Part shown: piece by piece, positions 1-64,000 of the stretch
Numbering within the stretch: position 1 is the stretch's first letter
Layout: each line of letters starts with the position of its first letter
Assembly: GCA_963716145.1 (NCBI GenBank)
Contig: OY970292.1
Location: 76,104-140,103 of the forward strand
Length of the DNA stretch: 64,000 bases
Direction: 5' to 3'
Origin: Candidatus Levyibacteriota bacterium
GTDB taxonomy: Bacteria > Patescibacteriota > Microgenomatia > Levybacterales > UBA12049
Notes under the pieces: model-generated
The model's input: only the letters and a program-made list of their open reading frames with translations
Told to the model about the DNA's origin: nothing
Database searches by the model: none
Made by a program: the position numbers and the translations under genes

Positions 1-446
1 TTATTGGAGTACTTCTTTTTTATAATTTTTTGTATTTTATGCATCAATACCAGATTCATGCTAAGCTCCACCAAACTTGGTATAGAAACAATGGTTTTAG
101 CTTACTGATGACAGACCTGGAAAAAACATACGACAAGTATGATCGAATCATTTTAACAAAATCAACGGGAGGGATTTATCCTCTTGTTCTTTTTTACAGC
201 AAATTTGATCCGAAAGTTTATCAGGAGTCAGGATCAACAAGGAATTATGACTATACAGGATTTGGTAAATTCTTTTTTTCCCCGAAAGATTGTCCTTCGA
301 TAAACAAAGATAGAAGATTTCCGGCTGGTAAAAAGATTTATGTTGACAAGGGAGATTGTCCTGATAATCTGAAGATTCCAGAAAAAAATCAAGTATATAT
401 CTTAAGAGAAGATGGGACAAAGGGCTTCAGAATTGTGTATGAATAA
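1..446 (+). CDS. Hypothetical protein, probably the C-terminal fragment of a gene truncated by the window start (reading frame open back to position 3)
   Basis: ORF track 30..446 begins at a TTG; the frame has no stop upstream to the window edge; C-terminal tail has no recognisable motif. Confidence 0.3.
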   Translation, partial: IGVLLFYNFLYFMHQYQIHAKLHQTWYRNNGFSLLMTDLEKTYDKYDRIILTKSTGGIYPLVLFYSKFDPKVYQESGSTRNYDYTGFGKFFFSPKDCPSINKDRRFPAGKKIYVDKGDCPDNLKIPEKNQVYILREDGTKGFRIVYE

Positions 447-481
447 TTTGGTTAAGTACTGTCTTTCTACAATTTATTCTT

Positions 482-2041
482 ATGAAAAAGTTTAAAAAAG
501 CAATTCTTAATAACCATCTGTCTATTGCATTAATTATTATATTATTAATCCCTTCAATCCTTCCGCTTTTTCATAAAGGATTTTTTGTAACAGATGATGG
601 TGAATGGGCGATTATTCGTTTTTCCGCATTCTACGCAGCTCTACGTGATGGACAATTTCCAGTCAGATTTCTTGATAGGTTAAATTTTGGCTATGGTTAT
701 CCGGTCGCAAATTTCTTATACCCCGGCTTTATGTATCTTGGAGTCATACCTTATATTTTAAAAATAGGTCTTGTTTCAACTATTAAAATAATTCTCTCTA
801 TGTCTCTGGTGGGATCTGCGCTTTTTACTTACTTTTGGCTTAAGAAATTTTTTGATAAGACATCATCCCTAGTGGGTGCCCTTTTTTATGCATATGCCCC
901 ATACCATCTGTATGATTTATATGTACGAGGCTCAATTGGGGAGATGCTTGCTCTTATGACCTTACCTTTTATTCTTTGGCAAGTGGAGAGAAAAAGTATT
1001 TTTTGGATATCAACCGGAATAATGCTGCTCATTATTTCGCATAACACTCTCGCCGTTCTATTTTTGGCCTTAATTCTTGGTTATATGACGCTTATCTCAT
1101 TTGTCGCTAAAAAGAAGAGTAATTTTTATTTTTATTTAAAAAGTTTATTTATCGGAGTTGGTTTGGCTGCATTTTTTTGGATGCCTATACTATTTGAATT
1201 AAATTACACTGTTTTTTCATCAACAAAAGTTTCAGATTGGAGTAACTACTTTGCGCCAATTGATCTAATTGGTTACATAACCTACCTAGTTTTATTTTTT
1301 ACAGCATTTTTATTTATCAGCAAAAGAGAATTAGTCAAAAAACATCGTAGGACGGTATTCTTATTTATAGTGGGGATTATTTCCATTTTTCTCTCAAGTT
1401 CAGTTAGCTATTCTTTTTGGAAAGTAATGCCTGCCGGCTTTATCCAATTTCCATTCCGCTTTCTATCAGTTAGCTTATTGTCTGCTGCCTTTCTTGCTGC
1501 ATTCGTCGTATCCCAGCTTAAAAGTGCATACAGAACAATATTTGTTTTCCTTTGTGCAATTTTATTATTCACATCTGCATATAAGAGTATTGTGACAATT
1601 AAATTTTTTGACAAAGGCGATGATTTCTATTCAACCAATGAAGCAACTACTACAGTGAAGGATGAATATATGCCGGTTTGGGTGAAAGAAAAGTCTCAGA
1701 AAAGAGCGGATGTAAAAGTGGAAAATCTAAATAGAAAAGGAAGAATTGAAAATGTTTTTTACAACAATAAAAAAGTTACCTTTACAATAGATTTGCAGGA
1801 GAACTCAGTTATTCAAGTTAATACGATTTATTGGCCAGGATGGAACGCTTTTGTTGATGAAAAATCCATTCCAATTTCATATAATAACCCAAAGGGCTTG
1901 ATGAGAATAAATGTTCCATCAGGTAAACATTTAGTCAAATTGAACTTTGGAGAAACGCCGTTGCGTTTATTTAGCGATTTAATTTCTTTGGCAAGTCTGG
2001 GTATTCTTTTAGTTATTTCTTTAAAAAGAAATCATGAATAG
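482..2041 (+). CDS. Polytopic membrane protein, putative GT-C-type glycosyltransferase (YfhO-like C-terminal WPGW...VD...G.H.V motif); tandem paralog of the next gene
   Basis: 519 aa, many predicted TM helices; N-terminal H.GFF..DD..W motif and C-terminal YWPGWNAFVDE...SGKHLVKLNF resemble the YfhO-family periplasmic end; 8-nt overlap with the next ORF. Confidence 0.5.
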   Translation: MKKFKKAILNNHLSIALIIILLIPSILPLFHKGFFVTDDGEWAIIRFSAFYAALRDGQFPVRFLDRLNFGYGYPVANFLYPGFMYLGVIPYILKIGLVSTIKIILSMSLVGSALFTYFWLKKFFDKTSSLVGALFYAYAPYHLYDLYVRGSIGEMLALMTLPFILWQVERKSIFWISTGIMLLIISHNTLAVLFLALILGYMTLISFVAKKKSNFYFYLKSLFIGVGLAAFFWMPILFELNYTVFSSTKVSDWSNYFAPIDLIGYITYLVLFFTAFLFISKRELVKKHRRTVFLFIVGIISIFLSSSVSYSFWKVMPAGFIQFPFRFLSVSLLSAAFLAAFVVSQLKSAYRTIFVFLCAILLFTSAYKSIVTIKFFDKGDDFYSTNEATTTVKDEYMPVWVKEKSQKRADVKVENLNRKGRIENVFYNNKKVTFTIDLQENSVIQVNTIYWPGWNAFVDEKSIPISYNNPKGLMRINVPSGKHLVKLNFGETPLRLFSDLISLASLGILLVISLKRNHE

Positions 2042-3779
2042 ATTTAAAAAATTTTTACCTTTAATCGTAATTTTAGTACTTTCTTTTTGGGCTTTGAAGC
2101 CCTTATTTAATCCAGGTTTTTTTCCTATCCATGACGATGAGCAGGTAGGTAGATTGTACGATATGCATATTGATGTACGCTCAGGGCATTTGCCTCCCAG
2201 GCTTTCGCAAAATCTGGGCTTCGGATATGATTACCCCCTTTTCAATTTCTATCCATCTTTTATTTACTATGTTGCCGAAATATATCATCTAATTGGCTTT
2301 TCTTATATTGTGTCGATAAAGTTAATGATCGCAAGCGGATTTATTCTTGCGGCATTTGCTATGTATGCCCTCTCAAAAGAATATTTTGGAAAGCTAGCAG
2401 GTATAGTTTCCTCACTTGCTTATACATACGCCTCTTATCACAGCATTGATGTTTATGTGCGTGGAGCATTACCCGAGTTTTGGTCATTTGTTTTTTTACC
2501 GGCAATATTCTGGAGTTTTACAAAGTTGGCTAAAAAACCCGGAGGTTTTTTTACACTACTTTCAGGAATATTTTTGGCATTCTTTGTGTTGACGCATAAT
2601 CTAATTGCCATGATGAGTGCCCCCTTTATTTTGTCGTTTCTTATTTATCTTTATTTTGTTACAAAAGATAAAAATAAATTTGTTTTAACAACAACTTTTT
2701 CAGGAATAATCGGCGTTTGCTTATCAGCGTATTTTTGGCTGCCTGCCATTCTTGAAAAAAAATTCACAATGGTGAGCGTATTAACAACTGAGTTAGCAAG
2801 TTACGCGATACATTTCGTCTTCCCGAGTCAGTTTTGGTATTCCCCATGGGGATATGGGGGATCAACCGCTGGGACAGGAGATGGTCTCTCATTTCAAATT
2901 GGTAAAATATACCTTCTTTGCTTAGTTACAGTTTTTGCATATTCTCTCCTGTTGTTAAAAAAGCAAAGAAAGACGGCAATGCTTTTGTTTTTGCTTCTTG
3001 GTCTTTTTATTCTTTCTCTTTTCATGCAAACAGCACATTCTAAGTTTATTTGGGACGGTCTGCAATCTAGTATGGCCTATATCCAGTTCCCATGGAGGTT
3101 TTTGGTGTTTAGTTTTTTTCTTGCTTCTTTTGCTCTTGGAGCACTTTTTACAACTCCGTTTCCGCTTTATAAAAATAAAAATTTTAACTATTTACAATAT
3201 GTTCTAGCAGCAATGATTGTTTTCGTCATTATTTATAAAGCTGTTGCGATTTTCAATCCGTTAACATATCTCGTCAATGCAAAAGACCAAGATTACGTAA
3301 GTCAAGATGTTATGCGTTGGAAAACAAGCAATATGGCATTTGAATATGTACCAAAAGGCATAGCGACAAAAAAATCAGCAAGAGGCAATACTATTGTTGA
3401 TATAAAACAATCACAAATAGCAAAACGACCACTATCAGTTATTTCCGGAAATATGCAAATAGATGTAACAAAAGATATTCCGCAAAAAAAATCAGCAACA
3501 GTCACTGTTAAAAAAGGTGGAATATTGCAGATCAATGTTTATGCGTTTCCAGGATGGCAAGTATTAGTAGACAATGAAGAAGTGACATATTCTGCCAATA
3601 ATTCTTTGAGATTACTGAGAATTCCTTTAAATGAGGGGAAGCATGTAATTGTTGCTAAATTTAATGACACGTCTGTGAGAATTTTAGGGAATTTGCTTTC
3701 TGCCATAACAGCGTTAGGAATTTTGTTCTTCGGGACTTACTATGTAGTTTTACCAAGAATGAAGGAAATAAAGAAATAG
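2034..3779 (+). CDS. Polytopic membrane protein, putative GT-C-type glycosyltransferase (paralog of 482..2041)
   Basis: 581 aa; shares GFGYDYP / YVRG / C-terminal FPGWQVLVD...GKHVIVAKF motifs with the preceding gene. Confidence 0.5.
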   Translation: MNRFKKFLPLIVILVLSFWALKPLFNPGFFPIHDDEQVGRLYDMHIDVRSGHLPPRLSQNLGFGYDYPLFNFYPSFIYYVAEIYHLIGFSYIVSIKLMIASGFILAAFAMYALSKEYFGKLAGIVSSLAYTYASYHSIDVYVRGALPEFWSFVFLPAIFWSFTKLAKKPGGFFTLLSGIFLAFFVLTHNLIAMMSAPFILSFLIYLYFVTKDKNKFVLTTTFSGIIGVCLSAYFWLPAILEKKFTMVSVLTTELASYAIHFVFPSQFWYSPWGYGGSTAGTGDGLSFQIGKIYLLCLVTVFAYSLLLLKKQRKTAMLLFLLLGLFILSLFMQTAHSKFIWDGLQSSMAYIQFPWRFLVFSFFLASFALGALFTTPFPLYKNKNFNYLQYVLAAMIVFVIIYKAVAIFNPLTYLVNAKDQDYVSQDVMRWKTSNMAFEYVPKGIATKKSARGNTIVDIKQSQIAKRPLSVISGNMQIDVTKDIPQKKSATVTVKKGGILQINVYAFPGWQVLVDNEEVTYSANNSLRLLRIPLNEGKHVIVAKFNDTSVRILGNLLSAITALGILFFGTYYVVLPRMKEIKK

Positions 3780-3799
3780 ACTACAATAGGATAACTATT

Positions 3800-5266
3800 A
3801 TGTTTAAGAATATAGCTTTTAAAAAGTTAATACAAAGTGAATTGGCGTTTTTCACTTCATTGTATGGGTTGGTTCTAGTTATTTTTTTTGGTGCATTTCA
3901 TATAAATTTTTTTGCTGATGATTATTTTTTTCTTAAAATAAGCAGAGCGAATAATATTTTCGATTTTATTAATTTCTATTCACCTATCAGAGATTATTCG
4001 TATAAGCCTTTAGCTAGTGAAACTTTTTATTATATATTGCATTTATTAAATAATAACGTCTTCTTAGGTCATGCGATTATGTTTGTGACTTATTTTGTTG
4101 GCATTTTTTATCTATACAAAGTAATAAATACTTTGACAAATAATAAAAATTTAGCAAAGCTGACAGTTTTTATGTACGGAATTAGCTTTGTTCATGTATT
4201 TCAACTCTATTGGTTCGGAACATACCAGGAGATTGCCCTTTTTTGTTTTTTAACAATATCTTTATACCATTTTATTAGAAAAAAATATTTTTTAAGTGTC
4301 TTATTTTTTGTTTTTGCTTCTTTATGCAAGGAAACGGCAGCTCTTTATACGCCTTTCTTATTTTTATTCGTGTTCTGTAGAGACAAAGGGAAATTAAAAA
4401 TTAGTAATTATTATCACTTGATAATTTTCGTTTTTCTAACAGTCATATTTTGGCTAGTTTATAAAACAAGCTTAGATCATATAACAAGCCTGGATAATTA
4501 TAAGGTAAGTTGGAATTTAAAACTTCTTATAAATAATTCTATGTGGTATGGTCTTTGGGGAATTGGATTTCCAAATTTCATGTCAGACTATTTTAATAGC
4601 ATTTTCTCAAAACCGTCCCCAGTCTTTTGGGATATCATAAAAAGTCACGATATAAAAATGTACTTTGAGCAATTAATAATATATTTACTTCTATTTATGA
4701 GTTCTTTAACGGGATATATAATTTTCAATAAAAAAGAACATAAAAGATATATTTATTTATTAGCTTTTTCTCTTTTTGGTTTTTTACTATTTCTAGGCCC
4801 AATACTTCTTTTTCCGCACAAATGGATGATCAGGTTAACTATGCCCTTAATTTTTGTTAGCCTTTTTCAGGCCTACTTTATTTTTGATTTAACTCGTAAA
4901 AATTTGCTAACCAAAGCAATAGCAGCAATTCTTATTGCCATGTACTTCAGTTGGAACTTTTATGGTATAAAGACGCATGAATCATCCAGCTTATATCTTT
5001 TGGAAAATAATATTTATGTTAGTGCAGGCAAATACTTCTCAATGCACAAAAATCAAATAACAAACAAAAAATATATTTATTTCAAAGATGATGGTAGAAA
5101 TAAAAATAATATTTTTAATAATTCTCAAAAGCTTAAGCTGAGTTTTCATGATCAGAGTTTTCTTGATCATTTTTTTCCCGGTTATAAGATGACGGCTGTT
5201 TATAATTTTGAATCACCTAAAATACCGGCAAATGCATTCATTGTTGACACTAACTTGCTTTTTTAA
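3800..5266 (+). CDS. Polytopic integral membrane protein, possible GT-C glycosyltransferase
   Basis: 488 aa hydrophobic, >10 predicted TM segments; FFADDYFF acidic motif in first loop; sits directly upstream of a DPM-synthase-like GT2. Confidence 0.4.
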   Translation: MFKNIAFKKLIQSELAFFTSLYGLVLVIFFGAFHINFFADDYFFLKISRANNIFDFINFYSPIRDYSYKPLASETFYYILHLLNNNVFLGHAIMFVTYFVGIFYLYKVINTLTNNKNLAKLTVFMYGISFVHVFQLYWFGTYQEIALFCFLTISLYHFIRKKYFLSVLFFVFASLCKETAALYTPFLFLFVFCRDKGKLKISNYYHLIIFVFLTVIFWLVYKTSLDHITSLDNYKVSWNLKLLINNSMWYGLWGIGFPNFMSDYFNSIFSKPSPVFWDIIKSHDIKMYFEQLIIYLLLFMSSLTGYIIFNKKEHKRYIYLLAFSLFGFLLFLGPILLFPHKWMIRLTMPLIFVSLFQAYFIFDLTRKNLLTKAIAAILIAMYFSWNFYGIKTHESSSLYLLENNIYVSAGKYFSMHKNQITNKKYIYFKDDGRNKNNIFNNSQKLKLSFHDQSFLDHFFPGYKMTAVYNFESPKIPANAFIVDTNLLF

Positions 5267-5291
5267 TTAAAGACAACTGAGTTTTGTTATA

Positions 5292-6020
5292 ATGCATTCT
5301 ATGAATAGTAAAATTTCCGAACTTTCAATATTTTTTCCTTTTTGGAACGAACAGGACAATATAGAGAAAACAGTAAGAGACGCCATACCCATTGCTAAAA
5401 AAATTGCCAGAAAATGGGAAATTATTATGGTGGACGATGGATCATCAGACAAAACTCTTGAAATCGCAGAAAGACTGGCAAAAGAGGATGAACGACTGCG
5501 TATTATCTCTCATCAGCCAAATAGAGGGTATGGCGCAGCACTGACTGCCGGATTAACTAATGCCCGGTACAAGTTAATTGTTTTTACTGATGGTGATGGA
5601 CAATTTGATTTTTCAGAAGTAATAAAACTCTTGGATAAAATTGATTCAGCTGATATGGTAATTGGTTATCGGCAGAAAAGAAGAGATCGCAAATTATTCA
5701 AACGATTACTTTTGATGAATCTTCTTAAGGTAGGGGATTTACTTCTCTTTAGATTTTATTTTCGAGATATTGATTGTGGATTCAAGATGTTCAAGAAAGA
5801 AGCAATAGAAAAGTTAACACCACTTCGTTCTGAAGGTGCGATGATCACAACGGAAATTCTCGCAAAAGCCAGAAAGAAGAAATTAAAGATTAAAGAGGTA
5901 GGTGTTACACATTATCCCCGAAAACTCGGTCACCAAACCGGAGCAGAATTTTCAGTTATTGTCCGAGCAGTTCTTGAAAGCTTAATCCTGTGGTACGATT
6001 TACATTATGGAAGAACTTGA
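5292..6020 (+). CDS. GT2 family polyprenol-phosphate glycosyltransferase (dolichol-P-mannose/glucose synthase-like)
   Basis: MVDDGSSDKT...NRGYGAA...FTDGDGQFD motifs typical of DPM1/GtrB-like GT2. Confidence 0.7.
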   Translation: MHSMNSKISELSIFFPFWNEQDNIEKTVRDAIPIAKKIARKWEIIMVDDGSSDKTLEIAERLAKEDERLRIISHQPNRGYGAALTAGLTNARYKLIVFTDGDGQFDFSEVIKLLDKIDSADMVIGYRQKRRDRKLFKRLLLMNLLKVGDLLLFRFYFRDIDCGFKMFKKEAIEKLTPLRSEGAMITTEILAKARKKKLKIKEVGVTHYPRKLGHQTGAEFSVIVRAVLESLILWYDLHYGRT

Positions 6021-7461
6021 TTTAATTAACCTTGGGAAGCAATCAATTAAGGGTGTTTTGGCATTAATTTCCCAAACTTTTATTGTTCAAATAATTTCAG
6101 CTACTGCGTTGGTTATCGTCTTGACCGTACTAACCCCTGCAGAAGTTGGAATTTTTGTCGCAGTTACAGCAATGCGTAGGATTGTAGATTTTTTTACAGA
6201 TTTTGGAATTGGCGCTGCGTTGGTTCAGAAAAAACAAGAATTAACTCTTGGAGATCTGAGAACCAGCTTTACCATCCAAGCAGGAATTACGCTATTAATC
6301 TTTATTGGGACGTTTTTACTGAGGCATCAGATTTCCGGATATCTCAAATTAAACACTCAGGGAGAGAATTTGCTCCTAGCGCTTGTATTTACTGTTTTTA
6401 TATCATCATTTAAAACAATTCCATCAATTCTTCTTGAGCGAAAAATACAGTTCCAAAAATTGATTATACCTCAGATCGCTGAGGCTCTGGTCTATAATGT
6501 TTTGCTAGTGGTATTAGTGCTTAAAGGGTTTCGGGTTGATAGTTATTCGTACGCATTTCTTGTTTCAGGTATTATTGGTCTGCCTTTTTATTATTATGTT
6601 TCCCCTTGGAAAATCGGACTGGGGATTGATAGAAAAGCCCTTCATAACTTGAAGTTTGGATTACAATTCCAAACAAAAAATATTTTAGCAATCATAAAGG
6701 ATGATCTCTTAACAGTGGTATTGATTAAATTTCTCACATTCAGGGAAATAGGATTTATAGGATTTGGTCAAAGGATCGCATTTTTACCTTATAGATATAT
6801 TGTTGATAGCGTGACCAAAGTTACTTTTTCAACGTATTCAAGAATTCAGGAAGATACAAAGGTCTTGAGAAAAGCAATTGAAAAATCTCTCTTTTTTATA
6901 AGTTCACTTATGTTTCCCATACTACTGGGAATTATACTTACTGTTCCTTACTTTATTCAATATTTTCCCAAATGGCACAATAAGTGGGAGCCTGCAATTA
7001 TCAGTATAATATTTTTTTCTCTTAATGCTGCTTTTGCTTCACTTTCCAATATACTTATTAATGTTTTGGACGCAACCGGTAGAATTAAAAAAACTTTATA
7101 TCTTATGATAATTATGACTATTATTACTTGGGCTCTAACCCCGCTTTTTATATTTAACTTCAAATTCGGTTACAACGGAGTCCCTATTGTGTCCTTTATA
7201 GTAACGCTTACAATTGGCTTTTGTGTTTATATGGTTAAGAAAATTGTGGATTTTGACTTCATAAAAAACATTTATAAGGCCTTAGTCTGCTCACTTATAA
7301 TGGGCATTATTATAATCGGTTATTTACAATTTTTTGTAAAAGATTTGCTTACATTGTTCATAGGAATAGCAGTAGGTGCGATAGTATACGGAGTTTGCTT
7401 TTATTTAATCGCAAAAAAAGAATTAATCGAAGCAAAGAACTTGATATTCAAAAAATATTAA
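6007..7461 (+). CDS. Oligosaccharide/polysaccharide flippase (Wzx-like, MOP superfamily)
   Basis: 484 aa, ~12-14 TM helices, overall architecture and G-rich loops of polysaccharide biosynthesis protein family; embedded among GT genes. Confidence 0.55.
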   Translation: MEELDLINLGKQSIKGVLALISQTFIVQIISATALVIVLTVLTPAEVGIFVAVTAMRRIVDFFTDFGIGAALVQKKQELTLGDLRTSFTIQAGITLLIFIGTFLLRHQISGYLKLNTQGENLLLALVFTVFISSFKTIPSILLERKIQFQKLIIPQIAEALVYNVLLVVLVLKGFRVDSYSYAFLVSGIIGLPFYYYVSPWKIGLGIDRKALHNLKFGLQFQTKNILAIIKDDLLTVVLIKFLTFREIGFIGFGQRIAFLPYRYIVDSVTKVTFSTYSRIQEDTKVLRKAIEKSLFFISSLMFPILLGIILTVPYFIQYFPKWHNKWEPAIISIIFFSLNAAFASLSNILINVLDATGRIKKTLYLMIIMTIITWALTPLFIFNFKFGYNGVPIVSFIVTLTIGFCVYMVKKIVDFDFIKNIYKALVCSLIMGIIIIGYLQFFVKDLLTLFIGIAVGAIVYGVCFYLIAKKELIEAKNLIFKKY

Positions 7462-7473
7462 AAATTTATAAAA

Positions 7474-8373
7474 ATGAAAAAAATTTCTATTGTCACGATC
7501 AATTACAACTCGGAAGAAGCTACGAAAAATTTACTTACTTCATTGAAAAAAATAAAAGTTGCTAATTTTAGTTGGGATGTTGTGGTTGTCGATAACGGTT
7601 CAGAGAAAGTTTTTAAAACAAATGAAAAAGCATTTATAATAAGATCGGATATCAACACTGGTTTTACAGGCGGATGCAATATAGGTATTAAAGAAGGGCT
7701 AGGAAGAGGTGCTGATTATATACTTTTAATCAATAATGATACGACTGTTCAGCCTGATTTAATCAAAGACTTGCAAGCAGCATTAGAAAGCGATCCTACA
7801 ATCGGTGTTACGGTCCCCAAAATTTATTTTTCAAAGGGTCAAGAGTTTCATAAAGCTAAATATAAAAAAGAAGAGTTGGGGAGAGTGCTTTGGTTCGCTG
7901 GAGGATATATTGATTGGAAAAATGCTATAAGTGTACATACAGGAATGGATCAGGTAGACAATGGGCAATATGATGAAATTAAAAAAATAGATTTTGCGAC
8001 CGGCTGCTGCATGTTGATAAAAAGAGAAGTATTAGAAAGGGTTGGTTTTTTTGACAAAAGGTACTTTCTTTATTACGAAGATGCAGATTTGAGCCAAAGA
8101 ATCATAAAAGCGGGATTTGAAATTTTTTATATCCCCAGTGCTATTATATATCATGATAACGCACAGTCTTCAGGAGGATCGGGAAGTGGGCTACATGACT
8201 ATTTTCTCACTCGTAACCAAATGCAGTTTGGTATAACATATGCACCAATTAAGACCAAAATTGCATTGCTCCGGCAAAGTTTGCGATTACTAATAATAGG
8301 AAGAGAATATCAAAAGAAGGGAATTAGAGATTTTTATTTAAGAAGATTCGGAAAAGGGACTTACTTTAAGTAA
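7474..8373 (+). CDS. GT2 family glycosyltransferase
   Basis: N-terminal SIVTINYN...VVVVDNGS and DxD-type region; GT-A fold hallmarks. Confidence 0.7.
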   Translation: MKKISIVTINYNSEEATKNLLTSLKKIKVANFSWDVVVVDNGSEKVFKTNEKAFIIRSDINTGFTGGCNIGIKEGLGRGADYILLINNDTTVQPDLIKDLQAALESDPTIGVTVPKIYFSKGQEFHKAKYKKEELGRVLWFAGGYIDWKNAISVHTGMDQVDNGQYDEIKKIDFATGCCMLIKREVLERVGFFDKRYFLYYEDADLSQRIIKAGFEIFYIPSAIIYHDNAQSSGGSGSGLHDYFLTRNQMQFGITYAPIKTKIALLRQSLRLLIIGREYQKKGIRDFYLRRFGKGTYFK

Positions 8374-8381
8374 CTATTATT

Positions 8382-10358
8382 ATGATTGGTGCATTTTCGA
8401 TTCTGGATATAAAATTTTGGCTATATTTTTTATATTATATTTTTGCGGTATTTGTTTCAGCATATATTCCAGGAAGCCTTCTCCTGCGTACATTAAAGGT
8501 AGATAAGTTTTCGAAAATTATAATATCTTTAGTACTTGGTATCGTTATATGGGGATACCAGGGATATATTTTTGGATATATAGGTTTACGTTTCCTATCG
8601 TATATATATCTTAGCAGTGTATTTATTTTTTGGATACATGGTAAGAGGAAAAATAAGTGGAGTTTCATTCCTACGCTCGGGATAAACAAATCTAATTTGT
8701 TCTCCGCAGCAATTATTTTTGTTGGGACCTTAGTTCAATTATTGACTATCTGGTTTAATGGGGTATATCTGCAAAAAGGGTTATACTTTTGCTGTGGCAT
8801 AGATACCGTATATCATCTTGCTTTGACAGGAGAAGCCGTAAGGCATTTTCCACCTCTAGATCCCGGGTCTGTTAATGCGATCGTAAAAAACTATCACTAT
8901 TTTTCAAACGTTATAATTGCGGAGTGGGTACGCGTATTCAATTTACCATTAACTGCTACATATTTTCAGTATTCAACCGTCCTTTTTTCAATCCTCATGG
9001 GGTTAACGGCAGTAGTTTTTGGACGAGTATATGGAATGAAAAAAAGATATATCAATTGGTTGCTATTTTTTCTTTATTTTAGTGGAAGTGCAACATATAT
9101 TCTTATATTACTTTTTCAGCATAGGATTGATATTGGCGCAACAGTTCTACATGAGGCAACTATTTTATGGTTAAGCCCTCCACGAGTATATGCAATTGTA
9201 GTTTTTTTAACTGGTATGTCGCTAATATATTATTGGATTAAAGGAAAAAATATCCATATTGGTTTAATTGCTGCCATACTATTAGCCTCATTGATAAGTA
9301 TAAAAGTTTATTTCGGTATCTTTATCCTAGCTGGGTATATGTTTCTTAATATCTACTATTTATATAAAAAAGATTTAAAATCCATAATTCCTTCACTTAT
9401 TGCGATTGTTGTAGCACTTTTATTATATCTCCCGGTAAATAGTGGAGCCGGCGGGTTATTTTTTACTGGGTTTTGGAGAGTAGAAAATTTTATCTCTTTT
9501 CCGGCCTTAGGTCTTTCACATATGGAGCTGGCAAGATTGGTATATCTAGAACATCACAATTGGCTACGCGTAGCTCAATATGAAGGGATGTATATAGCTT
9601 TATATTTTTTCGCAGTGTTTGGAACATTGTTATTTTCTTTCTGCCAAACAGGAGAATCAATGAGAAAAATTCCAAAGGAGGCTCACATTTTTCTCATAGG
9701 TGGGATTACGGTGTCTCTCATTGCCGGTTTATTTTTTGTTCAACGTTTTGGAGCGTCTAATAGTTCTCAATTTATCATAACAGTGATAGGCATTCTACCC
9801 ATATATGCTGCTTTAGCCTATGATCATTGGATACAAAAGATAAAAGCAGCTTTTATTAGAAGATTTATCATACTTATTGTTATTTTTGTTACTATACCAC
9901 GTATTGCACATGATGTGAATTCAAGAATTCAGCAGTTTACCCATCTGTCCGGTTATACTTTTTCAAATCAGGAAATTGCTGCTACCTCTTTTTTAAGAGA
10001 AGCTCCTAATGGTATCGTGCTCACCCCTTTGTATAATTGTTTGTACATTCATATGCTCAGTAATAAGTTCGTATATGCTTGCAATGATGCTAATGTTTTA
10101 ACCGATCATTTAGATGCAAATGAGGCTAACAAAAAAATAGCAGATATTAATAAAATATTTACCTACGAACAGCCTTCTTCAGTTAGTGCTGCTTTACTTT
10201 CTAAAAATATCCGATATATTTATATTCGAGGCGGAAGCGATCTTATTAGTACAAATTCTGCTTTTTTTCTTCCCATAATCTACAAAAATAATGAAATAAA
10301 AATAAGAGAGGTTTCAAAAAAGAAAATAAATGAATATAATAAATTACATCTCAATTGA
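8382..10358 (+). CDS. Large polytopic membrane protein (putative GT-C glycosyltransferase or polymerase)
   Basis: 658 aa, ~14 hydrophobic segments with a C-terminal soluble domain; no catalytic motif recognised. Confidence 0.4.
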   Translation: MIGAFSILDIKFWLYFLYYIFAVFVSAYIPGSLLLRTLKVDKFSKIIISLVLGIVIWGYQGYIFGYIGLRFLSYIYLSSVFIFWIHGKRKNKWSFIPTLGINKSNLFSAAIIFVGTLVQLLTIWFNGVYLQKGLYFCCGIDTVYHLALTGEAVRHFPPLDPGSVNAIVKNYHYFSNVIIAEWVRVFNLPLTATYFQYSTVLFSILMGLTAVVFGRVYGMKKRYINWLLFFLYFSGSATYILILLFQHRIDIGATVLHEATILWLSPPRVYAIVVFLTGMSLIYYWIKGKNIHIGLIAAILLASLISIKVYFGIFILAGYMFLNIYYLYKKDLKSIIPSLIAIVVALLLYLPVNSGAGGLFFTGFWRVENFISFPALGLSHMELARLVYLEHHNWLRVAQYEGMYIALYFFAVFGTLLFSFCQTGESMRKIPKEAHIFLIGGITVSLIAGLFFVQRFGASNSSQFIITVIGILPIYAALAYDHWIQKIKAAFIRRFIILIVIFVTIPRIAHDVNSRIQQFTHLSGYTFSNQEIAATSFLREAPNGIVLTPLYNCLYIHMLSNKFVYACNDANVLTDHLDANEANKKIADINKIFTYEQPSSVSAALLSKNIRYIYIRGGSDLISTNSAFFLPIIYKNNEIKIREVSKKKINEYNKLHLN

Positions 10359-10418
10359 CAGAGTAATGGAATCGTAGCTGCCATTTAAATAGATAGATAT
10401 TTATATGATAGTTTCATT

Positions 10419-11168
10419 ATGAATAAAATTTCAGCAATTATACTTACCAAAAATTCAGAAGACTTAATAGCAGATTGCATAGATTCTGTTTCTTTTTGTG
10501 ATGAAATTATCGTAGTGGATGATTCTTCAACTGACAGGACGCCCGATCTGGCGAAGCATCTGGGAGCAAGAGTGTTTAATTATAAATCTAATAGTTTTGC
10601 AGAAAAGCGAAATTTTGGACTGGGAAAAGCAAAATATAAATGGGTTTTGTATATAGATGATGACGAACGGATTTCCGGAGAACTTAAAAAAAATATTATG
10701 GAAGTTGCCGAAAAACAGAAAGATGAATTCGATGCATATAGATTAAAAAGAAAAAATTTTTATTTAGGCAAACACGAATGGCCAAGCATTGAGAAAATGG
10801 AACGGTTATTTAAAAAAAACTCTTTGGAAAAATGGGAGGGTAAGCTTCACGAGACACCCGTTGCAAAGGGTGAAATAGGAGAATTAGAAGGGTTTATAAA
10901 TCACTATACTCATCAGGATTTAACAAAAATGGTTAATAAGACAATTGAGTGGTCGAGGGTTGAAGCAGAGCTTCGTTTTAAGGCAAATCATCCGAAAATG
11001 TCAGAATGGAGATTTTTTAGGGTAATGCTAACAGCATTTTATGATTCATATGTAAAGCAGAAAGGTTACAAAGTCCGAACCGCAGGTTTGGTGGAAAGCT
11101 TGTATCAGTCATTTAGCATATTTATTACCTACGCAAGACTTTGGGAATTACAGAATAAAAAAAAATGA
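10419..11168 (+). CDS. GT2 family glycosyltransferase (WaaE/KdtX-like)
   Basis: AIILTKNSEDLIADCIDSV...IIVVDDSSTDRT motif. Confidence 0.65.
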   Translation: MNKISAIILTKNSEDLIADCIDSVSFCDEIIVVDDSSTDRTPDLAKHLGARVFNYKSNSFAEKRNFGLGKAKYKWVLYIDDDERISGELKKNIMEVAEKQKDEFDAYRLKRKNFYLGKHEWPSIEKMERLFKKNSLEKWEGKLHETPVAKGEIGELEGFINHYTHQDLTKMVNKTIEWSRVEAELRFKANHPKMSEWRFFRVMLTAFYDSYVKQKGYKVRTAGLVESLYQSFSIFITYARLWELQNKKK

Positions 11169-11234
11169 CGGCCCAGCCCCTCTGATTAATAGGTTTATAT
11201 ATGCAAGTAGCACAAAAATTGATAGAATTGATCT

Positions 11235-12305
11235 ATGCGAATAGGAATATACGATCCTTATTTGGACGATCTGGGAGGGGGGGAAAAATACATGATGACT
11301 GTTGCCGCGTATCTTTCTCAGACTCACGAGGTTACAGTATTTTGGGACGATAAAGATGATTTGGGCAAACTCTCTGAGAGATTCTTATTAGATCTAGGTA
11401 AAGTAAAAATAGAAAAAAATATTTTTTCTTCTAAAGTAAGTCTTTTGGAAAGACTATTTAAGACAAGAAATTATGATGCTATTTTTGTATTGACGGATGG
11501 CAGTATTCCTTTTATATTTTCGAAAAAACTCTTCATTCATGTGCAGCAGCCATTATTATCAGCTAGCAACATATCTTGGAAGAATAAATTAAAACTCTCA
11601 AGAGTCACAAGTGTTTTTTATAACTCCAAATTTACCAAATCATTTAACGACAAAATATTTCCCAACACAAAAAATACAGTAATTTATCCGCCTGTTGAAA
11701 TTTTGGCCAAAAATTTAGCAAAAGAAAATATTATCCTTCATGTTGGCAAATTTAGGGTTGCCAATGTAAATAGTGAAGATTACAAAAAGCAGCAGATAAT
11801 GGCTGATGCATTCAAAGCAATGGTTGATAAAGGTCTTAAGAACTGGAAACTTATAATCGCGACGAGTATTAATGATGAAAGTGATCCCCGGTTTAGAAAC
11901 ATGATAGATAGTGGTAAGAATTATCCCATCAAATTTTTGGTGAACAAAAATAATATCGAGTTGTGGGATATATACAGCAAAGCAAAAATTTACTGGCACG
12001 CCTCCGGCTTTGGCGAGGATTTGGAGAACCACCCTGAGTACGCTGAGCATTTTGGAATTTCAACAGTTGAGGCAATGGGAGCAGGCGCTGTTCCCGTAGT
12101 AATAAACGCAGGAGGACAGAAGGAAATAATCACAGACAAGAATGACGGGTTTTTGTGGAATAGTCTTGATGAACTGACGGAAAAAACAAAGTTACTAATA
12201 AATGACAAGGATCTATGGGAAAAAATGTCAGAGGCGGCTAGATCGCGCGCAAAAGACTTTGGTACTGAAAAATTTGGTGGAGCTATTGAGGCAATGTTGA
12301 AATGA
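11235..12305 (+). CDS. GT4 family glycosyltransferase
   Basis: C-terminal EHFGISTVEAMGAGAVPVV...GG..E motif of GT-B/GT4 enzymes. Confidence 0.6.
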   Translation: MRIGIYDPYLDDLGGGEKYMMTVAAYLSQTHEVTVFWDDKDDLGKLSERFLLDLGKVKIEKNIFSSKVSLLERLFKTRNYDAIFVLTDGSIPFIFSKKLFIHVQQPLLSASNISWKNKLKLSRVTSVFYNSKFTKSFNDKIFPNTKNTVIYPPVEILAKNLAKENIILHVGKFRVANVNSEDYKKQQIMADAFKAMVDKGLKNWKLIIATSINDESDPRFRNMIDSGKNYPIKFLVNKNNIELWDIYSKAKIYWHASGFGEDLENHPEYAEHFGISTVEAMGAGAVPVVINAGGQKEIITDKNDGFLWNSLDELTEKTKLLINDKDLWEKMSEAARSRAKDFGTEKFGGAIEAMLK

Positions 12306-14620
12306 AGAAAATCTTACCTATCATTTTTCTTGCAATAATTATAGTTATTTTTTTCTCACTCTTACTTTTTAAGAATCGGCTTCCAATTCCAGCAGACACG
12401 ATTGTCGGCTTGTATCATCCATTCAGAGATTTATACGCGAAAGATTATCCAAATGGAATTGCTTTTAAAAATTTTCTAGTTACTGATCCAGTACGTCAGC
12501 AATATCCATGGAAAAATTTGACGATGAATATCGAAAAACGCTTTGAGTTGCCTCTTTGGAATCCGTATAATTTTGCCGGGACACCTCTTCTGGCCAATTT
12601 TCAATCAGCAGCTTTTTATCCCTTAAATCTTATTTTTTTGGTACTACCTTTCTCTATTGGTTGGAGTGGCTTAGTCTTGCTGCAGCCGTTATTGGCAGGA
12701 GTTTTTCTATATTTATATCTAAATAATCTAAAGATCAGTCGTTATTCTAGCATTTTTGGAGCGGTTAGTTTTGCGTTTTGTGGATTCTCGGTTGCATGGC
12801 TTGAGTGGGGAACCGTATCACACACCGCAATATGGTTACCTTTAGTACTTTTGTCGATAGATAAAATTATGCATAACTCAACTGACTCAAAAATTTCAAA
12901 TTTCAAATTTCAAATTTCAAATAAACAAATAAGTGTTAAGAAAAATTTAGTTTGGGCACTATTATTTTTATTTTCTCTTACCTCATCTTTTTTTGCAGGG
13001 CATTTGCAGATATTCTTTTATTTAATTATTGCATCATTTTCTTACTTCTTATTTCGTTGGTTTCAAGAGGGGAGAAATAAAAAAACTTTAATTATATTCT
13101 TAATTCTCATCTCTTTATTCTTAATACTGACAATTATTCAATGGTTGCCTACTCTACAATTTATTTTTCAAAGTGCGCGCGGAGTAGACCAAAATTGGCA
13201 AAAGGAAGGATGGTTCATTCCTTGGCAGAATCTTGCTCAATTTGTAGCGCCTGATTTTTTTGGTAACCCCACAACGCTTAACTATTGGGGAGTTTGGAAT
13301 TACGCTGAATTCATAGGATATATAGGGATAGTGCCATTAATAATGGCGGCTTGTGCATTTTTTCAAAGACGAGAAAAATTGATTATTTTTTTTGGCTCAA
13401 TCTTTTTTCTATCTCTTTTATTTTCCTTGCCCACTTTTTTTGCAATGATTCCTTTCCAGCTCCAAATCCCATTCATATCAACTGCTCAACCTACCCGACT
13501 TTTATTTTTAACAGACTTTTCGCTTGCAGTTCTGGCAGCCCTGGGAATTGATGCGTTGATGAGTTATAACAAAAGGAGGCAAATAATTTATCCACTATTA
13601 TTGGTTGGTCTTATCCTTGTTGGTTTATGGGTTTTTGTTTTTGCAGGCGCAAATTTATTGCACTCTATATCCTTGGAAAATTTAAATACCGCAAAGCGCA
13701 ATCTTTATTTCCCAACGATTATCTTTGTTGTTACAGCAGTCCTACTTTTTTCCTACGTTTCCTTAAAAAATAAAGCATATAGGTCGCTAATTTTAGTTTT
13801 GCTATTAATATTTACAGTTGGCGATCTTCTTCGGTTTACATATAAATTTACTCCCTTTACTCCTCAAAAATATCTTTATCCTAATACAAAAGCTATCGAT
13901 TTTTTGCAAAAACAAAAAGGACAATTCCGTATCATGACAACGGATGACAGAATTTTGCCCCCAAATTTCTCCATAATGTATCAGTTGCAGACACTTGACG
14001 GCTATGACCCTTTATATCTGTTAAGATACGGAGAATTAGTTACGGCGTCAGAGAGGGGAAGACCGGATATAAAACCTCCATTTGGTTTTAATAGAATAGT
14101 TACTCCACATAATTTTGAATCCAACCTGGTGGATTTGATGAATGTCCGTTTTGTTCTGAGTTTGTCTGAGATAAAATCCCCAAAATTGGAAAAGGTTTTT
14201 GAAGAAGGGCAGACAAAAATTTATAAAAATAATTCCGCTTTTCAAAGAGCTTTTTTGGTAAAAAAGATAATAGCTGTTTCCGGTAAACAAAATGCAATTA
14301 ATACACTATTTAATAGTGAAATTGATTTGAAGCAAACTGCGATAGTTGAAAATTGGAATAATAAAAAAACTGACTTTGCTCAAGGATCAGTAAGTATTGT
14401 AGAATACAAAGAGAATAATATTAGTGTTTTGGTTCAAAGTAGACAAGAAGCATTTTTAGTTCTGGTGGATACTTTCTATCCGACCTGGAGTGCACAAGTT
14501 TGTATGTCCGATGACAGTAGTTGTAAAGAGGCAAAAATTTATCTGACCGACTATAATTTCCGCGGGATAGTAATTCCAAAAGGAGTACACAAGGTAATAT
14601 TTAAGAACTCATTATTATGA
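12302..14620 (+). CDS. YfhO-family polytopic membrane protein (GT-C-type glycosyltransferase); carries an in-frame AAATTTC x4 array
   Basis: 772 aa; C-terminal DTFYPTWSA...GIVIPKGVHKVIFK is the characteristic YfhO end; ATGA overlap with flanking genes. Confidence 0.6.
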   Translation: MKKILPIIFLAIIIVIFFSLLLFKNRLPIPADTIVGLYHPFRDLYAKDYPNGIAFKNFLVTDPVRQQYPWKNLTMNIEKRFELPLWNPYNFAGTPLLANFQSAAFYPLNLIFLVLPFSIGWSGLVLLQPLLAGVFLYLYLNNLKISRYSSIFGAVSFAFCGFSVAWLEWGTVSHTAIWLPLVLLSIDKIMHNSTDSKISNFKFQISNKQISVKKNLVWALLFLFSLTSSFFAGHLQIFFYLIIASFSYFLFRWFQEGRNKKTLIIFLILISLFLILTIIQWLPTLQFIFQSARGVDQNWQKEGWFIPWQNLAQFVAPDFFGNPTTLNYWGVWNYAEFIGYIGIVPLIMAACAFFQRREKLIIFFGSIFFLSLLFSLPTFFAMIPFQLQIPFISTAQPTRLLFLTDFSLAVLAALGIDALMSYNKRRQIIYPLLLVGLILVGLWVFVFAGANLLHSISLENLNTAKRNLYFPTIIFVVTAVLLFSYVSLKNKAYRSLILVLLLIFTVGDLLRFTYKFTPFTPQKYLYPNTKAIDFLQKQKGQFRIMTTDDRILPPNFSIMYQLQTLDGYDPLYLLRYGELVTASERGRPDIKPPFGFNRIVTPHNFESNLVDLMNVRFVLSLSEIKSPKLEKVFEEGQTKIYKNNSAFQRAFLVKKIIAVSGKQNAINTLFNSEIDLKQTAIVENWNNKKTDFAQGSVSIVEYKENNISVLVQSRQEAFLVLVDTFYPTWSAQVCMSDDSSCKEAKIYLTDYNFRGIVIPKGVHKVIFKNSLL
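12889..12922. repeat. Perfect tandem heptanucleotide array (AAATTTC)x4, in frame inside the YfhO-family gene (encodes ...KISNFKFQISNK...)
   Basis: aaatttc at 12891-12897, 12898-12904, 12905-12911, 12912-12918, then partial aaat. Confidence 0.9.
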
Positions 14621-15570
14621 ATCTAAGCATTGTTATACCAAATTATAACGGGGAAAAATTGTTACAAAAAAACTTACCTCTCATTATTGAAGCGGTTAAA
14701 GATTATAAAGAAGGTAAAATTGAAATAATAATTCCGGATGACCCCTCAACCGACAATTCCAGAGAATTTATAAAGGAATTTATCGTGAGTATTAAGCAAA
14801 AAAATATAACAGGATTAACAATCAGTAATGACAAAAAAAACAAAGCTGGCTTTAGTAGAAATGTTAACAGGGGGGTTGGTATCTCAACTGGGGATATTCT
14901 AATCTTACTCAATTCAGACGTTTATCCTCATAAAGATTTTCTTGAACCGCTCCTCAAACACTTTGAAGAAGGAGAAGTTTTTGCTGTTGGATGTTTGGAC
15001 GAAAGTATTGAGAATGGTAGTAAAATTCTTCGCGGCCGGGGATTGGGGAGTTTTAAGCGCGGCTTTTTAGTTCATAGAGCAGGAAGTATTGATAAGGAAA
15101 ACACTTTGTGGGCAAGTGGGGGGAGCGGAGCGTTCAGGAAAAGTATCTGGGAGACTTTAGGTGGATTTGATCCATTGTTTGACCCATTTTATTGGGAAGA
15201 TATTGATCTTTCCTATAGAGCATTAAAGTCAGGATACAAAATCAGGTTTGAGCCAAAGAGTATTGTCATCCATGAGCATGAAAAAGGTACAGTAAAAGAA
15301 ATGTTTGAGGATGATTATGTCAAAAATATTTCTTACAGAAATCAATTTATTTTTACTTGGAAAAATATAACAGATTCTGACCTATTCATATTACACGTTG
15401 TCTGGCTGCCCTACCATCTGTTAAGAGCGCTGATTAGCGGAGATTGGCAATTTTTTAACGGGCTCTTTATGGCATTGGTAAATTTTGGTAGAATACACAA
15501 ATCAAGACAATTGGTTAAAAAATTATTTATCAAAACAGATTATCAAGTATTGAAAGACTACAAAGAATGA
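14617..15570 (+). CDS. GT2 family glycosyltransferase
   Basis: LSIVIPNYNGEKLL...IIIPDDPSTDNS; GT-A hallmarks. Confidence 0.7.
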   Translation: MNLSIVIPNYNGEKLLQKNLPLIIEAVKDYKEGKIEIIIPDDPSTDNSREFIKEFIVSIKQKNITGLTISNDKKNKAGFSRNVNRGVGISTGDILILLNSDVYPHKDFLEPLLKHFEEGEVFAVGCLDESIENGSKILRGRGLGSFKRGFLVHRAGSIDKENTLWASGGSGAFRKSIWETLGGFDPLFDPFYWEDIDLSYRALKSGYKIRFEPKSIVIHEHEKGTVKEMFEDDYVKNISYRNQFIFTWKNITDSDLFILHVVWLPYHLLRALISGDWQFFNGLFMALVNFGRIHKSRQLVKKLFIKTDYQVLKDYKE

Positions 15571-16292
15571 AATTATCCATAATTATTCCTGTTTTTAATG
15601 AGGAAAACACAATTGTTCCTGTTCTTGAAAAAGTGGAAAAGCTTATAATTCCCGGGGTTAGTAAGGAAATAATCGTAGTGGACGATGGATCGACCGATGG
15701 TTCTGCATCGGTAATTTCAAATTTCAAATCTCAAATTTCAAATAATAAAAATTATAAGTTTATTTATCATAAAAAAAATCAAGGAAAAGGAGCTGCTGTT
15801 ATATCCGGTATTAGAAACGCGACCGGGGATTATATTACTATTCAGGATGCGGATCTTGAATATGACCCATCCTACTTCACATCACTTATTGTTCCAATCA
15901 AAAAAGGCCAGGGATTAGTGGTTTACGGTACCCGGCTTAAGAGACTGCCTCATCTTTTTAACGAAGAAAGCCACGGCCTTTTCCTTTTGCATTATTTAGG
16001 GAATAGGTCTTTAAGTTTTATAACCAGTGTTTTGTACGGTCAATGGATAACCGATATGGAAACTTGTTACAAAATCTTTCCACGAGAGGCTGTTAAAGGT
16101 ATGAAGTTAAATGCAAAAGGTTTTGAGTTTGAACCTGAAATTACGGCAAAGCTGCTTAAGAAAAAATTCAAGATTGTCGAACTGCCGATATCTACTGTCC
16201 CTCGGGGTTATAACGAAGGTAAAAAACTACACACAGTTAGAGACGGAGCAAAAGCGCTTTGGTCACTGGTTAAATATCGGTTTGTTGATTAA
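15567..16292 (+). CDS. GT2 polyprenol-phosphate glycosyltransferase (DPM synthase-like); carries an in-frame AAATTTC array
   Basis: LSIIIPVFNEE...VVDDGSTDGS...IQDADLEYDP motifs. Confidence 0.7.
   Translation: MKLSIIIPVFNEENTIVPVLEKVEKLIIPGVSKEIIVVDDGSTDGSASVISNFKSQISNNKNYKFIYHKKNQGKGAAVISGIRNATGDYITIQDADLEYDPSYFTSLIVPIKKGQGLVVYGTRLKRLPHLFNEESHGLFLLHYLGNRSLSFITSVLYGQWITDMETCYKIFPREAVKGMKLNAKGFEFEPEITAKLLKKKFKIVELPISTVPRGYNEGKKLHTVRDGAKALWSLVKYRFVD
15713..15744. repeat. Tandem heptanucleotide array (AATTTCA)x4, one variant unit aatctca, in frame in the DPM-synthase-like GT2
   Basis: units at 15713-15719, 15720-15726, 15727-15733 (variant), 15734-15740; encodes ISNFKSQISNN. Confidence 0.9.
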
Positions 16293-16301
16293 AATAAAAG
16301 A

Positions 16302-17798
16302 ATGAGCATGCATATTTTTGAGAAAATTAAGTTAAATCTTCCGCTTCTTCTTTCTTTGTTTTTTATTTTTATAATTTCCTTATGGTTAAGGTTAGCTTTT
16401 CTGGATACAAATTTATTTTTTGGTCCAGAGCAGGGTAGGGATTTTTTAGTAATTAAAGAACTTGTTTTACAGCATAGATTGACACTAATTGGACCAAAAA
16501 CGGATATAGCCGGCATCTTTCACGGTCCGGTATTTTACTACTTTACAGCTATACCATTTGCAATGAGTCAAGGCGACCCTCTTTTTTCGGCAAAGTTTTT
16601 AATTGTAGTTAATTGTATAACAGTATTTTTTATCTATCTTTTGGGTGCACGTCTTCACAACCGTTCCACCGGTCTTGTAGCAGCAATTTTATTTGCTTTC
16701 TCTTTCAACGCAATTGTTTACGCGCGTTGGCTTTCAAATCCTCCATTATCTATTCCGTTGGTCACAATGGCAATGTTTTTCTTAATAGATTTTCTTAAAG
16801 GAAATAAAAAAAGCTTATTGGGCTATTCAATTTGCTTGGGCTTGCTTGGTCAAGTGGAATTCTTAAATATTTTATTTTTTGTAGCTATTACATTATGTGT
16901 TATTTTTGTATTTTTTAAACGTTTTAGAAAAACATCAGCTGTTTTTTTACTCATCAATTTTCTTATTGTTTCACTTTTGTGCGTTGGTTCATATATCTTA
17001 TTTGATATAAGGCATCAGTTCCTTATTACGAATAATATATTAAATCTTCTCAGGGGACAAACAGGGTTTCATATTTCTTTATTGTCTGCATTGCAAAAAA
17101 GTAGTTTAGAGTTTTTTAATTCATTTACGGTAACTGTTTTGCCTTTTAGAGGACCTTGGAGTTTTTTGCTTTTATTTTTTGCTGCGGGACTACTTCTTAT
17201 TCGCGCCAAAAAGCAGAAAGAGTATGTTCTAGTAATATTATGGTTATTTATTCCGGTGTTTTTACTTATCATTCTGCGCCATGATGTTCTAGAGCAATTT
17301 TTTGTCGCACTTATCCCTGCTTTTATTCTTGTCACGGCATTGGCGATTGAATCAGTATTGAAAAAAGCTCCACCGCTTGGAATCATTATCGTCATTCTAG
17401 TGATCAGTATGCAGCTAATTGCTTGGAAAAATACAATTCCGCAAAACAAAAATATTTTTTTTCAGACACCACAACCGGATCTTCGCTACTCCGATGTATT
17501 GAAAACAATAGATCGAATCTACCAAGAATCAGGTCAAAAATCATTTGCTGTTCAGGCATATACCATTCCCTATTGGAATCAACAGGCTTGGGAATATCTA
17601 TTCTGGAGTTATGGTGCGAAAAAATACGCAAGATTACCTATCAGTCAAAAAGACACTAAAAAATTGTTTGTTATCATTCAAGATGATTCAGATTCCAAGT
17701 ATCAACAAGATTGGCTTAAAAACACTGTAAGTAAATGGGGATCAGTGACGCAGACTTTTCGTTACGGCGTCTTGACTACGCGGGAATTGCAATTATAG
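16302..17798 (+). CDS. Polytopic membrane protein, putative GT-C glycosyltransferase (paralog family with 22010.. and 23566..)
   Basis: 498 aa; shared RD...LTLIGP....G.F.GP.FY motif with two downstream paralogs. Confidence 0.4.
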   Translation: MSMHIFEKIKLNLPLLLSLFFIFIISLWLRLAFLDTNLFFGPEQGRDFLVIKELVLQHRLTLIGPKTDIAGIFHGPVFYYFTAIPFAMSQGDPLFSAKFLIVVNCITVFFIYLLGARLHNRSTGLVAAILFAFSFNAIVYARWLSNPPLSIPLVTMAMFFLIDFLKGNKKSLLGYSICLGLLGQVEFLNILFFVAITLCVIFVFFKRFRKTSAVFLLINFLIVSLLCVGSYILFDIRHQFLITNNILNLLRGQTGFHISLLSALQKSSLEFFNSFTVTVLPFRGPWSFLLLFFAAGLLLIRAKKQKEYVLVILWLFIPVFLLIILRHDVLEQFFVALIPAFILVTALAIESVLKKAPPLGIIIVILVISMQLIAWKNTIPQNKNIFFQTPQPDLRYSDVLKTIDRIYQESGQKSFAVQAYTIPYWNQQAWEYLFWSYGAKKYARLPISQKDTKKLFVIIQDDSDSKYQQDWLKNTVSKWGSVTQTFRYGVLTTRELQL

Positions 17799-17816
17799 TG
17801 TTGAAGTTGGATAAAA

Positions 17817-19502
17817 ATGAAAAAGCTTTTTAATACAAAGATTATATTAGCTATTGTAGTTCTAATTGCGGCATTTTTACGCTTTTATCAACTTGGAGTA
17901 AATCCGCCCTCATTAACCTGGGATGAGGTGGCATGGGGATACAATGCCTATTCGATAGGGGTTGACGGACGTGATGAATTCGGAAGATTGCTGCCATATG
18001 ACTATCTTGAATCCTTCGGAGATTTTAAACCTCCAATGTATGCATATTTAAGCGTGATTCCCGTTAAGATTTTTGGTCTTAATGAATTTGCAACCCGCTT
18101 TGCCTCAGCGTTTTTTGGAACCTTAACGGTATTAATTACTTATTTTTTGGTGAAAGCTTTGTTCTCATTAAATCCGAAACAAACTCAAAATTCAAAAAAT
18201 TCATTGGGAATTGGGAATTGGGAATTGGGAATCCCAATAGTAGCAACAATATTCTTGGCAATCTCACCGTGGCACATTATGCTCTCCAGAGCTGCTTTTG
18301 AAGCAAATGTCGCAACCTTCTTTTTAGTTTTCGGAGTTACAAGTTTTCTTTATTGGATAAAGGAAAAAAATACATTTCTCATATTCTCAGTACTGTCGTT
18401 TGCTTTCTCACTTTATACATTTAATTCTGCCCGCGTAGTAGCTCCGCTTTTGGTTAGTATGTTGGTTGCGGGATTTTGGAAAACATTGTGGCAAAGGAAA
18501 AATGCTGTTATCGTAGCAGGGATTATCGGATTTTTGCTTGTTGCACCCCTTGTCCCCTTCTTGCTATCTCCACAGGCAGGATTGAGATATAAAGAGGTAA
18601 ATATTTTTTCTGATCCGCAAATTGTAGAAAAGGCTAATCAGCAAATCACCAATGATAATAACGTCTGGTGGTCAAAGATTATCCATAATCGGCGCGTAGG
18701 ATATGGATTATCTTATTTGCAACATTATTTAGATAACTTTTCCCCTGACTTTCTGTTTATAAAGGGGGACGGAAATCCCAAATTTTCCACGCAAGAAGTC
18801 GGACAAATGTATATTTGGTCATTACCATTTTTTATCTTAGGCGTACTTTTTCTATTTAAAAAGAGAGAAGGATATTGGTGGATAGTTCCTGCTTGGTTAT
18901 TGCTCGGTATTGTTCCCGCGGCAGTAGCGCGTGAGACTCCTCATGCTTTAAGGACTGAGGGGACATTGCCTACATTTCAAATACTTGAGGCTTATGGTTT
19001 TATAGGAACTCTCTTCTTTCTTAAGGAGCATTTCAGAAGGAAGATTCTTACTTTCACCTGCGCAATCTTCGGGATAATATATATGTTGAATTTTGTTTAT
19101 TTTCTTCATGGTTATTATGTTCATTATGCATGGAAATGGTCAGGTGAATGGCAGTATGGTTATAAAGATTCGATCACTTTTGTTAAAGATAATGAACAGC
19201 AATTTGATAAAATTTTCGTAACAGACTCTCTAGGAAGACCGTATGTTTATTACCTATTTTATCTACATATTTCTCCTGAAACTTTCAGAAATAATGTAAA
19301 AGTAGAACGTGATGCATTCGGATTTGTAAAAGTAAAAGAAGTTGGAAAATTTTCTTTTGAGAGTAATATTAGCGGAAGCAAGCTTAAAGGTGAGAAAGTT
19401 TTATATATTAGTGATATGAAAAATATTCCTCAAAAGGCAAAAGTTCTAAAAACGTTTTATCTCAAAAACGGAAGCCCAATATTAATTGCATACAGTATGT
19501 AA
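17817..19502 (+). CDS. PMT/ArnT-like GT-C glycosyltransferase (GT39/GT83-like); carries an in-frame TTGGGAA x4 array
   Basis: 561 aa; N-terminal loop WDEVAWGYNAYS with DE motif, ~12 TM helices, large C-terminal domain. Confidence 0.5.
   Translation: MKKLFNTKIILAIVVLIAAFLRFYQLGVNPPSLTWDEVAWGYNAYSIGVDGRDEFGRLLPYDYLESFGDFKPPMYAYLSVIPVKIFGLNEFATRFASAFFGTLTVLITYFLVKALFSLNPKQTQNSKNSLGIGNWELGIPIVATIFLAISPWHIMLSRAAFEANVATFFLVFGVTSFLYWIKEKNTFLIFSVLSFAFSLYTFNSARVVAPLLVSMLVAGFWKTLWQRKNAVIVAGIIGFLLVAPLVPFLLSPQAGLRYKEVNIFSDPQIVEKANQQITNDNNVWWSKIIHNRRVGYGLSYLQHYLDNFSPDFLFIKGDGNPKFSTQEVGQMYIWSLPFFILGVLFLFKKREGYWWIVPAWLLLGIVPAAVARETPHALRTEGTLPTFQILEAYGFIGTLFFLKEHFRRKILTFTCAIFGIIYMLNFVYFLHGYYVHYAWKWSGEWQYGYKDSITFVKDNEQQFDKIFVTDSLGRPYVYYLFYLHISPETFRNNVKVERDAFGFVKVKEVGKFSFESNISGSKLKGEKVLYISDMKNIPQKAKVLKTFYLKNGSPILIAYSM
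18204..18245. repeat. Perfect tandem heptanucleotide array (TTGGGAA)x4 ending in the palindrome ATTGGGAATCCCAAT, in frame in the PMT-like gene
   Basis: units 18204-18210, 18211-18217, 18218-18224, 18225-18231; encodes LGIGNWELGI. Confidence 0.9.
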
Positions 19503-19503
19503 C

Positions 19504-21141
19504 ATGAAAAAAAAGGTCGGAATATTATTACTTGCTATTTTAGCTTTAGCGTTTATATTAAGATTTTGGGATTTAGGCAAAGTTCCAATATCGCCAGATT
19601 GGGATGAGGCAGCACTTGGTTATAATGCATATTCGATTATTCAAACAGGAAGAGATGAATATGGTAAATTTTTCCCGGTTATTTTTAGATCCTTTGATGA
19701 TTATAAACCTGGGCTATATACATACCTCGTAATACCATCGGTGTATATATTTGGCCTAAATACCTTCGCTGTACGTTTACCTTCGGCAGTATTAGGCGTA
19801 TTTGCTGTTTTGGCAACGTTTTATCTAGTACGTGAATTATTTAAGCGTGATGAATACGCGCTAATTGCAGCTTTGCTATTGGCAATTTCCCCTTGGCATC
19901 TCCAATTTTCCAGGGTTGGTTTTGAGGCCAATATAGGGGACGCATTGAATATCTTTGCAGCGTTATTTTTTATTAAAGGATTAAAAAAGCCTTGGTTTTT
20001 GACACTGTGTACTCTTTGCGCGGCTCTTTCTTTACATGCTTATCAATCTGAAAAAGTTTTCACTCCGCTTTTTATGCTTTTGTTAATCGCGGTATACTTT
20101 AAGGATTTAATTAAAATAGACAGGAAGAAGTTTATCGCCGCGATTCTTGTAGGCATGGTTGTGACATTACCGTTGATAAATGCGATTATTTCGGATAAAA
20201 ATGTTTTACTCAGAGCAAAAGGTACAAGCATTTTTCAAGATCAAGACTGGTTACTCAAAGATCAGATAGCTACCTTGCAGCATTCGGTTACTCAAGGAGA
20301 TAAGCTAGGCTTACTGCTTGATAATAGGAGGGTTTTATATCTAAAAACAGTTATAGCTGGATATTTAGTGCATTTTAATCCGAATTGGTTGTTAATAAAA
20401 AATGATATCGGCCGGCATCACGCTCCTGACATGGGATTAATATATATATGGGAATTCCCTCTTATTTTGATAGGTATTTACTCTCTGCTTTTTCATAAAT
20501 TTGATAAAAAAACAAAACTATTTATTTTCGGATGGTTTTTGCTTGTTCCGGTACCTGCATCTATTACAACTGAACTTCCTCATCCAGTGAGAACTTTAAA
20601 TTTCCTACCAACATGGCAAGTATTTACCATGCTTGGTCTTGTGACCGCGTACGGTCTTTGGAAGAATATAAAAAATAACGTATTCAGAATTATCCTAGCT
20701 GTATCTTTTCTGGGGGCTGTATTTCTTAACTTTTTTTATTATCTTAATCAGTATTTTGTTCAACAAAATTATTATTATGCGAGTGATTGGCAATATGGTT
20801 ATGAGTCAGCAATTAAGACTATACAGGAAGAAAAAAAGAATTATAAAAAAGTGATTGTTTCGGATCATGCACCCATGGATAAATCATATATATTTTTCTT
20901 GTTTTATCTTAAATATCCACCTGCAATTTATCAATTAGTGGGTGCGAAAAGTTCAGGTAATTTTGCTGCCCATCACGAATTTGATAAATACGAATTCCGA
21001 CTGATAAATTGGGATAACGAAAAAAAAAGCCCGGACATACTCTACATTGGAACACCAAAAGATTTTCCTGAGAAAGTAAAAGTTAAAAAAACTATCCCAT
21101 ATCCTGATGGAAAGCCCGCGATTAAAATAGTAGAAGGATAA
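19504..21141 (+). CDS. PMT/ArnT-like GT-C glycosyltransferase (tandem paralog of 17817..19502)
   Basis: WDEAALGYNAYS motif; ATG at 19504 immediately follows upstream stop (ORF track starts at 19486). Confidence 0.5.
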   Translation: MKKKVGILLLAILALAFILRFWDLGKVPISPDWDEAALGYNAYSIIQTGRDEYGKFFPVIFRSFDDYKPGLYTYLVIPSVYIFGLNTFAVRLPSAVLGVFAVLATFYLVRELFKRDEYALIAALLLAISPWHLQFSRVGFEANIGDALNIFAALFFIKGLKKPWFLTLCTLCAALSLHAYQSEKVFTPLFMLLLIAVYFKDLIKIDRKKFIAAILVGMVVTLPLINAIISDKNVLLRAKGTSIFQDQDWLLKDQIATLQHSVTQGDKLGLLLDNRRVLYLKTVIAGYLVHFNPNWLLIKNDIGRHHAPDMGLIYIWEFPLILIGIYSLLFHKFDKKTKLFIFGWFLLVPVPASITTELPHPVRTLNFLPTWQVFTMLGLVTAYGLWKNIKNNVFRIILAVSFLGAVFLNFFYYLNQYFVQQNYYYASDWQYGYESAIKTIQEEKKNYKKVIVSDHAPMDKSYIFFLFYLKYPPAIYQLVGAKSSGNFAAHHEFDKYEFRLINWDNEKKSPDILYIGTPKDFPEKVKVKKTIPYPDGKPAIKIVEG

Positions 21142-21146
21142 TAATT

Positions 21147-22013
21147 ATGAAAAAGCTGACAGTTGCTTTGGCGACATACAATGAGGAAAGTAATTTATCC
21201 GAGTGTCTTGAGTCTGTAAAAGACTTGGCTAATGAAATCGTTATCGTAGATGGTTCATCAACAGACAGGACTATAGAGATTGCCAGGAAGTTTGATTCAA
21301 AAATAGTTATTACAAACAATCCGCCAATTTTTCATATCAATAAGCAAAAAGCATTGGATTTAGCAACTAATGAGTGGATACTCCAGCTCGATGCCGATGA
21401 GCGCGTAAGTCCGAAATTGGCTCAGGAAATAAAAAAAGTTATTGATATGTCCGATGAGGAATTAAAAGATTATCAGCAAAATCTTCCAAGCAAAAAATTA
21501 TTTCTCAGGCACCAGAAGTTACTTGAAGAAAGAGATGGGAGAATTGGGGCATCAGACGGTCCGTATGTCGCATTTTTTATTCCTCGTCTGAATTACTTTC
21601 TGGGAAGATATTTAAGACATGGCGGCGTTTATCCTGATGGAGTGATAAGGCTTGTAAAAAGGGGATTTGCTCATTTTCCAAGTATTGATGTGCACGAGCA
21701 AATGGCGGTAGATGGACGCGTGGGATGGATTAATAATCCTCTTAATCATAAAGATTCTCCGACATTTGGGCGGTATTTGCAGCGCAATAGCCGATATATT
21801 GATTTAATCACAAAAAAGCTGGAGAAAGAGAATGCCAAAAAAGATATAAAAACCTCGGCTAGTTATCTTGTATTCAAACCACTCTCCTGGTTTTTCATTA
21901 CACAAGTGCGGCATAAAGGTGTTCTGGACGGATATCAAGGGGTAATTTTTTCATTCTTTTCAGCATTGCGATTTCCCAGAGCATACTTAAGATATATAAG
22001 AAAGTCAGAATGA
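21147..22013 (+). CDS. GT2 family glycosyltransferase
   Basis: LTVALATYNEESNL...IVIVDGSSTDRT. Confidence 0.65.
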   Translation: MKKLTVALATYNEESNLSECLESVKDLANEIVIVDGSSTDRTIEIARKFDSKIVITNNPPIFHINKQKALDLATNEWILQLDADERVSPKLAQEIKKVIDMSDEELKDYQQNLPSKKLFLRHQKLLEERDGRIGASDGPYVAFFIPRLNYFLGRYLRHGGVYPDGVIRLVKRGFAHFPSIDVHEQMAVDGRVGWINNPLNHKDSPTFGRYLQRNSRYIDLITKKLEKENAKKDIKTSASYLVFKPLSWFFITQVRHKGVLDGYQGVIFSFFSALRFPRAYLRYIRKSE

Positions 22014-23569
22014 AGAAGATAAGCAAAATGCACCACAAGATCAAAATTTTTCTTGAGAAACCAATTGCAATTTTTATCGCAACAGCAATGCTTTCCTTAG
22101 TGCCCACAATAGCCATCTTCTATAAGATAGCGACAGGAGATATCTCTTTTTGGTATGATCCCGCACGGGATTTGCTTTCATCTTTGGTAAATTTGCAAAA
22201 GCTCACCTTGATTGGTCCACCCTCAGGTATACCAGGAGTATTCTATGGTCCTTATTGGATTTGGCTTTTGAGTTTTGGGCAAATTTTTTCGCAAGACCCC
22301 CGAGTGATCACTTTTATTGTATTAACAATTCCCTATTTAATTATTTTCCCTTTTATTCTTACGCGTTTTTCTAAAATAATAAGCTGGCACACACTTGCTA
22401 TATTGTGGATCTTCTTTTTATTGACGTCTCAAAAGTATTTTACCGATCTTTGGAATCCTCATCCGGCTCTTCTTTTCATTCTGCTTAGCGTTTACTTGCT
22501 TTTTATCAAAACAAACGAGAGGTCTTTCAAAAATTTTCTAATCACTTTTTTTGCAGGAGCTGCAGCGGGTCTTGTTATGAACTTTCAACTATCTTTTGGA
22601 ATAGGAATGCTGTGCGGATTGAGTCTTTATTTAGTGGGAGAAAGTATAGTGTATTTTGTTACCGCCAAAAATAAGTTGGCGGTAATACTACAAGGAATAA
22701 GTACGATTGCCTGTTTTGTTCTTGGATGTTTAATATCTTTTACTCCTTTTTTAGTTTTTGAAGTCCGGCATCAATTTTTACAAACAAAAACACTTATCAA
22801 TGCATTTACTCATTTTGGTGCCGTTGTTGGGCTTACAGGCTTAACAAAACCTCAAGTACTACAAGTTTTTTTCAGCCAAATTAGCGAGATTTTACTGATG
22901 CCAATTGTTCCCGCCATGATATTTTTTATCATGATAATTCTCTTTTACGCCTATTCTTACCGAAAGAGAAGTGATCAGGCAAAAATTAAGGAAATAAAGT
23001 TGATAGCTATATTGGTCGCGATTACATCTGGGATTATGTATCTTTATCTTACTGCAAAAAATCCTATATGGGATTATCATTTTATCGGTTTTGAGCCACT
23101 CATTTTATTATTTCTGGGAATTTTTATTGATAAAACCAAAGTTCTAAAAATTATTATGACAGTATGGATTATAGTGTTAGTAGCTAACTATACTTTTGTT
23201 TTTATTAAAGGATTTGGACATGACCCAAAGCATATAGAAGGTAATCTAGCGGCAGAAGAAGTAGTAGTAAAAAGAATTCAACAAGTAAGTAATAATAAAG
23301 AGTACGCAGTTTTTGCATATAGCCCATCCATTTATATATATGAGTATTCTTATCTTTTTAAGTGGCTATATAAGAAGGATGTTTCATTTGATCCTGGCCA
23401 AGTTAAATCGGGTTCGTCTCTGGTGTATGTAATTATTCCTAACTCAGAAAAAAATATGTATAATAGCTATATTGAGTATAGAACACCGAGTAAGCAATAT
23501 AAAACAGCAAAAAGTTGGAAAATGAGTGATGGCACAATTATTGTCCAGCGTGTAAAAATAACCAAATGA
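22010..23569 (+). CDS. Polytopic membrane protein, putative GT-C glycosyltransferase (paralog of 16302..17798)
   Basis: 519 aa; LTLIGPPSGIPGVFYGPYWIW motif shared with paralogs. Confidence 0.4.
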   Translation: MKKISKMHHKIKIFLEKPIAIFIATAMLSLVPTIAIFYKIATGDISFWYDPARDLLSSLVNLQKLTLIGPPSGIPGVFYGPYWIWLLSFGQIFSQDPRVITFIVLTIPYLIIFPFILTRFSKIISWHTLAILWIFFLLTSQKYFTDLWNPHPALLFILLSVYLLFIKTNERSFKNFLITFFAGAAAGLVMNFQLSFGIGMLCGLSLYLVGESIVYFVTAKNKLAVILQGISTIACFVLGCLISFTPFLVFEVRHQFLQTKTLINAFTHFGAVVGLTGLTKPQVLQVFFSQISEILLMPIVPAMIFFIMIILFYAYSYRKRSDQAKIKEIKLIAILVAITSGIMYLYLTAKNPIWDYHFIGFEPLILLFLGIFIDKTKVLKIIMTVWIIVLVANYTFVFIKGFGHDPKHIEGNLAAEEVVVKRIQQVSNNKEYAVFAYSPSIYIYEYSYLFKWLYKKDVSFDPGQVKSGSSLVYVIIPNSEKNMYNSYIEYRTPSKQYKTAKSWKMSDGTIIVQRVKITK

Positions 23570-25188
23570 AACAGAAAAAAATTGATAAATTAAAATTCAA
23601 AGAAAATAGCAAAACTAAAGACAAACGCGAAAGTTTTTTACAAAAAGTTTTTAGACAGAAATTCCTCATAGCCATTCTATTAATTCTTTTCCTAGCCACC
23701 TTTCTCCGATTTTATAATTTTCAGGAGCGGTGGGGCATAGGGGATGACAGCACTCGTGATATTGCTATAGCTAGAGAAGCAATAGATCGTCATGAGCTAC
23801 CCATGATTGGTTCATTTAGTTCTGCGGGTCCTTTTGCCTTTGGGCCACTTTTCTATTGGGTTCTTATGGCAAGTTACGTCATATTTCCTTTTTGGTTTAC
23901 AGCACCAATAATATTGACTGTTTTGACTAGTATCGCAACAGTTGGAGTATTGATAGTCTGCGGTTATTTAATTGGTGGTAAAAGATTGGCAATACTTATG
24001 GGTGTACTTGCCACAACTGCTCCTCAGTTGGTTGCCCGTTCTATCGCTATTGGTCAGCATTCATATGTCGCTATTTCAACTGCTTGCCTCTTTCTGTTTT
24101 TTATTCTCTACTGGAAAAGGAAAAATTCAATATACGCTTTTCTGATGGGATTGGCACTTGGGTCAGCATTAAGTTTCCATTATCAGACAATTAATCTTTT
24201 AATTTTCTTTGCGGCAGTTTTCTTTATTCCAAAGGTAAGTCTGGTAAAAAGAATTGCTGGCCTTATCAGTATGGGCGCTGGCTTTCTTATCCCTTCACTC
24301 CCTCTTATCATTTGGGATAGCCAACAGCAGTGGGCGAATTTGCGAAACATTCTGGATTATTTATTGGTAGCACAATATCGTTTATATGTTCCCAACAGTT
24401 GGAAACTTTTCCTTTTCAAGTATCTTCCCTCATACTGGTCGTTTGTTGTCGGCGGTTACGCCACAAGCGCTTTATTTCTTATGATAGTGACGTTTATTGT
24501 GGTTGGTGTATCTGCTATCAAGAGAAAAATTTCAGGTATTATGCTGGCGTTTGGTATAATTTTTGCTATTTTGTTAATGGTTAATAAATTTTATAAAGGG
24601 GAGCGTTCAGAAGGCTATCTTATCTATCTATCACCGTTTATTATTCTTTTTACGGCATGGAGTATAGATATGCTACTTCAGGCAACAGGTAAAAAAATTT
24701 ATGTAAGACTAGGACAGCTTACCGGTGTAATTGTTCTTCTAATTATACTTATAGGAAATTTTTTGCAGATAAAACACTATGAAGAAAGTAAAAATATAAA
24801 ACATGAACTTGATACAACAATAAGCTTTCTTATCAAGAAATATCCGGACACAAAATTTGTTATATATGATTATCGAAATAGAGCAGGAGCAGTAAGTCAG
24901 CCTTTGGGTCTTTTTTTGAAATTGCAAGACAAGACAGATCCTAAGGGGATGCCAATAGGATTTAGCTGTGGAGGTGCGGATTGTCCGCAGAAGCTTCCTG
25001 TAATAGCTGCGCTTGCCAGTCGGCCTATTGTAGATATGCGTAGCGTTGTGGATCGTGATAAAAAGTCAGGTAATTGGGTGAAAGTAAATCAGGAAAATAT
25101 GTATGATGATCTGATTGGTTGGTCAAAAAAACATGAGTTAAAAGCTACATTTTCTCCCCAGGATTATATTTTACAGAAATTTAAGTAA
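23566..25188 (+). CDS. Polytopic membrane protein, putative GT-C glycosyltransferase (paralog)
   Basis: 540 aa; GDDSTRD...MIGSFSSAGPFAFGPLFYW motif shared with 16302/22010. Confidence 0.4.
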   Translation: MKQKKIDKLKFKENSKTKDKRESFLQKVFRQKFLIAILLILFLATFLRFYNFQERWGIGDDSTRDIAIAREAIDRHELPMIGSFSSAGPFAFGPLFYWVLMASYVIFPFWFTAPIILTVLTSIATVGVLIVCGYLIGGKRLAILMGVLATTAPQLVARSIAIGQHSYVAISTACLFLFFILYWKRKNSIYAFLMGLALGSALSFHYQTINLLIFFAAVFFIPKVSLVKRIAGLISMGAGFLIPSLPLIIWDSQQQWANLRNILDYLLVAQYRLYVPNSWKLFLFKYLPSYWSFVVGGYATSALFLMIVTFIVVGVSAIKRKISGIMLAFGIIFAILLMVNKFYKGERSEGYLIYLSPFIILFTAWSIDMLLQATGKKIYVRLGQLTGVIVLLIILIGNFLQIKHYEESKNIKHELDTTISFLIKKYPDTKFVIYDYRNRAGAVSQPLGLFLKLQDKTDPKGMPIGFSCGGADCPQKLPVIAALASRPIVDMRSVVDRDKKSGNWVKVNQENMYDDLIGWSKKHELKATFSPQDYILQKFK

Positions 25189-25254
25189 TTATCCGTATCA
25201 CAATCAATTCCGTATTTAGTTACAATGCTGAGGATATTTTGCTAGAATAAAGCT

Positions 25255-25800
25255 ATGAGAATCGGAATCGACATATCGCAAACAGCTTATGAGAACACAG
25301 GAGTTGCCAACTATACAAAAAGTTGGGTTGAGGGTTTGTTGAGAGTTGATCAAGAAAATGAGTATATTCTTTTTTTCTCATCTCTGAGAAAAAAAATTCC
25401 CTCATTTGCCAAAGATTTATCAAGGCAGAAAAACTCAAAAGTCAAAATAAAAACATTTAAATATCCCCCGACTCTTCTCGACATGTTCTGGAATAGGCTA
25501 CATATTATGCCAATTGAGGATTTGATAGGACAGGTTGATGTTTTCATCTCGTCCGATTGGACTCAGCCGCCGACAAAACGGGCAAAAAAGGTGACAATAC
25601 TTTATGACCTGATCGTTTATAGATATCCTGAAGAAACAGATATTAAAATTGTTCACACGCAAAGAAGAAGATTGAATTGGGTTAAAAAAGAATGTGATGT
25701 TATTTTTTGTATCTCTGAATCAACAAAACAAGATGCAAGGGACATACTGGCGATTGAAGAGAACCGTTTAAAAGTTGTTTATCCCGGAATTCAGCTATGA
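25255..25800 (+). pseudogene. Truncated GT4 glycosyltransferase, N-terminal Rossmann half only (possible duplication remnant)
   Basis: 181 aa resembling the N-terminal half of neighbouring GT4s (MRIGID...NEYILF) and ending at the mid-protein YPGI linker; the next gene is a complete GT4. Confidence 0.4.
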
Positions 25801-26945
25801 TTATTGGAATTGATGGTAATGAAGCAAACGTTAAAAAACGTGTAGGTATCAGTGAGTACGCGTTTGAGTTGTTGCGACAATTTTCAAAAATTAATTTTCA
25901 AAACTCAAAGTTCACAATTTATTTGAAGGATGATCCAGTCAGCGATATGCCCGCTGAAAGTGAGGGTTGGAAGTACAGAATTATTAAACCAGGCAAATTG
26001 TGGACTCAGTGGAGATTACCACTTGATTTGTATTTAAGAAAGAGCAGGCCTGATGTATTTTTCTCTCCCTCTCATTATGCTCCGCGTTTTTCTCCCGTCC
26101 CGACAGTTATTTCAATTATGGATTTATCCTATCTTTATTTTCCTGAAATGTTTAATAGGGCTGATTTATTACAACTTCGTAATTGGACAGCCTATTCAGT
26201 AAAAAATGCCAAAAAGATCCTGACAATCAGTAAATCGAGCAAAAATGATATAATTAATTCATACAAAGTACCTGCGGAGAGAATAATTGTAACTTATCCG
26301 GGCATAAAACAATCGGCGTCTCTCTCACAGCACATTTATGTTATGAATCAATTAAAAGCAAGATACAAAATTTCAGATAACTATATTTTATTTGTTGGGA
26401 CACTTCAGCCGAGGAAAAATATTGAAAGGTTGATTGAGGCATTTGCCCTGATGCTGAAAAATGCGGATCTAAACGCTGAAAAACGCCAAAATTTGCAATT
26501 GGTTATTGTAGGGAAGAAAGGATGGTTATATGAAAAAATTCTGGCAGCACCCAAAAAATTTGAAATAGAAGATAAGGTAAAATTTTTAGAAAACGTAAAC
26601 GACGACGAGCTTGCAATTTTTTATAAACATGCATTATGCTTTGTTTTGCCAAGCCTATATGAGGGGTTTGGGTTGCCTGTTCTAGAGGCAATGCAGGCAG
26701 GATGCCCGGTTATAACAAGTGATGTTTCAAGCCTCCCTGAAGCAGGAGGAGATGCATGTATTTATATAGATCCCGAAGACGCGGGCGACATTGCGGACAA
26801 AATATGGAAACTCATCACAACTGAGAAACTAAGACACGAATTGATAGAAAAAGGGAAAAAGCAGGTTAAGAAATTTAGCTGGGAAAAAACTGCTAGAGAA
26901 ACCTTATCTGTTTTGGAAGAAATTGCCCAAAATAAAAATATATGA
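25797..26945 (+). CDS. GT4 family glycosyltransferase
   Basis: PSLYEGFGLPVLEAMQAGCPVITSDVSSLPEAGGDA C-terminal motif. Confidence 0.7.
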   Translation: MIIGIDGNEANVKKRVGISEYAFELLRQFSKINFQNSKFTIYLKDDPVSDMPAESEGWKYRIIKPGKLWTQWRLPLDLYLRKSRPDVFFSPSHYAPRFSPVPTVISIMDLSYLYFPEMFNRADLLQLRNWTAYSVKNAKKILTISKSSKNDIINSYKVPAERIIVTYPGIKQSASLSQHIYVMNQLKARYKISDNYILFVGTLQPRKNIERLIEAFALMLKNADLNAEKRQNLQLVIVGKKGWLYEKILAAPKKFEIEDKVKFLENVNDDELAIFYKHALCFVLPSLYEGFGLPVLEAMQAGCPVITSDVSSLPEAGGDACIYIDPEDAGDIADKIWKLITTEKLRHELIEKGKKQVKKFSWEKTARETLSVLEEIAQNKNI

Positions 26946-27535
26946 GAGATAAAAGCGGTAAAGAATTATCAGCATCTGAAGTCTTATTTAAAGGTACGAG
27001 CCGGGTAAGTACTGTTCTTTTGGAATTTGAAGTCTTTTTGCTTCATATTATCGGCTTTGTTCCGTTTCACACTGTCAGAAGGTTTTTTTACAGAATTGCA
27101 GGAATGAAAATCGGTTCAGGTTCGGCAATTCACATGGGTGCGCGTTTTTATAATCCGGCAAATATTTCGATTGGAAAAGATTCAATAATTGGTGAGGGAG
27201 TTATTTTGGATGGAAGAAACACATTAACAATTGGCAATCATGTAGATTTAGCTACGGATGTTATGGTTTATAATGCCTGGCATGATGTCGAAGATCCTAA
27301 TTTCAGTGCACTAAATGAACCAGTAGAAATTAACGACTATGTCTTTATTGGACCAAGAGCGATTGTATTACCGGGAGTAAAAATAGGAAAGGGTGCAGTT
27401 GTAGCTGCAGGATCTGTTGTAACAAAAGATGTGAGTCAATACGAAATCGTAGGGGGAGTTCCTGCAAAACTAATTAAAGAAAGAGGTTTAAAGGAGTTGA
27501 GCTATAAGCTAGGTAGGGCTGCGTGGTTTAGGTAA
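26942..27535 (+). CDS. Hexapeptide-repeat (LbH) sugar O-acetyltransferase
   Basis: Tandem [LIV]GxxxxI hexapeptide repeats: IGKDSIIGEGVILDG...IGPRAIVLPGVKIGKGAVVAAGSVV. Confidence 0.65.
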   Translation: MRDKSGKELSASEVLFKGTSRVSTVLLEFEVFLLHIIGFVPFHTVRRFFYRIAGMKIGSGSAIHMGARFYNPANISIGKDSIIGEGVILDGRNTLTIGNHVDLATDVMVYNAWHDVEDPNFSALNEPVEINDYVFIGPRAIVLPGVKIGKGAVVAAGSVVTKDVSQYEIVGGVPAKLIKERGLKELSYKLGRAAWFR

Positions 27536-27553
27536 ATTGATCCCGCAATTAAT

Positions 27554-28432
27554 ATGCAATTGTCTATTATCTTACTTAATTACAACAAGTCACATCTAAC
27601 CATAAATTGTTTAGAGTCGCTATACAACCAATATTGGAATGAATTTGAAAATGATATATTTGAAACAATAGTAGTTGATAACGCATCGGAAAAAAAAGAA
27701 TTACAGGTGCTTTTAGAAAAAATTAAAATGAATAAATATAAAAGTCTAAAACTTATTAAGAACAATGAAAATCTCGGGTTTAGTAAGGGCTGCAATCTGG
27801 GCGCAGAGAAAGCAATAGGAAAATATTTATTTTTTTTAAACAACGATACAATAGTTAGGGATAAAGGAATAGTCGGAATGATAGAATGTATGGAAAAAGA
27901 TACAGATGTATCAATTCTTGGCGGACAATTAAGAAATGTTGATGGAGAAAAGCAAGCATCAACGGGCAAATTTTACACGCTATTTAATACATTCTTGCTT
28001 TTAATAGGGATGCAGAAAATTGGGATTTTGGATAAAAGCCCCAAAAAAATTGCAGAAGTGGATTGGGTAAAGGGAGCACTCCTTATGGTAAGAAAAGATT
28101 TGTTTGGAAAGCTTTTAGGGTTTGATGAGAAAATTTTTATGTACATTGAGGATATGGAATTTTGCTACAGGGCTAAAAAACTTGGTTTTAAAACATATTT
28201 TTATCCTGATATTGCAGTCATGCATCAGGATCAGGGTAGCTCAAACCGTACTTTTGCGATTGTTCAAATTTACAAAGGACTTTTGTATTTTTACAAAAAG
28301 CACAGGAGCTATCCGGAATACATGATGGTTAAGTTAATGCTTTACACAAAAGCAGGTTTTGCTATTATAATAGGGTCTCTAACGGGAGATAAATACCTTA
28401 CATCAACTTTCAGAAAGGCAATTCAATTTTAA
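27554..28432 (+). CDS. GT2 family glycosyltransferase
   Basis: LSIILLNYNKSHLT...VVDNAS and GT-A core. Confidence 0.7.
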   Translation: MQLSIILLNYNKSHLTINCLESLYNQYWNEFENDIFETIVVDNASEKKELQVLLEKIKMNKYKSLKLIKNNENLGFSKGCNLGAEKAIGKYLFFLNNDTIVRDKGIVGMIECMEKDTDVSILGGQLRNVDGEKQASTGKFYTLFNTFLLLIGMQKIGILDKSPKKIAEVDWVKGALLMVRKDLFGKLLGFDEKIFMYIEDMEFCYRAKKLGFKTYFYPDIAVMHQDQGSSNRTFAIVQIYKGLLYFYKKHRSYPEYMMVKLMLYTKAGFAIIIGSLTGDKYLTSTFRKAIQF

Positions 28433-28433
28433 T

Positions 28434-31400
28434 ATGAAGTTAGTCAAATGGTTAGGTCAAAATATTTTTCTTGTTTTTACATTATTTCTTCTCGCTTTCA
28501 TTCCCCTTTTCCCAAAAATTCCTTTACTTGGCGTAACTCATGTTAATGTTTACATTAGAGCTGAGGATTTTATAATTTTATTTTTCGTTTTGTTTTATTT
28601 GTTTCAGGTTGTACGGCGTAAACAAACTATAAGAACCCCGCTTACTATCGCAATTTTGGCCTTCTGGACTGCCGGATTTATATCCACACTTTTAGGAGTG
28701 CTTTTTATTTTTCCGTATCTTAAAGACCCCAACATTACGGGAGATCCGAGGATATATGCACGAAACGCTTTTCTTTTTTATGGAAGACACATTGAGTACA
28801 TGTCTTTGTTTTTTATCGCTTACGCAGGAATTAAAAATAAGAAAAGTATAAAATTTATAGCACCTGTAATTATTGGCGTATTTTTGGTTGCAGTATTGTA
28901 TGGTTATGGGCAGCGTTTTATACCTCAAAAATTTCCGGCATTTTCAACTATGAATGAGGAATTTGCCAAAGGAATTCCTCTTGTTCTTGACGCTGCAGGA
29001 AGGCTTCAGTCAACTTTTGCCGGACACTACGATTTTTCTGCTTACCTTGTGATGATGATTCCATTGGTTGGAAGCCTGATATTTGGTTATAAAAAATGGT
29101 TTGTCCGCCTAGGCCTCGTAACAATTGATTTACTCGCATTTGTTGCTCTTCTTATGACTCAGTCCAGAACATCCTTTTTGATGTATCTTTTGGCAGTTAT
29201 TTTTATGCTAATTCTTCAGAAGCAAAAGAAATGGATTATTCCAGTAATCATTGTCAGCTTCGTTCTTCTTAGAACATTTACGGGTCTTTACGCGCGGTAT
29301 TCAGCAACTTTTTCATCTGTGAACCGTATAGTTGACGCAAGAACGGGAAAGGTTGTGGGTTATGGTGATAGCGTAAACGGAAAGTTTGTTATCAATAATA
29401 TTCAACCCAGCGGTCACGATCTGTATGCCGGATCACTTTCAACAAGCGGTAAGAAAATCGGTAGTACAAAAGATATAACCATCAAGACCCAAAAGGGAAA
29501 CGCAAAGAACATTGATGTGCAAAATCTACAAGGAGATTTTATCATCCAAAAAGCAAGCGCGCTGGATGCGTCAATTACCACACGTCTTCAGGCGGAATGG
29601 CCCAACGCCATCAAGGCTTTCCAAAGAAATATCTTGTTTGGCAGCGGGTATTCATCAATCACTTTGGCTACGGACGGAAACTATTTTAGGTTCTTAGGGG
29701 AAACAGGGCTTTTAGGTTTTGGGATATTTGGTTTAATTTTTCTAATCTACGCAATTTATGCAGCAAAAATTATTCCATCGGTTGAAGATTCATTATCGCG
29801 AAGCCTTGTGATAGGAGTATCGGCCGGGATATTTGGTTTGGGGCTTAACGCAACACTTATTGATGTTTTTGAGGCTTCAAAAATTGCCTATGTACTTTGG
29901 TTACTTGTCGGGATATCAGTCGGGATTTTGGACCAGTATCGCAAAAAATCAATAAATATTCTTGAGGAGATAAAAAGTGCATTAACTTCAGTGCCGGCGA
30001 TAATAATTTATCTGATTTCAGCATCTCTTATTTTCTTCTGGAGAATGTTAAATAATTTTTTTGTGGCGGACGATTTTACATGGCTACGTTGGGTGGACTG
30101 TAGTTCTCTGATAGAAAAAGGAGTTACTAATTGCTCTTCTAAAATAAATGTATTAGCCAATTTCTTTACCAACTCAGGTGATTTTTTCTACCGACCCGGT
30201 ATGAAAGCCTATTTCTATTTTCTCTATAACAGCCAATTCGGGGGTACGAGTCCGGTTATTTATCATCTTTTTTCTCTAGGTCTGCATACAGCTTGTTCTA
30301 TGCTTGTTTTTTTAATCTCCAGAAGATTGTTAAAAGATAAGCTTTTTGCATTCTTGGCTGCACTCGTTTTCCTACTTCTCACATCTCACTCGGAAACAGT
30401 GTATTGGATTTCAGCAGTAGGTCATTTATTTGCATCATTTTTCACGCTCCTTGCAGTGTGGTTTTATATGAAATGGGTAGCGAGCAGAAAAATCTTTTAT
30501 CTTATTCTTTCAATAATCTTTACTTTTTTTGCTCCTTTATTTCACGAGTATGGCGTAATAGCACCTGTGCTGGTAGTGTTATATGGGATAATTTCCTCAA
30601 AGTACGTTGAGAAAAAAGAGAAATCTGGTCTTAAACATTACATTTTTTATGCTCTGCCCATTTTAGTTTATTTTTTCTTAAAAATTACTTCTCACAGTTT
30701 TTGGTCGGCAGGTGATTACCGTTATAATCTTTTCAAATTACCCTTCAACATCTTCGGAAATTTGGTTGGTTTTGCAGGTTTTGTGTTTACAGGCAACCCA
30801 TTTATCGCTTGGTACCAGATTATAAGGGACAATGCCAAAAATAATTTATTTATTGCTGCTATCTGCATGGCAGTTGTTGTTGCGCTCGCAGTATTTACAT
30901 ACAAGAAAATAAATAAAGGATTTAAAAAATCTGATAAAGAGATAATACTAATTAGTATTGTTCTTTTTGTCACTCCGCTTTTGCCCTTTCTTCCGCTTGG
31001 AAATATAGCTCCTAGATACGCGTATCTCGCGTCATTTGGAGCAATATTATTCATGATCTTCATATTGCAGAAAATATATTATTATTTATACTCCTCCAAT
31101 AAATATTTCGCCTGGCTTGCGATTCTATTAATACCAGCTATTTTTATTGTGATTCAGGTGTCCCAGCTGCAAAAAGAAAACAAGGATTGGCAGTATGCAG
31201 GCGCAATAACTAATAGCTTTATGCAATATATGGATAATGGTTACGATTACTTAAGATTGGGAGAAATTAAAAAGCCTGTATTTTATTTTGTGAATGTACC
31301 GCAGCGTTATAAATCAGCTTGGGTTTTTCCTGTTGGGATTAACGACGCTATGTGGTTCCGCTATAAAGACAGTGATTATATTACCTATACACCACAATCG

Positions 31401-31493
31401 CTTGATGAAGCACGTTTATTAGCCTCGGGTCACCGTAATGCTCGAATATTTATTTTTGACGAAGTTGGGAATATCCGCATAATCAAGAAATGA
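28434..31493 (+). CDS. Large membrane protein with N-terminal O-antigen ligase/polymerase-like (Wzy_C) domain fused to a second polytopic domain
   Basis: 1019 aa; LMTQSRTSFLMYLLAV segment typical of the Wzy_C/O-antigen ligase family, then a soluble loop, then ~12 further TM helices. Confidence 0.45.
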   Translation: MKLVKWLGQNIFLVFTLFLLAFIPLFPKIPLLGVTHVNVYIRAEDFIILFFVLFYLFQVVRRKQTIRTPLTIAILAFWTAGFISTLLGVLFIFPYLKDPNITGDPRIYARNAFLFYGRHIEYMSLFFIAYAGIKNKKSIKFIAPVIIGVFLVAVLYGYGQRFIPQKFPAFSTMNEEFAKGIPLVLDAAGRLQSTFAGHYDFSAYLVMMIPLVGSLIFGYKKWFVRLGLVTIDLLAFVALLMTQSRTSFLMYLLAVIFMLILQKQKKWIIPVIIVSFVLLRTFTGLYARYSATFSSVNRIVDARTGKVVGYGDSVNGKFVINNIQPSGHDLYAGSLSTSGKKIGSTKDITIKTQKGNAKNIDVQNLQGDFIIQKASALDASITTRLQAEWPNAIKAFQRNILFGSGYSSITLATDGNYFRFLGETGLLGFGIFGLIFLIYAIYAAKIIPSVEDSLSRSLVIGVSAGIFGLGLNATLIDVFEASKIAYVLWLLVGISVGILDQYRKKSINILEEIKSALTSVPAIIIYLISASLIFFWRMLNNFFVADDFTWLRWVDCSSLIEKGVTNCSSKINVLANFFTNSGDFFYRPGMKAYFYFLYNSQFGGTSPVIYHLFSLGLHTACSMLVFLISRRLLKDKLFAFLAALVFLLLTSHSETVYWISAVGHLFASFFTLLAVWFYMKWVASRKIFYLILSIIFTFFAPLFHEYGVIAPVLVVLYGIISSKYVEKKEKSGLKHYIFYALPILVYFFLKITSHSFWSAGDYRYNLFKLPFNIFGNLVGFAGFVFTGNPFIAWYQIIRDNAKNNLFIAAICMAVVVALAVFTYKKINKGFKKSDKEIILISIVLFVTPLLPFLPLGNIAPRYAYLASFGAILFMIFILQKIYYYLYSSNKYFAWLAILLIPAIFIVIQVSQLQKENKDWQYAGAITNSFMQYMDNGYDYLRLGEIKKPVFYFVNVPQRYKSAWVFPVGINDAMWFRYKDSDYITYTPQSLDEARLLASGHRNARIFIFDEVGNIRIIKK

Positions 31494-32938
31494 AAAAAAC
31501 CGGAAAATTATACTCCATACTTTTAGCGGTGATTCTCTTGGTAGGATTTGCTGTAAGGCTATACCGGTTCAATAATCCAATTGCAGATTGGCACAGTTGG
31601 CGTCAGGCAGACACATCAGCAGTTTCCAGGAATTTTGTTAAAAATAGTTTTGACGTACTTCACCCAAGATTTGATGATCTTTCAAATGTTCCATCAGGGC
31701 TTGATAATCCTCAGGGATACCGGTTTGTAGAATTTCCAATTTATAACATTAAGCAAGCATTTCTTTTCAAAACACTTGGGCTATTTACGCTTGAAGAATG
31801 GGGTAGATTGATAAGTATTTTTGCATACGTTTGTAGCTCTCTTTTTTTATATCTTTTGGTATCCCGTCATAGTAATAAGACTATTGGCTTGTTAAGCGCG
31901 TTTTTTTACACTTTTATCCCCTACAATATTTATTATGGCAGAACAATTTTGCCCGATCCATTGATGGTTACTGCGTCACTTGGGGGAATTTATTTTTTTG
32001 ATTTATGGTTAGAAAATTTCAAATCCAGGAGCAAAAATTATTTATTTTTTATTTTAGCAACCATTTTTACAGCCTGCGCATTATTGGTCAAGCCTTACGC
32101 TTTATTTTTTACGCTGCCGATGATTGTATTGGTTTGGCAAAAGTGGGGAATAGGATTTTTAAAAAAATGGCAGCTGTGGATTTTTGCCATTCTTTCTGTA
32201 CTTCCTCTTATTTGGTGGAGAAATTGGATTACCCAATACCCGGCCGGAATTCCCGCTAACGAATGGCTTCTCAATGGAAACGGGATACGTTTCAGACCGG
32301 CTTTTTTCCGCTGGATTTTTTATGAAAGGATTACAAAGTTAATAAGCGGATACCTGGGAGTAATTATTTTGGCAGTTGGTATTTGGAAAATAAAAAAACA
32401 AAAAGAATGGATGTTTTTTGTTTCATTTTTGTTAAGTTCGTTATTGTACGTAATTGTTTTTGCAACAGGGAATGTGCAGCACGATTATTATCAGATACTT
32501 ATTATGCCAAGCCTGTCGATATTTTTCGCAATAGGAAGTTACTATTTGTACATACTAAATTTAAAAAAGCAACCGGTTGGGAAAATAGTTTTGGCGATAA
32601 GTCTTATAAGTCTTTTCTGGTTTGGGTGGAGTCAGGTAAAGGATTATTTTAATATTAATAATCAGTCAATTATTACGGCAGGTAAGGCAGTTGATAAACT
32701 TACTCCAAAAGATGCAAAGGTTATCGCAAATTATAATGGCGATACCTCATTTCTTTATCAAACTAACAGACAGGGTTGGGCAAGTCTGCAAAATCCACTT
32801 CCTGAAATGGTCCAAAAAGGAGCGGACTATCTGGTTCTTCTTAATCCGACAGAAAAAGATATGGATTTTGGCAAGCCCTACCAAATCGTTACGCGCACTC
32901 GAGAATATATTATTTTTGATTTACACAAAAGCCCATGA
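31490..32938 (+). CDS. ArnT/PMT-like GT-C glycosyltransferase
   Basis: 482 aa polytopic; N-terminal loop DWHSWRQADTSAVSRNF typical of phospholipid-carrier-dependent glycosyltransferases. Confidence 0.45.
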   Translation: MKKTGKLYSILLAVILLVGFAVRLYRFNNPIADWHSWRQADTSAVSRNFVKNSFDVLHPRFDDLSNVPSGLDNPQGYRFVEFPIYNIKQAFLFKTLGLFTLEEWGRLISIFAYVCSSLFLYLLVSRHSNKTIGLLSAFFYTFIPYNIYYGRTILPDPLMVTASLGGIYFFDLWLENFKSRSKNYLFFILATIFTACALLVKPYALFFTLPMIVLVWQKWGIGFLKKWQLWIFAILSVLPLIWWRNWITQYPAGIPANEWLLNGNGIRFRPAFFRWIFYERITKLISGYLGVIILAVGIWKIKKQKEWMFFVSFLLSSLLYVIVFATGNVQHDYYQILIMPSLSIFFAIGSYYLYILNLKKQPVGKIVLAISLISLFWFGWSQVKDYFNINNQSIITAGKAVDKLTPKDAKVIANYNGDTSFLYQTNRQGWASLQNPLPEMVQKGADYLVLLNPTEKDMDFGKPYQIVTRTREYIIFDLHKSP

Positions 32939-33567
32939 AGATTTTGATGGTTAGCTCCTTTCTCCCGTATCCGCTTTTTTCGGGAGGGCAGGTCAGGCTT
33001 TTTAATCTTATTAAGGAATTGTCAGCGCGTCACGAGATAACATTAATTTGTGAGAAACGTGAGAATCAAACCGCTGAGGATGAAAATGAGCTCGGGAAAA
33101 TCTGTAAAAAAATTATAACAGTTAAAAGGAAGAAGCAATGGTCAATGAGAAATATATTGAAAACTGCATTCTCTTCAAATTCATTTTTGGTTACAGGCCA
33201 CACCAACATAGAAATGCAAAATAAAATAAAAGAAGAACTAGAAAGAGAAAAGTACGATTTAATTCATGTGGAAACTTATTATATAATGCAAAATTTACCC
33301 TCTGCATTATCAATTCCTGTAGTTTTGGCGGAACACAACATAGAGTATCAGGTTTACAAGAAGTATGTTGACCAAGGATCGCTATTTTTAAAACCTTTGC
33401 TTTCTTTGGATGTTGCAAAAATACAGAAAGAGGAGGAAAGTTTTTGGAAAAAAGCTGATAAATTAATTGCAGTTTCAGGGGATGATAAAAACGCGATGGA
33501 GAAAAAGGGGCTTATGCCCGTTATTGTTGCGAATGGGGTGGACACTGAGAAATTTAGTTTTAAACTA

Positions 33568-33597
33568 GAATTAAGAATTAAGAAGCAAGAATTAAGG
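33568..33597. repeat. Tandem heptanucleotide array (GAATTAA)x4, one variant gaagcaa, in frame in the frameshifted GT4
   Basis: units 33568-33574, 33575-33581, 33582-33588 (variant), 33589-33595, then gg; encodes LELRIKKQELR. Confidence 0.9.
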
Positions 33598-33680
33598 CGA
33601 ATTTTGTTTATTGGTGATTTTAAGTGGTTGCAAAATAGAGACGCTGTGAAGTTTATAGTTGAGGAGATATGGCCCAAAAT

Positions 33681-33715
33681 AATTTCAAATTTCAAATTTC
33701 AAATTTCAAATTCTC
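33681..33715. repeat. Tandem heptanucleotide array (AATTTCA)x4 plus variant aattctc, in frame in the same GT4
   Basis: units 33681-33687, 33688-33694, 33695-33701, 33702-33708, 33709-33715 (variant); encodes ISNFKFQISNSQ. Confidence 0.9.
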
Positions 33716-34140
33716 AATTAAAATTGTGGATTGTTGGGAGAGAGATTCCGGACTCTATAAAAAACTTAACAAATGATCAAGATATCATTTTTGATGAAGA
33801 AGGATCAGCTAGGCCAACGGAAGAATTATTCCAGGAGGCTGATATTCTTTTTGGCTCCGATCAGAATAGGCGGAGGGACTAGTTATAAAATACTTGAGAG
33901 CATGAGCAGTGGTACGCCCGTCGTAACTACAGAACTTAGCGCAAGTGTAATTGATGCAAAGGATAGCATAAATATTATGGTAGGCAAAAATGCTCAAGAG
34001 CTATCTGAAAAAACATTAAAGCTTCTTTCTGATAAAAGACTTTATCAAGCAGTGGCAAAAAATGGGCGGAGCTTGATTGAAGAAAAATACACATGGAGAA
34101 AAATCGCCAATGAGCTGGATAAAGTTTATAAAAGTCTGAT

Positions 34141-35058
34141 ATGAACAAAGTTGATTTATCAATTGTTATCCTAAATTACAACACCAAGCAGTTGACACTT
34201 GATGCTATTTCATCAATTGAAAAGAACTATCCGGATGAAGTTAAATCTGAGAAATACGAAGTGATAGTTGCGGATAATGCTTCACCGGATGACTCGCATA
34301 AAGCGTTCGAAGAGTATAAAAAGAAAAGTAAAATTAAATCTTTTCACGTCGTTGATAACGGTGGGAATATTGGGTTCTCCAAAGGCAATAATAACGGCTT
34401 AAAATATTCTCAGGGACGGTATGTTTTATTTCTGAATCCCGACACGGTAGTTTATCCCAAAACATTGGACAAAATGGTTGAGTTTATGGATACACATCTT
34501 GGCGCCGGAGCTGCAACCTGCAAAGTCGAGATCCCTGCGGGTGGAATTGATGATGCATCTCATCGGGGATTCCCAACTCCCTGGAACGCCTTAACTCACT
34601 TTTCAGGTTTTGAAAAGTTATTTCCAAAAAGTCGAATATTCGCAGGATATACTCAAGGATTTAAAGATATGAATAGCGTGCATGAGGTTGATGCCATATC
34701 GGGAGCTTTCTTATTTGTTCGGCGGGAAGTTGGGGAGCAGATCGGCTGGTGGGATGAAGAATACTTTTTTTATGGAGAAGATATCCAGTTTTGTTACAAC
34801 ATTAAAAAAGCAGGATATAAAATCTATTATGTGCCAGATGTCAGCATTCTTCACTACGGAGGCGTGTCAAGCGGTATTAAAAAGCAATCCCACCACATAA
34901 CCACAGCAGATAAAGAGCACCGAAAAATTATGCAGAGTCATCGTTTTGCCGCGATGCGGATTTTTTACAAAAAAAATTATCAGAAAAGATACCCCAAGTT
35001 TGTTAGTTGGATTGTAAACAAAGGAATTGACAGCCTACATAAAAAGCATTCGTCTTAG
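34141..35058 (+). CDS. GT2 family glycosyltransferase
   Basis: LSIVILNYNTKQLT...VADNASPDDS. Confidence 0.7.
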   Translation: MNKVDLSIVILNYNTKQLTLDAISSIEKNYPDEVKSEKYEVIVADNASPDDSHKAFEEYKKKSKIKSFHVVDNGGNIGFSKGNNNGLKYSQGRYVLFLNPDTVVYPKTLDKMVEFMDTHLGAGAATCKVEIPAGGIDDASHRGFPTPWNALTHFSGFEKLFPKSRIFAGYTQGFKDMNSVHEVDAISGAFLFVRREVGEQIGWWDEEYFFYGEDIQFCYNIKKAGYKIYYVPDVSILHYGGVSSGIKKQSHHITTADKEHRKIMQSHRFAAMRIFYKKNYQKRYPKFVSWIVNKGIDSLHKKHSS

Positions 35059-35079
35059 CCTCTGTGTTATACTTAAAGC

Positions 35080-36195
35080 ATGAAAATTGGCATTGATGCA
35101 AGGCTTTGGAGCGAAACTGGAGTTGGGAGATATATCCGCAATTTGGTAAAGGAACTTCAAGTATTGGACAAGAAGAATGAGTATGTTTTGTTTGTCAGAA
35201 AGGCAGATTACGATAAGGTTAAATTTCAAATTTCAAATGATAAATTCCATATCAGAATTGCGGATATCCGTTGGCACACAATTGACGAGCAGCTGAAGCT
35301 TCCTCATATACTAGATAAAGAAAATGTGGACTTGGTTCATTTTCCTTATTTTTCTGTTCCTGTGGGTTACAAAAAGCCTTTCGTTATGACAATTCATGAT
35401 TTGATTCTTAATCATTTCCCGACAGGTAAAGCCTCCAAGCTCCCTCTGTATTTATATCAATTAAAGCGTCTTGGCTATGATTATGTAGTAAAAAAAGCAG
35501 TGAAGAGAGCGCAAAAAATTATCGTTCCCCTCAATGCTGTCAGAGATGATTTGGTAGCAACACTTGGAGTCAAAGAAGAAAAAGTTGCTGTAACGTATGA
35601 AGGCTTTGATGAAAAAATAATCAGTAAAGATAAGTCATCGATTGATGATACTAAATATTTTTTGTATGTTGGGAACGCATATCCACACAAGAATATCGAA
35701 AGACTAATAAAAGCCTTTTCCCTTTTTAGAAAAGAACAAAATGCAGAAGTACATTTGCTGTTGGTTGGCAAGGACGACTATTTTTATAAAAAACTTTCAG
35801 AAAAAATAAGGAAAGAAAATTATTCTGGAATTTTGATAAGGAACAATGTAAAAGATTATGAGCTTGCAAATTATTATAATAACGCTATAGCGCTCATTTC
35901 CCCCTCTCTTATGGAAGGATTTGGACTTCCGGTGCTTGAAGCAATGGCATCATCATGTGCCGTACTTGCGTCAGATATTCCCTCACTCAGAGAAGTGTGC
36001 GAAGGTGCGGCGTTATACTTTAATCCGCATTCTATTACAGAGATAAAAGATAAAATGAATCTTATTTTTAATACTGACAAAGAAACTCTAGAAAAATTAA
36101 TAAATAAAGGATTAGATCGTTCTCAGCAATTTTCCTGGAAAAAAATGGCAGAACAAACACTGAAAGTTTATGAAAGTTGCTTTAGTTTACGATAG
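35080..36195 (+). CDS. GT4 family glycosyltransferase; carries short AAATTTC x2 array
   Basis: MKIGIDARLW N-term and SPSLMEGFGLPVLEAMASSCAVLASDIPSLREV C-term. Confidence 0.7.
   Translation: MKIGIDARLWSETGVGRYIRNLVKELQVLDKKNEYVLFVRKADYDKVKFQISNDKFHIRIADIRWHTIDEQLKLPHILDKENVDLVHFPYFSVPVGYKKPFVMTIHDLILNHFPTGKASKLPLYLYQLKRLGYDYVVKKAVKRAQKIIVPLNAVRDDLVATLGVKEEKVAVTYEGFDEKIISKDKSSIDDTKYFLYVGNAYPHKNIERLIKAFSLFRKEQNAEVHLLLVGKDDYFYKKLSEKIRKENYSGILIRNNVKDYELANYYNNAIALISPSLMEGFGLPVLEAMASSCAVLASDIPSLREVCEGAALYFNPHSITEIKDKMNLIFNTDKETLEKLINKGLDRSQQFSWKKMAEQTLKVYESCFSLR
35221..35238. repeat. Short tandem array (AAATTTC)x2 plus partial, in frame in GT4 35080..36195
   Basis: units 35221-35227, 35228-35234, then aaatgat; encodes KFQISND. 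Confidence 0.8.
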
Positions 36196-37258
36196 GATCA
36201 ATAAATGGGGCGGTGCTGAGAGGCTTCTCCTTGCGCTTCATGAATTATTCCCTGAAGCGTCTCTTTATACATCCGTTTATGATAAGGAAAAAGCTCTTTG
36301 GGCAGAAGTTTTTGATATTAGAACTTCTTTTCTGCAAAACATTCCATTTGCCTCAACAAATCATGAACTTCTTGCAGCGTTTATGCCTTTGGCATTTGAA
36401 AGTTTTACTTTTGACGAGTATGATTTGGTGATCTCACTAACTAGTGAGGCAGCAAAAGGAATTATCACAAAACCCGGTACAATACATATTTGTTATTGCC
36501 TAACCCCTACCCGGTATTTGTGGAGCGGTTATGACGAATACTTCAAGAGTGATAGTCTCAAAATTATGTCAAAACCTATTGTTTCAGGTCTTCGCAGGTG
36601 GGATATAGCAGCGAGCAGACGGCCAGATGCCTTTATCGCGATATCCAAGGAAGTTCAAAAAAGAATTAAAAAATATTATGGAAGAGAATCTGATTTGGTT
36701 TATCCGCCAGTGACATTGAGCGCAAGAGCGCAAGAGCGCAAGAGCGCAACGAAGGAAGGAGAATATTTTCTAGTTGTGTCACGTTTGTCAAAGTTTACGG
36801 GATATAAGAGAGTTGACTTGGTTATTGAAGCTGTCAATGAACTTAAAATTCCTTTGAAAATTATTGGGGATGGAAGCTTGAGAAAAGAACTGGAACAAAT
36901 GGCAGGACCGACAATCGAATTTATAGGAAATGTTAATGATGATGAATTGGGTGGATATTACAAAAACTGCAAAGCATTGATCTTTCCGGGGAAAGAGGAC
37001 TTGGGGTTGGTAATGATTGAGGCACAAATGTTTGGAAAACCGGTTATTGCTTACAAGGAAGGTGGAGCTGTAGAATTGGTGATTGAGGCCAAGACGGGAA
37101 TATTTTTCCAGCAGCAAACAAAAAAATCATTAATTGAAGCGCTACAGAAATTTGAAAAAACCAAATTTGATTCAAAAGCCTGCAGAAAAAATGCAGAAAA
37201 ATTTAGCATGGATAAATTTAAGCAAAATTTCTTGTCGGTTGTGAATAAATTGATTTGA
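36170..37258 (+). CDS. GT4 family glycosyltransferase; carries GAGCGCAA x4 array
   Basis: MKVALVYDRINKWGGAERLL N-term, FPGKEDLGLVMIEAQMFGKPVIAYKEGG C-term; 26-nt overlap with upstream gene. Confidence 0.65.
   Translation: MKVALVYDRINKWGGAERLLLALHELFPEASLYTSVYDKEKALWAEVFDIRTSFLQNIPFASTNHELLAAFMPLAFESFTFDEYDLVISLTSEAAKGIITKPGTIHICYCLTPTRYLWSGYDEYFKSDSLKIMSKPIVSGLRRWDIAASRRPDAFIAISKEVQKRIKKYYGRESDLVYPPVTLSARAQERKSATKEGEYFLVVSRLSKFTGYKRVDLVIEAVNELKIPLKIIGDGSLRKELEQMAGPTIEFIGNVNDDELGGYYKNCKALIFPGKEDLGLVMIEAQMFGKPVIAYKEGGAVELVIEAKTGIFFQQQTKKSLIEALQKFEKTKFDSKACRKNAEKFSMDKFKQNFLSVVNKLI
36718..36749. repeat. Perfect tandem octanucleotide array (GAGCGCAA)x4, in frame in GT4 36170..37258
   Basis: units 36718-36725, 36726-36733, 36734-36741, 36742-36749; encodes SARAQERKSAT. 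Confidence 0.9.
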
Positions 37259-37276
37259 TATTATAATGAAGATTGT

Positions 37277-38359
37277 ATGAAAATTGTAGTTTTTGCCGGA
37301 GGAGTCGGTACAAGGCTCTGGCCGCTTTCAAGAAAAAATACTCCCAAGCAGTTTGGAAAAATTATAGGGAATGAGTCTACGCTACAACAAACCGTAAGCC
37401 GGTTAACTGTTGAATTTAAATCAGAAGATATTTATATAGCAACAGGCAAGCAGTATAAGGATGTAGTTATGAAGCAGCTTCCCAATATCCCAAAGGAAAA
37501 TTTTATTTTTGAACCAATGATGCGGGACGTTGGGCCTGCGATTGGCTTGTCGTCCTTTATTCTTGAGAAGAAATTCCCAAATGAACCCATCGCAATTCTT
37601 TGGAGTGACCATATGGTCAAAAACGAAGAAGCGTTCAGGCATGTCCTGCGTCTTGCCGAGAAGAAGATTGTTTCCAAAGAAACTGAATTTGTCTTTATAG
37701 GACAAAAACCCCGTTTTCCCAATCAAAACTGCGGCTGGATCCAGCTCGGTGAAGAAAGTGAAAGCAGTAATGGTGCAAGTGTTTATGAATTTAAAAGACT
37801 TTGTTATCGGCCAAAGCCAGAGGAGGCTGATAAATTTTTTAATGACAAGAACTATGTTTGGAATTTGGGATATTTTGTGACTACACCCAAATATCTTACA
37901 ACACTTTTCAAAAAGTATACTCCTGATATGTCAAAGCTTCTATCAGAAGTTCAAAATGATTACGGATCAGACAAATATGAAAAAACACTTGAAGATATTT
38001 ATCCAAAACTTGAAAAAATCAGTTTTGATGATGCTATTCTGGTCAAACTTTCTCCAAACAACCTTAAAGTTATTGCGACCGATCTTGGCTGGAGCGATGT
38101 GGGGGCATGGGACGCATTGAAGGAGGCCCTGGAAACACATAAAGAGGAAAATGTAACCCGGGGAAATATAGAATTGGAAGATACAAAGGACGTTTTAATG
38201 TTCAATTATGAAGAAAAGCTATGTATCGGTATTGATTTGTCGGAAATGGTTGTAATTAATACAGAGGATGTTTTGCTAGTGTGTCCCAAAGGTTCAATTC
38301 CTAAAATAAAAAAGTTCGTTGAAAATTTAACCGGAACTGACCACGAGCATTTAATATAA
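37277..38359 (+). CDS. Mannose-1-phosphate guanylyltransferase (GDP-mannose pyrophosphorylase)
   Basis: MKIVVFAGGVGTRLWPLSRKNTPKQF nucleotidyl-transferase signature. Confidence 0.6.
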   Translation: MKIVVFAGGVGTRLWPLSRKNTPKQFGKIIGNESTLQQTVSRLTVEFKSEDIYIATGKQYKDVVMKQLPNIPKENFIFEPMMRDVGPAIGLSSFILEKKFPNEPIAILWSDHMVKNEEAFRHVLRLAEKKIVSKETEFVFIGQKPRFPNQNCGWIQLGEESESSNGASVYEFKRLCYRPKPEEADKFFNDKNYVWNLGYFVTTPKYLTTLFKKYTPDMSKLLSEVQNDYGSDKYEKTLEDIYPKLEKISFDDAILVKLSPNNLKVIATDLGWSDVGAWDALKEALETHKEENVTRGNIELEDTKDVLMFNYEEKLCIGIDLSEMVVINTEDVLLVCPKGSIPKIKKFVENLTGTDHEHLI

Positions 38360-38362
38360 ATA

Positions 38363-39031
38363 ATGCCAAACAAAGAGACACAAAAAAATACATGGTACGA
38401 TTTTGCCAAACGAGTATTGGATATTTTTTTTTCTGCAATTATTCTTATGTTCTTCTCCCCAATTATTGTGATTGTTGCCATATTAATTAAAATAGAAACA
38501 CCTGGCCCCATTCTTGCTGATACTCCTGAGAGGGTAGGAAAAGATGGTGAATTGTTTTATCCCTATAAATTCAGATCAATGATTGTTAACGCCTACCAGC
38601 TTTTAAAGACAGACCCTAAGCTCAGGAAGGCCTATGAGGAGCAGCAAAAAGGGGGAAACTATAAAATAAAAAATGATCCAAGGATTACAAAAGTCGGTAA
38701 ATTTATAAGAAAGCATTCGCTTGATGAAATTCCTCAGCTCTTAAATGTGCTTAAGGGTGAAATGAGCCTGGTTGGTCCTCGTCCATACTATCCTGAGGAG
38801 CTTGAGAAGCAGCAGCAAAGATATCCCCAAACCAAGAATTCGGTTAAAGAGGTGTTGTCGGTAAAACCGGGGATTACGGGCCGTTGGCAGGTGTCGGGCA
38901 GAAGCGAAGTGAATTTTGACAAGAGAATCCAAATGGATGCAACTTATGCAAAGCGGCGTTCTGTTTTTTATGATCTCTTGATTATAGCTAAGACCCCATG
39001 GGCGATGATTTCAGGCCGCGGTGCCCTCTAA
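38363..39031 (+). CDS. Initiating sugar phosphotransferase (undecaprenyl-phosphate glycosyl-1-phosphate transferase, small Bac_transf type)
   Basis: KRVLDIFFS...YKFRSM...DEIPQLLNVLKGEMSLVGPRP motifs of the bacterial sugar transferase family. Confidence 0.7.
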   Translation: MPNKETQKNTWYDFAKRVLDIFFSAIILMFFSPIIVIVAILIKIETPGPILADTPERVGKDGELFYPYKFRSMIVNAYQLLKTDPKLRKAYEEQQKGGNYKIKNDPRITKVGKFIRKHSLDEIPQLLNVLKGEMSLVGPRPYYPEELEKQQQRYPQTKNSVKEVLSVKPGITGRWQVSGRSEVNFDKRIQMDATYAKRRSVFYDLLIIAKTPWAMISGRGAL

Positions 39032-39071
39032 GTGCTGTTTTATGAAACATATTTACCTTACCCTTGTCAAG

Positions 39072-39110
39072 TTGACATTTTTGGGCAAATTTTCGTAAGA
39101 TATATAAATG
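39072..39110 (+). promoter_or_regulatory. Candidate sigma70-type promoter TTGACA-18-TAAGAT ending at the ATG of the 39108 ORF (possible leaderless transcript)
   Basis: ttgaca at 39072-39077, taagat at 39096-39101, atg at 39108; motif tttttggg...atatataaatgg shared with the mraZ upstream region. Confidence 0.35.
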
Positions 39111-41132
39111 GGTGGATTTGATAAGATTGAGTTAACGCCAAAAAGTCCACCGCTCGCCTCGCAGCGAAGCGGGCCTGCCTCAAGTGTGAGTCAAGGCGGT
39201 TCTATTAAGAGTGACAAAAAGGAAAAAGGCAACCAGGATTTTGCCAAGGCAGAAACCAACAACTCATTTATGACCAACAGGAAAAAAAGAAAATTCAAGA
39301 TGGGCAAGCGCTATCCGATTGCGCTTTCGATTGTTGCTTTTATTCTTCTATTGATTGGAATTCCAGCCTATGCTACTTACAAATCCGGTCTGAAGACCTA
39401 CCGGGAAGCAAAGCTTGTTTCAGCTGCTATCAAAAACCAAAATGTTGAATTGGCTGGAGCAGAAATTGATAAAACCCAAAAATATCTGGCTGAGACCCAG
39501 AGAAATTTTCATTTTTTAATTCCTCTCAAATTTGTTCCTTTGGTTAACTGGTATTATAATGATGCGGATCACATGCTCAATGCCGGTAAGCACGGACTTG
39601 ACGCCGCAACTATAGCAGTTGATTCAATTAAGCCTTACGCTGACGTTTTGGGGCTTAAAGGGCAGGGTACTGCGACAGGTTCTACGGAAGACAGGATCAA
39701 AACAGCTGTTTTGACAATTGGAAAAATAACCCCTCAAATTGATAAGATTTCGGGAAAACTTGATCTGATAAAAAAAGAGATGGATGAGGTAGATCCAAAG
39801 CATTACCCGACTTTGATTTTCGGAAATAAAGTTCAAACGCAGATTGCAAATGTGCGAACTCTTACCGATGACGGGGCTACATTTGTGAGCGACGCCAAAC
39901 CCTTGGTTAAAGTTCTGCCTTCTCTACTTGGAGAGAACGAAGAAAAGAAATACTTGGTATTATTTCAAAATGACAAGGAACTCCGTCCGACGGGTGGATT
40001 TTTAACGGGTTACGCGATTATAAAAATTGATAAAGGGATAATAAAGCTTGACAAGTCAGAAGATATTTATGTTCTTGATGATTCTATTCCAAATAAGAAA
40101 AGAGCACCAGCCCCAATACTCAAATATTTGCCAAAAGTCTCGGTGCTGAATCTTAGAGACAGTAATCTATCTCCGGATTTTATTGAGTCAATGAAGACAT
40201 TTAAATCTATGTATGATACCTCAACGCAGAAAGTTGAGGTAGACGGAATTGTTGCAATTGATACGAACGTGCTTGTAAACACTATTAAAATACTTGATGA
40301 CAGCGTGACTGCAGGTGGAGTTACCTTTAATACCAAAAACGATCCCCGCTGTGATTGCCCGTCGGTTATTTACGCGCTTGAAGACAATATTTCGCGTCCC
40401 GTTAATTATGTCAAAACTGACAGAAAGGGTTTGCTTGGTGATCTTTTGGGAGCAATCATGAATAAAGCACTTACCTCCAGTCCTAAAATCTATTGGGGGC
40501 CGCTTTTCCAGTCATTTATCCAGGGAACCAACGAGAAGCATATACTGGCTTATCTGTATGATGAGGAGGCGCAAAAAGGGATAGAAGGACTTAACGCTGC
40601 GGGCAAGATCCGGGAATTTGAAGGAGATTATTTGCATATTAATGAGACTAGTTTTTCAGGCGCCAAGGTAAATATATTTATGCAGGAGGAAGTTGAAAAT
40701 AATTACACCGTTAAAGACGGTAATATCACCAAGACAGTGACTATAAAGTACAAAAATCCATTTCCCCCATCTGATTGTAATCTTGAGCGGGGAGGACTCT
40801 GTCTTAACGCTGAATATAGAGATTGGTTCAGGATTTATGTGCCAAAGGGGAGCGAGCTGATCGATAGCAAGGGCTCCCAAGTTAAGCTTACAAGCTCAGA
40901 AGATCTAGGTAAAACTGTGTTTGAAGGATTTTTGACAGTCAGACCAAAAGGTACCAAAACTTTCACAATAACTTACAAGCTGCCTTTTAAACTGAAAAGC
41001 GGCTCCCCTCTTCCTGCTCTTATCCAGAAGCAGCCGGGAACAAACGGTAATATATACACTAACATTGTGAACGGAAAAACAGTTGAAACATTTCCTCTAC
41101 TGACTGATAAAGAGCTCAAGCTTAAGATTTAA
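39108..41132 (+). CDS. Hypothetical membrane-anchored extracytoplasmic protein (central FQNDKELRPTGGF motif, possibly DUF4012-like); alternative starts at 39270/39300
   Basis: 674 aa; basic stretch then a TM helix (IALSIVAFILLLIG) then a large soluble domain; first 55 codons are GC-rich and may be 5' leader rather than coding. Confidence 0.4.
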   Translation: MGGFDKIELTPKSPPLASQRSGPASSVSQGGSIKSDKKEKGNQDFAKAETNNSFMTNRKKRKFKMGKRYPIALSIVAFILLLIGIPAYATYKSGLKTYREAKLVSAAIKNQNVELAGAEIDKTQKYLAETQRNFHFLIPLKFVPLVNWYYNDADHMLNAGKHGLDAATIAVDSIKPYADVLGLKGQGTATGSTEDRIKTAVLTIGKITPQIDKISGKLDLIKKEMDEVDPKHYPTLIFGNKVQTQIANVRTLTDDGATFVSDAKPLVKVLPSLLGENEEKKYLVLFQNDKELRPTGGFLTGYAIIKIDKGIIKLDKSEDIYVLDDSIPNKKRAPAPILKYLPKVSVLNLRDSNLSPDFIESMKTFKSMYDTSTQKVEVDGIVAIDTNVLVNTIKILDDSVTAGGVTFNTKNDPRCDCPSVIYALEDNISRPVNYVKTDRKGLLGDLLGAIMNKALTSSPKIYWGPLFQSFIQGTNEKHILAYLYDEEAQKGIEGLNAAGKIREFEGDYLHINETSFSGAKVNIFMQEEVENNYTVKDGNITKTVTIKYKNPFPPSDCNLERGGLCLNAEYRDWFRIYVPKGSELIDSKGSQVKLTSSEDLGKTVFEGFLTVRPKGTKTFTITYKLPFKLKSGSPLPALIQKQPGTNGNIYTNIVNGKTVETFPLLTDKELKLKI

Positions 41133-41137
41133 ATCTT

Positions 41138-41701
41138 ATGAGGAATTTTAAGACAGAAGGAATTATCATCAAAAGGCGCAATTATAAAGATTCAGACCGC
41201 ACCTTAACTGTTCTGACTAAGACGCATGGAAAGATCTATGTAAGGGCCGCAGGAGTCCGCAAGATCACAAGTCGTCGAGCGGGCCACATAGAGCTTCTCA
41301 ACCACTCTATTCTTACTCTTTATCAAGGTAATGCTTCTCCTGTTCTAACCGAGGCCGCGACCATTAATAATTTCTCAGGGGTTAAAAATGATTTAGCAAA
41401 TATGGGACTTGCCTTCCACCTTTGTGAGTTGGTAGACGGGCTTTGTCCTGAAAATCAGGAAAATATACGCGCTTTCTTTCTTCTGAAAGAGACATTGGAT
41501 AAGTTATGCAGCACAGAAAATAAAAAAACAATTGTCAATGAATTTGAAGTACAGCTTTTAACAATTCTTGGATACTCAATTAAAGCCAATTTTGTAACTG
41601 CCCCGGAACCCGACCAAACAGGACTCGATAGGCAGAGTTTTATAGAAAACATCTTGGAGCGCAAGCTCAAAAGTCGCAACATCTTCGCAAAACTGCAATA
41701 A
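41138..41701 (+). CDS. recO: DNA repair protein RecO
   Basis: N-terminal OB-fold pattern EGIIIKRRNYKDSDRTLTVLTKTHGKIYVRAAG, length 187 aa. Confidence 0.55.
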   Translation: MRNFKTEGIIIKRRNYKDSDRTLTVLTKTHGKIYVRAAGVRKITSRRAGHIELLNHSILTLYQGNASPVLTEAATINNFSGVKNDLANMGLAFHLCELVDGLCPENQENIRAFFLLKETLDKLCSTENKKTIVNEFEVQLLTILGYSIKANFVTAPEPDQTGLDRQSFIENILERKLKSRNIFAKLQ

Positions 41702-41738
41702 ATCACAACGCCTTTCTCCTTTTTGCTATAATACCCAT

Positions 41739-43091
41739 ATGAGTGATAATTTGATGGAGAAGATCGTAGCGCTTTGCAAGAGGCGGGGATTTATTTTTCA
41801 GGGTTCTGAAATTTATGGTGGGTTAGGAGGAACTTGGGATTACGGACCTGCTGGGGCCTCACTTAAGAAGAATATCATAGATTTATGGTGGAAGGAAATG
41901 GTGCAATTTCGCGACGATGTTGTAGGAGTTGATGCCGCAATTATGATGAATCCTAAAGCTTGGGAAGCCTCAGGGCATGTGGAAGCGTTTACAGATCCGC
42001 TGGTCGAATGTAAGGTTTGTCACAAACGTTTTAGGGCTGATAAACCAGAAGAAATAGAAGCTCACACGAATAGTCATTTAAAAGGAAAAGATTATAAAGA
42101 TTTTATAGATTATGACAAAGTTGGACAAGACAAGCGATACACAGAGCCCATGAATTTCAACCTATTGGTAAAGTCCTATTTAGGAGTAGTGGAAGGAAAA
42201 CAATCTGAAATTTACTTGAGAGGCGAAATCACAAATGGTGTGCATGTAAATTTTAAAAATGTCATGGACTCAACTAGGGTTAAAATACCTTTTGGAATCG
42301 CGCAAGTCGGCAAAGCTTTCCGCAACGAAATAACGCCGGGAAATTTTGTATTCCGCTCCCGCGAATTTGAGCAAATGGAAGTGCAATATTATATTAAGCC
42401 TCAGGAAGCAGAAGGAAAGAAATGGTTTGAATATTGGAAGAAAAATAGAATGGAATGGTATTTGTCGCTTGGAATGAAAAAAGAGAATCTTAGATTCAGA
42501 GATCATGAGCCAAAGGAGCGCGCACATTATGCAAAAATGGCAACAGATATTGAGTATAAGTCTCCCTGGGGATGGCAGGAGTTCATGGGGATTCATCACA
42601 GAGGAGATTGGGATTTGTCTCGTCATCAAAAGTATAGCGGTCAGGACTTGAGCGTTCTTGATCAAGAAACCGGTAAAAGATTCATTCCGTGGGATATTGA
42701 AACGTCAGCAGGAGTAACGCGTTCTTTACTATTTATCTTGGTTGACGCATATCGTGAGGAGAGCAATAGGATTTGGTTGCAGTTAAATCCAAAAATTGCT
42801 CCTTACAAAGTTGCTATTTTCCCCCTTCTTGCAAACAAATCTGATTTGGTTGCTAAAGCAAAAGGGATTTTTGATAACCTTAAAGAAGATTTCATGGTTG
42901 CATTTGATGATAGGGGTAACATTGGTAAGCGCTATTTAGCGCAGGATGAGATTGGTACGCCTTGGTGTGTTACAGTCGATTTCCAAACCCTTGAGGATGA
43001 TACAGTAACTATCAGGTATCGGGATACCACCAAGCAGGAGCGAATGGCGATAAAAGATTTGGCAAGTTATTTTCAAAAGAAACTTGCTTGA
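41739..43091 (+). CDS. glyQS: Glycine--tRNA ligase (single-chain alpha2 type)
   Basis: IVALCKRRGFIFQGSEIYGGLGGTWDYGPAG... class II aaRS motifs; 450 aa; TATAAT-like box at 41722-41727. Confidence 0.85.
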   Translation: MSDNLMEKIVALCKRRGFIFQGSEIYGGLGGTWDYGPAGASLKKNIIDLWWKEMVQFRDDVVGVDAAIMMNPKAWEASGHVEAFTDPLVECKVCHKRFRADKPEEIEAHTNSHLKGKDYKDFIDYDKVGQDKRYTEPMNFNLLVKSYLGVVEGKQSEIYLRGEITNGVHVNFKNVMDSTRVKIPFGIAQVGKAFRNEITPGNFVFRSREFEQMEVQYYIKPQEAEGKKWFEYWKKNRMEWYLSLGMKKENLRFRDHEPKERAHYAKMATDIEYKSPWGWQEFMGIHHRGDWDLSRHQKYSGQDLSVLDQETGKRFIPWDIETSAGVTRSLLFILVDAYREESNRIWLQLNPKIAPYKVAIFPLLANKSDLVAKAKGIFDNLKEDFMVAFDDRGNIGKRYLAQDEIGTPWCVTVDFQTLEDDTVTIRYRDTTKQERMAIKDLASYFQKKLA

Positions 43092-43107
43092 CCACGTCAA
43101 ACGCGGC

Positions 43108-43137
43108 TTGACAGCAGGAATTAAATTAAAGTATTAT
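43108..43137 (+). promoter_or_regulatory. Candidate promoter TTGACA-18-TATTAT upstream of 43146 ORF
   Basis: ttgaca 43108-43113, tattat 43132-43137, ATG at 43146. Confidence 0.4.
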
Positions 43138-43145
43138 TTAACAAG

Positions 43146-43646
43146 ATGAATTGGTTCAAAAAAAGAAATAATCAAATTATTGCGGGAGTAGTAATTGTTC
43201 TACTTCTTGTAAGTGGATTTTTAATTTTTGGCGGTAAATCCAAATCAAAAGCTCCAGAAACTATCCAGGATCAGTCAGTTCAAAATATTTCGGCTGAAGA
43301 GCTAGGTCTAACGATAACAGCAAAACCTGACAATAAGGCAGTAAAATTTGCTATCTCAAAAGCATCAAGTATAAAATCTATTGAGTATGAAGTTACGTAC
43401 GAAGCTGATTCCACAGCAGCTGAGCAAAGCGAGGGTGGGGAACCTAGGGTGCAGAGAGGGATCACAGGAGACGCAAAGATAGATTCCGGAAAAGGCAGTT
43501 ATGAATCCGATTGGCTCGATCTGGGAAGTTGTTCAAAAAATGTTTGCCGATACGATTCAGGGGTTGAGTCGGTTAACCTTACTCTAAAAATTGTCAAAAA
43601 TGATGGAAAAATTTATCAAGCGGAAAAATCCCTCGACTTAAAGTAA
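43146..43646 (+). CDS. Hypothetical protein with N-terminal membrane anchor
   Basis: 166 aa; TM helix IIAGVVIVLLLVSGFLIFG followed by soluble domain; no family recognised. Confidence 0.35.
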   Translation: MNWFKKRNNQIIAGVVIVLLLVSGFLIFGGKSKSKAPETIQDQSVQNISAEELGLTITAKPDNKAVKFAISKASSIKSIEYEVTYEADSTAAEQSEGGEPRVQRGITGDAKIDSGKGSYESDWLDLGSCSKNVCRYDSGVESVNLTLKIVKNDGKIYQAEKSLDLK

Positions 43647-43744
43647 ATCTTCATAATAAAACTCTCTTACGCATTTCTTACAATTAGAACGCTACATTTT
43701 GTAGTTACTCTTGCTCCTGTACACTACGACATCCCAAAATCATG

Positions 43745-43821
43745 TTGACAAGGTGAATTTTTGGGTCCAGAATATATAAATAGGTAAAAGTAGGAAAAAG
43801 TAGGTCGTCTGCAAAGCAGAC
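43745..43821 (+). promoter_or_regulatory. mraZ upstream control region: TTGACA box, three TAGG direct repeats at 10-bp phasing (MraZ-box-like) and a 6-bp-stem hairpin
   Basis: ttgaca 43745-43750; aaaTAGG/taaaagTAGG/aaaaagTAGG at 43775-43804; gtctgcaaagcagac inverted repeat 43807-43821; ATG of mraZ at 43865. Confidence 0.45.
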
Positions 43822-43864
43822 TTCATAGTTTAGAAATTAGAAATAAAATTAGAGAGGCAGGAAT

Positions 43865-44302
43865 ATGTTAATTGGACAGTATGAAAGTAAAATTGGTGAA
43901 AAACATCAAGCAGCATTACCTAAAAAATTCAGGGAGATTCTTGGTGACCGATTAATTATTACAAAGGGGTTTGAAAATTGCTTGATTGTAGTGTCAGTCG
44001 ACAATTGGAAAACTCTTCTGGAAGGAACGGAGGGAAAACCGTTTACGAGTAAAGCAACGCGTGAATTGCAAAGGTTTTTATTGGGAAACGCGACAGACAT
44101 AACGCTTGACAGTAAAGGAAGATTTGTAATACCTGAATATTTAAGAGAATTCGCAAGCATAAAAACTGAAGTAGTCATAGCCGGAATTGAGAGATTTATC
44201 GAGATCTGGGACAAAGGTAAATGGGAAGATCAGCAAAAGGAATTGAGTAAAAACATTGAATCAATCGCAGAAAGGCTGTCCGAAGGAAAGAGTGAATCAT
44301 GA
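43865..44302 (+). CDS. mraZ: Transcriptional regulator MraZ
   Basis: MLIGQYESKIGEKHQAALPKKFREIL and second repeat RFVIPEYLREFA typical of duplicated MraZ/SpoVT-AbrB-like halves; first gene of dcw cluster. Confidence 0.8.
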   Translation: MLIGQYESKIGEKHQAALPKKFREILGDRLIITKGFENCLIVVSVDNWKTLLEGTEGKPFTSKATRELQRFLLGNATDITLDSKGRFVIPEYLREFASIKTEVVIAGIERFIEIWDKGKWEDQQKELSKNIESIAERLSEGKSES

Positions 44303-44323
44303 ATAAAGAATTAAGAATTAAGG
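44301..44323. repeat. GAATTAA-type array (gaataaa gaattaa gaattaa gg) starting inside and just after the mraZ stop codon, intergenic mraZ-rsmH
   Basis: mraZ TGA at 44300-44302; units 44301-44307, 44308-44314, 44315-44321. Confidence 0.85.
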
Positions 44324-44371
44324 GAAATTAAACCATAATTCATACTTCATAATTCTTGATTCTAAAAAAAG

Positions 44372-45271
44372 ATGGGTAATACATATCACACGACAGTACT
44401 TTTAGAAGAAACAGTAGATGGTTTAAATGTTAAAGAAGGGAAGAAATATATCGACGCTACATTGGGAGGAGGAGGACACAGTTTTGAGATTTTGAAGCGC
44501 GGAGGGAGAGTATTGGGTTTGGATGCAGATCAAGATGCGCTTGATTTTGTTCAGGAAGAATTAAGAATTAAGAATCAAGAATTAAGGTTTGAAAAGAAAA
44601 ATTTAACCTTAGCAAAGGGAAATTTTAAGGACATTGATAAAATTGCAACAGAATTTGGATTTGAAAAAGTTTTTGGCATTGTTTTTGATCTTGGGGTCTC
44701 GAGCCACCAGCTAGACACTGTGGAAAGAGGGTTTAGTTTTCAAAGCACTGGCCCTTTAGACATGCGGATGGATCGAGATCTTAGCGTCAAAGCTGCGGAT
44801 TTGGTAAATATCCTAACGAAAGGAGAGCTTTATGAGTTATTTAATAAACTGGGTGAGGAGCATTTTGCTCACGCCATATCAGAAAGTATTGTTAGCAGTC
44901 GCCGAGTAAGTCCAATTAAGACGACATCAGAATTGGTAGAAATTGTAAGAAGCGCCGTGCCAAGACTGAAACATAATATTAATCCGGCGACTAAAGTATT
45001 TCAAGCGCTGAGAATTGCGATAAACGATGAGTTTAATAACTTGAAGGAAGCTCTACCAAAAGCACTGGAGTTATTGGATGCACATGGAAGATTAGCCGTA
45101 ATCGCGTTTCATTCACTTGAGGATAGAATAATAAAAAATCAATTTAAAGAATTTGCTGAAATGGGACAGGGAGTCATTATTACAAAAAAACCGATTAGTC
45201 CAAGTTTTGCTGAAATTGAAGGAAACAGGCGCTCAAGAAGCGCAAAATTAAGAATTATTGAAAAGATATAA
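44372..45271 (+). CDS. rsmH: 16S rRNA (cytosine1402-N4)-methyltransferase RsmH; contains in-frame GAATTAA x4 insertion
   Basis: YHTTVLLEETVDGL...DATLGGGGHS...FDLGVSSHQLD...RGFSF signature; follows mraZ. Confidence 0.85.
   Translation: MGNTYHTTVLLEETVDGLNVKEGKKYIDATLGGGGHSFEILKRGGRVLGLDADQDALDFVQEELRIKNQELRFEKKNLTLAKGNFKDIDKIATEFGFEKVFGIVFDLGVSSHQLDTVERGFSFQSTGPLDMRMDRDLSVKAADLVNILTKGELYELFNKLGEEHFAHAISESIVSSRRVSPIKTTSELVEIVRSAVPRLKHNINPATKVFQALRIAINDEFNNLKEALPKALELLDAHGRLAVIAFHSLEDRIIKNQFKEFAEMGQGVIITKKPISPSFAEIEGNRRSRSAKLRIIEKI
44558..44587. repeat. Tandem heptanucleotide array (GAATTAA)x4, one variant gaatcaa, in frame inside rsmH (encodes EELRIKNQELR, apparent ~10-aa loop insertion)
   Basis: units 44558-44564, 44565-44571, 44572-44578 (variant), 44579-44585, then gg. 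Confidence 0.9.
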
Positions 45272-45283
45272 ACTTTTAAAAAT

Positions 45284-45568
45284 ATGAGAAGACCGAGTCA
45301 ATTAATTTTTCTTATTTTTCTGGTTATAGTTGCCTTGGGCATTGTGCGGGTTACTATTGAAAATAGTATTTCAACAACCGGGATTGAATTGGTGAGGCTT
45401 CAAGATAAGTTGTCTGCATATAAAAAAGACAATGAACTGCTTTCGGAAAAATATTTGGAGAACTCATCCCTCCTTAGTATTTCGGCCAAAGCCCGACAAA
45501 AAGGATTCGTGGATTCAAAGAATCAGGTTTATTTATCAGCCCCGTTGCCATTGGCACTCAAGCAATAA
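45284..45568 (+). CDS. ftsL: Small membrane protein, FtsL-like cell division protein
   Basis: 94 aa, single N-terminal TM helix then coiled-coil-like region; positioned between rsmH and ftsI as in dcw clusters. Confidence 0.4.
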   Translation: MRRPSQLIFLIFLVIVALGIVRVTIENSISTTGIELVRLQDKLSAYKKDNELLSEKYLENSSLLSISAKARQKGFVDSKNQVYLSAPLPLALKQ

Positions 45569-45591
45569 GAGCTTTTTGATACAATTAATGT

Positions 45592-47283
45592 ATGAGCTTA
45601 CGTTACAGAATTAGTTTATTGCTTTTTATCATATTTTTTTTCCTAATTACGGCTAGGCTTTTTTATTGGCAAATAGTGCGGGCATCTGAGCTTCAGTTGC
45701 TCGGACAGGCTCAATACGGAAGGCAAATTAACTTACCTGCAACACGCGGGGAAATAAAAACATCCGACAATTTTACAATCGTTGCCAATAAACTCTCTTT
45801 CATTGCTTTTGCCAATCCGAAAGAAATAAAAGATAAGGTAGGTTTGGCTGAAAAATTGGGCTCTCTTCTTGATACTGATCCCGCTTCAATCAGCGCACAG
45901 CTTGCGCTTAACCGTTATTGGGTGCCGCTTAAATCAGATGTTGTAGTTGAAGAAAAGGAGAAAATAGAACCATTAAAATTGCCCGGAGTTGGGTTTCAGG
46001 AGGGAACAACACGCTTTTACCCGGAGGCATCATTGTCAGCAAAGCTTTTGGGTTTCGTGGGCAGAGATGAAAATGGGGGAGATAAGGGGTATTTTGGTCT
46101 GGAGGGATATTATGACAGGCAGTTAAGAGGAAAAGCCGGTCAGGCAGTAGTGATACACGACGCGACAGGCCGCCCAATACTTTCCAAGCTGGATGGAAAT
46201 ACCGGAAAAACTGATGGACGGAGTTTAGTTTTAAATATTGACCGTACGATTCAGTTTATGCTTGACAATACGCTTAAAGATGGAATCGAACAATATGGTG
46301 CCTCAGGCGGTATGGCAGCAGTAATGAATCCCAAAACTGGAGGAATTATTGCAATGTCATCTTTTCCGACTTATGACCCTAGGCATTATGAGGAGTATTC
46401 GGATGATCTTTATAGAAACCCATTCCTCTCCGATACTTATGAGCCCGGATCTACATTTAAGCCTCTTATTATGGCAGCAGCAATTGACGCCAATCTTATA
46501 AAGCCCGAGACAAAGTGTCCTATTTGTGCAGGTCCTGTTTCAATTGGGGGTTATGAGATAGAGACGTGGAATAAGAAATATAATGCCAATGAGTCCATGA
46601 CTGATGTTATTGTGCACTCTGATAATACAGGGATGGTATTTGTGGGAAAATCTTTGGGCTTAGACCGTATGGTCTCATATCTCGAAAAGTTTGGCATAGG
46701 AGATTTGACGGGAATTGATCTTCAGGGAGAGGTGGTTCCCAACGTACGGGAAAAACAGAACTGGTATCCAATTGATCTGGCAACAGCGAGTTTTGGGCAA
46801 GGAATTACAGTAACACCGATTGAGCTTCTCACTGCTTTTTCTTCAATTGCAAACGAGGGAAAAAGAATGGAGCCGCATGTTGTTTCCAAAATTATCACAC
46901 CTGAAGGCGACACTATCCAAATTCCGCCCAAAGTTTTGGGGCAGCCGGTATCAGCGCGGGCTGCTCATGTGATGACTGAAATGATGGTGAATGCAGTTGA
47001 TAATGGTGAGGCAAAATTTGCAAAAGCTTTAACCAAAACTAATGGTTATAGAATTGCCGGTAAAACGGGGACTGCTCAAATTCCGGTTGCCGGGCACTAT
47101 GACCCAACCAAAACAATTGCCTCCTTCATCGGTTTTGCGCCGGCCGATGATCCCAAATTTCTGATGTTGGTTATTATTGATCGGCCAACTAGTTCAATTT
47201 ATGGAGCTGAAACAGCAGCGCCGGTCTTTTTCAAAGTTGCGAAAAATATATTAACTTACTACGGCATCCCGCCGAGTGAGTAA
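45592..47283 (+). CDS. ftsI: Penicillin-binding protein (FtsI/PBP2-type transpeptidase)
   Basis: N-terminal TM, PBP dimerisation region, transpeptidase motifs STFKP (SxxK), SDN-like HSDNTG, KTGTA. Confidence 0.8.
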   Translation: MSLRYRISLLLFIIFFFLITARLFYWQIVRASELQLLGQAQYGRQINLPATRGEIKTSDNFTIVANKLSFIAFANPKEIKDKVGLAEKLGSLLDTDPASISAQLALNRYWVPLKSDVVVEEKEKIEPLKLPGVGFQEGTTRFYPEASLSAKLLGFVGRDENGGDKGYFGLEGYYDRQLRGKAGQAVVIHDATGRPILSKLDGNTGKTDGRSLVLNIDRTIQFMLDNTLKDGIEQYGASGGMAAVMNPKTGGIIAMSSFPTYDPRHYEEYSDDLYRNPFLSDTYEPGSTFKPLIMAAAIDANLIKPETKCPICAGPVSIGGYEIETWNKKYNANESMTDVIVHSDNTGMVFVGKSLGLDRMVSYLEKFGIGDLTGIDLQGEVVPNVREKQNWYPIDLATASFGQGITVTPIELLTAFSSIANEGKRMEPHVVSKIITPEGDTIQIPPKVLGQPVSARAAHVMTEMMVNAVDNGEAKFAKALTKTNGYRIAGKTGTAQIPVAGHYDPTKTIASFIGFAPADDPKFLMLVIIDRPTSSIYGAETAAPVFFKVAKNILTYYGIPPSE

Positions 47284-47300
47284 TTAAATGAATTTAAATA

Positions 47301-48356
47301 TTAGTTATTTCTAAATCTATAGCCTGTCCCTATTACTGTTTCTATAATATCTATCCCGAGCTTACTGCGTATCCGTCCTATGTGAATATCTACGGCTTTT
47401 TCCTTAGCCTCACCAGCCATTACACTGTCTTGTAACTGAGAACGGCTTAATATTAATCCCGGATTATCATGCAGTCTCAAAATAACTGTGTGCTCAGCTA
47501 TTGTAAGATTGCCTTCGTCATTATTTTGTTTAAACAGTAAGCTATAACGGTAAATTTTGGTATTATTTGGTAGTACTATTGCTTCAGCTGCTATATCATC
47601 AACTTCTCCTAATCTGAAACCAAGTCCCAGCTCAGTAATAATGGTTATGGGATTTTCAGGATCCGGTTCAATTTTGTCACGCAGTTCACCTATACGAACG
47701 TCAATAGTATTCATACTTACAGAATCGAAATATTCTGGAGACCAAGCTTTTCTACCAATCTCCTCACGCGATACTACTCTGCCAACATTGTCAGATAATA
47801 CCATTAGTACATCATGCTCTTTTGGAGGAAGGGTAAATTTTTCACCACGAACAAACAATTCGCGGCTATGGCGGAAGAATTTAATTTCACCAGGTAATTT
47901 TACTGCATCTGATTCATCATGTTCACCTAGTCTATATCCTAAGCCTTTTTCCGTAAAAATAATTGTCGGACTTTGCGGATCCGGTTCAATTTTGTCACGC
48001 AGTTTTTTTATAGCCACCCCTAAAGAACTTTTAGACATAAAACCCTCAGGCCAGGCTACTTCAAGCAGCCTGTCTCTGCTTACAGCCCTACCTCTTCTTC
48101 CTAGTAGTTCCCTAAGCAAGCTGATATCTGTTTTTGATAATTTTTTTCTTTCACCATCTACATAAGCTGTTCCTTCAAGGGGAACATAGCTGACTCTATC
48201 TTTTAAAAGTTCAATTCTTGCCGGTTTTCCCTGTTCTGACTGGGGTTCACCCCTTGAAAAATCCACGATTAATAGTGGTTCGCTTCTATGTGTTGACGTA
48301 GGTATAATTCCTGATTCGACATTTGGCGTTACTCTGGTCACTCGTTCAAAATACAT
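47301..48356 (-). CDS. Standalone DNA-binding protein with three tandem OmpR/PhoB-type winged-helix (Trans_reg_C) domains, no receiver domain
   Basis: Three repeats of the pattern ...L...E..LL..L....G..VSR..L....W........L...I..LR.K......P..I.T..G.GYRL (residues ~60-145, ~160-250, ~270-350). Confidence 0.55.
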   Translation of the reverse strand: MYFERVTRVTPNVESGIIPTSTHRSEPLLIVDFSRGEPQSEQGKPARIELLKDRVSYVPLEGTAYVDGERKKLSKTDISLLRELLGRRGRAVSRDRLLEVAWPEGFMSKSSLGVAIKKLRDKIEPDPQSPTIIFTEKGLGYRLGEHDESDAVKLPGEIKFFRHSRELFVRGEKFTLPPKEHDVLMVLSDNVGRVVSREEIGRKAWSPEYFDSVSMNTIDVRIGELRDKIEPDPENPITIITELGLGFRLGEVDDIAAEAIVLPNNTKIYRYSLLFKQNNDEGNLTIAEHTVILRLHDNPGLILSRSQLQDSVMAGEAKEKAVDIHIGRIRSKLGIDIIETVIGTGYRFRNN

Positions 48357-48396
48357 AAGAGGGATTTTATCCTATAACCAATTCTAAATCAATATT

Positions 48397-48723
48397 TTAG
48401 ATGATTTTTGATCCGTTGGGGACTTTGGATTTGGGCTTGAGCGGCTGAAGTTTGTCACCGGTAGCAAGAAGCATTCCTTGTGACTCTTCCCCCATAAGTT
48501 TTCGGGGTTCAAGGTTTATAACAAATATAAATTGTTTATTTATCAAGTCAGCCGGTTTGTGATGTAGCTTAATTCCTGAGAGTATATTGCGCGTTCCTTC
48601 ATCTCCAAAATTTACGGTTAATCTCAATAATTTATCTGATCCTTCTTTTTCTACACATTCCATAACGGTTCCGACACGCAAATCAAGTTTGGCAAAATCA
48701 TCAAATTGTACAATTGGTTTCAT
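48397..48723 (-). CDS. tRNA-binding domain protein (CsaA/Myf-like, EMAP-type OB fold)
   Basis: FAKLDLRVGTV...EKEGSDKLL...VNFGDE...ILSGI...INLEPRKLMGEESQGMLLA motif of the tRNA_bind domain. Confidence 0.6.
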   Translation of the reverse strand: MKPIVQFDDFAKLDLRVGTVMECVEKEGSDKLLRLTVNFGDEGTRNILSGIKLHHKPADLINKQFIFVINLEPRKLMGEESQGMLLATGDKLQPLKPKSKVPNGSKII

Positions 48724-48765
48724 TTAGATATTTTAACACAAAATTTAGAATTATGTCCTTGATTT

Positions 48766-50043
48766 TTGCTATACTATCGGTACAGCAATATGTGGCAAAA
48801 AACAAAAAATCAATATCATCTGGGGCAAGCGCTACTTGCAAATATTATTTACATGTTTCCATCCAGAAAACTTAAAATAATTGGAGTCACGGGAACAGAT
48901 GGAAAAACAACTACTGCAACCCTCATTCATCATATTTTAATAAACTCGGGACATAAAGCTTCTCTTATCACCACGGTCGGCGCCGTAATAAATGATAAAT
49001 TTTCGGATATTGGCTTTCATGTTACAACTCCCGGGCGGTTCGCGCTGCAGTCGTATCTGAAAAGATCAAAAAAACAAGGCTCTGAATATATTGTGCTTGA
49101 ACTGACTTCTCATGCGCTTGATCAATACCGTGCTTTTGGAATCCCAATTGAGGTTGGTGTTCTGACCAATGTCAGTAACGAGCATCTGGATTATCATAAA
49201 ACTTATGAAAAGTATGTGGCTGCGAAATTAAAATTGCTCAAAAAGGCAAAAATTGCAATTGTAAATAAGGACGATAAGTCGTATAAGTTTGCAAAAGTCT
49301 CTTTAAAAAATAAGAGAATAATAACTTATGGAATGAAAAAAGACGCTGATGTTAATCCGCACAATTTTCCATTCAAAACAAAATTAATTGGCAAGTTTAA
49401 TCTCTATAATTCTCTAGCTGCTATTTCAGTGCTTCAGCAAATGCACGTAGCTGAAGAAGATATAAAGAAGGGTATTTTAAGTTTTATGCTACCGGCAGGC
49501 AGACAGGAGATAATTTATGATAAAGAATTTACAGTAATTAATGATTTTGCTCATACGCCAAATTCTTTTTTAAGCGTTCTTCCTGAAATAAAGAAACTCA
49601 CCAAACGCAAGCTAATTCATGTTTTTGGAGCTGCGGGAAAAAGAGATAAATATAAAAGAGCGGAAATGGGTAAAATATCCTCGGACTATGCGGATGTTAT
49701 TATTCTCACAGCTGAAGATCCGAGAAACGAAATAATTGAGGAGATTAACAGGCAGATAATGTCGGGAATTACAGATGCCGAGTTTGGGATCGTAAATTAC
49801 GAAGCACTCAAAAATAGAGAAGTGTATCTGGACACAAAAAACAAATATGTTATCTCAATTCCTGACAGGAGAGACGCGATTAATTTTGCGATTGAAATTG
49901 TCCAAAAGGGTGATTTAGTTTTACTAACCGGCAAGGGTCATGAAAAATCTATAGACTATGGAAAAGGGGAGGAGCCATGGAATGAGAAGGAAACGGCATG
50001 GCAAGCAATTGAAAGGAATAAAGAATCAAGAATCAAGAATTAA
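48766..50043 (+). CDS. murE: Mur ligase family protein, MurE-like (P-loop GVTGTDGKTTT, DNPR-like EDPR motif) lacking the N-terminal UDP-binding domain; probable ATG start at 48790; stop codon lies inside a GAATTAA-type array
   Basis: Central and C-terminal Mur ligase domains present; P-loop only ~40 residues from the N-terminus (about 110 in E. coli MurE); TAEDPRNE motif. Confidence 0.55.
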   Translation: MLYYRYSNMWQKTKNQYHLGQALLANIIYMFPSRKLKIIGVTGTDGKTTTATLIHHILINSGHKASLITTVGAVINDKFSDIGFHVTTPGRFALQSYLKRSKKQGSEYIVLELTSHALDQYRAFGIPIEVGVLTNVSNEHLDYHKTYEKYVAAKLKLLKKAKIAIVNKDDKSYKFAKVSLKNKRIITYGMKKDADVNPHNFPFKTKLIGKFNLYNSLAAISVLQQMHVAEEDIKKGILSFMLPAGRQEIIYDKEFTVINDFAHTPNSFLSVLPEIKKLTKRKLIHVFGAAGKRDKYKRAEMGKISSDYADVIILTAEDPRNEIIEEINRQIMSGITDAEFGIVNYEALKNREVYLDTKNKYVISIPDRRDAINFAIEIVQKGDLVLLTGKGHEKSIDYGKGEEPWNEKETAWQAIERNKESRIKN

Positions 50044-50045
50044 GG
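50016..50045. repeat. GAATTAA-type array (gaataaa gaatcaa gaatcaa gaattaa gg) forming the last codons and TAA stop of the murE-like gene
   Basis: units 50016-50022, 50023-50029, 50030-50036, 50037-50043; stop TAA 50041-50043 is inside the last unit. Confidence 0.9.
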
Positions 50046-50049
50046 AAAC

Positions 50050-50697
50050 ATGAAAATTTATAAATTTAGTAAATTTAAATCAAATAATAAAATAGCTAGT
50101 GGTATTTCGACTAAAGATTTTGGATCAATGAAAAATGAAGATAATTCAATAAACGGGAAAAATCTGGAAATATTTTTGAAATCTTTAGGCTCGGGTGAGA
50201 ATGTAGTCCGCATGAGGCAAATACATAGTGGAAATGTTGAGGTGGTAACAAACAATGTAAAATCTCCAATTGAAAACACAGATGGTTTGATAACGGATAA
50301 AAAAAATGTTTCACTCTGTGTTCTAACTGCTGACTGCCTGCCGATTGTGTTTTATGATATCCAAAAACAAGTCATAGGAATTGCTCATGGAGGAAGAAAA
50401 GGACTACAATCTGGGATCATAGAAAACATTGTAGAAAAATTTAAAAATGATTTTAAAAGCGATTCAGCTGATATTATTGCTGGAGTAGGTCCGGGGATTG
50501 AGAAAAAATGCTACGAAGTTGATGGAGAACTTATAGATATTAGAAAATGGGCCAATGATTTATTACTTAAGGAGGGAATTAAGAGGGAGAATATAGAGAA
50601 TTTAGAAATATGTACAAAATGCGATTCGGAAGAGTTCTATTCCTATCGAGGAGGAGATAGCTATAATCGGTTTGCTACAGTTATAAGTTTGGTATGA
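50050..50697 (+). CDS. pgeF: Peptidoglycan editing factor PgeF/YfiH (DUF152 purine nucleoside phosphorylase/laccase-like)
   Basis: HSGNVEVV...TADCLPIVFYD...AHGGRKGL conserved His/Cys/His residues. Confidence 0.6.
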   Translation: MKIYKFSKFKSNNKIASGISTKDFGSMKNEDNSINGKNLEIFLKSLGSGENVVRMRQIHSGNVEVVTNNVKSPIENTDGLITDKKNVSLCVLTADCLPIVFYDIQKQVIGIAHGGRKGLQSGIIENIVEKFKNDFKSDSADIIAGVGPGIEKKCYEVDGELIDIRKWANDLLLKEGIKRENIENLEICTKCDSEEFYSYRGGDSYNRFATVISLV

Positions 50698-52109
50698 AAA
50701 AATTAAATGTTCATTTTGTCGGAATAAAAGGTGTCGGTATGACTCCTCTTGCGATTATTGCCAAAGAAGCAGGATTCTATGTAACAGGGTCTGATATAGG
50801 GGCTGAGTTTATTACAGATGAGGCTTTAAAAAAAGCGGGAATTAATCCTGTTGTGGGATTTTCAAAAGAAAATATTCAAAATCCAGATTTAGTAATTATA
50901 ACGGGAGCTCATGGAGGATATGATAATGTCGAAGCAAAAGAAGCACTGGAAAAAAAAATAAAAGTTATTACACAAGGCGAAGCGGTCGGTCTATTTATGA
51001 ATGGGGATATTTTTGGAAAACAATTTATTGGAGTATCTGTTGCGGGAACTCATGGAAAAACAACCACAACTGCAATGATTGCGACTATTTTTAAGGAAAA
51101 CCAGCTAGACCCTTCTTTTGTAATAGGAACAGGTGACGTTGGGTCTCTAGAGGCTCCTGGACATTTGGGAACAGGTAAATATTTCATAGCAGAAGCTGAT
51201 GAATACGCGACTGAGCCGAAATATAACAAAAAACCAAAATTGCTTTGGCAGTTTCCAAAAATTGCAATAATTACCAACATAGAATTTGATCATCCTGATA
51301 TATTTGAATCGATTGAGGAAGTAAGGAATACCTTTTTAACTTTTTATAATCAGCTGGCAAAGGATTCTGTATTGGTGGCTTGCGGGGACGATCCTGAAAT
51401 TAAAAGCCTGCTGAGTGAATATGCCGGAGCAAAGATTACATATGGATTTAATCACAGCAGTGATTATGTTCTTGAAAACGTGCGTATTAATGGTGAGCAT
51501 ATGTTTTTTAGAGTCAGCTCAAAAGACATGATTCTTTCGGACTTTATGCTCAAAGTGGTTGGGGAGCATAATGCATTAAACGCTTTGGCAGCAATAGTTG
51601 TGTCATTGGAAGCAGGCTTATCTATAGAGAAAATAAAGCAGGGACTACTTACTTTTACCGGTTCAAAAAGAAGACTTGAATTTATCGGAGATCTCATAAG
51701 TGGTGCAAAAACATATGATGATTATGCTCATCATCCGACAGAAATAAAAAAAACTCTTCAAGCTCTAAGATCACAGTATCCGAAAAAGAAAATCATTGCT
51801 ATTTTCCAGCCTCATACTTATTCCAGAACAAAAAAGTTATTCGATGAATTTATTAAATCATTTAATGCAGTTGATACTGTGGTATTAACAGAAATCTATC
51901 CTTCACTTCGGGAATTGCCAGACTTAAGTGTTTCATCAGAGCTTTTGTCAGAGAGAATGAAAAACCAGCATAAAGATGTGATTTACCAGAAGACAATTGC
52001 GGATGTGGTAAAATACATCAACGAAAAAAGGCTGCGCTCAGATGTCGTGTTAGTCACGATGGGAGCGGGAGATGTGTATAAAATTCATTCAGAATTAAAA
52101 TTTGTGTAA
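50694..52109 (+). CDS. murC: UDP-N-acetylmuramate--L-alanine ligase MurC
   Basis: HFVGIKGVGMTPLA N-term, GTHGKTTTTAMIA P-loop, C-terminal Mur ligase domain. Confidence 0.8.
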   Translation: MKKLNVHFVGIKGVGMTPLAIIAKEAGFYVTGSDIGAEFITDEALKKAGINPVVGFSKENIQNPDLVIITGAHGGYDNVEAKEALEKKIKVITQGEAVGLFMNGDIFGKQFIGVSVAGTHGKTTTTAMIATIFKENQLDPSFVIGTGDVGSLEAPGHLGTGKYFIAEADEYATEPKYNKKPKLLWQFPKIAIITNIEFDHPDIFESIEEVRNTFLTFYNQLAKDSVLVACGDDPEIKSLLSEYAGAKITYGFNHSSDYVLENVRINGEHMFFRVSSKDMILSDFMLKVVGEHNALNALAAIVVSLEAGLSIEKIKQGLLTFTGSKRRLEFIGDLISGAKTYDDYAHHPTEIKKTLQALRSQYPKKKIIAIFQPHTYSRTKKLFDEFIKSFNAVDTVVLTEIYPSLRELPDLSVSSELLSERMKNQHKDVIYQKTIADVVKYINEKRLRSDVVLVTMGAGDVYKIHSELKFV

Positions 52110-52111
52110 AT

Positions 52112-53440
52112 ATGGATAAATTTGTAATAAAAGGGGGGAAAAAATTGGAAGGGCAGGTTACTGTATCGGGTGCAAAAAACGCTGCGTTAAAAGCATTGGT
52201 TGCTGCTTGCTTGACTGATGAAAAAGTAAAAATCCATAATGTTCCCTTGATCTCCGATTTTTTCGTAATGATAGACATAATGAAAGAGCTGGGAGCAAAG
52301 GTAAAGCTTGAGGGGCATACGGTTACGGTAGAAATGAAGAAGTTTTCCGATTTTTCGATTCCACTTGATAAAGCAGTGCTCGCCCGAACTTCATCTATGT
52401 TTATTGCCCCTCTTTTGATACGTCTTCATGAGGCGATTATTCCAAATCCCGGTGGGTGCAGACTGGGAGCAAGACCAATTGATAGAACAATCGATGGAAT
52501 AAAAAAAATGAACGCCAGTATTACATACAACAGTGAGGATGGATATTTTCATGCAAAGACAAAAGGTTTAAAAGCAGTCACATACAATTTCCCCAAAAGT
52601 ACCCACACGGGAACAGAAACTATGATATTGGCAGCCGTATTGGCAGATGGTACAACGGTTTTGAATAATGCTGCTGAAGAACCGGAAATTGACAATATTA
52701 TTGAACTCCTCAACGCGATGGGCGCGCGAGTTTTGCGTACAGCAAAGCGGCAAATCACCATAATCGGAGTTGATAAGCTTCATGGCACTGAGTTCACAAT
52801 AAGTCCCGACAGAATTGAAGTTGCAACTTTTGCGATAGCAGCAATTATAACTGGTGGTGAAATTTTTGTAAAAGACGCGCAGAACGCAAATATTTCTGCA
52901 TTTTTAGAAAAATTAAAAGAAACCGGTGCAGGATACGAAATAAAAGAAAACGGAATTAGATTTTACGCGAGCAAGACTCTTAATGCAGTAGATGTTACAA
53001 CGGGAATTCACCCCGGATTTTTGACTGATTGGCAAGCACCGTGGGGAGTTCTGATGACACAGGCAAAAGGAGAATCCATAATTCATGAGACGGTTTTTGA
53101 AAATAAACTCGGTTATGTTGATGATCTTGAAAGAATGGGAGCTACGGTCAAGCTTTTTAATCCTGCTGTAAAAAATCCTGAGAAAGTTTATAATTTTAAT
53201 CTGGAAGATGATGAGCCCGATAATTTCCATGCGGTTAAAATTACTGGCCCTACAAAGCTTCACAACGCGGTCATGACAACGCTTGATATAAGAGCCGGAG
53301 CTGCAGTTGTCTTAGCTGCTCTGGTCGCAAAAGGAACATCAACTATTTTTGGGATCGAGAAACTAGACCGCGGTTATGAAGATTTTGAAAAAAGGCTAAA
53401 TGCACTTGGCGCGAATATTAAAAGAATATCCGGGGAATAA
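52112..53440 (+). CDS. murA: UDP-N-acetylglucosamine 1-carboxyvinyltransferase MurA
   Basis: MDKFVIKGGKKLEGQVTVSGAKNAALK...; catalytic Cys region NPGGCRLGARPID; 442 aa. Confidence 0.85.
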   Translation: MDKFVIKGGKKLEGQVTVSGAKNAALKALVAACLTDEKVKIHNVPLISDFFVMIDIMKELGAKVKLEGHTVTVEMKKFSDFSIPLDKAVLARTSSMFIAPLLIRLHEAIIPNPGGCRLGARPIDRTIDGIKKMNASITYNSEDGYFHAKTKGLKAVTYNFPKSTHTGTETMILAAVLADGTTVLNNAAEEPEIDNIIELLNAMGARVLRTAKRQITIIGVDKLHGTEFTISPDRIEVATFAIAAIITGGEIFVKDAQNANISAFLEKLKETGAGYEIKENGIRFYASKTLNAVDVTTGIHPGFLTDWQAPWGVLMTQAKGESIIHETVFENKLGYVDDLERMGATVKLFNPAVKNPEKVYNFNLEDDEPDNFHAVKITGPTKLHNAVMTTLDIRAGAAVVLAALVAKGTSTIFGIEKLDRGYEDFEKRLNALGANIKRISGE

Positions 53441-53442
53441 TT

Positions 53443-54195
53443 ATGCAGCAGAACAGTCATCTTGGAGCGATTATTTTAGCAGCAGGCCGGGGGAGTCGCA
53501 TGAACTCCGCTAAAACCAATAAGGTTGCTATGGTATTGGCTGATAAGCCTTTAATTCAACACAGCGTAAATCTTCTTGAAGAAATGAAGATTCAGCAAAT
53601 TATTGTGGTTGTGGGTTTTGCCAAGGATTCGGTTAAGAACGTTTTAAAAAACTCCTCAGTTGTGTTCGCGGAGCAAAAAAAGCAATTGGGTACCGCCGAT
53701 GCGCTTGGGTCTGCTCTAGCCAAACTTAATTCCTACATAACAGATATTTTGGTTATTCAAGGGGATGACTCTCATTTTTATACACAAGAAGTAATTTCCA
53801 AATTGATTGATTTGCATCGTTCTAAAAAAACGAGTATAACCTTTTTGACAATTGAATCAACAAACCAATTTGGCTTGGGGCGAATCGTTAGGGATAAAAA
53901 AGGAAAAGTTACTGCGATAGTTGAAGAAAAAGACGCATCCGAAGCAGTACGGAAAATAAAAGAAGTAAATCCCGCATGTTATATATTTAAAGTCAGTTTT
54001 CTTAAAAAATATTTGTCAAAAATTGAAAAAAGCAAGATTTCCGGTGAATATTATTTAACTAGTCTTATTGATATTGCCATAAAAAATAAAGAGGAAATGT
54101 ATACTTTTAATGCGGGTAAAATGCTTTGGAGAGGTATAAATACAAAAGAAGAATTACAAGAAGCCGAGAAGCTGCACCTCAAGTTAGTTGAATAA
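53443..54195 (+). CDS. Sugar nucleotidyltransferase resembling the GlmU N-terminal uridylyltransferase domain (no acetyltransferase LbH domain)
   Basis: GAIILAAGRGSRMNS...AEQKKQLGTADALGSA parallels GlmU LAAGKGTRM...AEQLGTGHA; 250 aa. Confidence 0.5.
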   Translation: MQQNSHLGAIILAAGRGSRMNSAKTNKVAMVLADKPLIQHSVNLLEEMKIQQIIVVVGFAKDSVKNVLKNSSVVFAEQKKQLGTADALGSALAKLNSYITDILVIQGDDSHFYTQEVISKLIDLHRSKKTSITFLTIESTNQFGLGRIVRDKKGKVTAIVEEKDASEAVRKIKEVNPACYIFKVSFLKKYLSKIEKSKISGEYYLTSLIDIAIKNKEEMYTFNAGKMLWRGINTKEELQEAEKLHLKLVE

Positions 54196-54223
54196 GTATT
54201 CATTCGTGCTATAATAAGTTTTC

Positions 54224-55228
54224 ATGGAGCGTTTATTGGGACTTATTATTTCATCATTTTTTGTAACGGCCATCCTCTTGGTACCTTTTATTGATTTCCT
54301 TTATAGAGTTAAATTGCGCCGGGTTCACCAGGCAACACGGGATATGTTCAACAAAAGGACACCGCTGTTTGATAAATTTAATTCCTGGAAAGTTGGTACT
54401 CCGTTTGGCGGAGGCCTTCTCATAGTTCTTGTTGTGACAGTTTGCACCTTTTGGGCCTATGGAATTTTTAGCACCAAATTTTTGCCATGGGAAATATTTG
54501 TTTTGTTTTTTGGATTTATAAGCTTTGGTCTACTTGGTTTTCTCGATGATTTTAAAAAATTAGTTGGGGGTAAGCAGAATTTATTTGGACTGCGTTTCAG
54601 ACACAAATTTATTATTCAGTGGATTTTGGCGCTGATTATCGCTTTTGTTTTTTATGCGCAGCTTCATTATGATTTTGTGTATATTCACGGTTTTGGCAAA
54701 TTATTTTTGGGAGTTTTTTTTGTTCCTTTTGCCGCTTTTGTAATAGTGTCATTTGTTAACGCATTTAATATAACAGATGGATTGGATGGGCTGGCATCAG
54801 GATTACTTCTTATTTGTTTGGTCGCTTTTTTGGTGATCAATTCGGCAAGTCTTGATGAGTCTCTGGGAATTTTTCTTTCTGTGCTTATTGGGAGTATTAC
54901 TGCCTTTTTGTATTTTAATATTTATAAAGCCAGATTGTGGCTTGGTGATGTAGGGTCTCTCTCTCTGGGAGCGGTACTTGCGATTACAGGACTTTTAACA
55001 GGAAGAGTTTTGGCCCTTATGATAATTGGAGGGATTTTTGTTGCGGAAGTCTCCTTTTCTCTTATTCAGCTTTTGGGAAAGAAGTTTCTCGGGCGAAAGG
55101 TTCTTTCTGCTGCGCCAATGCATCTATTTCTCCAAAATAGAGGATGGGAAGAACCAAAAATTGTTATGAGGCTATGGTTAATCGGATTCATTCTTGCTAT
55201 TTTGGGTATTTTTATTTCCTTCATTTAA
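54224..55228 (+). CDS. mraY: Phospho-N-acetylmuramoyl-pentapeptide transferase MraY
   Basis: NAFNITDGLDGLASG and DVGSLSLGA motifs; ~10 TM helices. Confidence 0.85.
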   Translation: MERLLGLIISSFFVTAILLVPFIDFLYRVKLRRVHQATRDMFNKRTPLFDKFNSWKVGTPFGGGLLIVLVVTVCTFWAYGIFSTKFLPWEIFVLFFGFISFGLLGFLDDFKKLVGGKQNLFGLRFRHKFIIQWILALIIAFVFYAQLHYDFVYIHGFGKLFLGVFFVPFAAFVIVSFVNAFNITDGLDGLASGLLLICLVAFLVINSASLDESLGIFLSVLIGSITAFLYFNIYKARLWLGDVGSLSLGAVLAITGLLTGRVLALMIIGGIFVAEVSFSLIQLLGKKFLGRKVLSAAPMHLFLQNRGWEEPKIVMRLWLIGFILAILGIFISFI

Positions 55229-55232
55229 GTTC

Positions 55233-56321
55233 ATGAAAAGACTTGATCTGCCGCTTCTTGTAATCATAGTTGTTTTAACTCTATTCGGGCTTCTTATGGT
55301 GTATGATGCTTCTTCTATTATCGCGTTTGAAGTTTTTGGCGATAAATATCACTACATCAAAGACCAGCTTGTCTGGGTGCTTCTGGGTTTTACCGCGCTT
55401 TTCATTTTTTATCACTTTGATTACCGGAAATTATATAATCTTGCGCTGCCGCTGCTTCTTGTTGCTTTGACGCTTTTAATTTTGGTATTTATGCCGTCAA
55501 TCGGGTCCTCGGCAAAAGGCGCAGCCCGCTGGATAAATATATTTTCCTTTCGGCTTCAGCCTGCTGAATTTGTAAAGCTTGCCTTGGCAATTTATTTGAG
55601 CGCATGGTTTTCTCATAAAGAAAAAGGTAGATTTCTGGCTTTTTCGCTTTTACTTGGTGCAGTGATGCTTCTCATAATGCTTCAGCCGGATTTGGAAGCC
55701 GCATCAATTATATTGGCAGAGGCGGTTATAATGTATTTTCTTTCAGGCGGAAGTGTATTTTATTTTATAGTGGGCAGTCCGGTTGTCGCGTTAGTAGGGT
55801 TTCTTCTGATAAAACTAGAGCCGTATAGAGCAGCTCGCCTAACGAGTTTTTTAACCCTTAGTCAAGGTGGGGATTTGGGGAAAGCCCTCGCGGGACCGCA
55901 GCTATATCACATAAAGCAAGCCCTAATTGCGATTGGATCTGGGGGGTTATTTGGTCTTGGAATCGGTAATTCTATTCAGAAATACGCATATCTTCCTGAG
56001 AATGTGACTGATTCAATTTTTCCGATTATTGCGGAGGAGTTTGGTTTTATCGGGTCGACGATTTTGATAATGTTATTTGCGGCCTTGGTTTGGCGCGGAT
56101 TCTCAGTAGCCGGAAGAGCTCGGGATAAATTTGGTAAGCTTCTGGCAGGCGGGATAATTTCTTTTGTGGGAATACAAATAATCATTAATCTCGGTGCCAT
56201 GACTGCACTTTTCCCGCTTACTGGCGTTCCTCTTCCCTTTATTTCTTTTGGGGGCTCGGCTTTGGTTGTAGACCTCGCGGCAATGGGAATACTCTTAAAT
56301 ATCTCCAAACAAGCTGACTAA
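55233..56321 (+). CDS. ftsW: Peptidoglycan glycosyltransferase FtsW (SEDS family)
   Basis: SEDS motifs (QPAEFVK, ...GLLMVYDASS...); ATG at 55233 five nt after mraY stop (ORF track starts 55194). Confidence 0.8.
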   Translation: MKRLDLPLLVIIVVLTLFGLLMVYDASSIIAFEVFGDKYHYIKDQLVWVLLGFTALFIFYHFDYRKLYNLALPLLLVALTLLILVFMPSIGSSAKGAARWINIFSFRLQPAEFVKLALAIYLSAWFSHKEKGRFLAFSLLLGAVMLLIMLQPDLEAASIILAEAVIMYFLSGGSVFYFIVGSPVVALVGFLLIKLEPYRAARLTSFLTLSQGGDLGKALAGPQLYHIKQALIAIGSGGLFGLGIGNSIQKYAYLPENVTDSIFPIIAEEFGFIGSTILIMLFAALVWRGFSVAGRARDKFGKLLAGGIISFVGIQIIINLGAMTALFPLTGVPLPFISFGGSALVVDLAAMGILLNISKQAD

Positions 56322-56346
56322 TCCTCAGGTTTGATATACTATAGCT

Positions 56347-57492
56347 ATGAAGCTTTTGATTGTTGCGGGAGGCGGGGGACATTTTGCACCGGCCTTGGCG
56401 GTTATTGAAAAACTCCCAAAAGATGTTGAGGTTTTGGTGGTTGGGCGAAAGTATGTGTTTGAAGGCGATCGATCGCTTTCTCTTGAATACCAAACAGCAA
56501 CAAAGCTCAATATTCCCTTCCAGTCACTTACAACAGGCAGATTGCAGCGGAAATTCACCCGCTATACAATTAATTCCCTTTTAAAAATCCCTATTGGTCT
56601 TTCTCAAGCAACAAATATTCTTGCCAAGTTTAAGCCGGATGTTGTTCTGTCATTTGGTGGGTATGTCTCAGTTCCTATCACTCTGGCCGCATCGATTCTT
56701 CGTATTCCGCTGGTTATTCATGAGCAGACCCTGGAAGCAGGAGTATCAAATAAATTGGTTTCGAAATTCGCGAAAAAGATTTGTATTTCATGGGAAGATT
56801 CAAAAAAGTTTTTTCCGCAGAAAAAAACCGTGCTGACCGGCAATCCTTTGAGAAAGGAATTTGAAATGGGTGACTTGAGAACAGATGAATTTAAAAAATC
56901 TCCATCCCCTGCTATTCGGGTTGAACCAACTATTTATGTTACCGGTGGAAGTTCCGGTTCCCACGCGATAAATGTTTTGATTGAGGGCTGTGTTGAAAAG
57001 CTCTTACAAAAGTACAATGTAATTCACCAAGTAGGGGAGGCAAGTAAATACAAAGACTTCGAAAGGCTTTCTGAATTAAGGGACAGTTTGTCACAAGAGC
57101 TAAAATCCGGATATACTTTGGTGAAATTTATTGAGCCTTCAAAAGTTGCTGATTTTTTAAACGCTTCAGACCTGGTGATTGCTCGGGCTGGAATGAATAC
57201 GGTAACTGAGCTTATCTATTTTGCAAAACCCAGTATTTTGATTCCACTCCCCTACGGACAGCATCAGGAGCAGCTAAAAAACGCTATTTTTATGAAAAAA
57301 CTTGGCTTGGCCCAAATCGCAGAGCAAAATGAGCTTACCCCGGAAAAGCTATCTATATTAATTGATCAGATGTTTGATAACATTGAGAAGTACACAGAAC
57401 ACGCAATTGACGGCAAAAAATTAATAGATAAGAAAGCAGCCGAAAAAATAATTGAGGTAGTAAAAGATGCGGCAGACACAAAGAAAAATTAA
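56347..57492 (+). CDS. murG: UDP-GlcNAc:lipid I GlcNAc transferase MurG
   Basis: LIVAGGGGHFAPALAV N-term glycine loop, GT28 C-terminal domain. Confidence 0.8.
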   Translation: MKLLIVAGGGGHFAPALAVIEKLPKDVEVLVVGRKYVFEGDRSLSLEYQTATKLNIPFQSLTTGRLQRKFTRYTINSLLKIPIGLSQATNILAKFKPDVVLSFGGYVSVPITLAASILRIPLVIHEQTLEAGVSNKLVSKFAKKICISWEDSKKFFPQKKTVLTGNPLRKEFEMGDLRTDEFKKSPSPAIRVEPTIYVTGGSSGSHAINVLIEGCVEKLLQKYNVIHQVGEASKYKDFERLSELRDSLSQELKSGYTLVKFIEPSKVADFLNASDLVIARAGMNTVTELIYFAKPSILIPLPYGQHQEQLKNAIFMKKLGLAQIAEQNELTPEKLSILIDQMFDNIEKYTEHAIDGKKLIDKKAAEKIIEVVKDAADTKKN

Positions 57493-57901
57493 AAGAAATA
57501 AAAAAAAGAAAATACTTAACATTTTCTTGATAACTATTGCTTTAGCGTTATTAGTGGGAGCTTTCGTTTTTGTTTACATTGCGACAGCGAATAGGCCCTT
57601 ATTCATCAGTCCCCTTCCTCCAAACTACAAGATTAACGCAAGTAATGATAAAGGCACCAATACGGACCTTCTTAAAAATAGCTTAAAAGAAAAAAATATA
57701 GAATTTAGCGAAGTTGTGACCAGCAGTAATTATTATACGATCCGTTTGAAGGATAAATCGGAAATAATCTTTTCAAGGGAAAAAGATATAAAAGCACAAA
57801 TAGCCTCTTTACAATTTATACTCGCAAGGCTTACAATGGAAGGTAAGCTGTTCACGCAGCTTGATTTGCGTTATGACAAACCGGTTATCAGACTTAAATA
57901 A
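57467..57901 (+). CDS. Small membrane-anchored protein, possible minimal FtsQ/DivIB-like (POTRA-type) division protein
   Basis: 144 aa; basic N-term, one TM helix, short beta-rich domain; sits in the ftsQ position between murG and ftsA. Confidence 0.3.
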   Translation: MRQTQRKIKRNKKKKILNIFLITIALALLVGAFVFVYIATANRPLFISPLPPNYKINASNDKGTNTDLLKNSLKEKNIEFSEVVTSSNYYTIRLKDKSEIIFSREKDIKAQIASLQFILARLTMEGKLFTQLDLRYDKPVIRLK

Positions 57902-57903
57902 TT

Positions 57904-59205
57904 ATGAGTGATGGAAGAATAATTGTCGGCATAGATGTAGGAACTTACAAAATTGTTACGGTTATTGCCAAAGTCGTCGAAAACACAATAAATGTGTTAG
58001 GCGCTTCAGAAGTTAAATCCCTGGGTATCCGCAAAGGACAAGTTGTGGATATAGAGGAAGCGGTTGGTGCTATTAATACTTCTCTTGAAGCAGCAGAGAG
58101 AATGGCCGGTTATTCAGCCTCACGTGTCCTTGTCTCCTTGGGTGGATCGCAAATTGAGTGCCAGAACTCTAGAGGAGTTGTGGCTGTTTCAACCCCAGAG
58201 GGTGAGATAAGCGCATCAGATCTCGGACGGGTGATTGACGCGGCAAAAGCAGTTTCTATGCCTTCAACCCGTGAAATAATTCATGTGCTTCCTCGCAGCT
58301 TTATAGTTGATGGACAAGAGGGGATCAAAGATCCTATCGGAATGAGCGGAACAAGACTTGAAGTAGATACTCATATCGTCACCGCAAACAGCGTTTCTAT
58401 CAGAAATCTTGAAAAAGCATTTTCAGAAGTTGGGGTGGATATTGATAGTTTTGCTTTTTCAGGCTATGCAAGTTCTCTGGCTGTACTTTCAGACACTGAG
58501 AGGGAGCTGGGAGTTATTTTGGTTGATATAGGAGCCGGTACTACTGATATCTCAATTTATGTTGAGGGAGCAGTTGCCTATTCATCCGTTCTGGCAATTG
58601 GCGCGCGTCATGTAACCAATGATTTGGCTATTGGGTTAAGATTATCAATCGAAAGCGCAGAAAAGATCAAATTGTTCCTTTCTCAAGATCCTTCAAGGCG
58701 TGTATTGAAAGCAGTGGATGAAGAAGGTGAGGAAAAAGAAAAAGAGGGGCGCCCAAGTGATGAAATAGATCTCAGTTCTTTGAATTTGTCAGAAGATATA
58801 AAGAAGGTATCCCAAAAAACATTGGTTGACGGGATAATCAAGCCACGTCTTAACGAGATTTGCGCCATGATTGGTCTTGAAATTAAAAAAAGCGGATTTG
58901 GCGGACAGACTCCGGCCGGAATTGTGCTCACGGGGGGAGGAGCGTTAACTGTAGGGATAAAAGAAGCAGCAAGACGAACTCTTGCGATGCCTGTGCGAAT
59001 TGGGCTTCCGACAAATATCAAAGGAATTACTGATGAAGTCCAGCATCCTGCTTTTTCAACAGCCATCGGGCTTATTGAATACGGTATGAAGAATACATCT
59101 ACGAGAGCAACATCATTCAAATTTTCAATGCCGGGTAACTTGGGCTTCGGAGCATCCAAAATGCTGAAGAAGGTTGTAAATCTGATCAAATCATTTATCC
59201 CCTAA
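57904..59205 (+). CDS. ftsA: Cell division protein FtsA
   Basis: IVGIDVGTYKI actin-fold N-term; DIGAGTTD; C-terminal amphipathic tail; directly upstream of ftsZ region. Confidence 0.85.
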   Translation: MSDGRIIVGIDVGTYKIVTVIAKVVENTINVLGASEVKSLGIRKGQVVDIEEAVGAINTSLEAAERMAGYSASRVLVSLGGSQIECQNSRGVVAVSTPEGEISASDLGRVIDAAKAVSMPSTREIIHVLPRSFIVDGQEGIKDPIGMSGTRLEVDTHIVTANSVSIRNLEKAFSEVGVDIDSFAFSGYASSLAVLSDTERELGVILVDIGAGTTDISIYVEGAVAYSSVLAIGARHVTNDLAIGLRLSIESAEKIKLFLSQDPSRRVLKAVDEEGEEKEKEGRPSDEIDLSSLNLSEDIKKVSQKTLVDGIIKPRLNEICAMIGLEIKKSGFGGQTPAGIVLTGGGALTVGIKEAARRTLAMPVRIGLPTNIKGITDEVQHPAFSTAIGLIEYGMKNTSTRATSFKFSMPGNLGFGASKMLKKVVNLIKSFIP

Positions 59206-59212
59206 TTTTCCT

Positions 59213-60133
59213 CTATTTTAAATAAAACGCAGCAATAAGAGGTATATAGAATAATGCGAAAATAATGCTGAGAAGAACTGCCATGGCAACTTTTTCCGGG
59301 TGGGATTTCAGTATTGTTGCGTAAGAGACCATATTTGCGGCTAGAGGGACTATGCTCATCAGAATTATTACTTTATAAAGTGATGAATCAAAAATTTTGA
59401 TTGTGGATGCATCAAGAAACAGTATTGCAATAGCTACAAGAGGCCAGAGTATAAATTTGGCCAGAAAAGAAACCACTATAAATTTAAAATCAATTTTATA
59501 ATCTCTAACATCAGACAATCCCATGCCAACAAGCATCATCCCTAGAATAGTGTATGCACCGGTGAAATTATTGGCTGCGTCAAAATAAAATTTTCCCAAG
59601 TGAATTGCCAAGAGATTAACAATTACACCCAGAACAAAAGCATGAAGAATTGGAAGCCTCAGCACTTTAATCAAACTTTCTTTAGCAGTGTGATTTCCTT
59701 TGGCACCGATGTAGTATCCTACAGATGTTGCATATAAATTAGTGGCAAGAATTACTCCTGCCACCGGTCCGATTATATTATTTCCAAAAAGAGCTATCGC
59801 AACAGGAAGACCGAAGTATCCGGTATTTCCTGTTCCGGTTAGGAAGGAGAGCATATTGCGGGTTGAATCTTTATAGAAAAAATCTGCAATAATATAAGCA
59901 AGAATAGATATTATTAGGCAAAGCAGAAAAAACAATACCGGAAGTGAGATTGTAGTGATATTGATTTTGGTATTTACTACTCCTGTAAAAACAACGACAG
60001 GAACGATAATATCAATAAGAAGAGTTGCGATTGACTCCTTATCAATTTTTAGAAATCTCCCCCCCACATAGCCTAAAAGAACGAATACATAGAGGGGAAT
60101 TAGTTTTAGCAAGAGCGTAAAAAAGATTTCCAT
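59213..60133 (-). CDS. AEC-family membrane transporter (auxin efflux carrier/malate permease-like)
   Basis: 306 aa, 10 TM, N-terminal LIPLYVFVLLGYVGGRFLKIDKESI...LIDIIVPV pattern of Mem_trans family. Confidence 0.55.
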   Translation of the reverse strand: MEIFFTLLLKLIPLYVFVLLGYVGGRFLKIDKESIATLLIDIIVPVVVFTGVVNTKINITTISLPVLFFLLCLIISILAYIIADFFYKDSTRNMLSFLTGTGNTGYFGLPVAIALFGNNIIGPVAGVILATNLYATSVGYYIGAKGNHTAKESLIKVLRLPILHAFVLGVIVNLLAIHLGKFYFDAANNFTGAYTILGMMLVGMGLSDVRDYKIDFKFIVVSFLAKFILWPLVAIAILFLDASTIKIFDSSLYKVIILMSIVPLAANMVSYATILKSHPEKVAMAVLLSIIFALFYIPLIAAFYLK

Positions 60134-60223
60134 TAGTTATTTGATTATATCATTTAACCCAATTTTCCCGTATTGCATTTATTTTTTACATCTGGTAGGA
60201 TTTGGGAAAGTACTACACTATAT

Positions 60224-61372
60224 ATGCTAATAAGACCTCAATCAACCAATTTTGCCAAAATAAGAGTTGTCGGCGTGGGCGGTGCAGGATGCAACGCAAT
60301 CGGCTCGATGATTGAGCATGGAGGCATCACAGGTGTTGATTTCGTAGCCATCAATACAGACGCGCAGGCTTTACTTCTTAACAAAGCAGATACAAAAGTT
60401 CAGATCGGCGAGAATATCACCAAAGGCTTGGGATCAGGTGGAGATCCTGAGAATGGCAGATTGGCAGCTGAGGAATCGGAAGAAAAGATCAAGCACATGC
60501 TTGAGGGTTCTGACATGGTTTTCCTGACAGCCGGTATGGGTGGAGGCACAGGAACAGGCGCAACTCCGATTGTCGCCAAAATCGCAAAAGACTTGGGTGC
60601 TCTTACAGTAGTGGTAGTCACCAAACCATTTCTTTTTGAAGGCACAAGACGGATGGTGACAGCTGAGGAAGGCCTTGAGAATCTCAAAGATAAGGCAGAT
60701 ACTCTTATAGTTATCCCAAACCAGCGGATTCTTGATGTTGTGGATCGCAAGCTATCACTTCTTGACGCATTCAAAGTAGCTGATTCAGTCCTGACACAAG
60801 GCGTTCAGGGAATTTCTGAGATCATCACCTTGCCAGGTCTTATCAATGTTGATTTTGCGGATGTCAGAACTATCATGTCTGACGCCGGATCATCCCTTAT
60901 GGGTATAGGCTCAGGAGTTGGTGAAAATAGGGCTCAGACAGCAGCAAGAGCGGCAATTTCAAGTCCCCTACTTGAGATCTCAATGGACGGAGCACGCGGC
61001 GTATTGTTTAACATAGTCGGTGGGCAGGATCTGACGATGACTGAGGTTGATGAAGCAGCCAAGATCATCTCCAATGCAGCTGATCCTGATGCCAATATCA
61101 TCTTCGGAGCGACTATTGATGAGGCTATGCATGATCAGATCAGGATCACAGTCGTGGCGACAGGCTTTGATCAGGCCAAACAACGCTTGCAGCAATTTGT
61201 AGTCCAACAGCCTGAACCTGAGGTGGTACAGTCCAACGTAGTTGCAGCCGGAAATCAGCCGGATGGTTCAGAGTCAACTGAGCAGCAGACTGTTGATCAG
61301 CAGCAAGCCAAAAAAGACGAAAACCCCGAAGACGACTGGGACATCCCCGCATTTCTACGGCAGAGGAACTGA
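60224..61372 (+). CDS. ftsZ: Cell division GTPase FtsZ
   Basis: [23 protein letters not shown] tubulin signature, C-terminal DIPAFLRQ peptide; ATG at 60224 preferred over upstream TTG/ATG at 60173. Confidence 0.9.
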
Positions 61373-61430
61373 TCTCTTCTTTAATATAGCAAATATTACA
61401 TGAATTCATTAATAAATACTGTTCACTGAT

Positions 61431-61685
61431 TTATTTTTCTCTTTTTCCCCATTGCCATTTTGGTTTTTCGCCTGTTCTGTAGGCGATGTAAATAAATACA
61501 GCGGTTAATAAAATCATCGGGATAAAATATGAATACATTGTATTTTGAGATGATGGGTTATCATCAATGCCAAAGGCAAGAAATATCACGAGTACGCTGT
61601 ATATAAATGTTACCAGCCATCCTTGCCAAGTAGATGGAGTCCATCCCCATCCATAAATTTTTCTCTTAAACCATATGCTTTTCAT
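61431..61685 (-). CDS. Hypothetical small membrane protein (Trp-rich N-term, two TM helices)
   Basis: 84 aa; ATGA overlap with the upstream tag gene suggests co-translation; no family recognised. Confidence 0.3.
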   Translation of the reverse strand: MKSIWFKRKIYGWGWTPSTWQGWLVTFIYSVLVIFLAFGIDDNPSSQNTMYSYFIPMILLTAVFIYIAYRTGEKPKWQWGKREK

Positions 61686-62257
61686 AGTTCCATTGTATCA
61701 GAATAACGGAAGCAGGTTATTTGGTGGTCGTTGGTGAGGCCAGTTGCCTGCATGAGTGCGTAGCAGATAGTGGAGCCAACGAATTTGAATCCACGTTTCT
61801 TTAATTCTTTACTCATTCTGTCTGAGATTTCAGTTGTCGCGGGGATTTGGTTTATATTTTTCCATTTATTTTTAATGGGTTTATTTCCGACAAAACTCCA
61901 GATAAATTTATCAAAGCTCCCGAATTCTTTTTGGATTTCCAGAAAAGCTATTGCATTACTGACAGCTGAGTTTACTTTGAGTCGATTTCTGATTATTCCC
62001 GGATCATTTAGAAGTTTAGCGATTTTAGCTAATTTGTAGTTAGCAACAGTTTGAGGATCAAAGCCGTCAAAGGCTTTTCTGTAGCTCTCACGTTTGTTCA
62101 GAATGGTAGACCAGTTCAAGCCAGCCTGAGCTCCCTCCAGAATAAGAAATTCAAAAAGTTTGACGTCGTTGTGCTCCGGTACTCCCCATTCTTTATCATG
62201 ATATTCAATCATCAGAGGACTATCCCCGCCCCAAGCACAACGTTTTGACGCGTTCAT
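61682..62257 (-). CDS. tag: DNA-3-methyladenine glycosylase I
   Basis: RCAWGGDSPLMIEYHDKEWGVPEHNDVKLFEFLILEGAQAGLNW...KRGFKFVGSTICYALMQATGLTNDH matches Tag along full length. Confidence 0.8.
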   Translation of the reverse strand: MNASKRCAWGGDSPLMIEYHDKEWGVPEHNDVKLFEFLILEGAQAGLNWSTILNKRESYRKAFDGFDPQTVANYKLAKIAKLLNDPGIIRNRLKVNSAVSNAIAFLEIQKEFGSFDKFIWSFVGNKPIKNKWKNINQIPATTEISDRMSKELKKRGFKFVGSTICYALMQATGLTNDHQITCFRYSDTMEL

Positions 62258-62308
62258 TGTTCAATTATAACAGCTTGCGCAGTCGATTCTGCGTGGTACA
62301 ATATTTAT

Positions 62309-62869
62309 ATGAAACGATTGGCTGTAATTCTGATATTTATCGCATTCTTAATATTTCCCAAGCAGATATTTGCCCATTCTGAAAAAGTGCAGGAGGTCGG
62401 GCATTATAAAGTCGATATTTCACACTCTCCATTGTCTCCATTTGTTGGGGAGAAAGTGACAGTGTCATTCTATATTGAAGATGAAAATGGATCGCCTGCC
62501 GCAGATTTAAAAGGTACGATACTCATCAAAGAAACAAATGTTAATAAATATGTTGGCCAGGACTCTAAGATAGAAAACAAAGTATTACATAAAGAAAATG
62601 CAACAACTGACACAAGCGGCAGTGTCGCGGTAGAATATGAATTTAAAAAAGAAGGTTTATACGATTTTGAATTTGTGTGGGGAAAAGATGCTGAGCGGGA
62701 AAGCGCTGGTGTCGAAATTCAGGCAAGGGAACCAACATCGTTTTTTCTTCCGCAAGAAATTAAAAAAAGGATTTGGTTTTTTGTGGGAATTGCAATTGTC
62801 GGTATAGTGATCGGAGCAATTGGTACTTTTGTTTTATTAGCTACAACTCTACATCCCAAGGGAGATTAA
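62309..62869 (+). CDS. Hypothetical exported protein with signal peptide and C-terminal TM anchor
   Basis: 186 aa; N-terminal signal-like helix ending ...FAHSE, C-terminal IWFFVGIAIVGIVIGAIGTFVLL helix. Confidence 0.35.
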   Translation: MKRLAVILIFIAFLIFPKQIFAHSEKVQEVGHYKVDISHSPLSPFVGEKVTVSFYIEDENGSPAADLKGTILIKETNVNKYVGQDSKIENKVLHKENATTDTSGSVAVEYEFKKEGLYDFEFVWGKDAERESAGVEIQAREPTSFFLPQEIKKRIWFFVGIAIVGIVIGAIGTFVLLATTLHPKGD

Positions 62870-62911
62870 GGTAAAGTTGACGTTGGTATTTTTGTTTGCT
62901 AAAATCCCACC

Positions 62912-63541
62912 ATGGCTGTAGAAGATTTTAAGAGTAGACCGGATCCTGAAGAGCCAGAAGCTGGCAGAAATGGGTCAGAGAAAACACCGATTTCTCCATC
63001 AGTAGTCGGACTTTACATCAGTTTCGGAAAAGATATGCCAATGGTGCGAAGGGAGCATGTTGCTGCTTTTGCACGAATAGGTCTTGAGGATGACCGTTAT
63101 GCTGTTGGGATTGAAAATGGTACATACTCAAATCACAGAATTCCTGAACCATGGCGCAATATTACAATTATTTCCCAAGAAGGAATAGCAGAAGCAAATG
63201 CAGAGCTCATAGCTCAAGGCGGAAAATCCTTTGAAGACTCTGAAGCCCGGAGAAATGTGGTGGTAGCAGGGATTACCCCTGAACAGTTAAACGCTTTGGC
63301 AGAAGGGAATCAGAGTATTTGGCTCGGCCCCGTAGAAATACAAGTAATGAAACTAGCTCCTCCATGTAATGTTCCAACTAAGCAGTATGAAAAGCCCGGC
63401 TTTGGATCCGTTTTTGAGGGTAGAGGAGGAGTAAGGGGAATGATAGTAAATTCAGGTACAATAATTGAGGGTGATGATGTGAGGCTTAGGCCTCCAATAT
63501 CAAAGCCAAAATTGATACAGTACCCTTTTGGTAATGAATAG
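62912..63541 (+). CDS. MOSC-domain protein (YcbX/YiiM-like)
   Basis: GDDRYAVG, RRNVVVAGI, conserved Cys in LAPPCNVPT typical of the MOSC beta-barrel domain. Confidence 0.6.
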   Translation: MAVEDFKSRPDPEEPEAGRNGSEKTPISPSVVGLYISFGKDMPMVRREHVAAFARIGLEDDRYAVGIENGTYSNHRIPEPWRNITIISQEGIAEANAELIAQGGKSFEDSEARRNVVVAGITPEQLNALAEGNQSIWLGPVEIQVMKLAPPCNVPTKQYEKPGFGSVFEGRGGVRGMIVNSGTIIEGDDVRLRPPISKPKLIQYPFGNE

Positions 63542-63559
63542 AAAATTTTGCGTAAAGAT

Positions 63560-64000
63560 TTATTCCGTGCCCTCAGTCCAGGAGGAGAGGTATTTTGACT
63601 GTTCAGAAGTTAATTTGTCTATCTCAATCCCCATTGATTTAAGTTTCAGCGACGCGACATGAACATCAAGATCATGAGGGAGTACATAAACTTTATTTTC
63701 CAGCTTTCCTTTGTGTTCAATAATCCACTCAGCTGCCAGAGCTTGATTGGCAAAACTCATATCCATGACTTCGGCTGGATGCCCTTCTGCTGCTGCCAAA
63801 TTTACAAGTCTTCCCTCCCCTGCCACGTAAATCTTTTTCCCGGACTTTAAAACATACTCATCAAGCTGGTGCCTTATACGTCTTTTGGATTTTTTGGCTC
63901 CTTCAAGGCCTTTCATGTCGATTTCTATGTCAAAATGGCCTGAGTTGGCGACAATCGCGCCATCTTTCATATTTAGCATATGCTCAAGCGAGATAACATG
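63560..64000 (-). CDS. ahcY: Adenosylhomocysteinase, C-terminal part (gene continues beyond window end)
   Basis: [19 protein letters not shown]...[16 protein letters not shown]...[14 protein letters not shown] matches the AhcY C-terminal NAD domain and tail. Confidence 0.75.

What the first reader, a model, noticed from the sequence alone, without database searches (positions are those of the whole stretch)
47301..48356. Standalone triple winged-helix (OmpR-type) DNA-binding protein inserted antisense into the dcw cluster
The 351-aa protein consists of three consecutive Trans_reg_C-like wHTH domains with no receiver, sensor or other domain. Such tandem triplication is unusual. OmpR-family wHTH domains bind direct repeats, so three in one chain could read a three-fold direct repeat. 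The mraZ upstream region in this window contains exactly such a 3x phased repeat, but any link is speculative. The gene lies on the reverse strand between ftsI and murE, breaking normal dcw synteny.
Basis: partly seen in the sequence, partly recalled or inferred. Interest (0 to 1): 0.65.

Follow-up and report, generated by a model that had tools for sequence, protein, structure and literature searches.

The report
Receiver-less triple winged-helix DNA-binding protein
This is a real gene for a protein built only from three OmpR-type DNA-binding domains in a row, with no sensor part. It is a fast-changing accessory gene sitting in a variable slot of the cell-division gene cluster, and it is not connected to the three-fold repeat upstream of mraZ.

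Summary
The ORF at 47301-48356 (-) is real. It encodes 351 aa with three Trans_reg_C (OmpR/PhoB-type wHTH) domains, each significant on its own (60.7, 64.7 and 46.8 bits against a cut-off of 26.2). There is no receiver, transmembrane or other domain. An independent assembly carries it at 350/351 identity. AlphaFold2 gives three complete wHTH folds joined by short acidic linkers, plus a disordered 44-aa N-terminus. No solved structure covers more than one domain.

- **What interrupts the dcw cluster:** the lineage-wide antisense interrupter is the upstream tRNA_bind gene, seen in all 50 informative metagenome loci. The multi-wHTH gene occupies a variable slot at the tRNA_bind/ftsI convergent junction. 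That slot is empty in 43 of 50 loci and holds NUDIX, TPR or HAD genes in others.
- **How the gene varies:** family members with 2 or 3 domains sit in this same slot in five loci, counting the window, but are only about 30% identical. The closest relative has MraZ at 96% and FtsI at 85%, yet its slot gene is 32% identical and has two domains.
- **The mraZ repeat and heptamer arrays:** the 3x 10-bp repeat is the MraZ operator. Both it and the heptamer arrays occur equally in loci that lack the gene.

The best reading is a constitutive, receiver-independent, multi-module DNA-binding regulator with unknown targets.

The parts
47301..48356 (-). CDS of the 351-aa receiver-less protein: disordered N-terminus followed by three OmpR/PhoB-type wHTH domains
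   Evidence: ORF. Pfam Trans_reg_C x3. AF2 model. Identical but for one residue in a second assembly.
48225..48356 (-). N-terminal segment, residues 1-44, predicted disordered. It carries the family motif (I/L)(I/V/F)(F/V)DF(S/R): 'LLIVDFSRG' here
   Evidence: pLDDT about 31. No Pfam match. The motif is shared with P0035, P0036, P0039 and P0105.
47928..48215 (-). wHTH domain 1 (residues 48-143), basic (net +6, pI 9.8)
   Evidence: 60.7 bits alone. Four-stranded sheet, three helices and a hairpin in the model. Charge.
47610..47906 (-). wHTH domain 2 (residues 151-249), acidic (net -3, pI 5.4). The positions equivalent to PhoB R200, R201 and R219 are G, E and L
   Evidence: 64.7 bits alone. Model. 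Charge and contact positions.
47313..47582 (-). wHTH domain 3 (residues 259-348), a distinct subtype ending 'RSKLGIDIIETVIGTGYRF' in place of the 'KIEPDP' loop
   Evidence: 46.8 bits alone. The subtype is shared as the last domain with P0035, P0040, P0036 and P0044.
47596..47686 (.). Copy 1 of a 91-nt internal direct repeat (end of helix 3, the wing and the linker of domain 2). It pairs with 47914-48004
   Evidence: 75% identity with a perfect 28-nt core, spaced 318 nt apart, which is one domain. Suggests gene conversion between domains 1 and 2.
47914..48004 (.). Copy 2 of the internal direct repeat (same part of domain 1)
48364..48392 (-). Promoter-like site belonging to the wHTH gene: TTGATT-N17-TAAAAT, ending 7 nt before the ATG (leaderless or very short leader)
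   Evidence: Consensus scan. The same TTGATT...TA(T/A)AA(A/T) arrangement occurs in the equivalent gap of L019, L022 and L099.
48397..48723 (-). Upstream co-directional gene: standalone tRNA_bind protein of 108 aa (MetRS C-terminal / Trbp111 / CsaA-like). This is the lineage-conserved antisense gene within the dcw cluster
   Evidence: Pfam tRNA_bind at 82.9 bits. NCBIfam. Antisense between ftsI and ydjM/murE in all 50 informative metagenome loci.
48730..48759 (-). Promoter-like site of tRNA_bind with an extended -10 (TGnTAAAAT) 6-7 nt before its ATG
   Evidence: conserved TG-n-TA(A/T)AAT in the other loci
47284..47300 (.). 17-bp convergent junction between the ftsI stop and the wHTH stop, with no terminator-like site. 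This is the variable slot's boundary
   Evidence: Similarity to L099 stops at 47296.
43780..43804 (+). Three 10-bp phased boxes ATAGG/GTAGG/GTAGG just downstream of the mraZ promoter (TTGACA 43745-43750, -10 CAGAAT 43768-43773). This is the MraZ operator, examined and excluded as part of this feature
   Evidence: PMC12957436.

Best explanation
The gene encodes a receiver-independent DNA-binding regulator of the OmpR/PhoB wHTH class. Three DNA-binding modules are fused head to tail in one chain by 7-11-residue acidic linkers.

In canonical OmpR/PhoB regulators, phosphorylation-driven dimerisation of the receiver domains places two wHTH domains in tandem on direct repeats spaced 10-11 bp apart. 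Here covalent concatenation would replace that step. The protein would then be constitutively competent to bind a composite site of roughly 30 bp, with activity set by its own expression from a sigma-70-like promoter rather than by a signal.

The recognition-helix positions differ between the three modules, so the three sub-sites should be non-identical. That explains why no identical triple repeat is visible nearby. The gene is an accessory, rapidly diverging member of a small family. It occupies a variable slot at the convergent tRNA_bind/ftsI junction of the dcw cluster in a small-genome lineage, probably Candidate Phyla Radiation (the organism was not identified).

Shown: the architecture, the fold, the absence of sensor domains, synteny, hypervariability and the gene's own promoter-like site. 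Inferred: DNA binding by all three modules, head-to-tail geometry and the target genes. The adjacent divergent tRNA_bind/murE promoters and the gene's own promoter are the default candidates.
For: - **Domains:** three individually significant Trans_reg_C domains and nothing else.
- **Structure:** the AF2 model has three complete wHTH folds (10-residue-block pLDDT mostly 72-92), low-confidence linkers, a disordered N-terminus and pTM 0.40, meaning beads on a string. Foldseek matches each domain to DNA-bound OmpR-family domains (VicR, KdpE, PhoB, ToxR, RpaA) with target TM-scores of 0.8-0.9.
- **DNA-contact positions:** the scaffold and backbone-contact positions equivalent to PhoB W184, R203, T217, G220 and Y223 are largely kept in all modules. 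The positions equivalent to 193, 194, 197, 198, 200, 201 and 219 vary between modules and between orthologs.
- **Synteny:** the same architecture and slot occur in four other loci at 28-36% identity.
- **Promoter:** a promoter-like site of its own is conserved in the gap in four loci.
- **Recurrence at the locus:** a second, unrelated kind of receiver-less wHTH gene sits on the other side of tRNA_bind in L045 and L089. This hints that the locus attracts local regulators.
Against: - No DNA target was found. The only three-fold phased repeat nearby belongs to MraZ.
- Domain 2 is net acidic and lacks three basic contact residues, so it may not bind DNA.
- The same slot holds unrelated genes (NUDIX, TPR, HAD) or nothing in most relatives. 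Position alone is therefore weak evidence for a dcw-related role.
- The promoter-like count in the region is not far above shuffles (10 against 6.1 +/- 2.2).
- The MSA behind the model has only 7 sequences.
Confidence: 0.55

Rival explanations
1. Rapidly diversifying modular DNA reader. The array is a hypervariable cassette whose modules are shuffled, gained, lost and converted to track changing DNA targets such as phage, mobile-element or host DNA. This would be analogous in logic to R-M HsdS target-recognition domains or to zinc-finger arrays, rather than to a housekeeping regulator.
For: - The closest relative, L099, has MraZ at 96%, FtsI at 85% and tRNA_bind at 77%, but its slot protein is 32% identical, with 2 domains instead of 3 and a different last-domain type.
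- Nucleotide similarity of 72-74% on both flanks vanishes exactly across 47297-48412.
- Domain number varies from 2 to 6 among the standalone arrays.
- An internal 91-nt repeat with a perfect 28-nt core suggests gene conversion between modules.
- The presumed base-contact positions are the most variable.
- Paralogs P0039 and P0044 lie in variable regions next to Fic, RHS, IS1595 and TraG-like genes.
Against: - No hit to any PADLOC defence model and no adjacent effector gene.
- At about 74% nucleotide identity synonymous sites are saturated, so weak purifying selection alone could give about 30% identity. FtsL and Cu-oxidase_4 also diverge strongly.
- No positive-selection test was possible.
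Confidence: 0.17
2. Architectural or partly non-DNA-binding protein. One or more modules, especially the acidic domain 2 and the disordered N-terminal motif, serve protein-protein contacts, or the protein coats AT-rich DNA non-specifically like a nucleoid-associated protein.
For: Domain 2 is net -3 with G, E and L at the PhoB R200, R201 and R219 positions. Domain 2 of P0039 is likewise acidic. The whole protein has pI 6.2 and acidic linkers. A short N-terminal motif is conserved in a disordered region. There is no sensor domain.
Against: Domains 1 and 3 are basic and keep the backbone-contact scaffold. In other orthologs the middle domain is basic (P0035 +1, P0040 +3). OmpR-type domains are not known as non-specific coaters (established knowledge).
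Confidence: 0.15
3. One reading: the three wHTH domains read the three-fold phased repeat upstream of mraZ (or the heptamer arrays) and so regulate the dcw cluster.
For: Three modules and three boxes at 10-bp period in the same cluster. The gene resides inside the dcw cluster in five loci.
Against: - The boxes are conserved in loci without the gene: 16 of 20 under a strict pattern, with GTGGG variants in L068.
- They match the published MraZ operator in sequence, number, spacing and position at the TSS (PMC12957436).
- The three recognition helices differ, so identical repeats are not the expected target.
- Heptamer arrays are lineage-wide, have diverse units, often lie inside coding sequence, and have a 7-bp period that does not fit wHTH spacing.
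Confidence: 0.04
4. Annotation or assembly artefact: a truncated or fused response regulator, or a pseudogene.
For: None beyond the unusual architecture.
Against: The ORF is intact in two assemblies. All three domains are complete folds. Orthologs are colinear without receivers.
Confidence: 0.01

Closest known systems
OmpR/PhoB-family response regulators (for example PhoB, OmpR, KdpE, WalR/VicR, RegX3)
   Same: Each of the three modules is a bona fide Trans_reg_C wHTH: a four-stranded sheet, three helices and a C-terminal hairpin. Identity to RegX3, VicR and WalR DNA-binding domains is 25-35%, and scaffold residues are conserved. The likely DNA-reading geometry, tandem modules on sites spaced 10-11 bp apart, is borrowed from this family.
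   Different: There is no receiver domain, no phospho-acceptor and no cognate kinase gene nearby. Three DNA-binding domains sit in one chain instead of one per chain. Oligomerisation would be covalent rather than phosphorylation-driven.
Receiver-less OmpR-type regulators: ToxR/TcpP/CadC (membrane-anchored) and SARP/AfsR/EmbR (wHTH + BTAD)
   Same: They use an OmpR-type wHTH without a receiver. ToxR and CadC DNA-binding domains are structural matches.
   Different: Those have a single wHTH plus a transmembrane/periplasmic sensor or a BTAD domain. This protein has no transmembrane segment, no BTAD and three wHTH domains.
Uncharacterised tandem-wHTH proteins found here: standalone arrays of 2-6 Trans_reg_C domains, and 2-3x Trans_reg_C + STAND NTPase (AAA_16/NACHT/NB-ARC) + TPR proteins of about 1000 aa
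   Same: Tandem OmpR-type wHTH domains separated by short linkers.
   Different: The narrow family of the window protein has a specific N-terminal motif, and most members have a distinct last-domain subtype. It comprises fewer than 10 clusters among 1.84 billion representatives. None of these classes has a characterised member that I could find.
MraZ (the known dcw regulator that reads the three-fold repeat)
   Same: It binds phased direct repeats in the same cluster, and several DNA-binding units act on adjacent boxes.
   Different: MraZ has an unrelated fold (SpoVT/AbrB-like) and works as a non-covalent oligomer. It, and not the wHTH protein, accounts for the 43780-43804 boxes.

Membership tests
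OmpR/PhoB-type winged-helix DNA-binding domain (Pfam PF00486 Trans_reg_C) | Sequence match above the Pfam gathering score | tested here: met
   Three separate segments score 60.7, 64.7 and 46.8 bits against a cut-off of 26.2.
OmpR/PhoB-type winged-helix DNA-binding domain (Pfam PF00486 Trans_reg_C) | Fold: N-terminal four-stranded sheet, three helices, C-terminal beta-hairpin wing | tested here: met
   The AF2 secondary-structure elements show this pattern for all three domains. Foldseek target TM-scores of 0.8-0.9 to VicR, YycF, KdpE, OmpR and PhoB DNA-binding domains.
OmpR/PhoB-type winged-helix DNA-binding domain (Pfam PF00486 Trans_reg_C) | Sequence-specific DNA binding | not testable with these tools
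   Only the conservation of scaffold and backbone-contact positions could be checked. Domain 2 is acidic.
Two-component response regulator (OmpR/PhoB subfamily) | N-terminal receiver (Response_reg, PF00072) with phospho-acceptor Asp | tested here: not met
   No PF00072 hit. NCBIfam response-regulator models align only through their C-terminal 80-100 positions and score far below their cut-offs. Orthologs also lack it.
Two-component response regulator (OmpR/PhoB subfamily) | Cognate histidine kinase gene adjacent | tested here: not met
   The neighbours are tRNA_bind, ftsI and murE. The same holds in the syntenic loci.
ToxR/CadC-like membrane-bound wHTH activators | Single N-terminal wHTH followed by a transmembrane helix and a periplasmic domain | tested here: not met
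   The maximum 19-residue Kyte-Doolittle hydropathy is 0.91, so there is no transmembrane segment. There are three wHTH domains.
SARP (Streptomyces antibiotic regulatory protein) family | OmpR-type wHTH followed by a BTAD domain | tested here: not met
   No BTAD hit at E<=1.
Narrow family defined here: dcw-slot multi-wHTH proteins (P0001, P0035, P0040, P0036, P0105; paralogs P0039, P0044) | Short N-terminal motif ...(I/L)x(F/V)DF(R/S)..., then 2-3 tandem wHTH domains with 7-12-aa linkers rich in D/E | tested here: met
   Alignments A1 and A2. Domain maps. P0105 sequence.
Narrow family defined here: dcw-slot multi-wHTH proteins (P0001, P0035, P0040, P0036, P0105; paralogs P0039, P0044) | Gene located directly downstream of tRNA_bind and convergent with ftsI | tested here: met
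   Window. L019, the P0040 contig, L022 and L099. The paralogs P0039 and P0044 lie elsewhere.
Known anti-phage defence systems (PADLOC) | Match to a defence-system protein model | tested here: not met
   No family at E<=0.001 for the window protein, P0039, P0044 or P0047.

The most novel reading that the evidence does not exclude
Tandem arrays of OmpR-type winged-helix modules (2-6 per chain) may be a bacterial form of modular, rapidly re-programmable DNA reader. In this picture, covalent linkage replaces phosphorylation-driven dimerisation. Module shuffling, gain and loss, gene conversion and hypervariable recognition helices let the array track changing DNA targets such as phage, mobile-element or host DNA. 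The hypervariable cassette at the tRNA_bind/ftsI junction of this small-genome lineage would be one such locus.
Probability: 0.15. Interest if true: 0.75.

Novelty: new variant of a known kind. Interest (0 to 1): 0.42.

Why it matters
OmpR/PhoB regulators are the largest response-regulator family, and their activation is understood as phosphorylation-driven tandem dimerisation on direct repeats. A natural single-chain trimer of the DNA-binding domain with no receiver would be a genetically hard-wired version of the active state. It would be a useful test of how spacing and orientation of wHTH modules determine site recognition.

The finding also shows that small, regulator-poor genomes, probably Candidate Phyla Radiation, carry a fast-evolving sensor-less regulator family. 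The extreme divergence of this gene inside an otherwise conserved cell-division cluster raises the question of what selects for changing DNA specificity.

Practically, the work removes a tempting but wrong link: the mraZ repeat is the MraZ operator. It also relocates the real synteny anomaly to the conserved antisense tRNA_bind gene.

Tried and rejected
- **Word-indexed homolog search with the single protein and with the family alignment:** both were swamped by ordinary response regulators. Only the protein itself and P0044 came back as full-length relatives.
- **Profile of the N-terminal 80 columns alone:** no significant hit. It is too short for a database of 5.8 billion sequences.
- **Genome-contig scan with the single protein:** it returned essentially single-domain matches consistent with ordinary response regulators (only L012 had a longer match, 955 nt, not followed up). 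The source genome was not retrieved, so the organism stays unidentified. Cluster look-ups gave no names.
- **Metagenome scan with the wHTH alignment:** It was replaced by a scan anchored on tRNA_bind.
- **Exact look-up of the protein's own contig:** nothing found. ftsI did retrieve a second assembly.
- **Search for a three-fold operator of identical 6-mers at 10-11 bp period in all intergenic DNA of the window:** it found only the mraZ boxes.
- **Heptamer arrays as targets:** rejected.
- **mraZ boxes as targets:** rejected.
- **Defence and phage libraries:** PADLOC gave nothing. PHROG gave only a response-regulator-type family matched over its DNA-binding part.
- **Rfam and tRNA scans of the window:** empty.
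- **AFDB Foldseek library:** unavailable.
- **L043's 252-aa slot ORF as a divergent family member:** rejected.
- **Domain-level identity matrix:** it could not tell whether domains 1 and 2 are orthologous across proteins, because identities of 25-37% are too saturated.
Full report
**1. Observation**

The ORF 47301-48356 (-) exists and encodes 351 aa. Pfam finds Trans_reg_C in three stretches. When the protein is cut into thirds, each third passes the gathering score on its own: 60.7, 64.7 and 46.8 bits against 26.2. The first 55 residues match nothing.

NCBIfam response-regulator models align only through their C-terminal DNA-binding parts and score far below their cut-offs. No receiver, BTAD or other domain is present, and there is no hydrophobic segment. 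A second, independent assembly (Logan ERR11593400) carries the gene with 350/351 identical residues. Neither is met.

**2. Structure**

The AlphaFold2 model used a 7-sequence alignment and reached mean pLDDT 75.6 and pTM 0.40. It shows three complete OmpR-type wHTH domains at residues 48-143, 151-249 and 259-348. Each has a four-stranded sheet, three helices and a hairpin.

Residues 1-44 are disordered, and the linkers at 146-149 and 252-256 are low-confidence. The low pTM means no fixed arrangement between domains is predicted. Foldseek against the PDB matches one domain at a time to VicR, YycF, KdpE, PhoB, OmpR, ToxR, CadC and RpaA (target TM-scores 0.8-0.9, query about 0.25). A sequence search of the PDB finds no chain matched by more than one stretch. 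No tandem OmpR-type array has therefore been solved.

**3. Are all modules plausible DNA binders?**

I aligned all family domains with PhoB and OmpR. The positions equivalent to PhoB W184, R203, T217, G220 and Y223 are largely conserved. The assignment of these positions as scaffold or backbone contacts comes from my knowledge of the PhoB-DNA complex 1GXP, not from a tool.

The positions equivalent to 193, 194, 197, 198, 200, 201 and 219 differ between the three modules and between orthologs. Domains 1 and 3 are basic (net +6 and +2). Domain 2 is acidic (net -3) and has G, E and L at the R200, R201 and R219 positions. The linkers are acidic too. Three identical sub-sites are therefore not expected, and domain 2 may contribute less, or differently, to DNA binding.

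**4. Relatives**

The word-indexed search found only ordinary response regulators apart from the protein itself. The exhaustive HMMER search of 1.84 billion representatives found distant multi-domain relatives. The main ones are:

| Protein | Length | wHTH domains |
|---|---|---|
| P0035 | 357 aa | 3 |
| P0040 | 358 aa | 3 |
| P0039 | 341 aa | 3 |
| P0036 | 242 aa | 2 |
| P0044 | 245 aa | 2 |
| P0105 | 252 aa | 2 |

Larger arrays also turned up: P0047 with 4 domains, P0037 and P0135 with 5, and P0050 with 6.

The narrow family shares a short N-terminal motif...(I/L)x(F/V)DF(R/S).... Most members also share a distinct last-domain subtype ending 'R.KLG...IE..G.GY'. It amounts to fewer than ten 50%-identity clusters.

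Tandem wHTH domains are more broadly recurrent. Of the top 150 representatives, 102 have two or more domains. About 31 are standalone arrays. Many others are proteins of about 1000 aa with two or three N-terminal wHTH domains; the five I scanned combine these with a STAND NTPase domain and, in three of them, TPR repeats. The ranking favours multi-domain proteins, so this is not a frequency estimate. I found no paper describing such arrays.

**5. Genomic context**

Family members lie in exactly the same place in four other loci: directly downstream of a tRNA_bind gene and convergent with ftsI, inside mraZ-rsmH-ftsL-ftsI / (ydjM)-murE-.... These loci are L019 (GCA_035526025.1), the P0040 contig, L022 and L099. 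P0039 and P0044 are paralogs elsewhere, in variable regions with Fic, RHS, IS1595, HTH_3 and TraG-like genes.

To see the slot without bias, I anchored a metagenome scan on the well-conserved tRNA_bind protein, which is 68-73% identical between loci. I annotated the 72 loci it returned with my own scripts.

- In all 50 loci where both genes are visible, tRNA_bind is antisense between ftsI and ydjM/murE.
- In 43 of them the distance from the tRNA_bind stop to the ftsI stop is 154 bp or less.
- One has a 255-bp gap.
- Six have inserts of 0.6-4 kb encoding NUDIX, TPR or HAD proteins or unknowns.
- None has a multi-wHTH gene.

So the conserved interruption of the dcw cluster is tRNA_bind, and the wHTH gene is an occasional occupant of a variable slot. 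Two other loci, L045 and L089, carry a different receiver-less single-wHTH protein with a Cys-rich N-terminus. It lies on the other side of tRNA_bind.

**6. Hypervariability**

Between the window and L019 or L022, the dcw proteins are 56-79% identical, but the wHTH protein is 29-36% identical.

L099 is the closest relative found. Against the window its MraZ is 96% identical, FtsI 85%, RsmH 77%, tRNA_bind 77% and MurE 72%. Its slot protein is only 32% identical over 186 aa, has two domains and has a different last-domain type.

At the DNA level, 72-74% identity runs up to window position 47296 and resumes at 48413. No alignment spans the wHTH gene and its promoter gap. Several relatives with FtsI 73-79% identical to the window's (L032, L070, L033, L071) lack the gene.

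Inside the window gene, a 91-nt direct repeat spaced exactly one domain apart (318 nt) is 75% identical and has a perfect 28-nt core. This suggests gene conversion between domains 1 and 2. Because synonymous sites are saturated at this divergence, I cannot distinguish diversifying selection from weak constraint or from replacement by a paralog.

**7. Expression signals**

A TTGATT-N17-TAAAAT site ends 7 nt before the ATG of the wHTH gene. The same arrangement is found in the equivalent gap of L019, L022 and L099. tRNA_bind has an extended -10 (TGnTAAAAT) 6-7 nt before its ATG, which is conserved in many loci. Both look like leaderless or near-leaderless units.

No terminator-like site separates the convergent ftsI and wHTH genes. 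The promoter scan is only modestly above shuffles, so these sites are leads that draw their support from conservation.

**8. The proposed DNA targets**

The repeat at 43780-43804 (ATAGG, GTAGG, GTAGG at 10-bp period) lies just after TTGACA-N17-CAGAAT. The same arrangement, with GTAG(G/T) boxes, occurs in L019 and L022 and under a strict pattern in 16 of 20 loci that lack the wHTH gene. Most of the others have near variants, and L068 has GTGGG boxes.

PMC12957436 describes MraZ boxes as GTG(G/T) with six spacer nucleotides, typically three per promoter, with the TSS inside box 1. This repeat is therefore the MraZ operator. It is also the only three-fold phased 10-11 bp repeat in the window's intergenic DNA.

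The heptamer arrays occur at 0.83 per 10 kb in wHTH-less loci, against 1.09 in the window. They have diverse units and frequently lie inside genes. They are unrelated to this protein.

**9. Verdict**

This is a real, receiver-less, three-module OmpR-type wHTH protein from a small, uncharacterised and fast-diverging family. It is encoded in a variable slot of the dcw cluster.

It most likely works as a constitutively active DNA-binding regulator in which covalent linkage of modules replaces phosphorylation-dependent dimerisation. Its targets are unknown. It is a new architectural variant of a very well-known domain family and is of moderate interest. The hypervariability is its most intriguing aspect. 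The speculative link to the mraZ repeat is rejected.

Noticed in passing
window 48397-48723 (-); loci L024-L082: A standalone tRNA_bind gene (MetRS C-terminal / Trbp111 / CsaA-like, about 109 aa, 60-79% identical across loci) lies antisense inside the dcw cluster between ftsI and ydjM/murE in all 50 informative metagenome loci. Its stop is often 0-15 bp from the ftsI stop, and in two loci it overlaps it. This is the real, conserved break in dcw synteny in this lineage, and its function there is unexplained.
   Followed up: partly
window 12891-12922, 15713-15743, 18203-18232, 33567-33596, 33681-33717, 44556-44586, 50016-50044; many loci (for example L024 559-669, with 15.9 copies of CGCTAAA): Tandem arrays with a 7-nt period dominate all tandem repeats in this lineage: 43 of 51 arrays with 3.5 or more copies. 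Many lie inside coding sequence and stay in frame. They recur at the same relative position in rsmH (about 0.21 of gene length) and murE (about 0.82) in different loci, but with different unit sequences. The position is conserved and the unit is not, which I cannot explain.
   Followed up: partly
junction between the tRNA_bind stop and the ftsI stop: L029/L030, L035, L043, L057, L063: The convergent junction is a variable slot. Inserts of 0.6-4 kb there encode NUDIX hydrolases, a 706-aa TPR protein, a HAD hydrolase and proteins with no Pfam match (for example 252 aa in L043 and 640 aa in L063).
   Followed up: partly
L045 828-1439 (+); L089 309-899 (-): A second kind of receiver-less OmpR-type regulator of about 200 aa, with a Cys-rich N-terminal half and one C-terminal Trans_reg_C, sits between ydjM and tRNA_bind in two loci. 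The two are 25% identical to each other.
   Followed up: partly
proteins P0041, P0045, P0054, P0072 and P0061, among others: There is a large class of proteins of about 1000 aa with two or three N-terminal Trans_reg_C domains. In the five I scanned, these are followed by a STAND NTPase domain (AAA_16, NACHT or NB-ARC), with TPR repeats in three and a CHAT protease domain in one. None has a BTAD domain, so they are not classical SARP/AfsR proteins.
   Followed up: no
window 43745-43804; L068 and other loci upstream of mraZ: The MraZ boxes of this lineage are GTAG(G/T) rather than the usual GTG(G/T). One relative, L068, keeps GTGGG. The promoter TTGACA-N17-CA(A/G)AAT and the boxes are conserved while the rest of the leader is not.
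   Followed up: partly
window 48766-48793: murE is listed with a TTG start at 48766, but an extended -10-like TGCTATACT sits at 48766-48774 and an ATG at 48791 (MWQKTK...). The true start is probably 48791, with a short leader. The window and L022 lack the ydjM gene that separates tRNA_bind and murE in most relatives.
   Followed up: no
window 50050-50697 compared with L099 2334-3062: The Cu-oxidase_4 (polyphenol oxidase / YfiH-like) gene between murE and murC is also unusually divergent in the closest relative: 34% identity, against 72% and 68% for those two flanking genes. blastn finds no alignment across it.
   Followed up: no
window 36718-36749: A perfect octamer array, GAGCGCAA x4, lies inside the ORF 36170-37258.
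   Followed up: no
L097 2845-4953: A four-domain wHTH array protein (P0047, 479 aa) is followed directly by another Trans_reg_C protein of 187 aa on the same strand, so such genes can occur in tandem.
   Followed up: no
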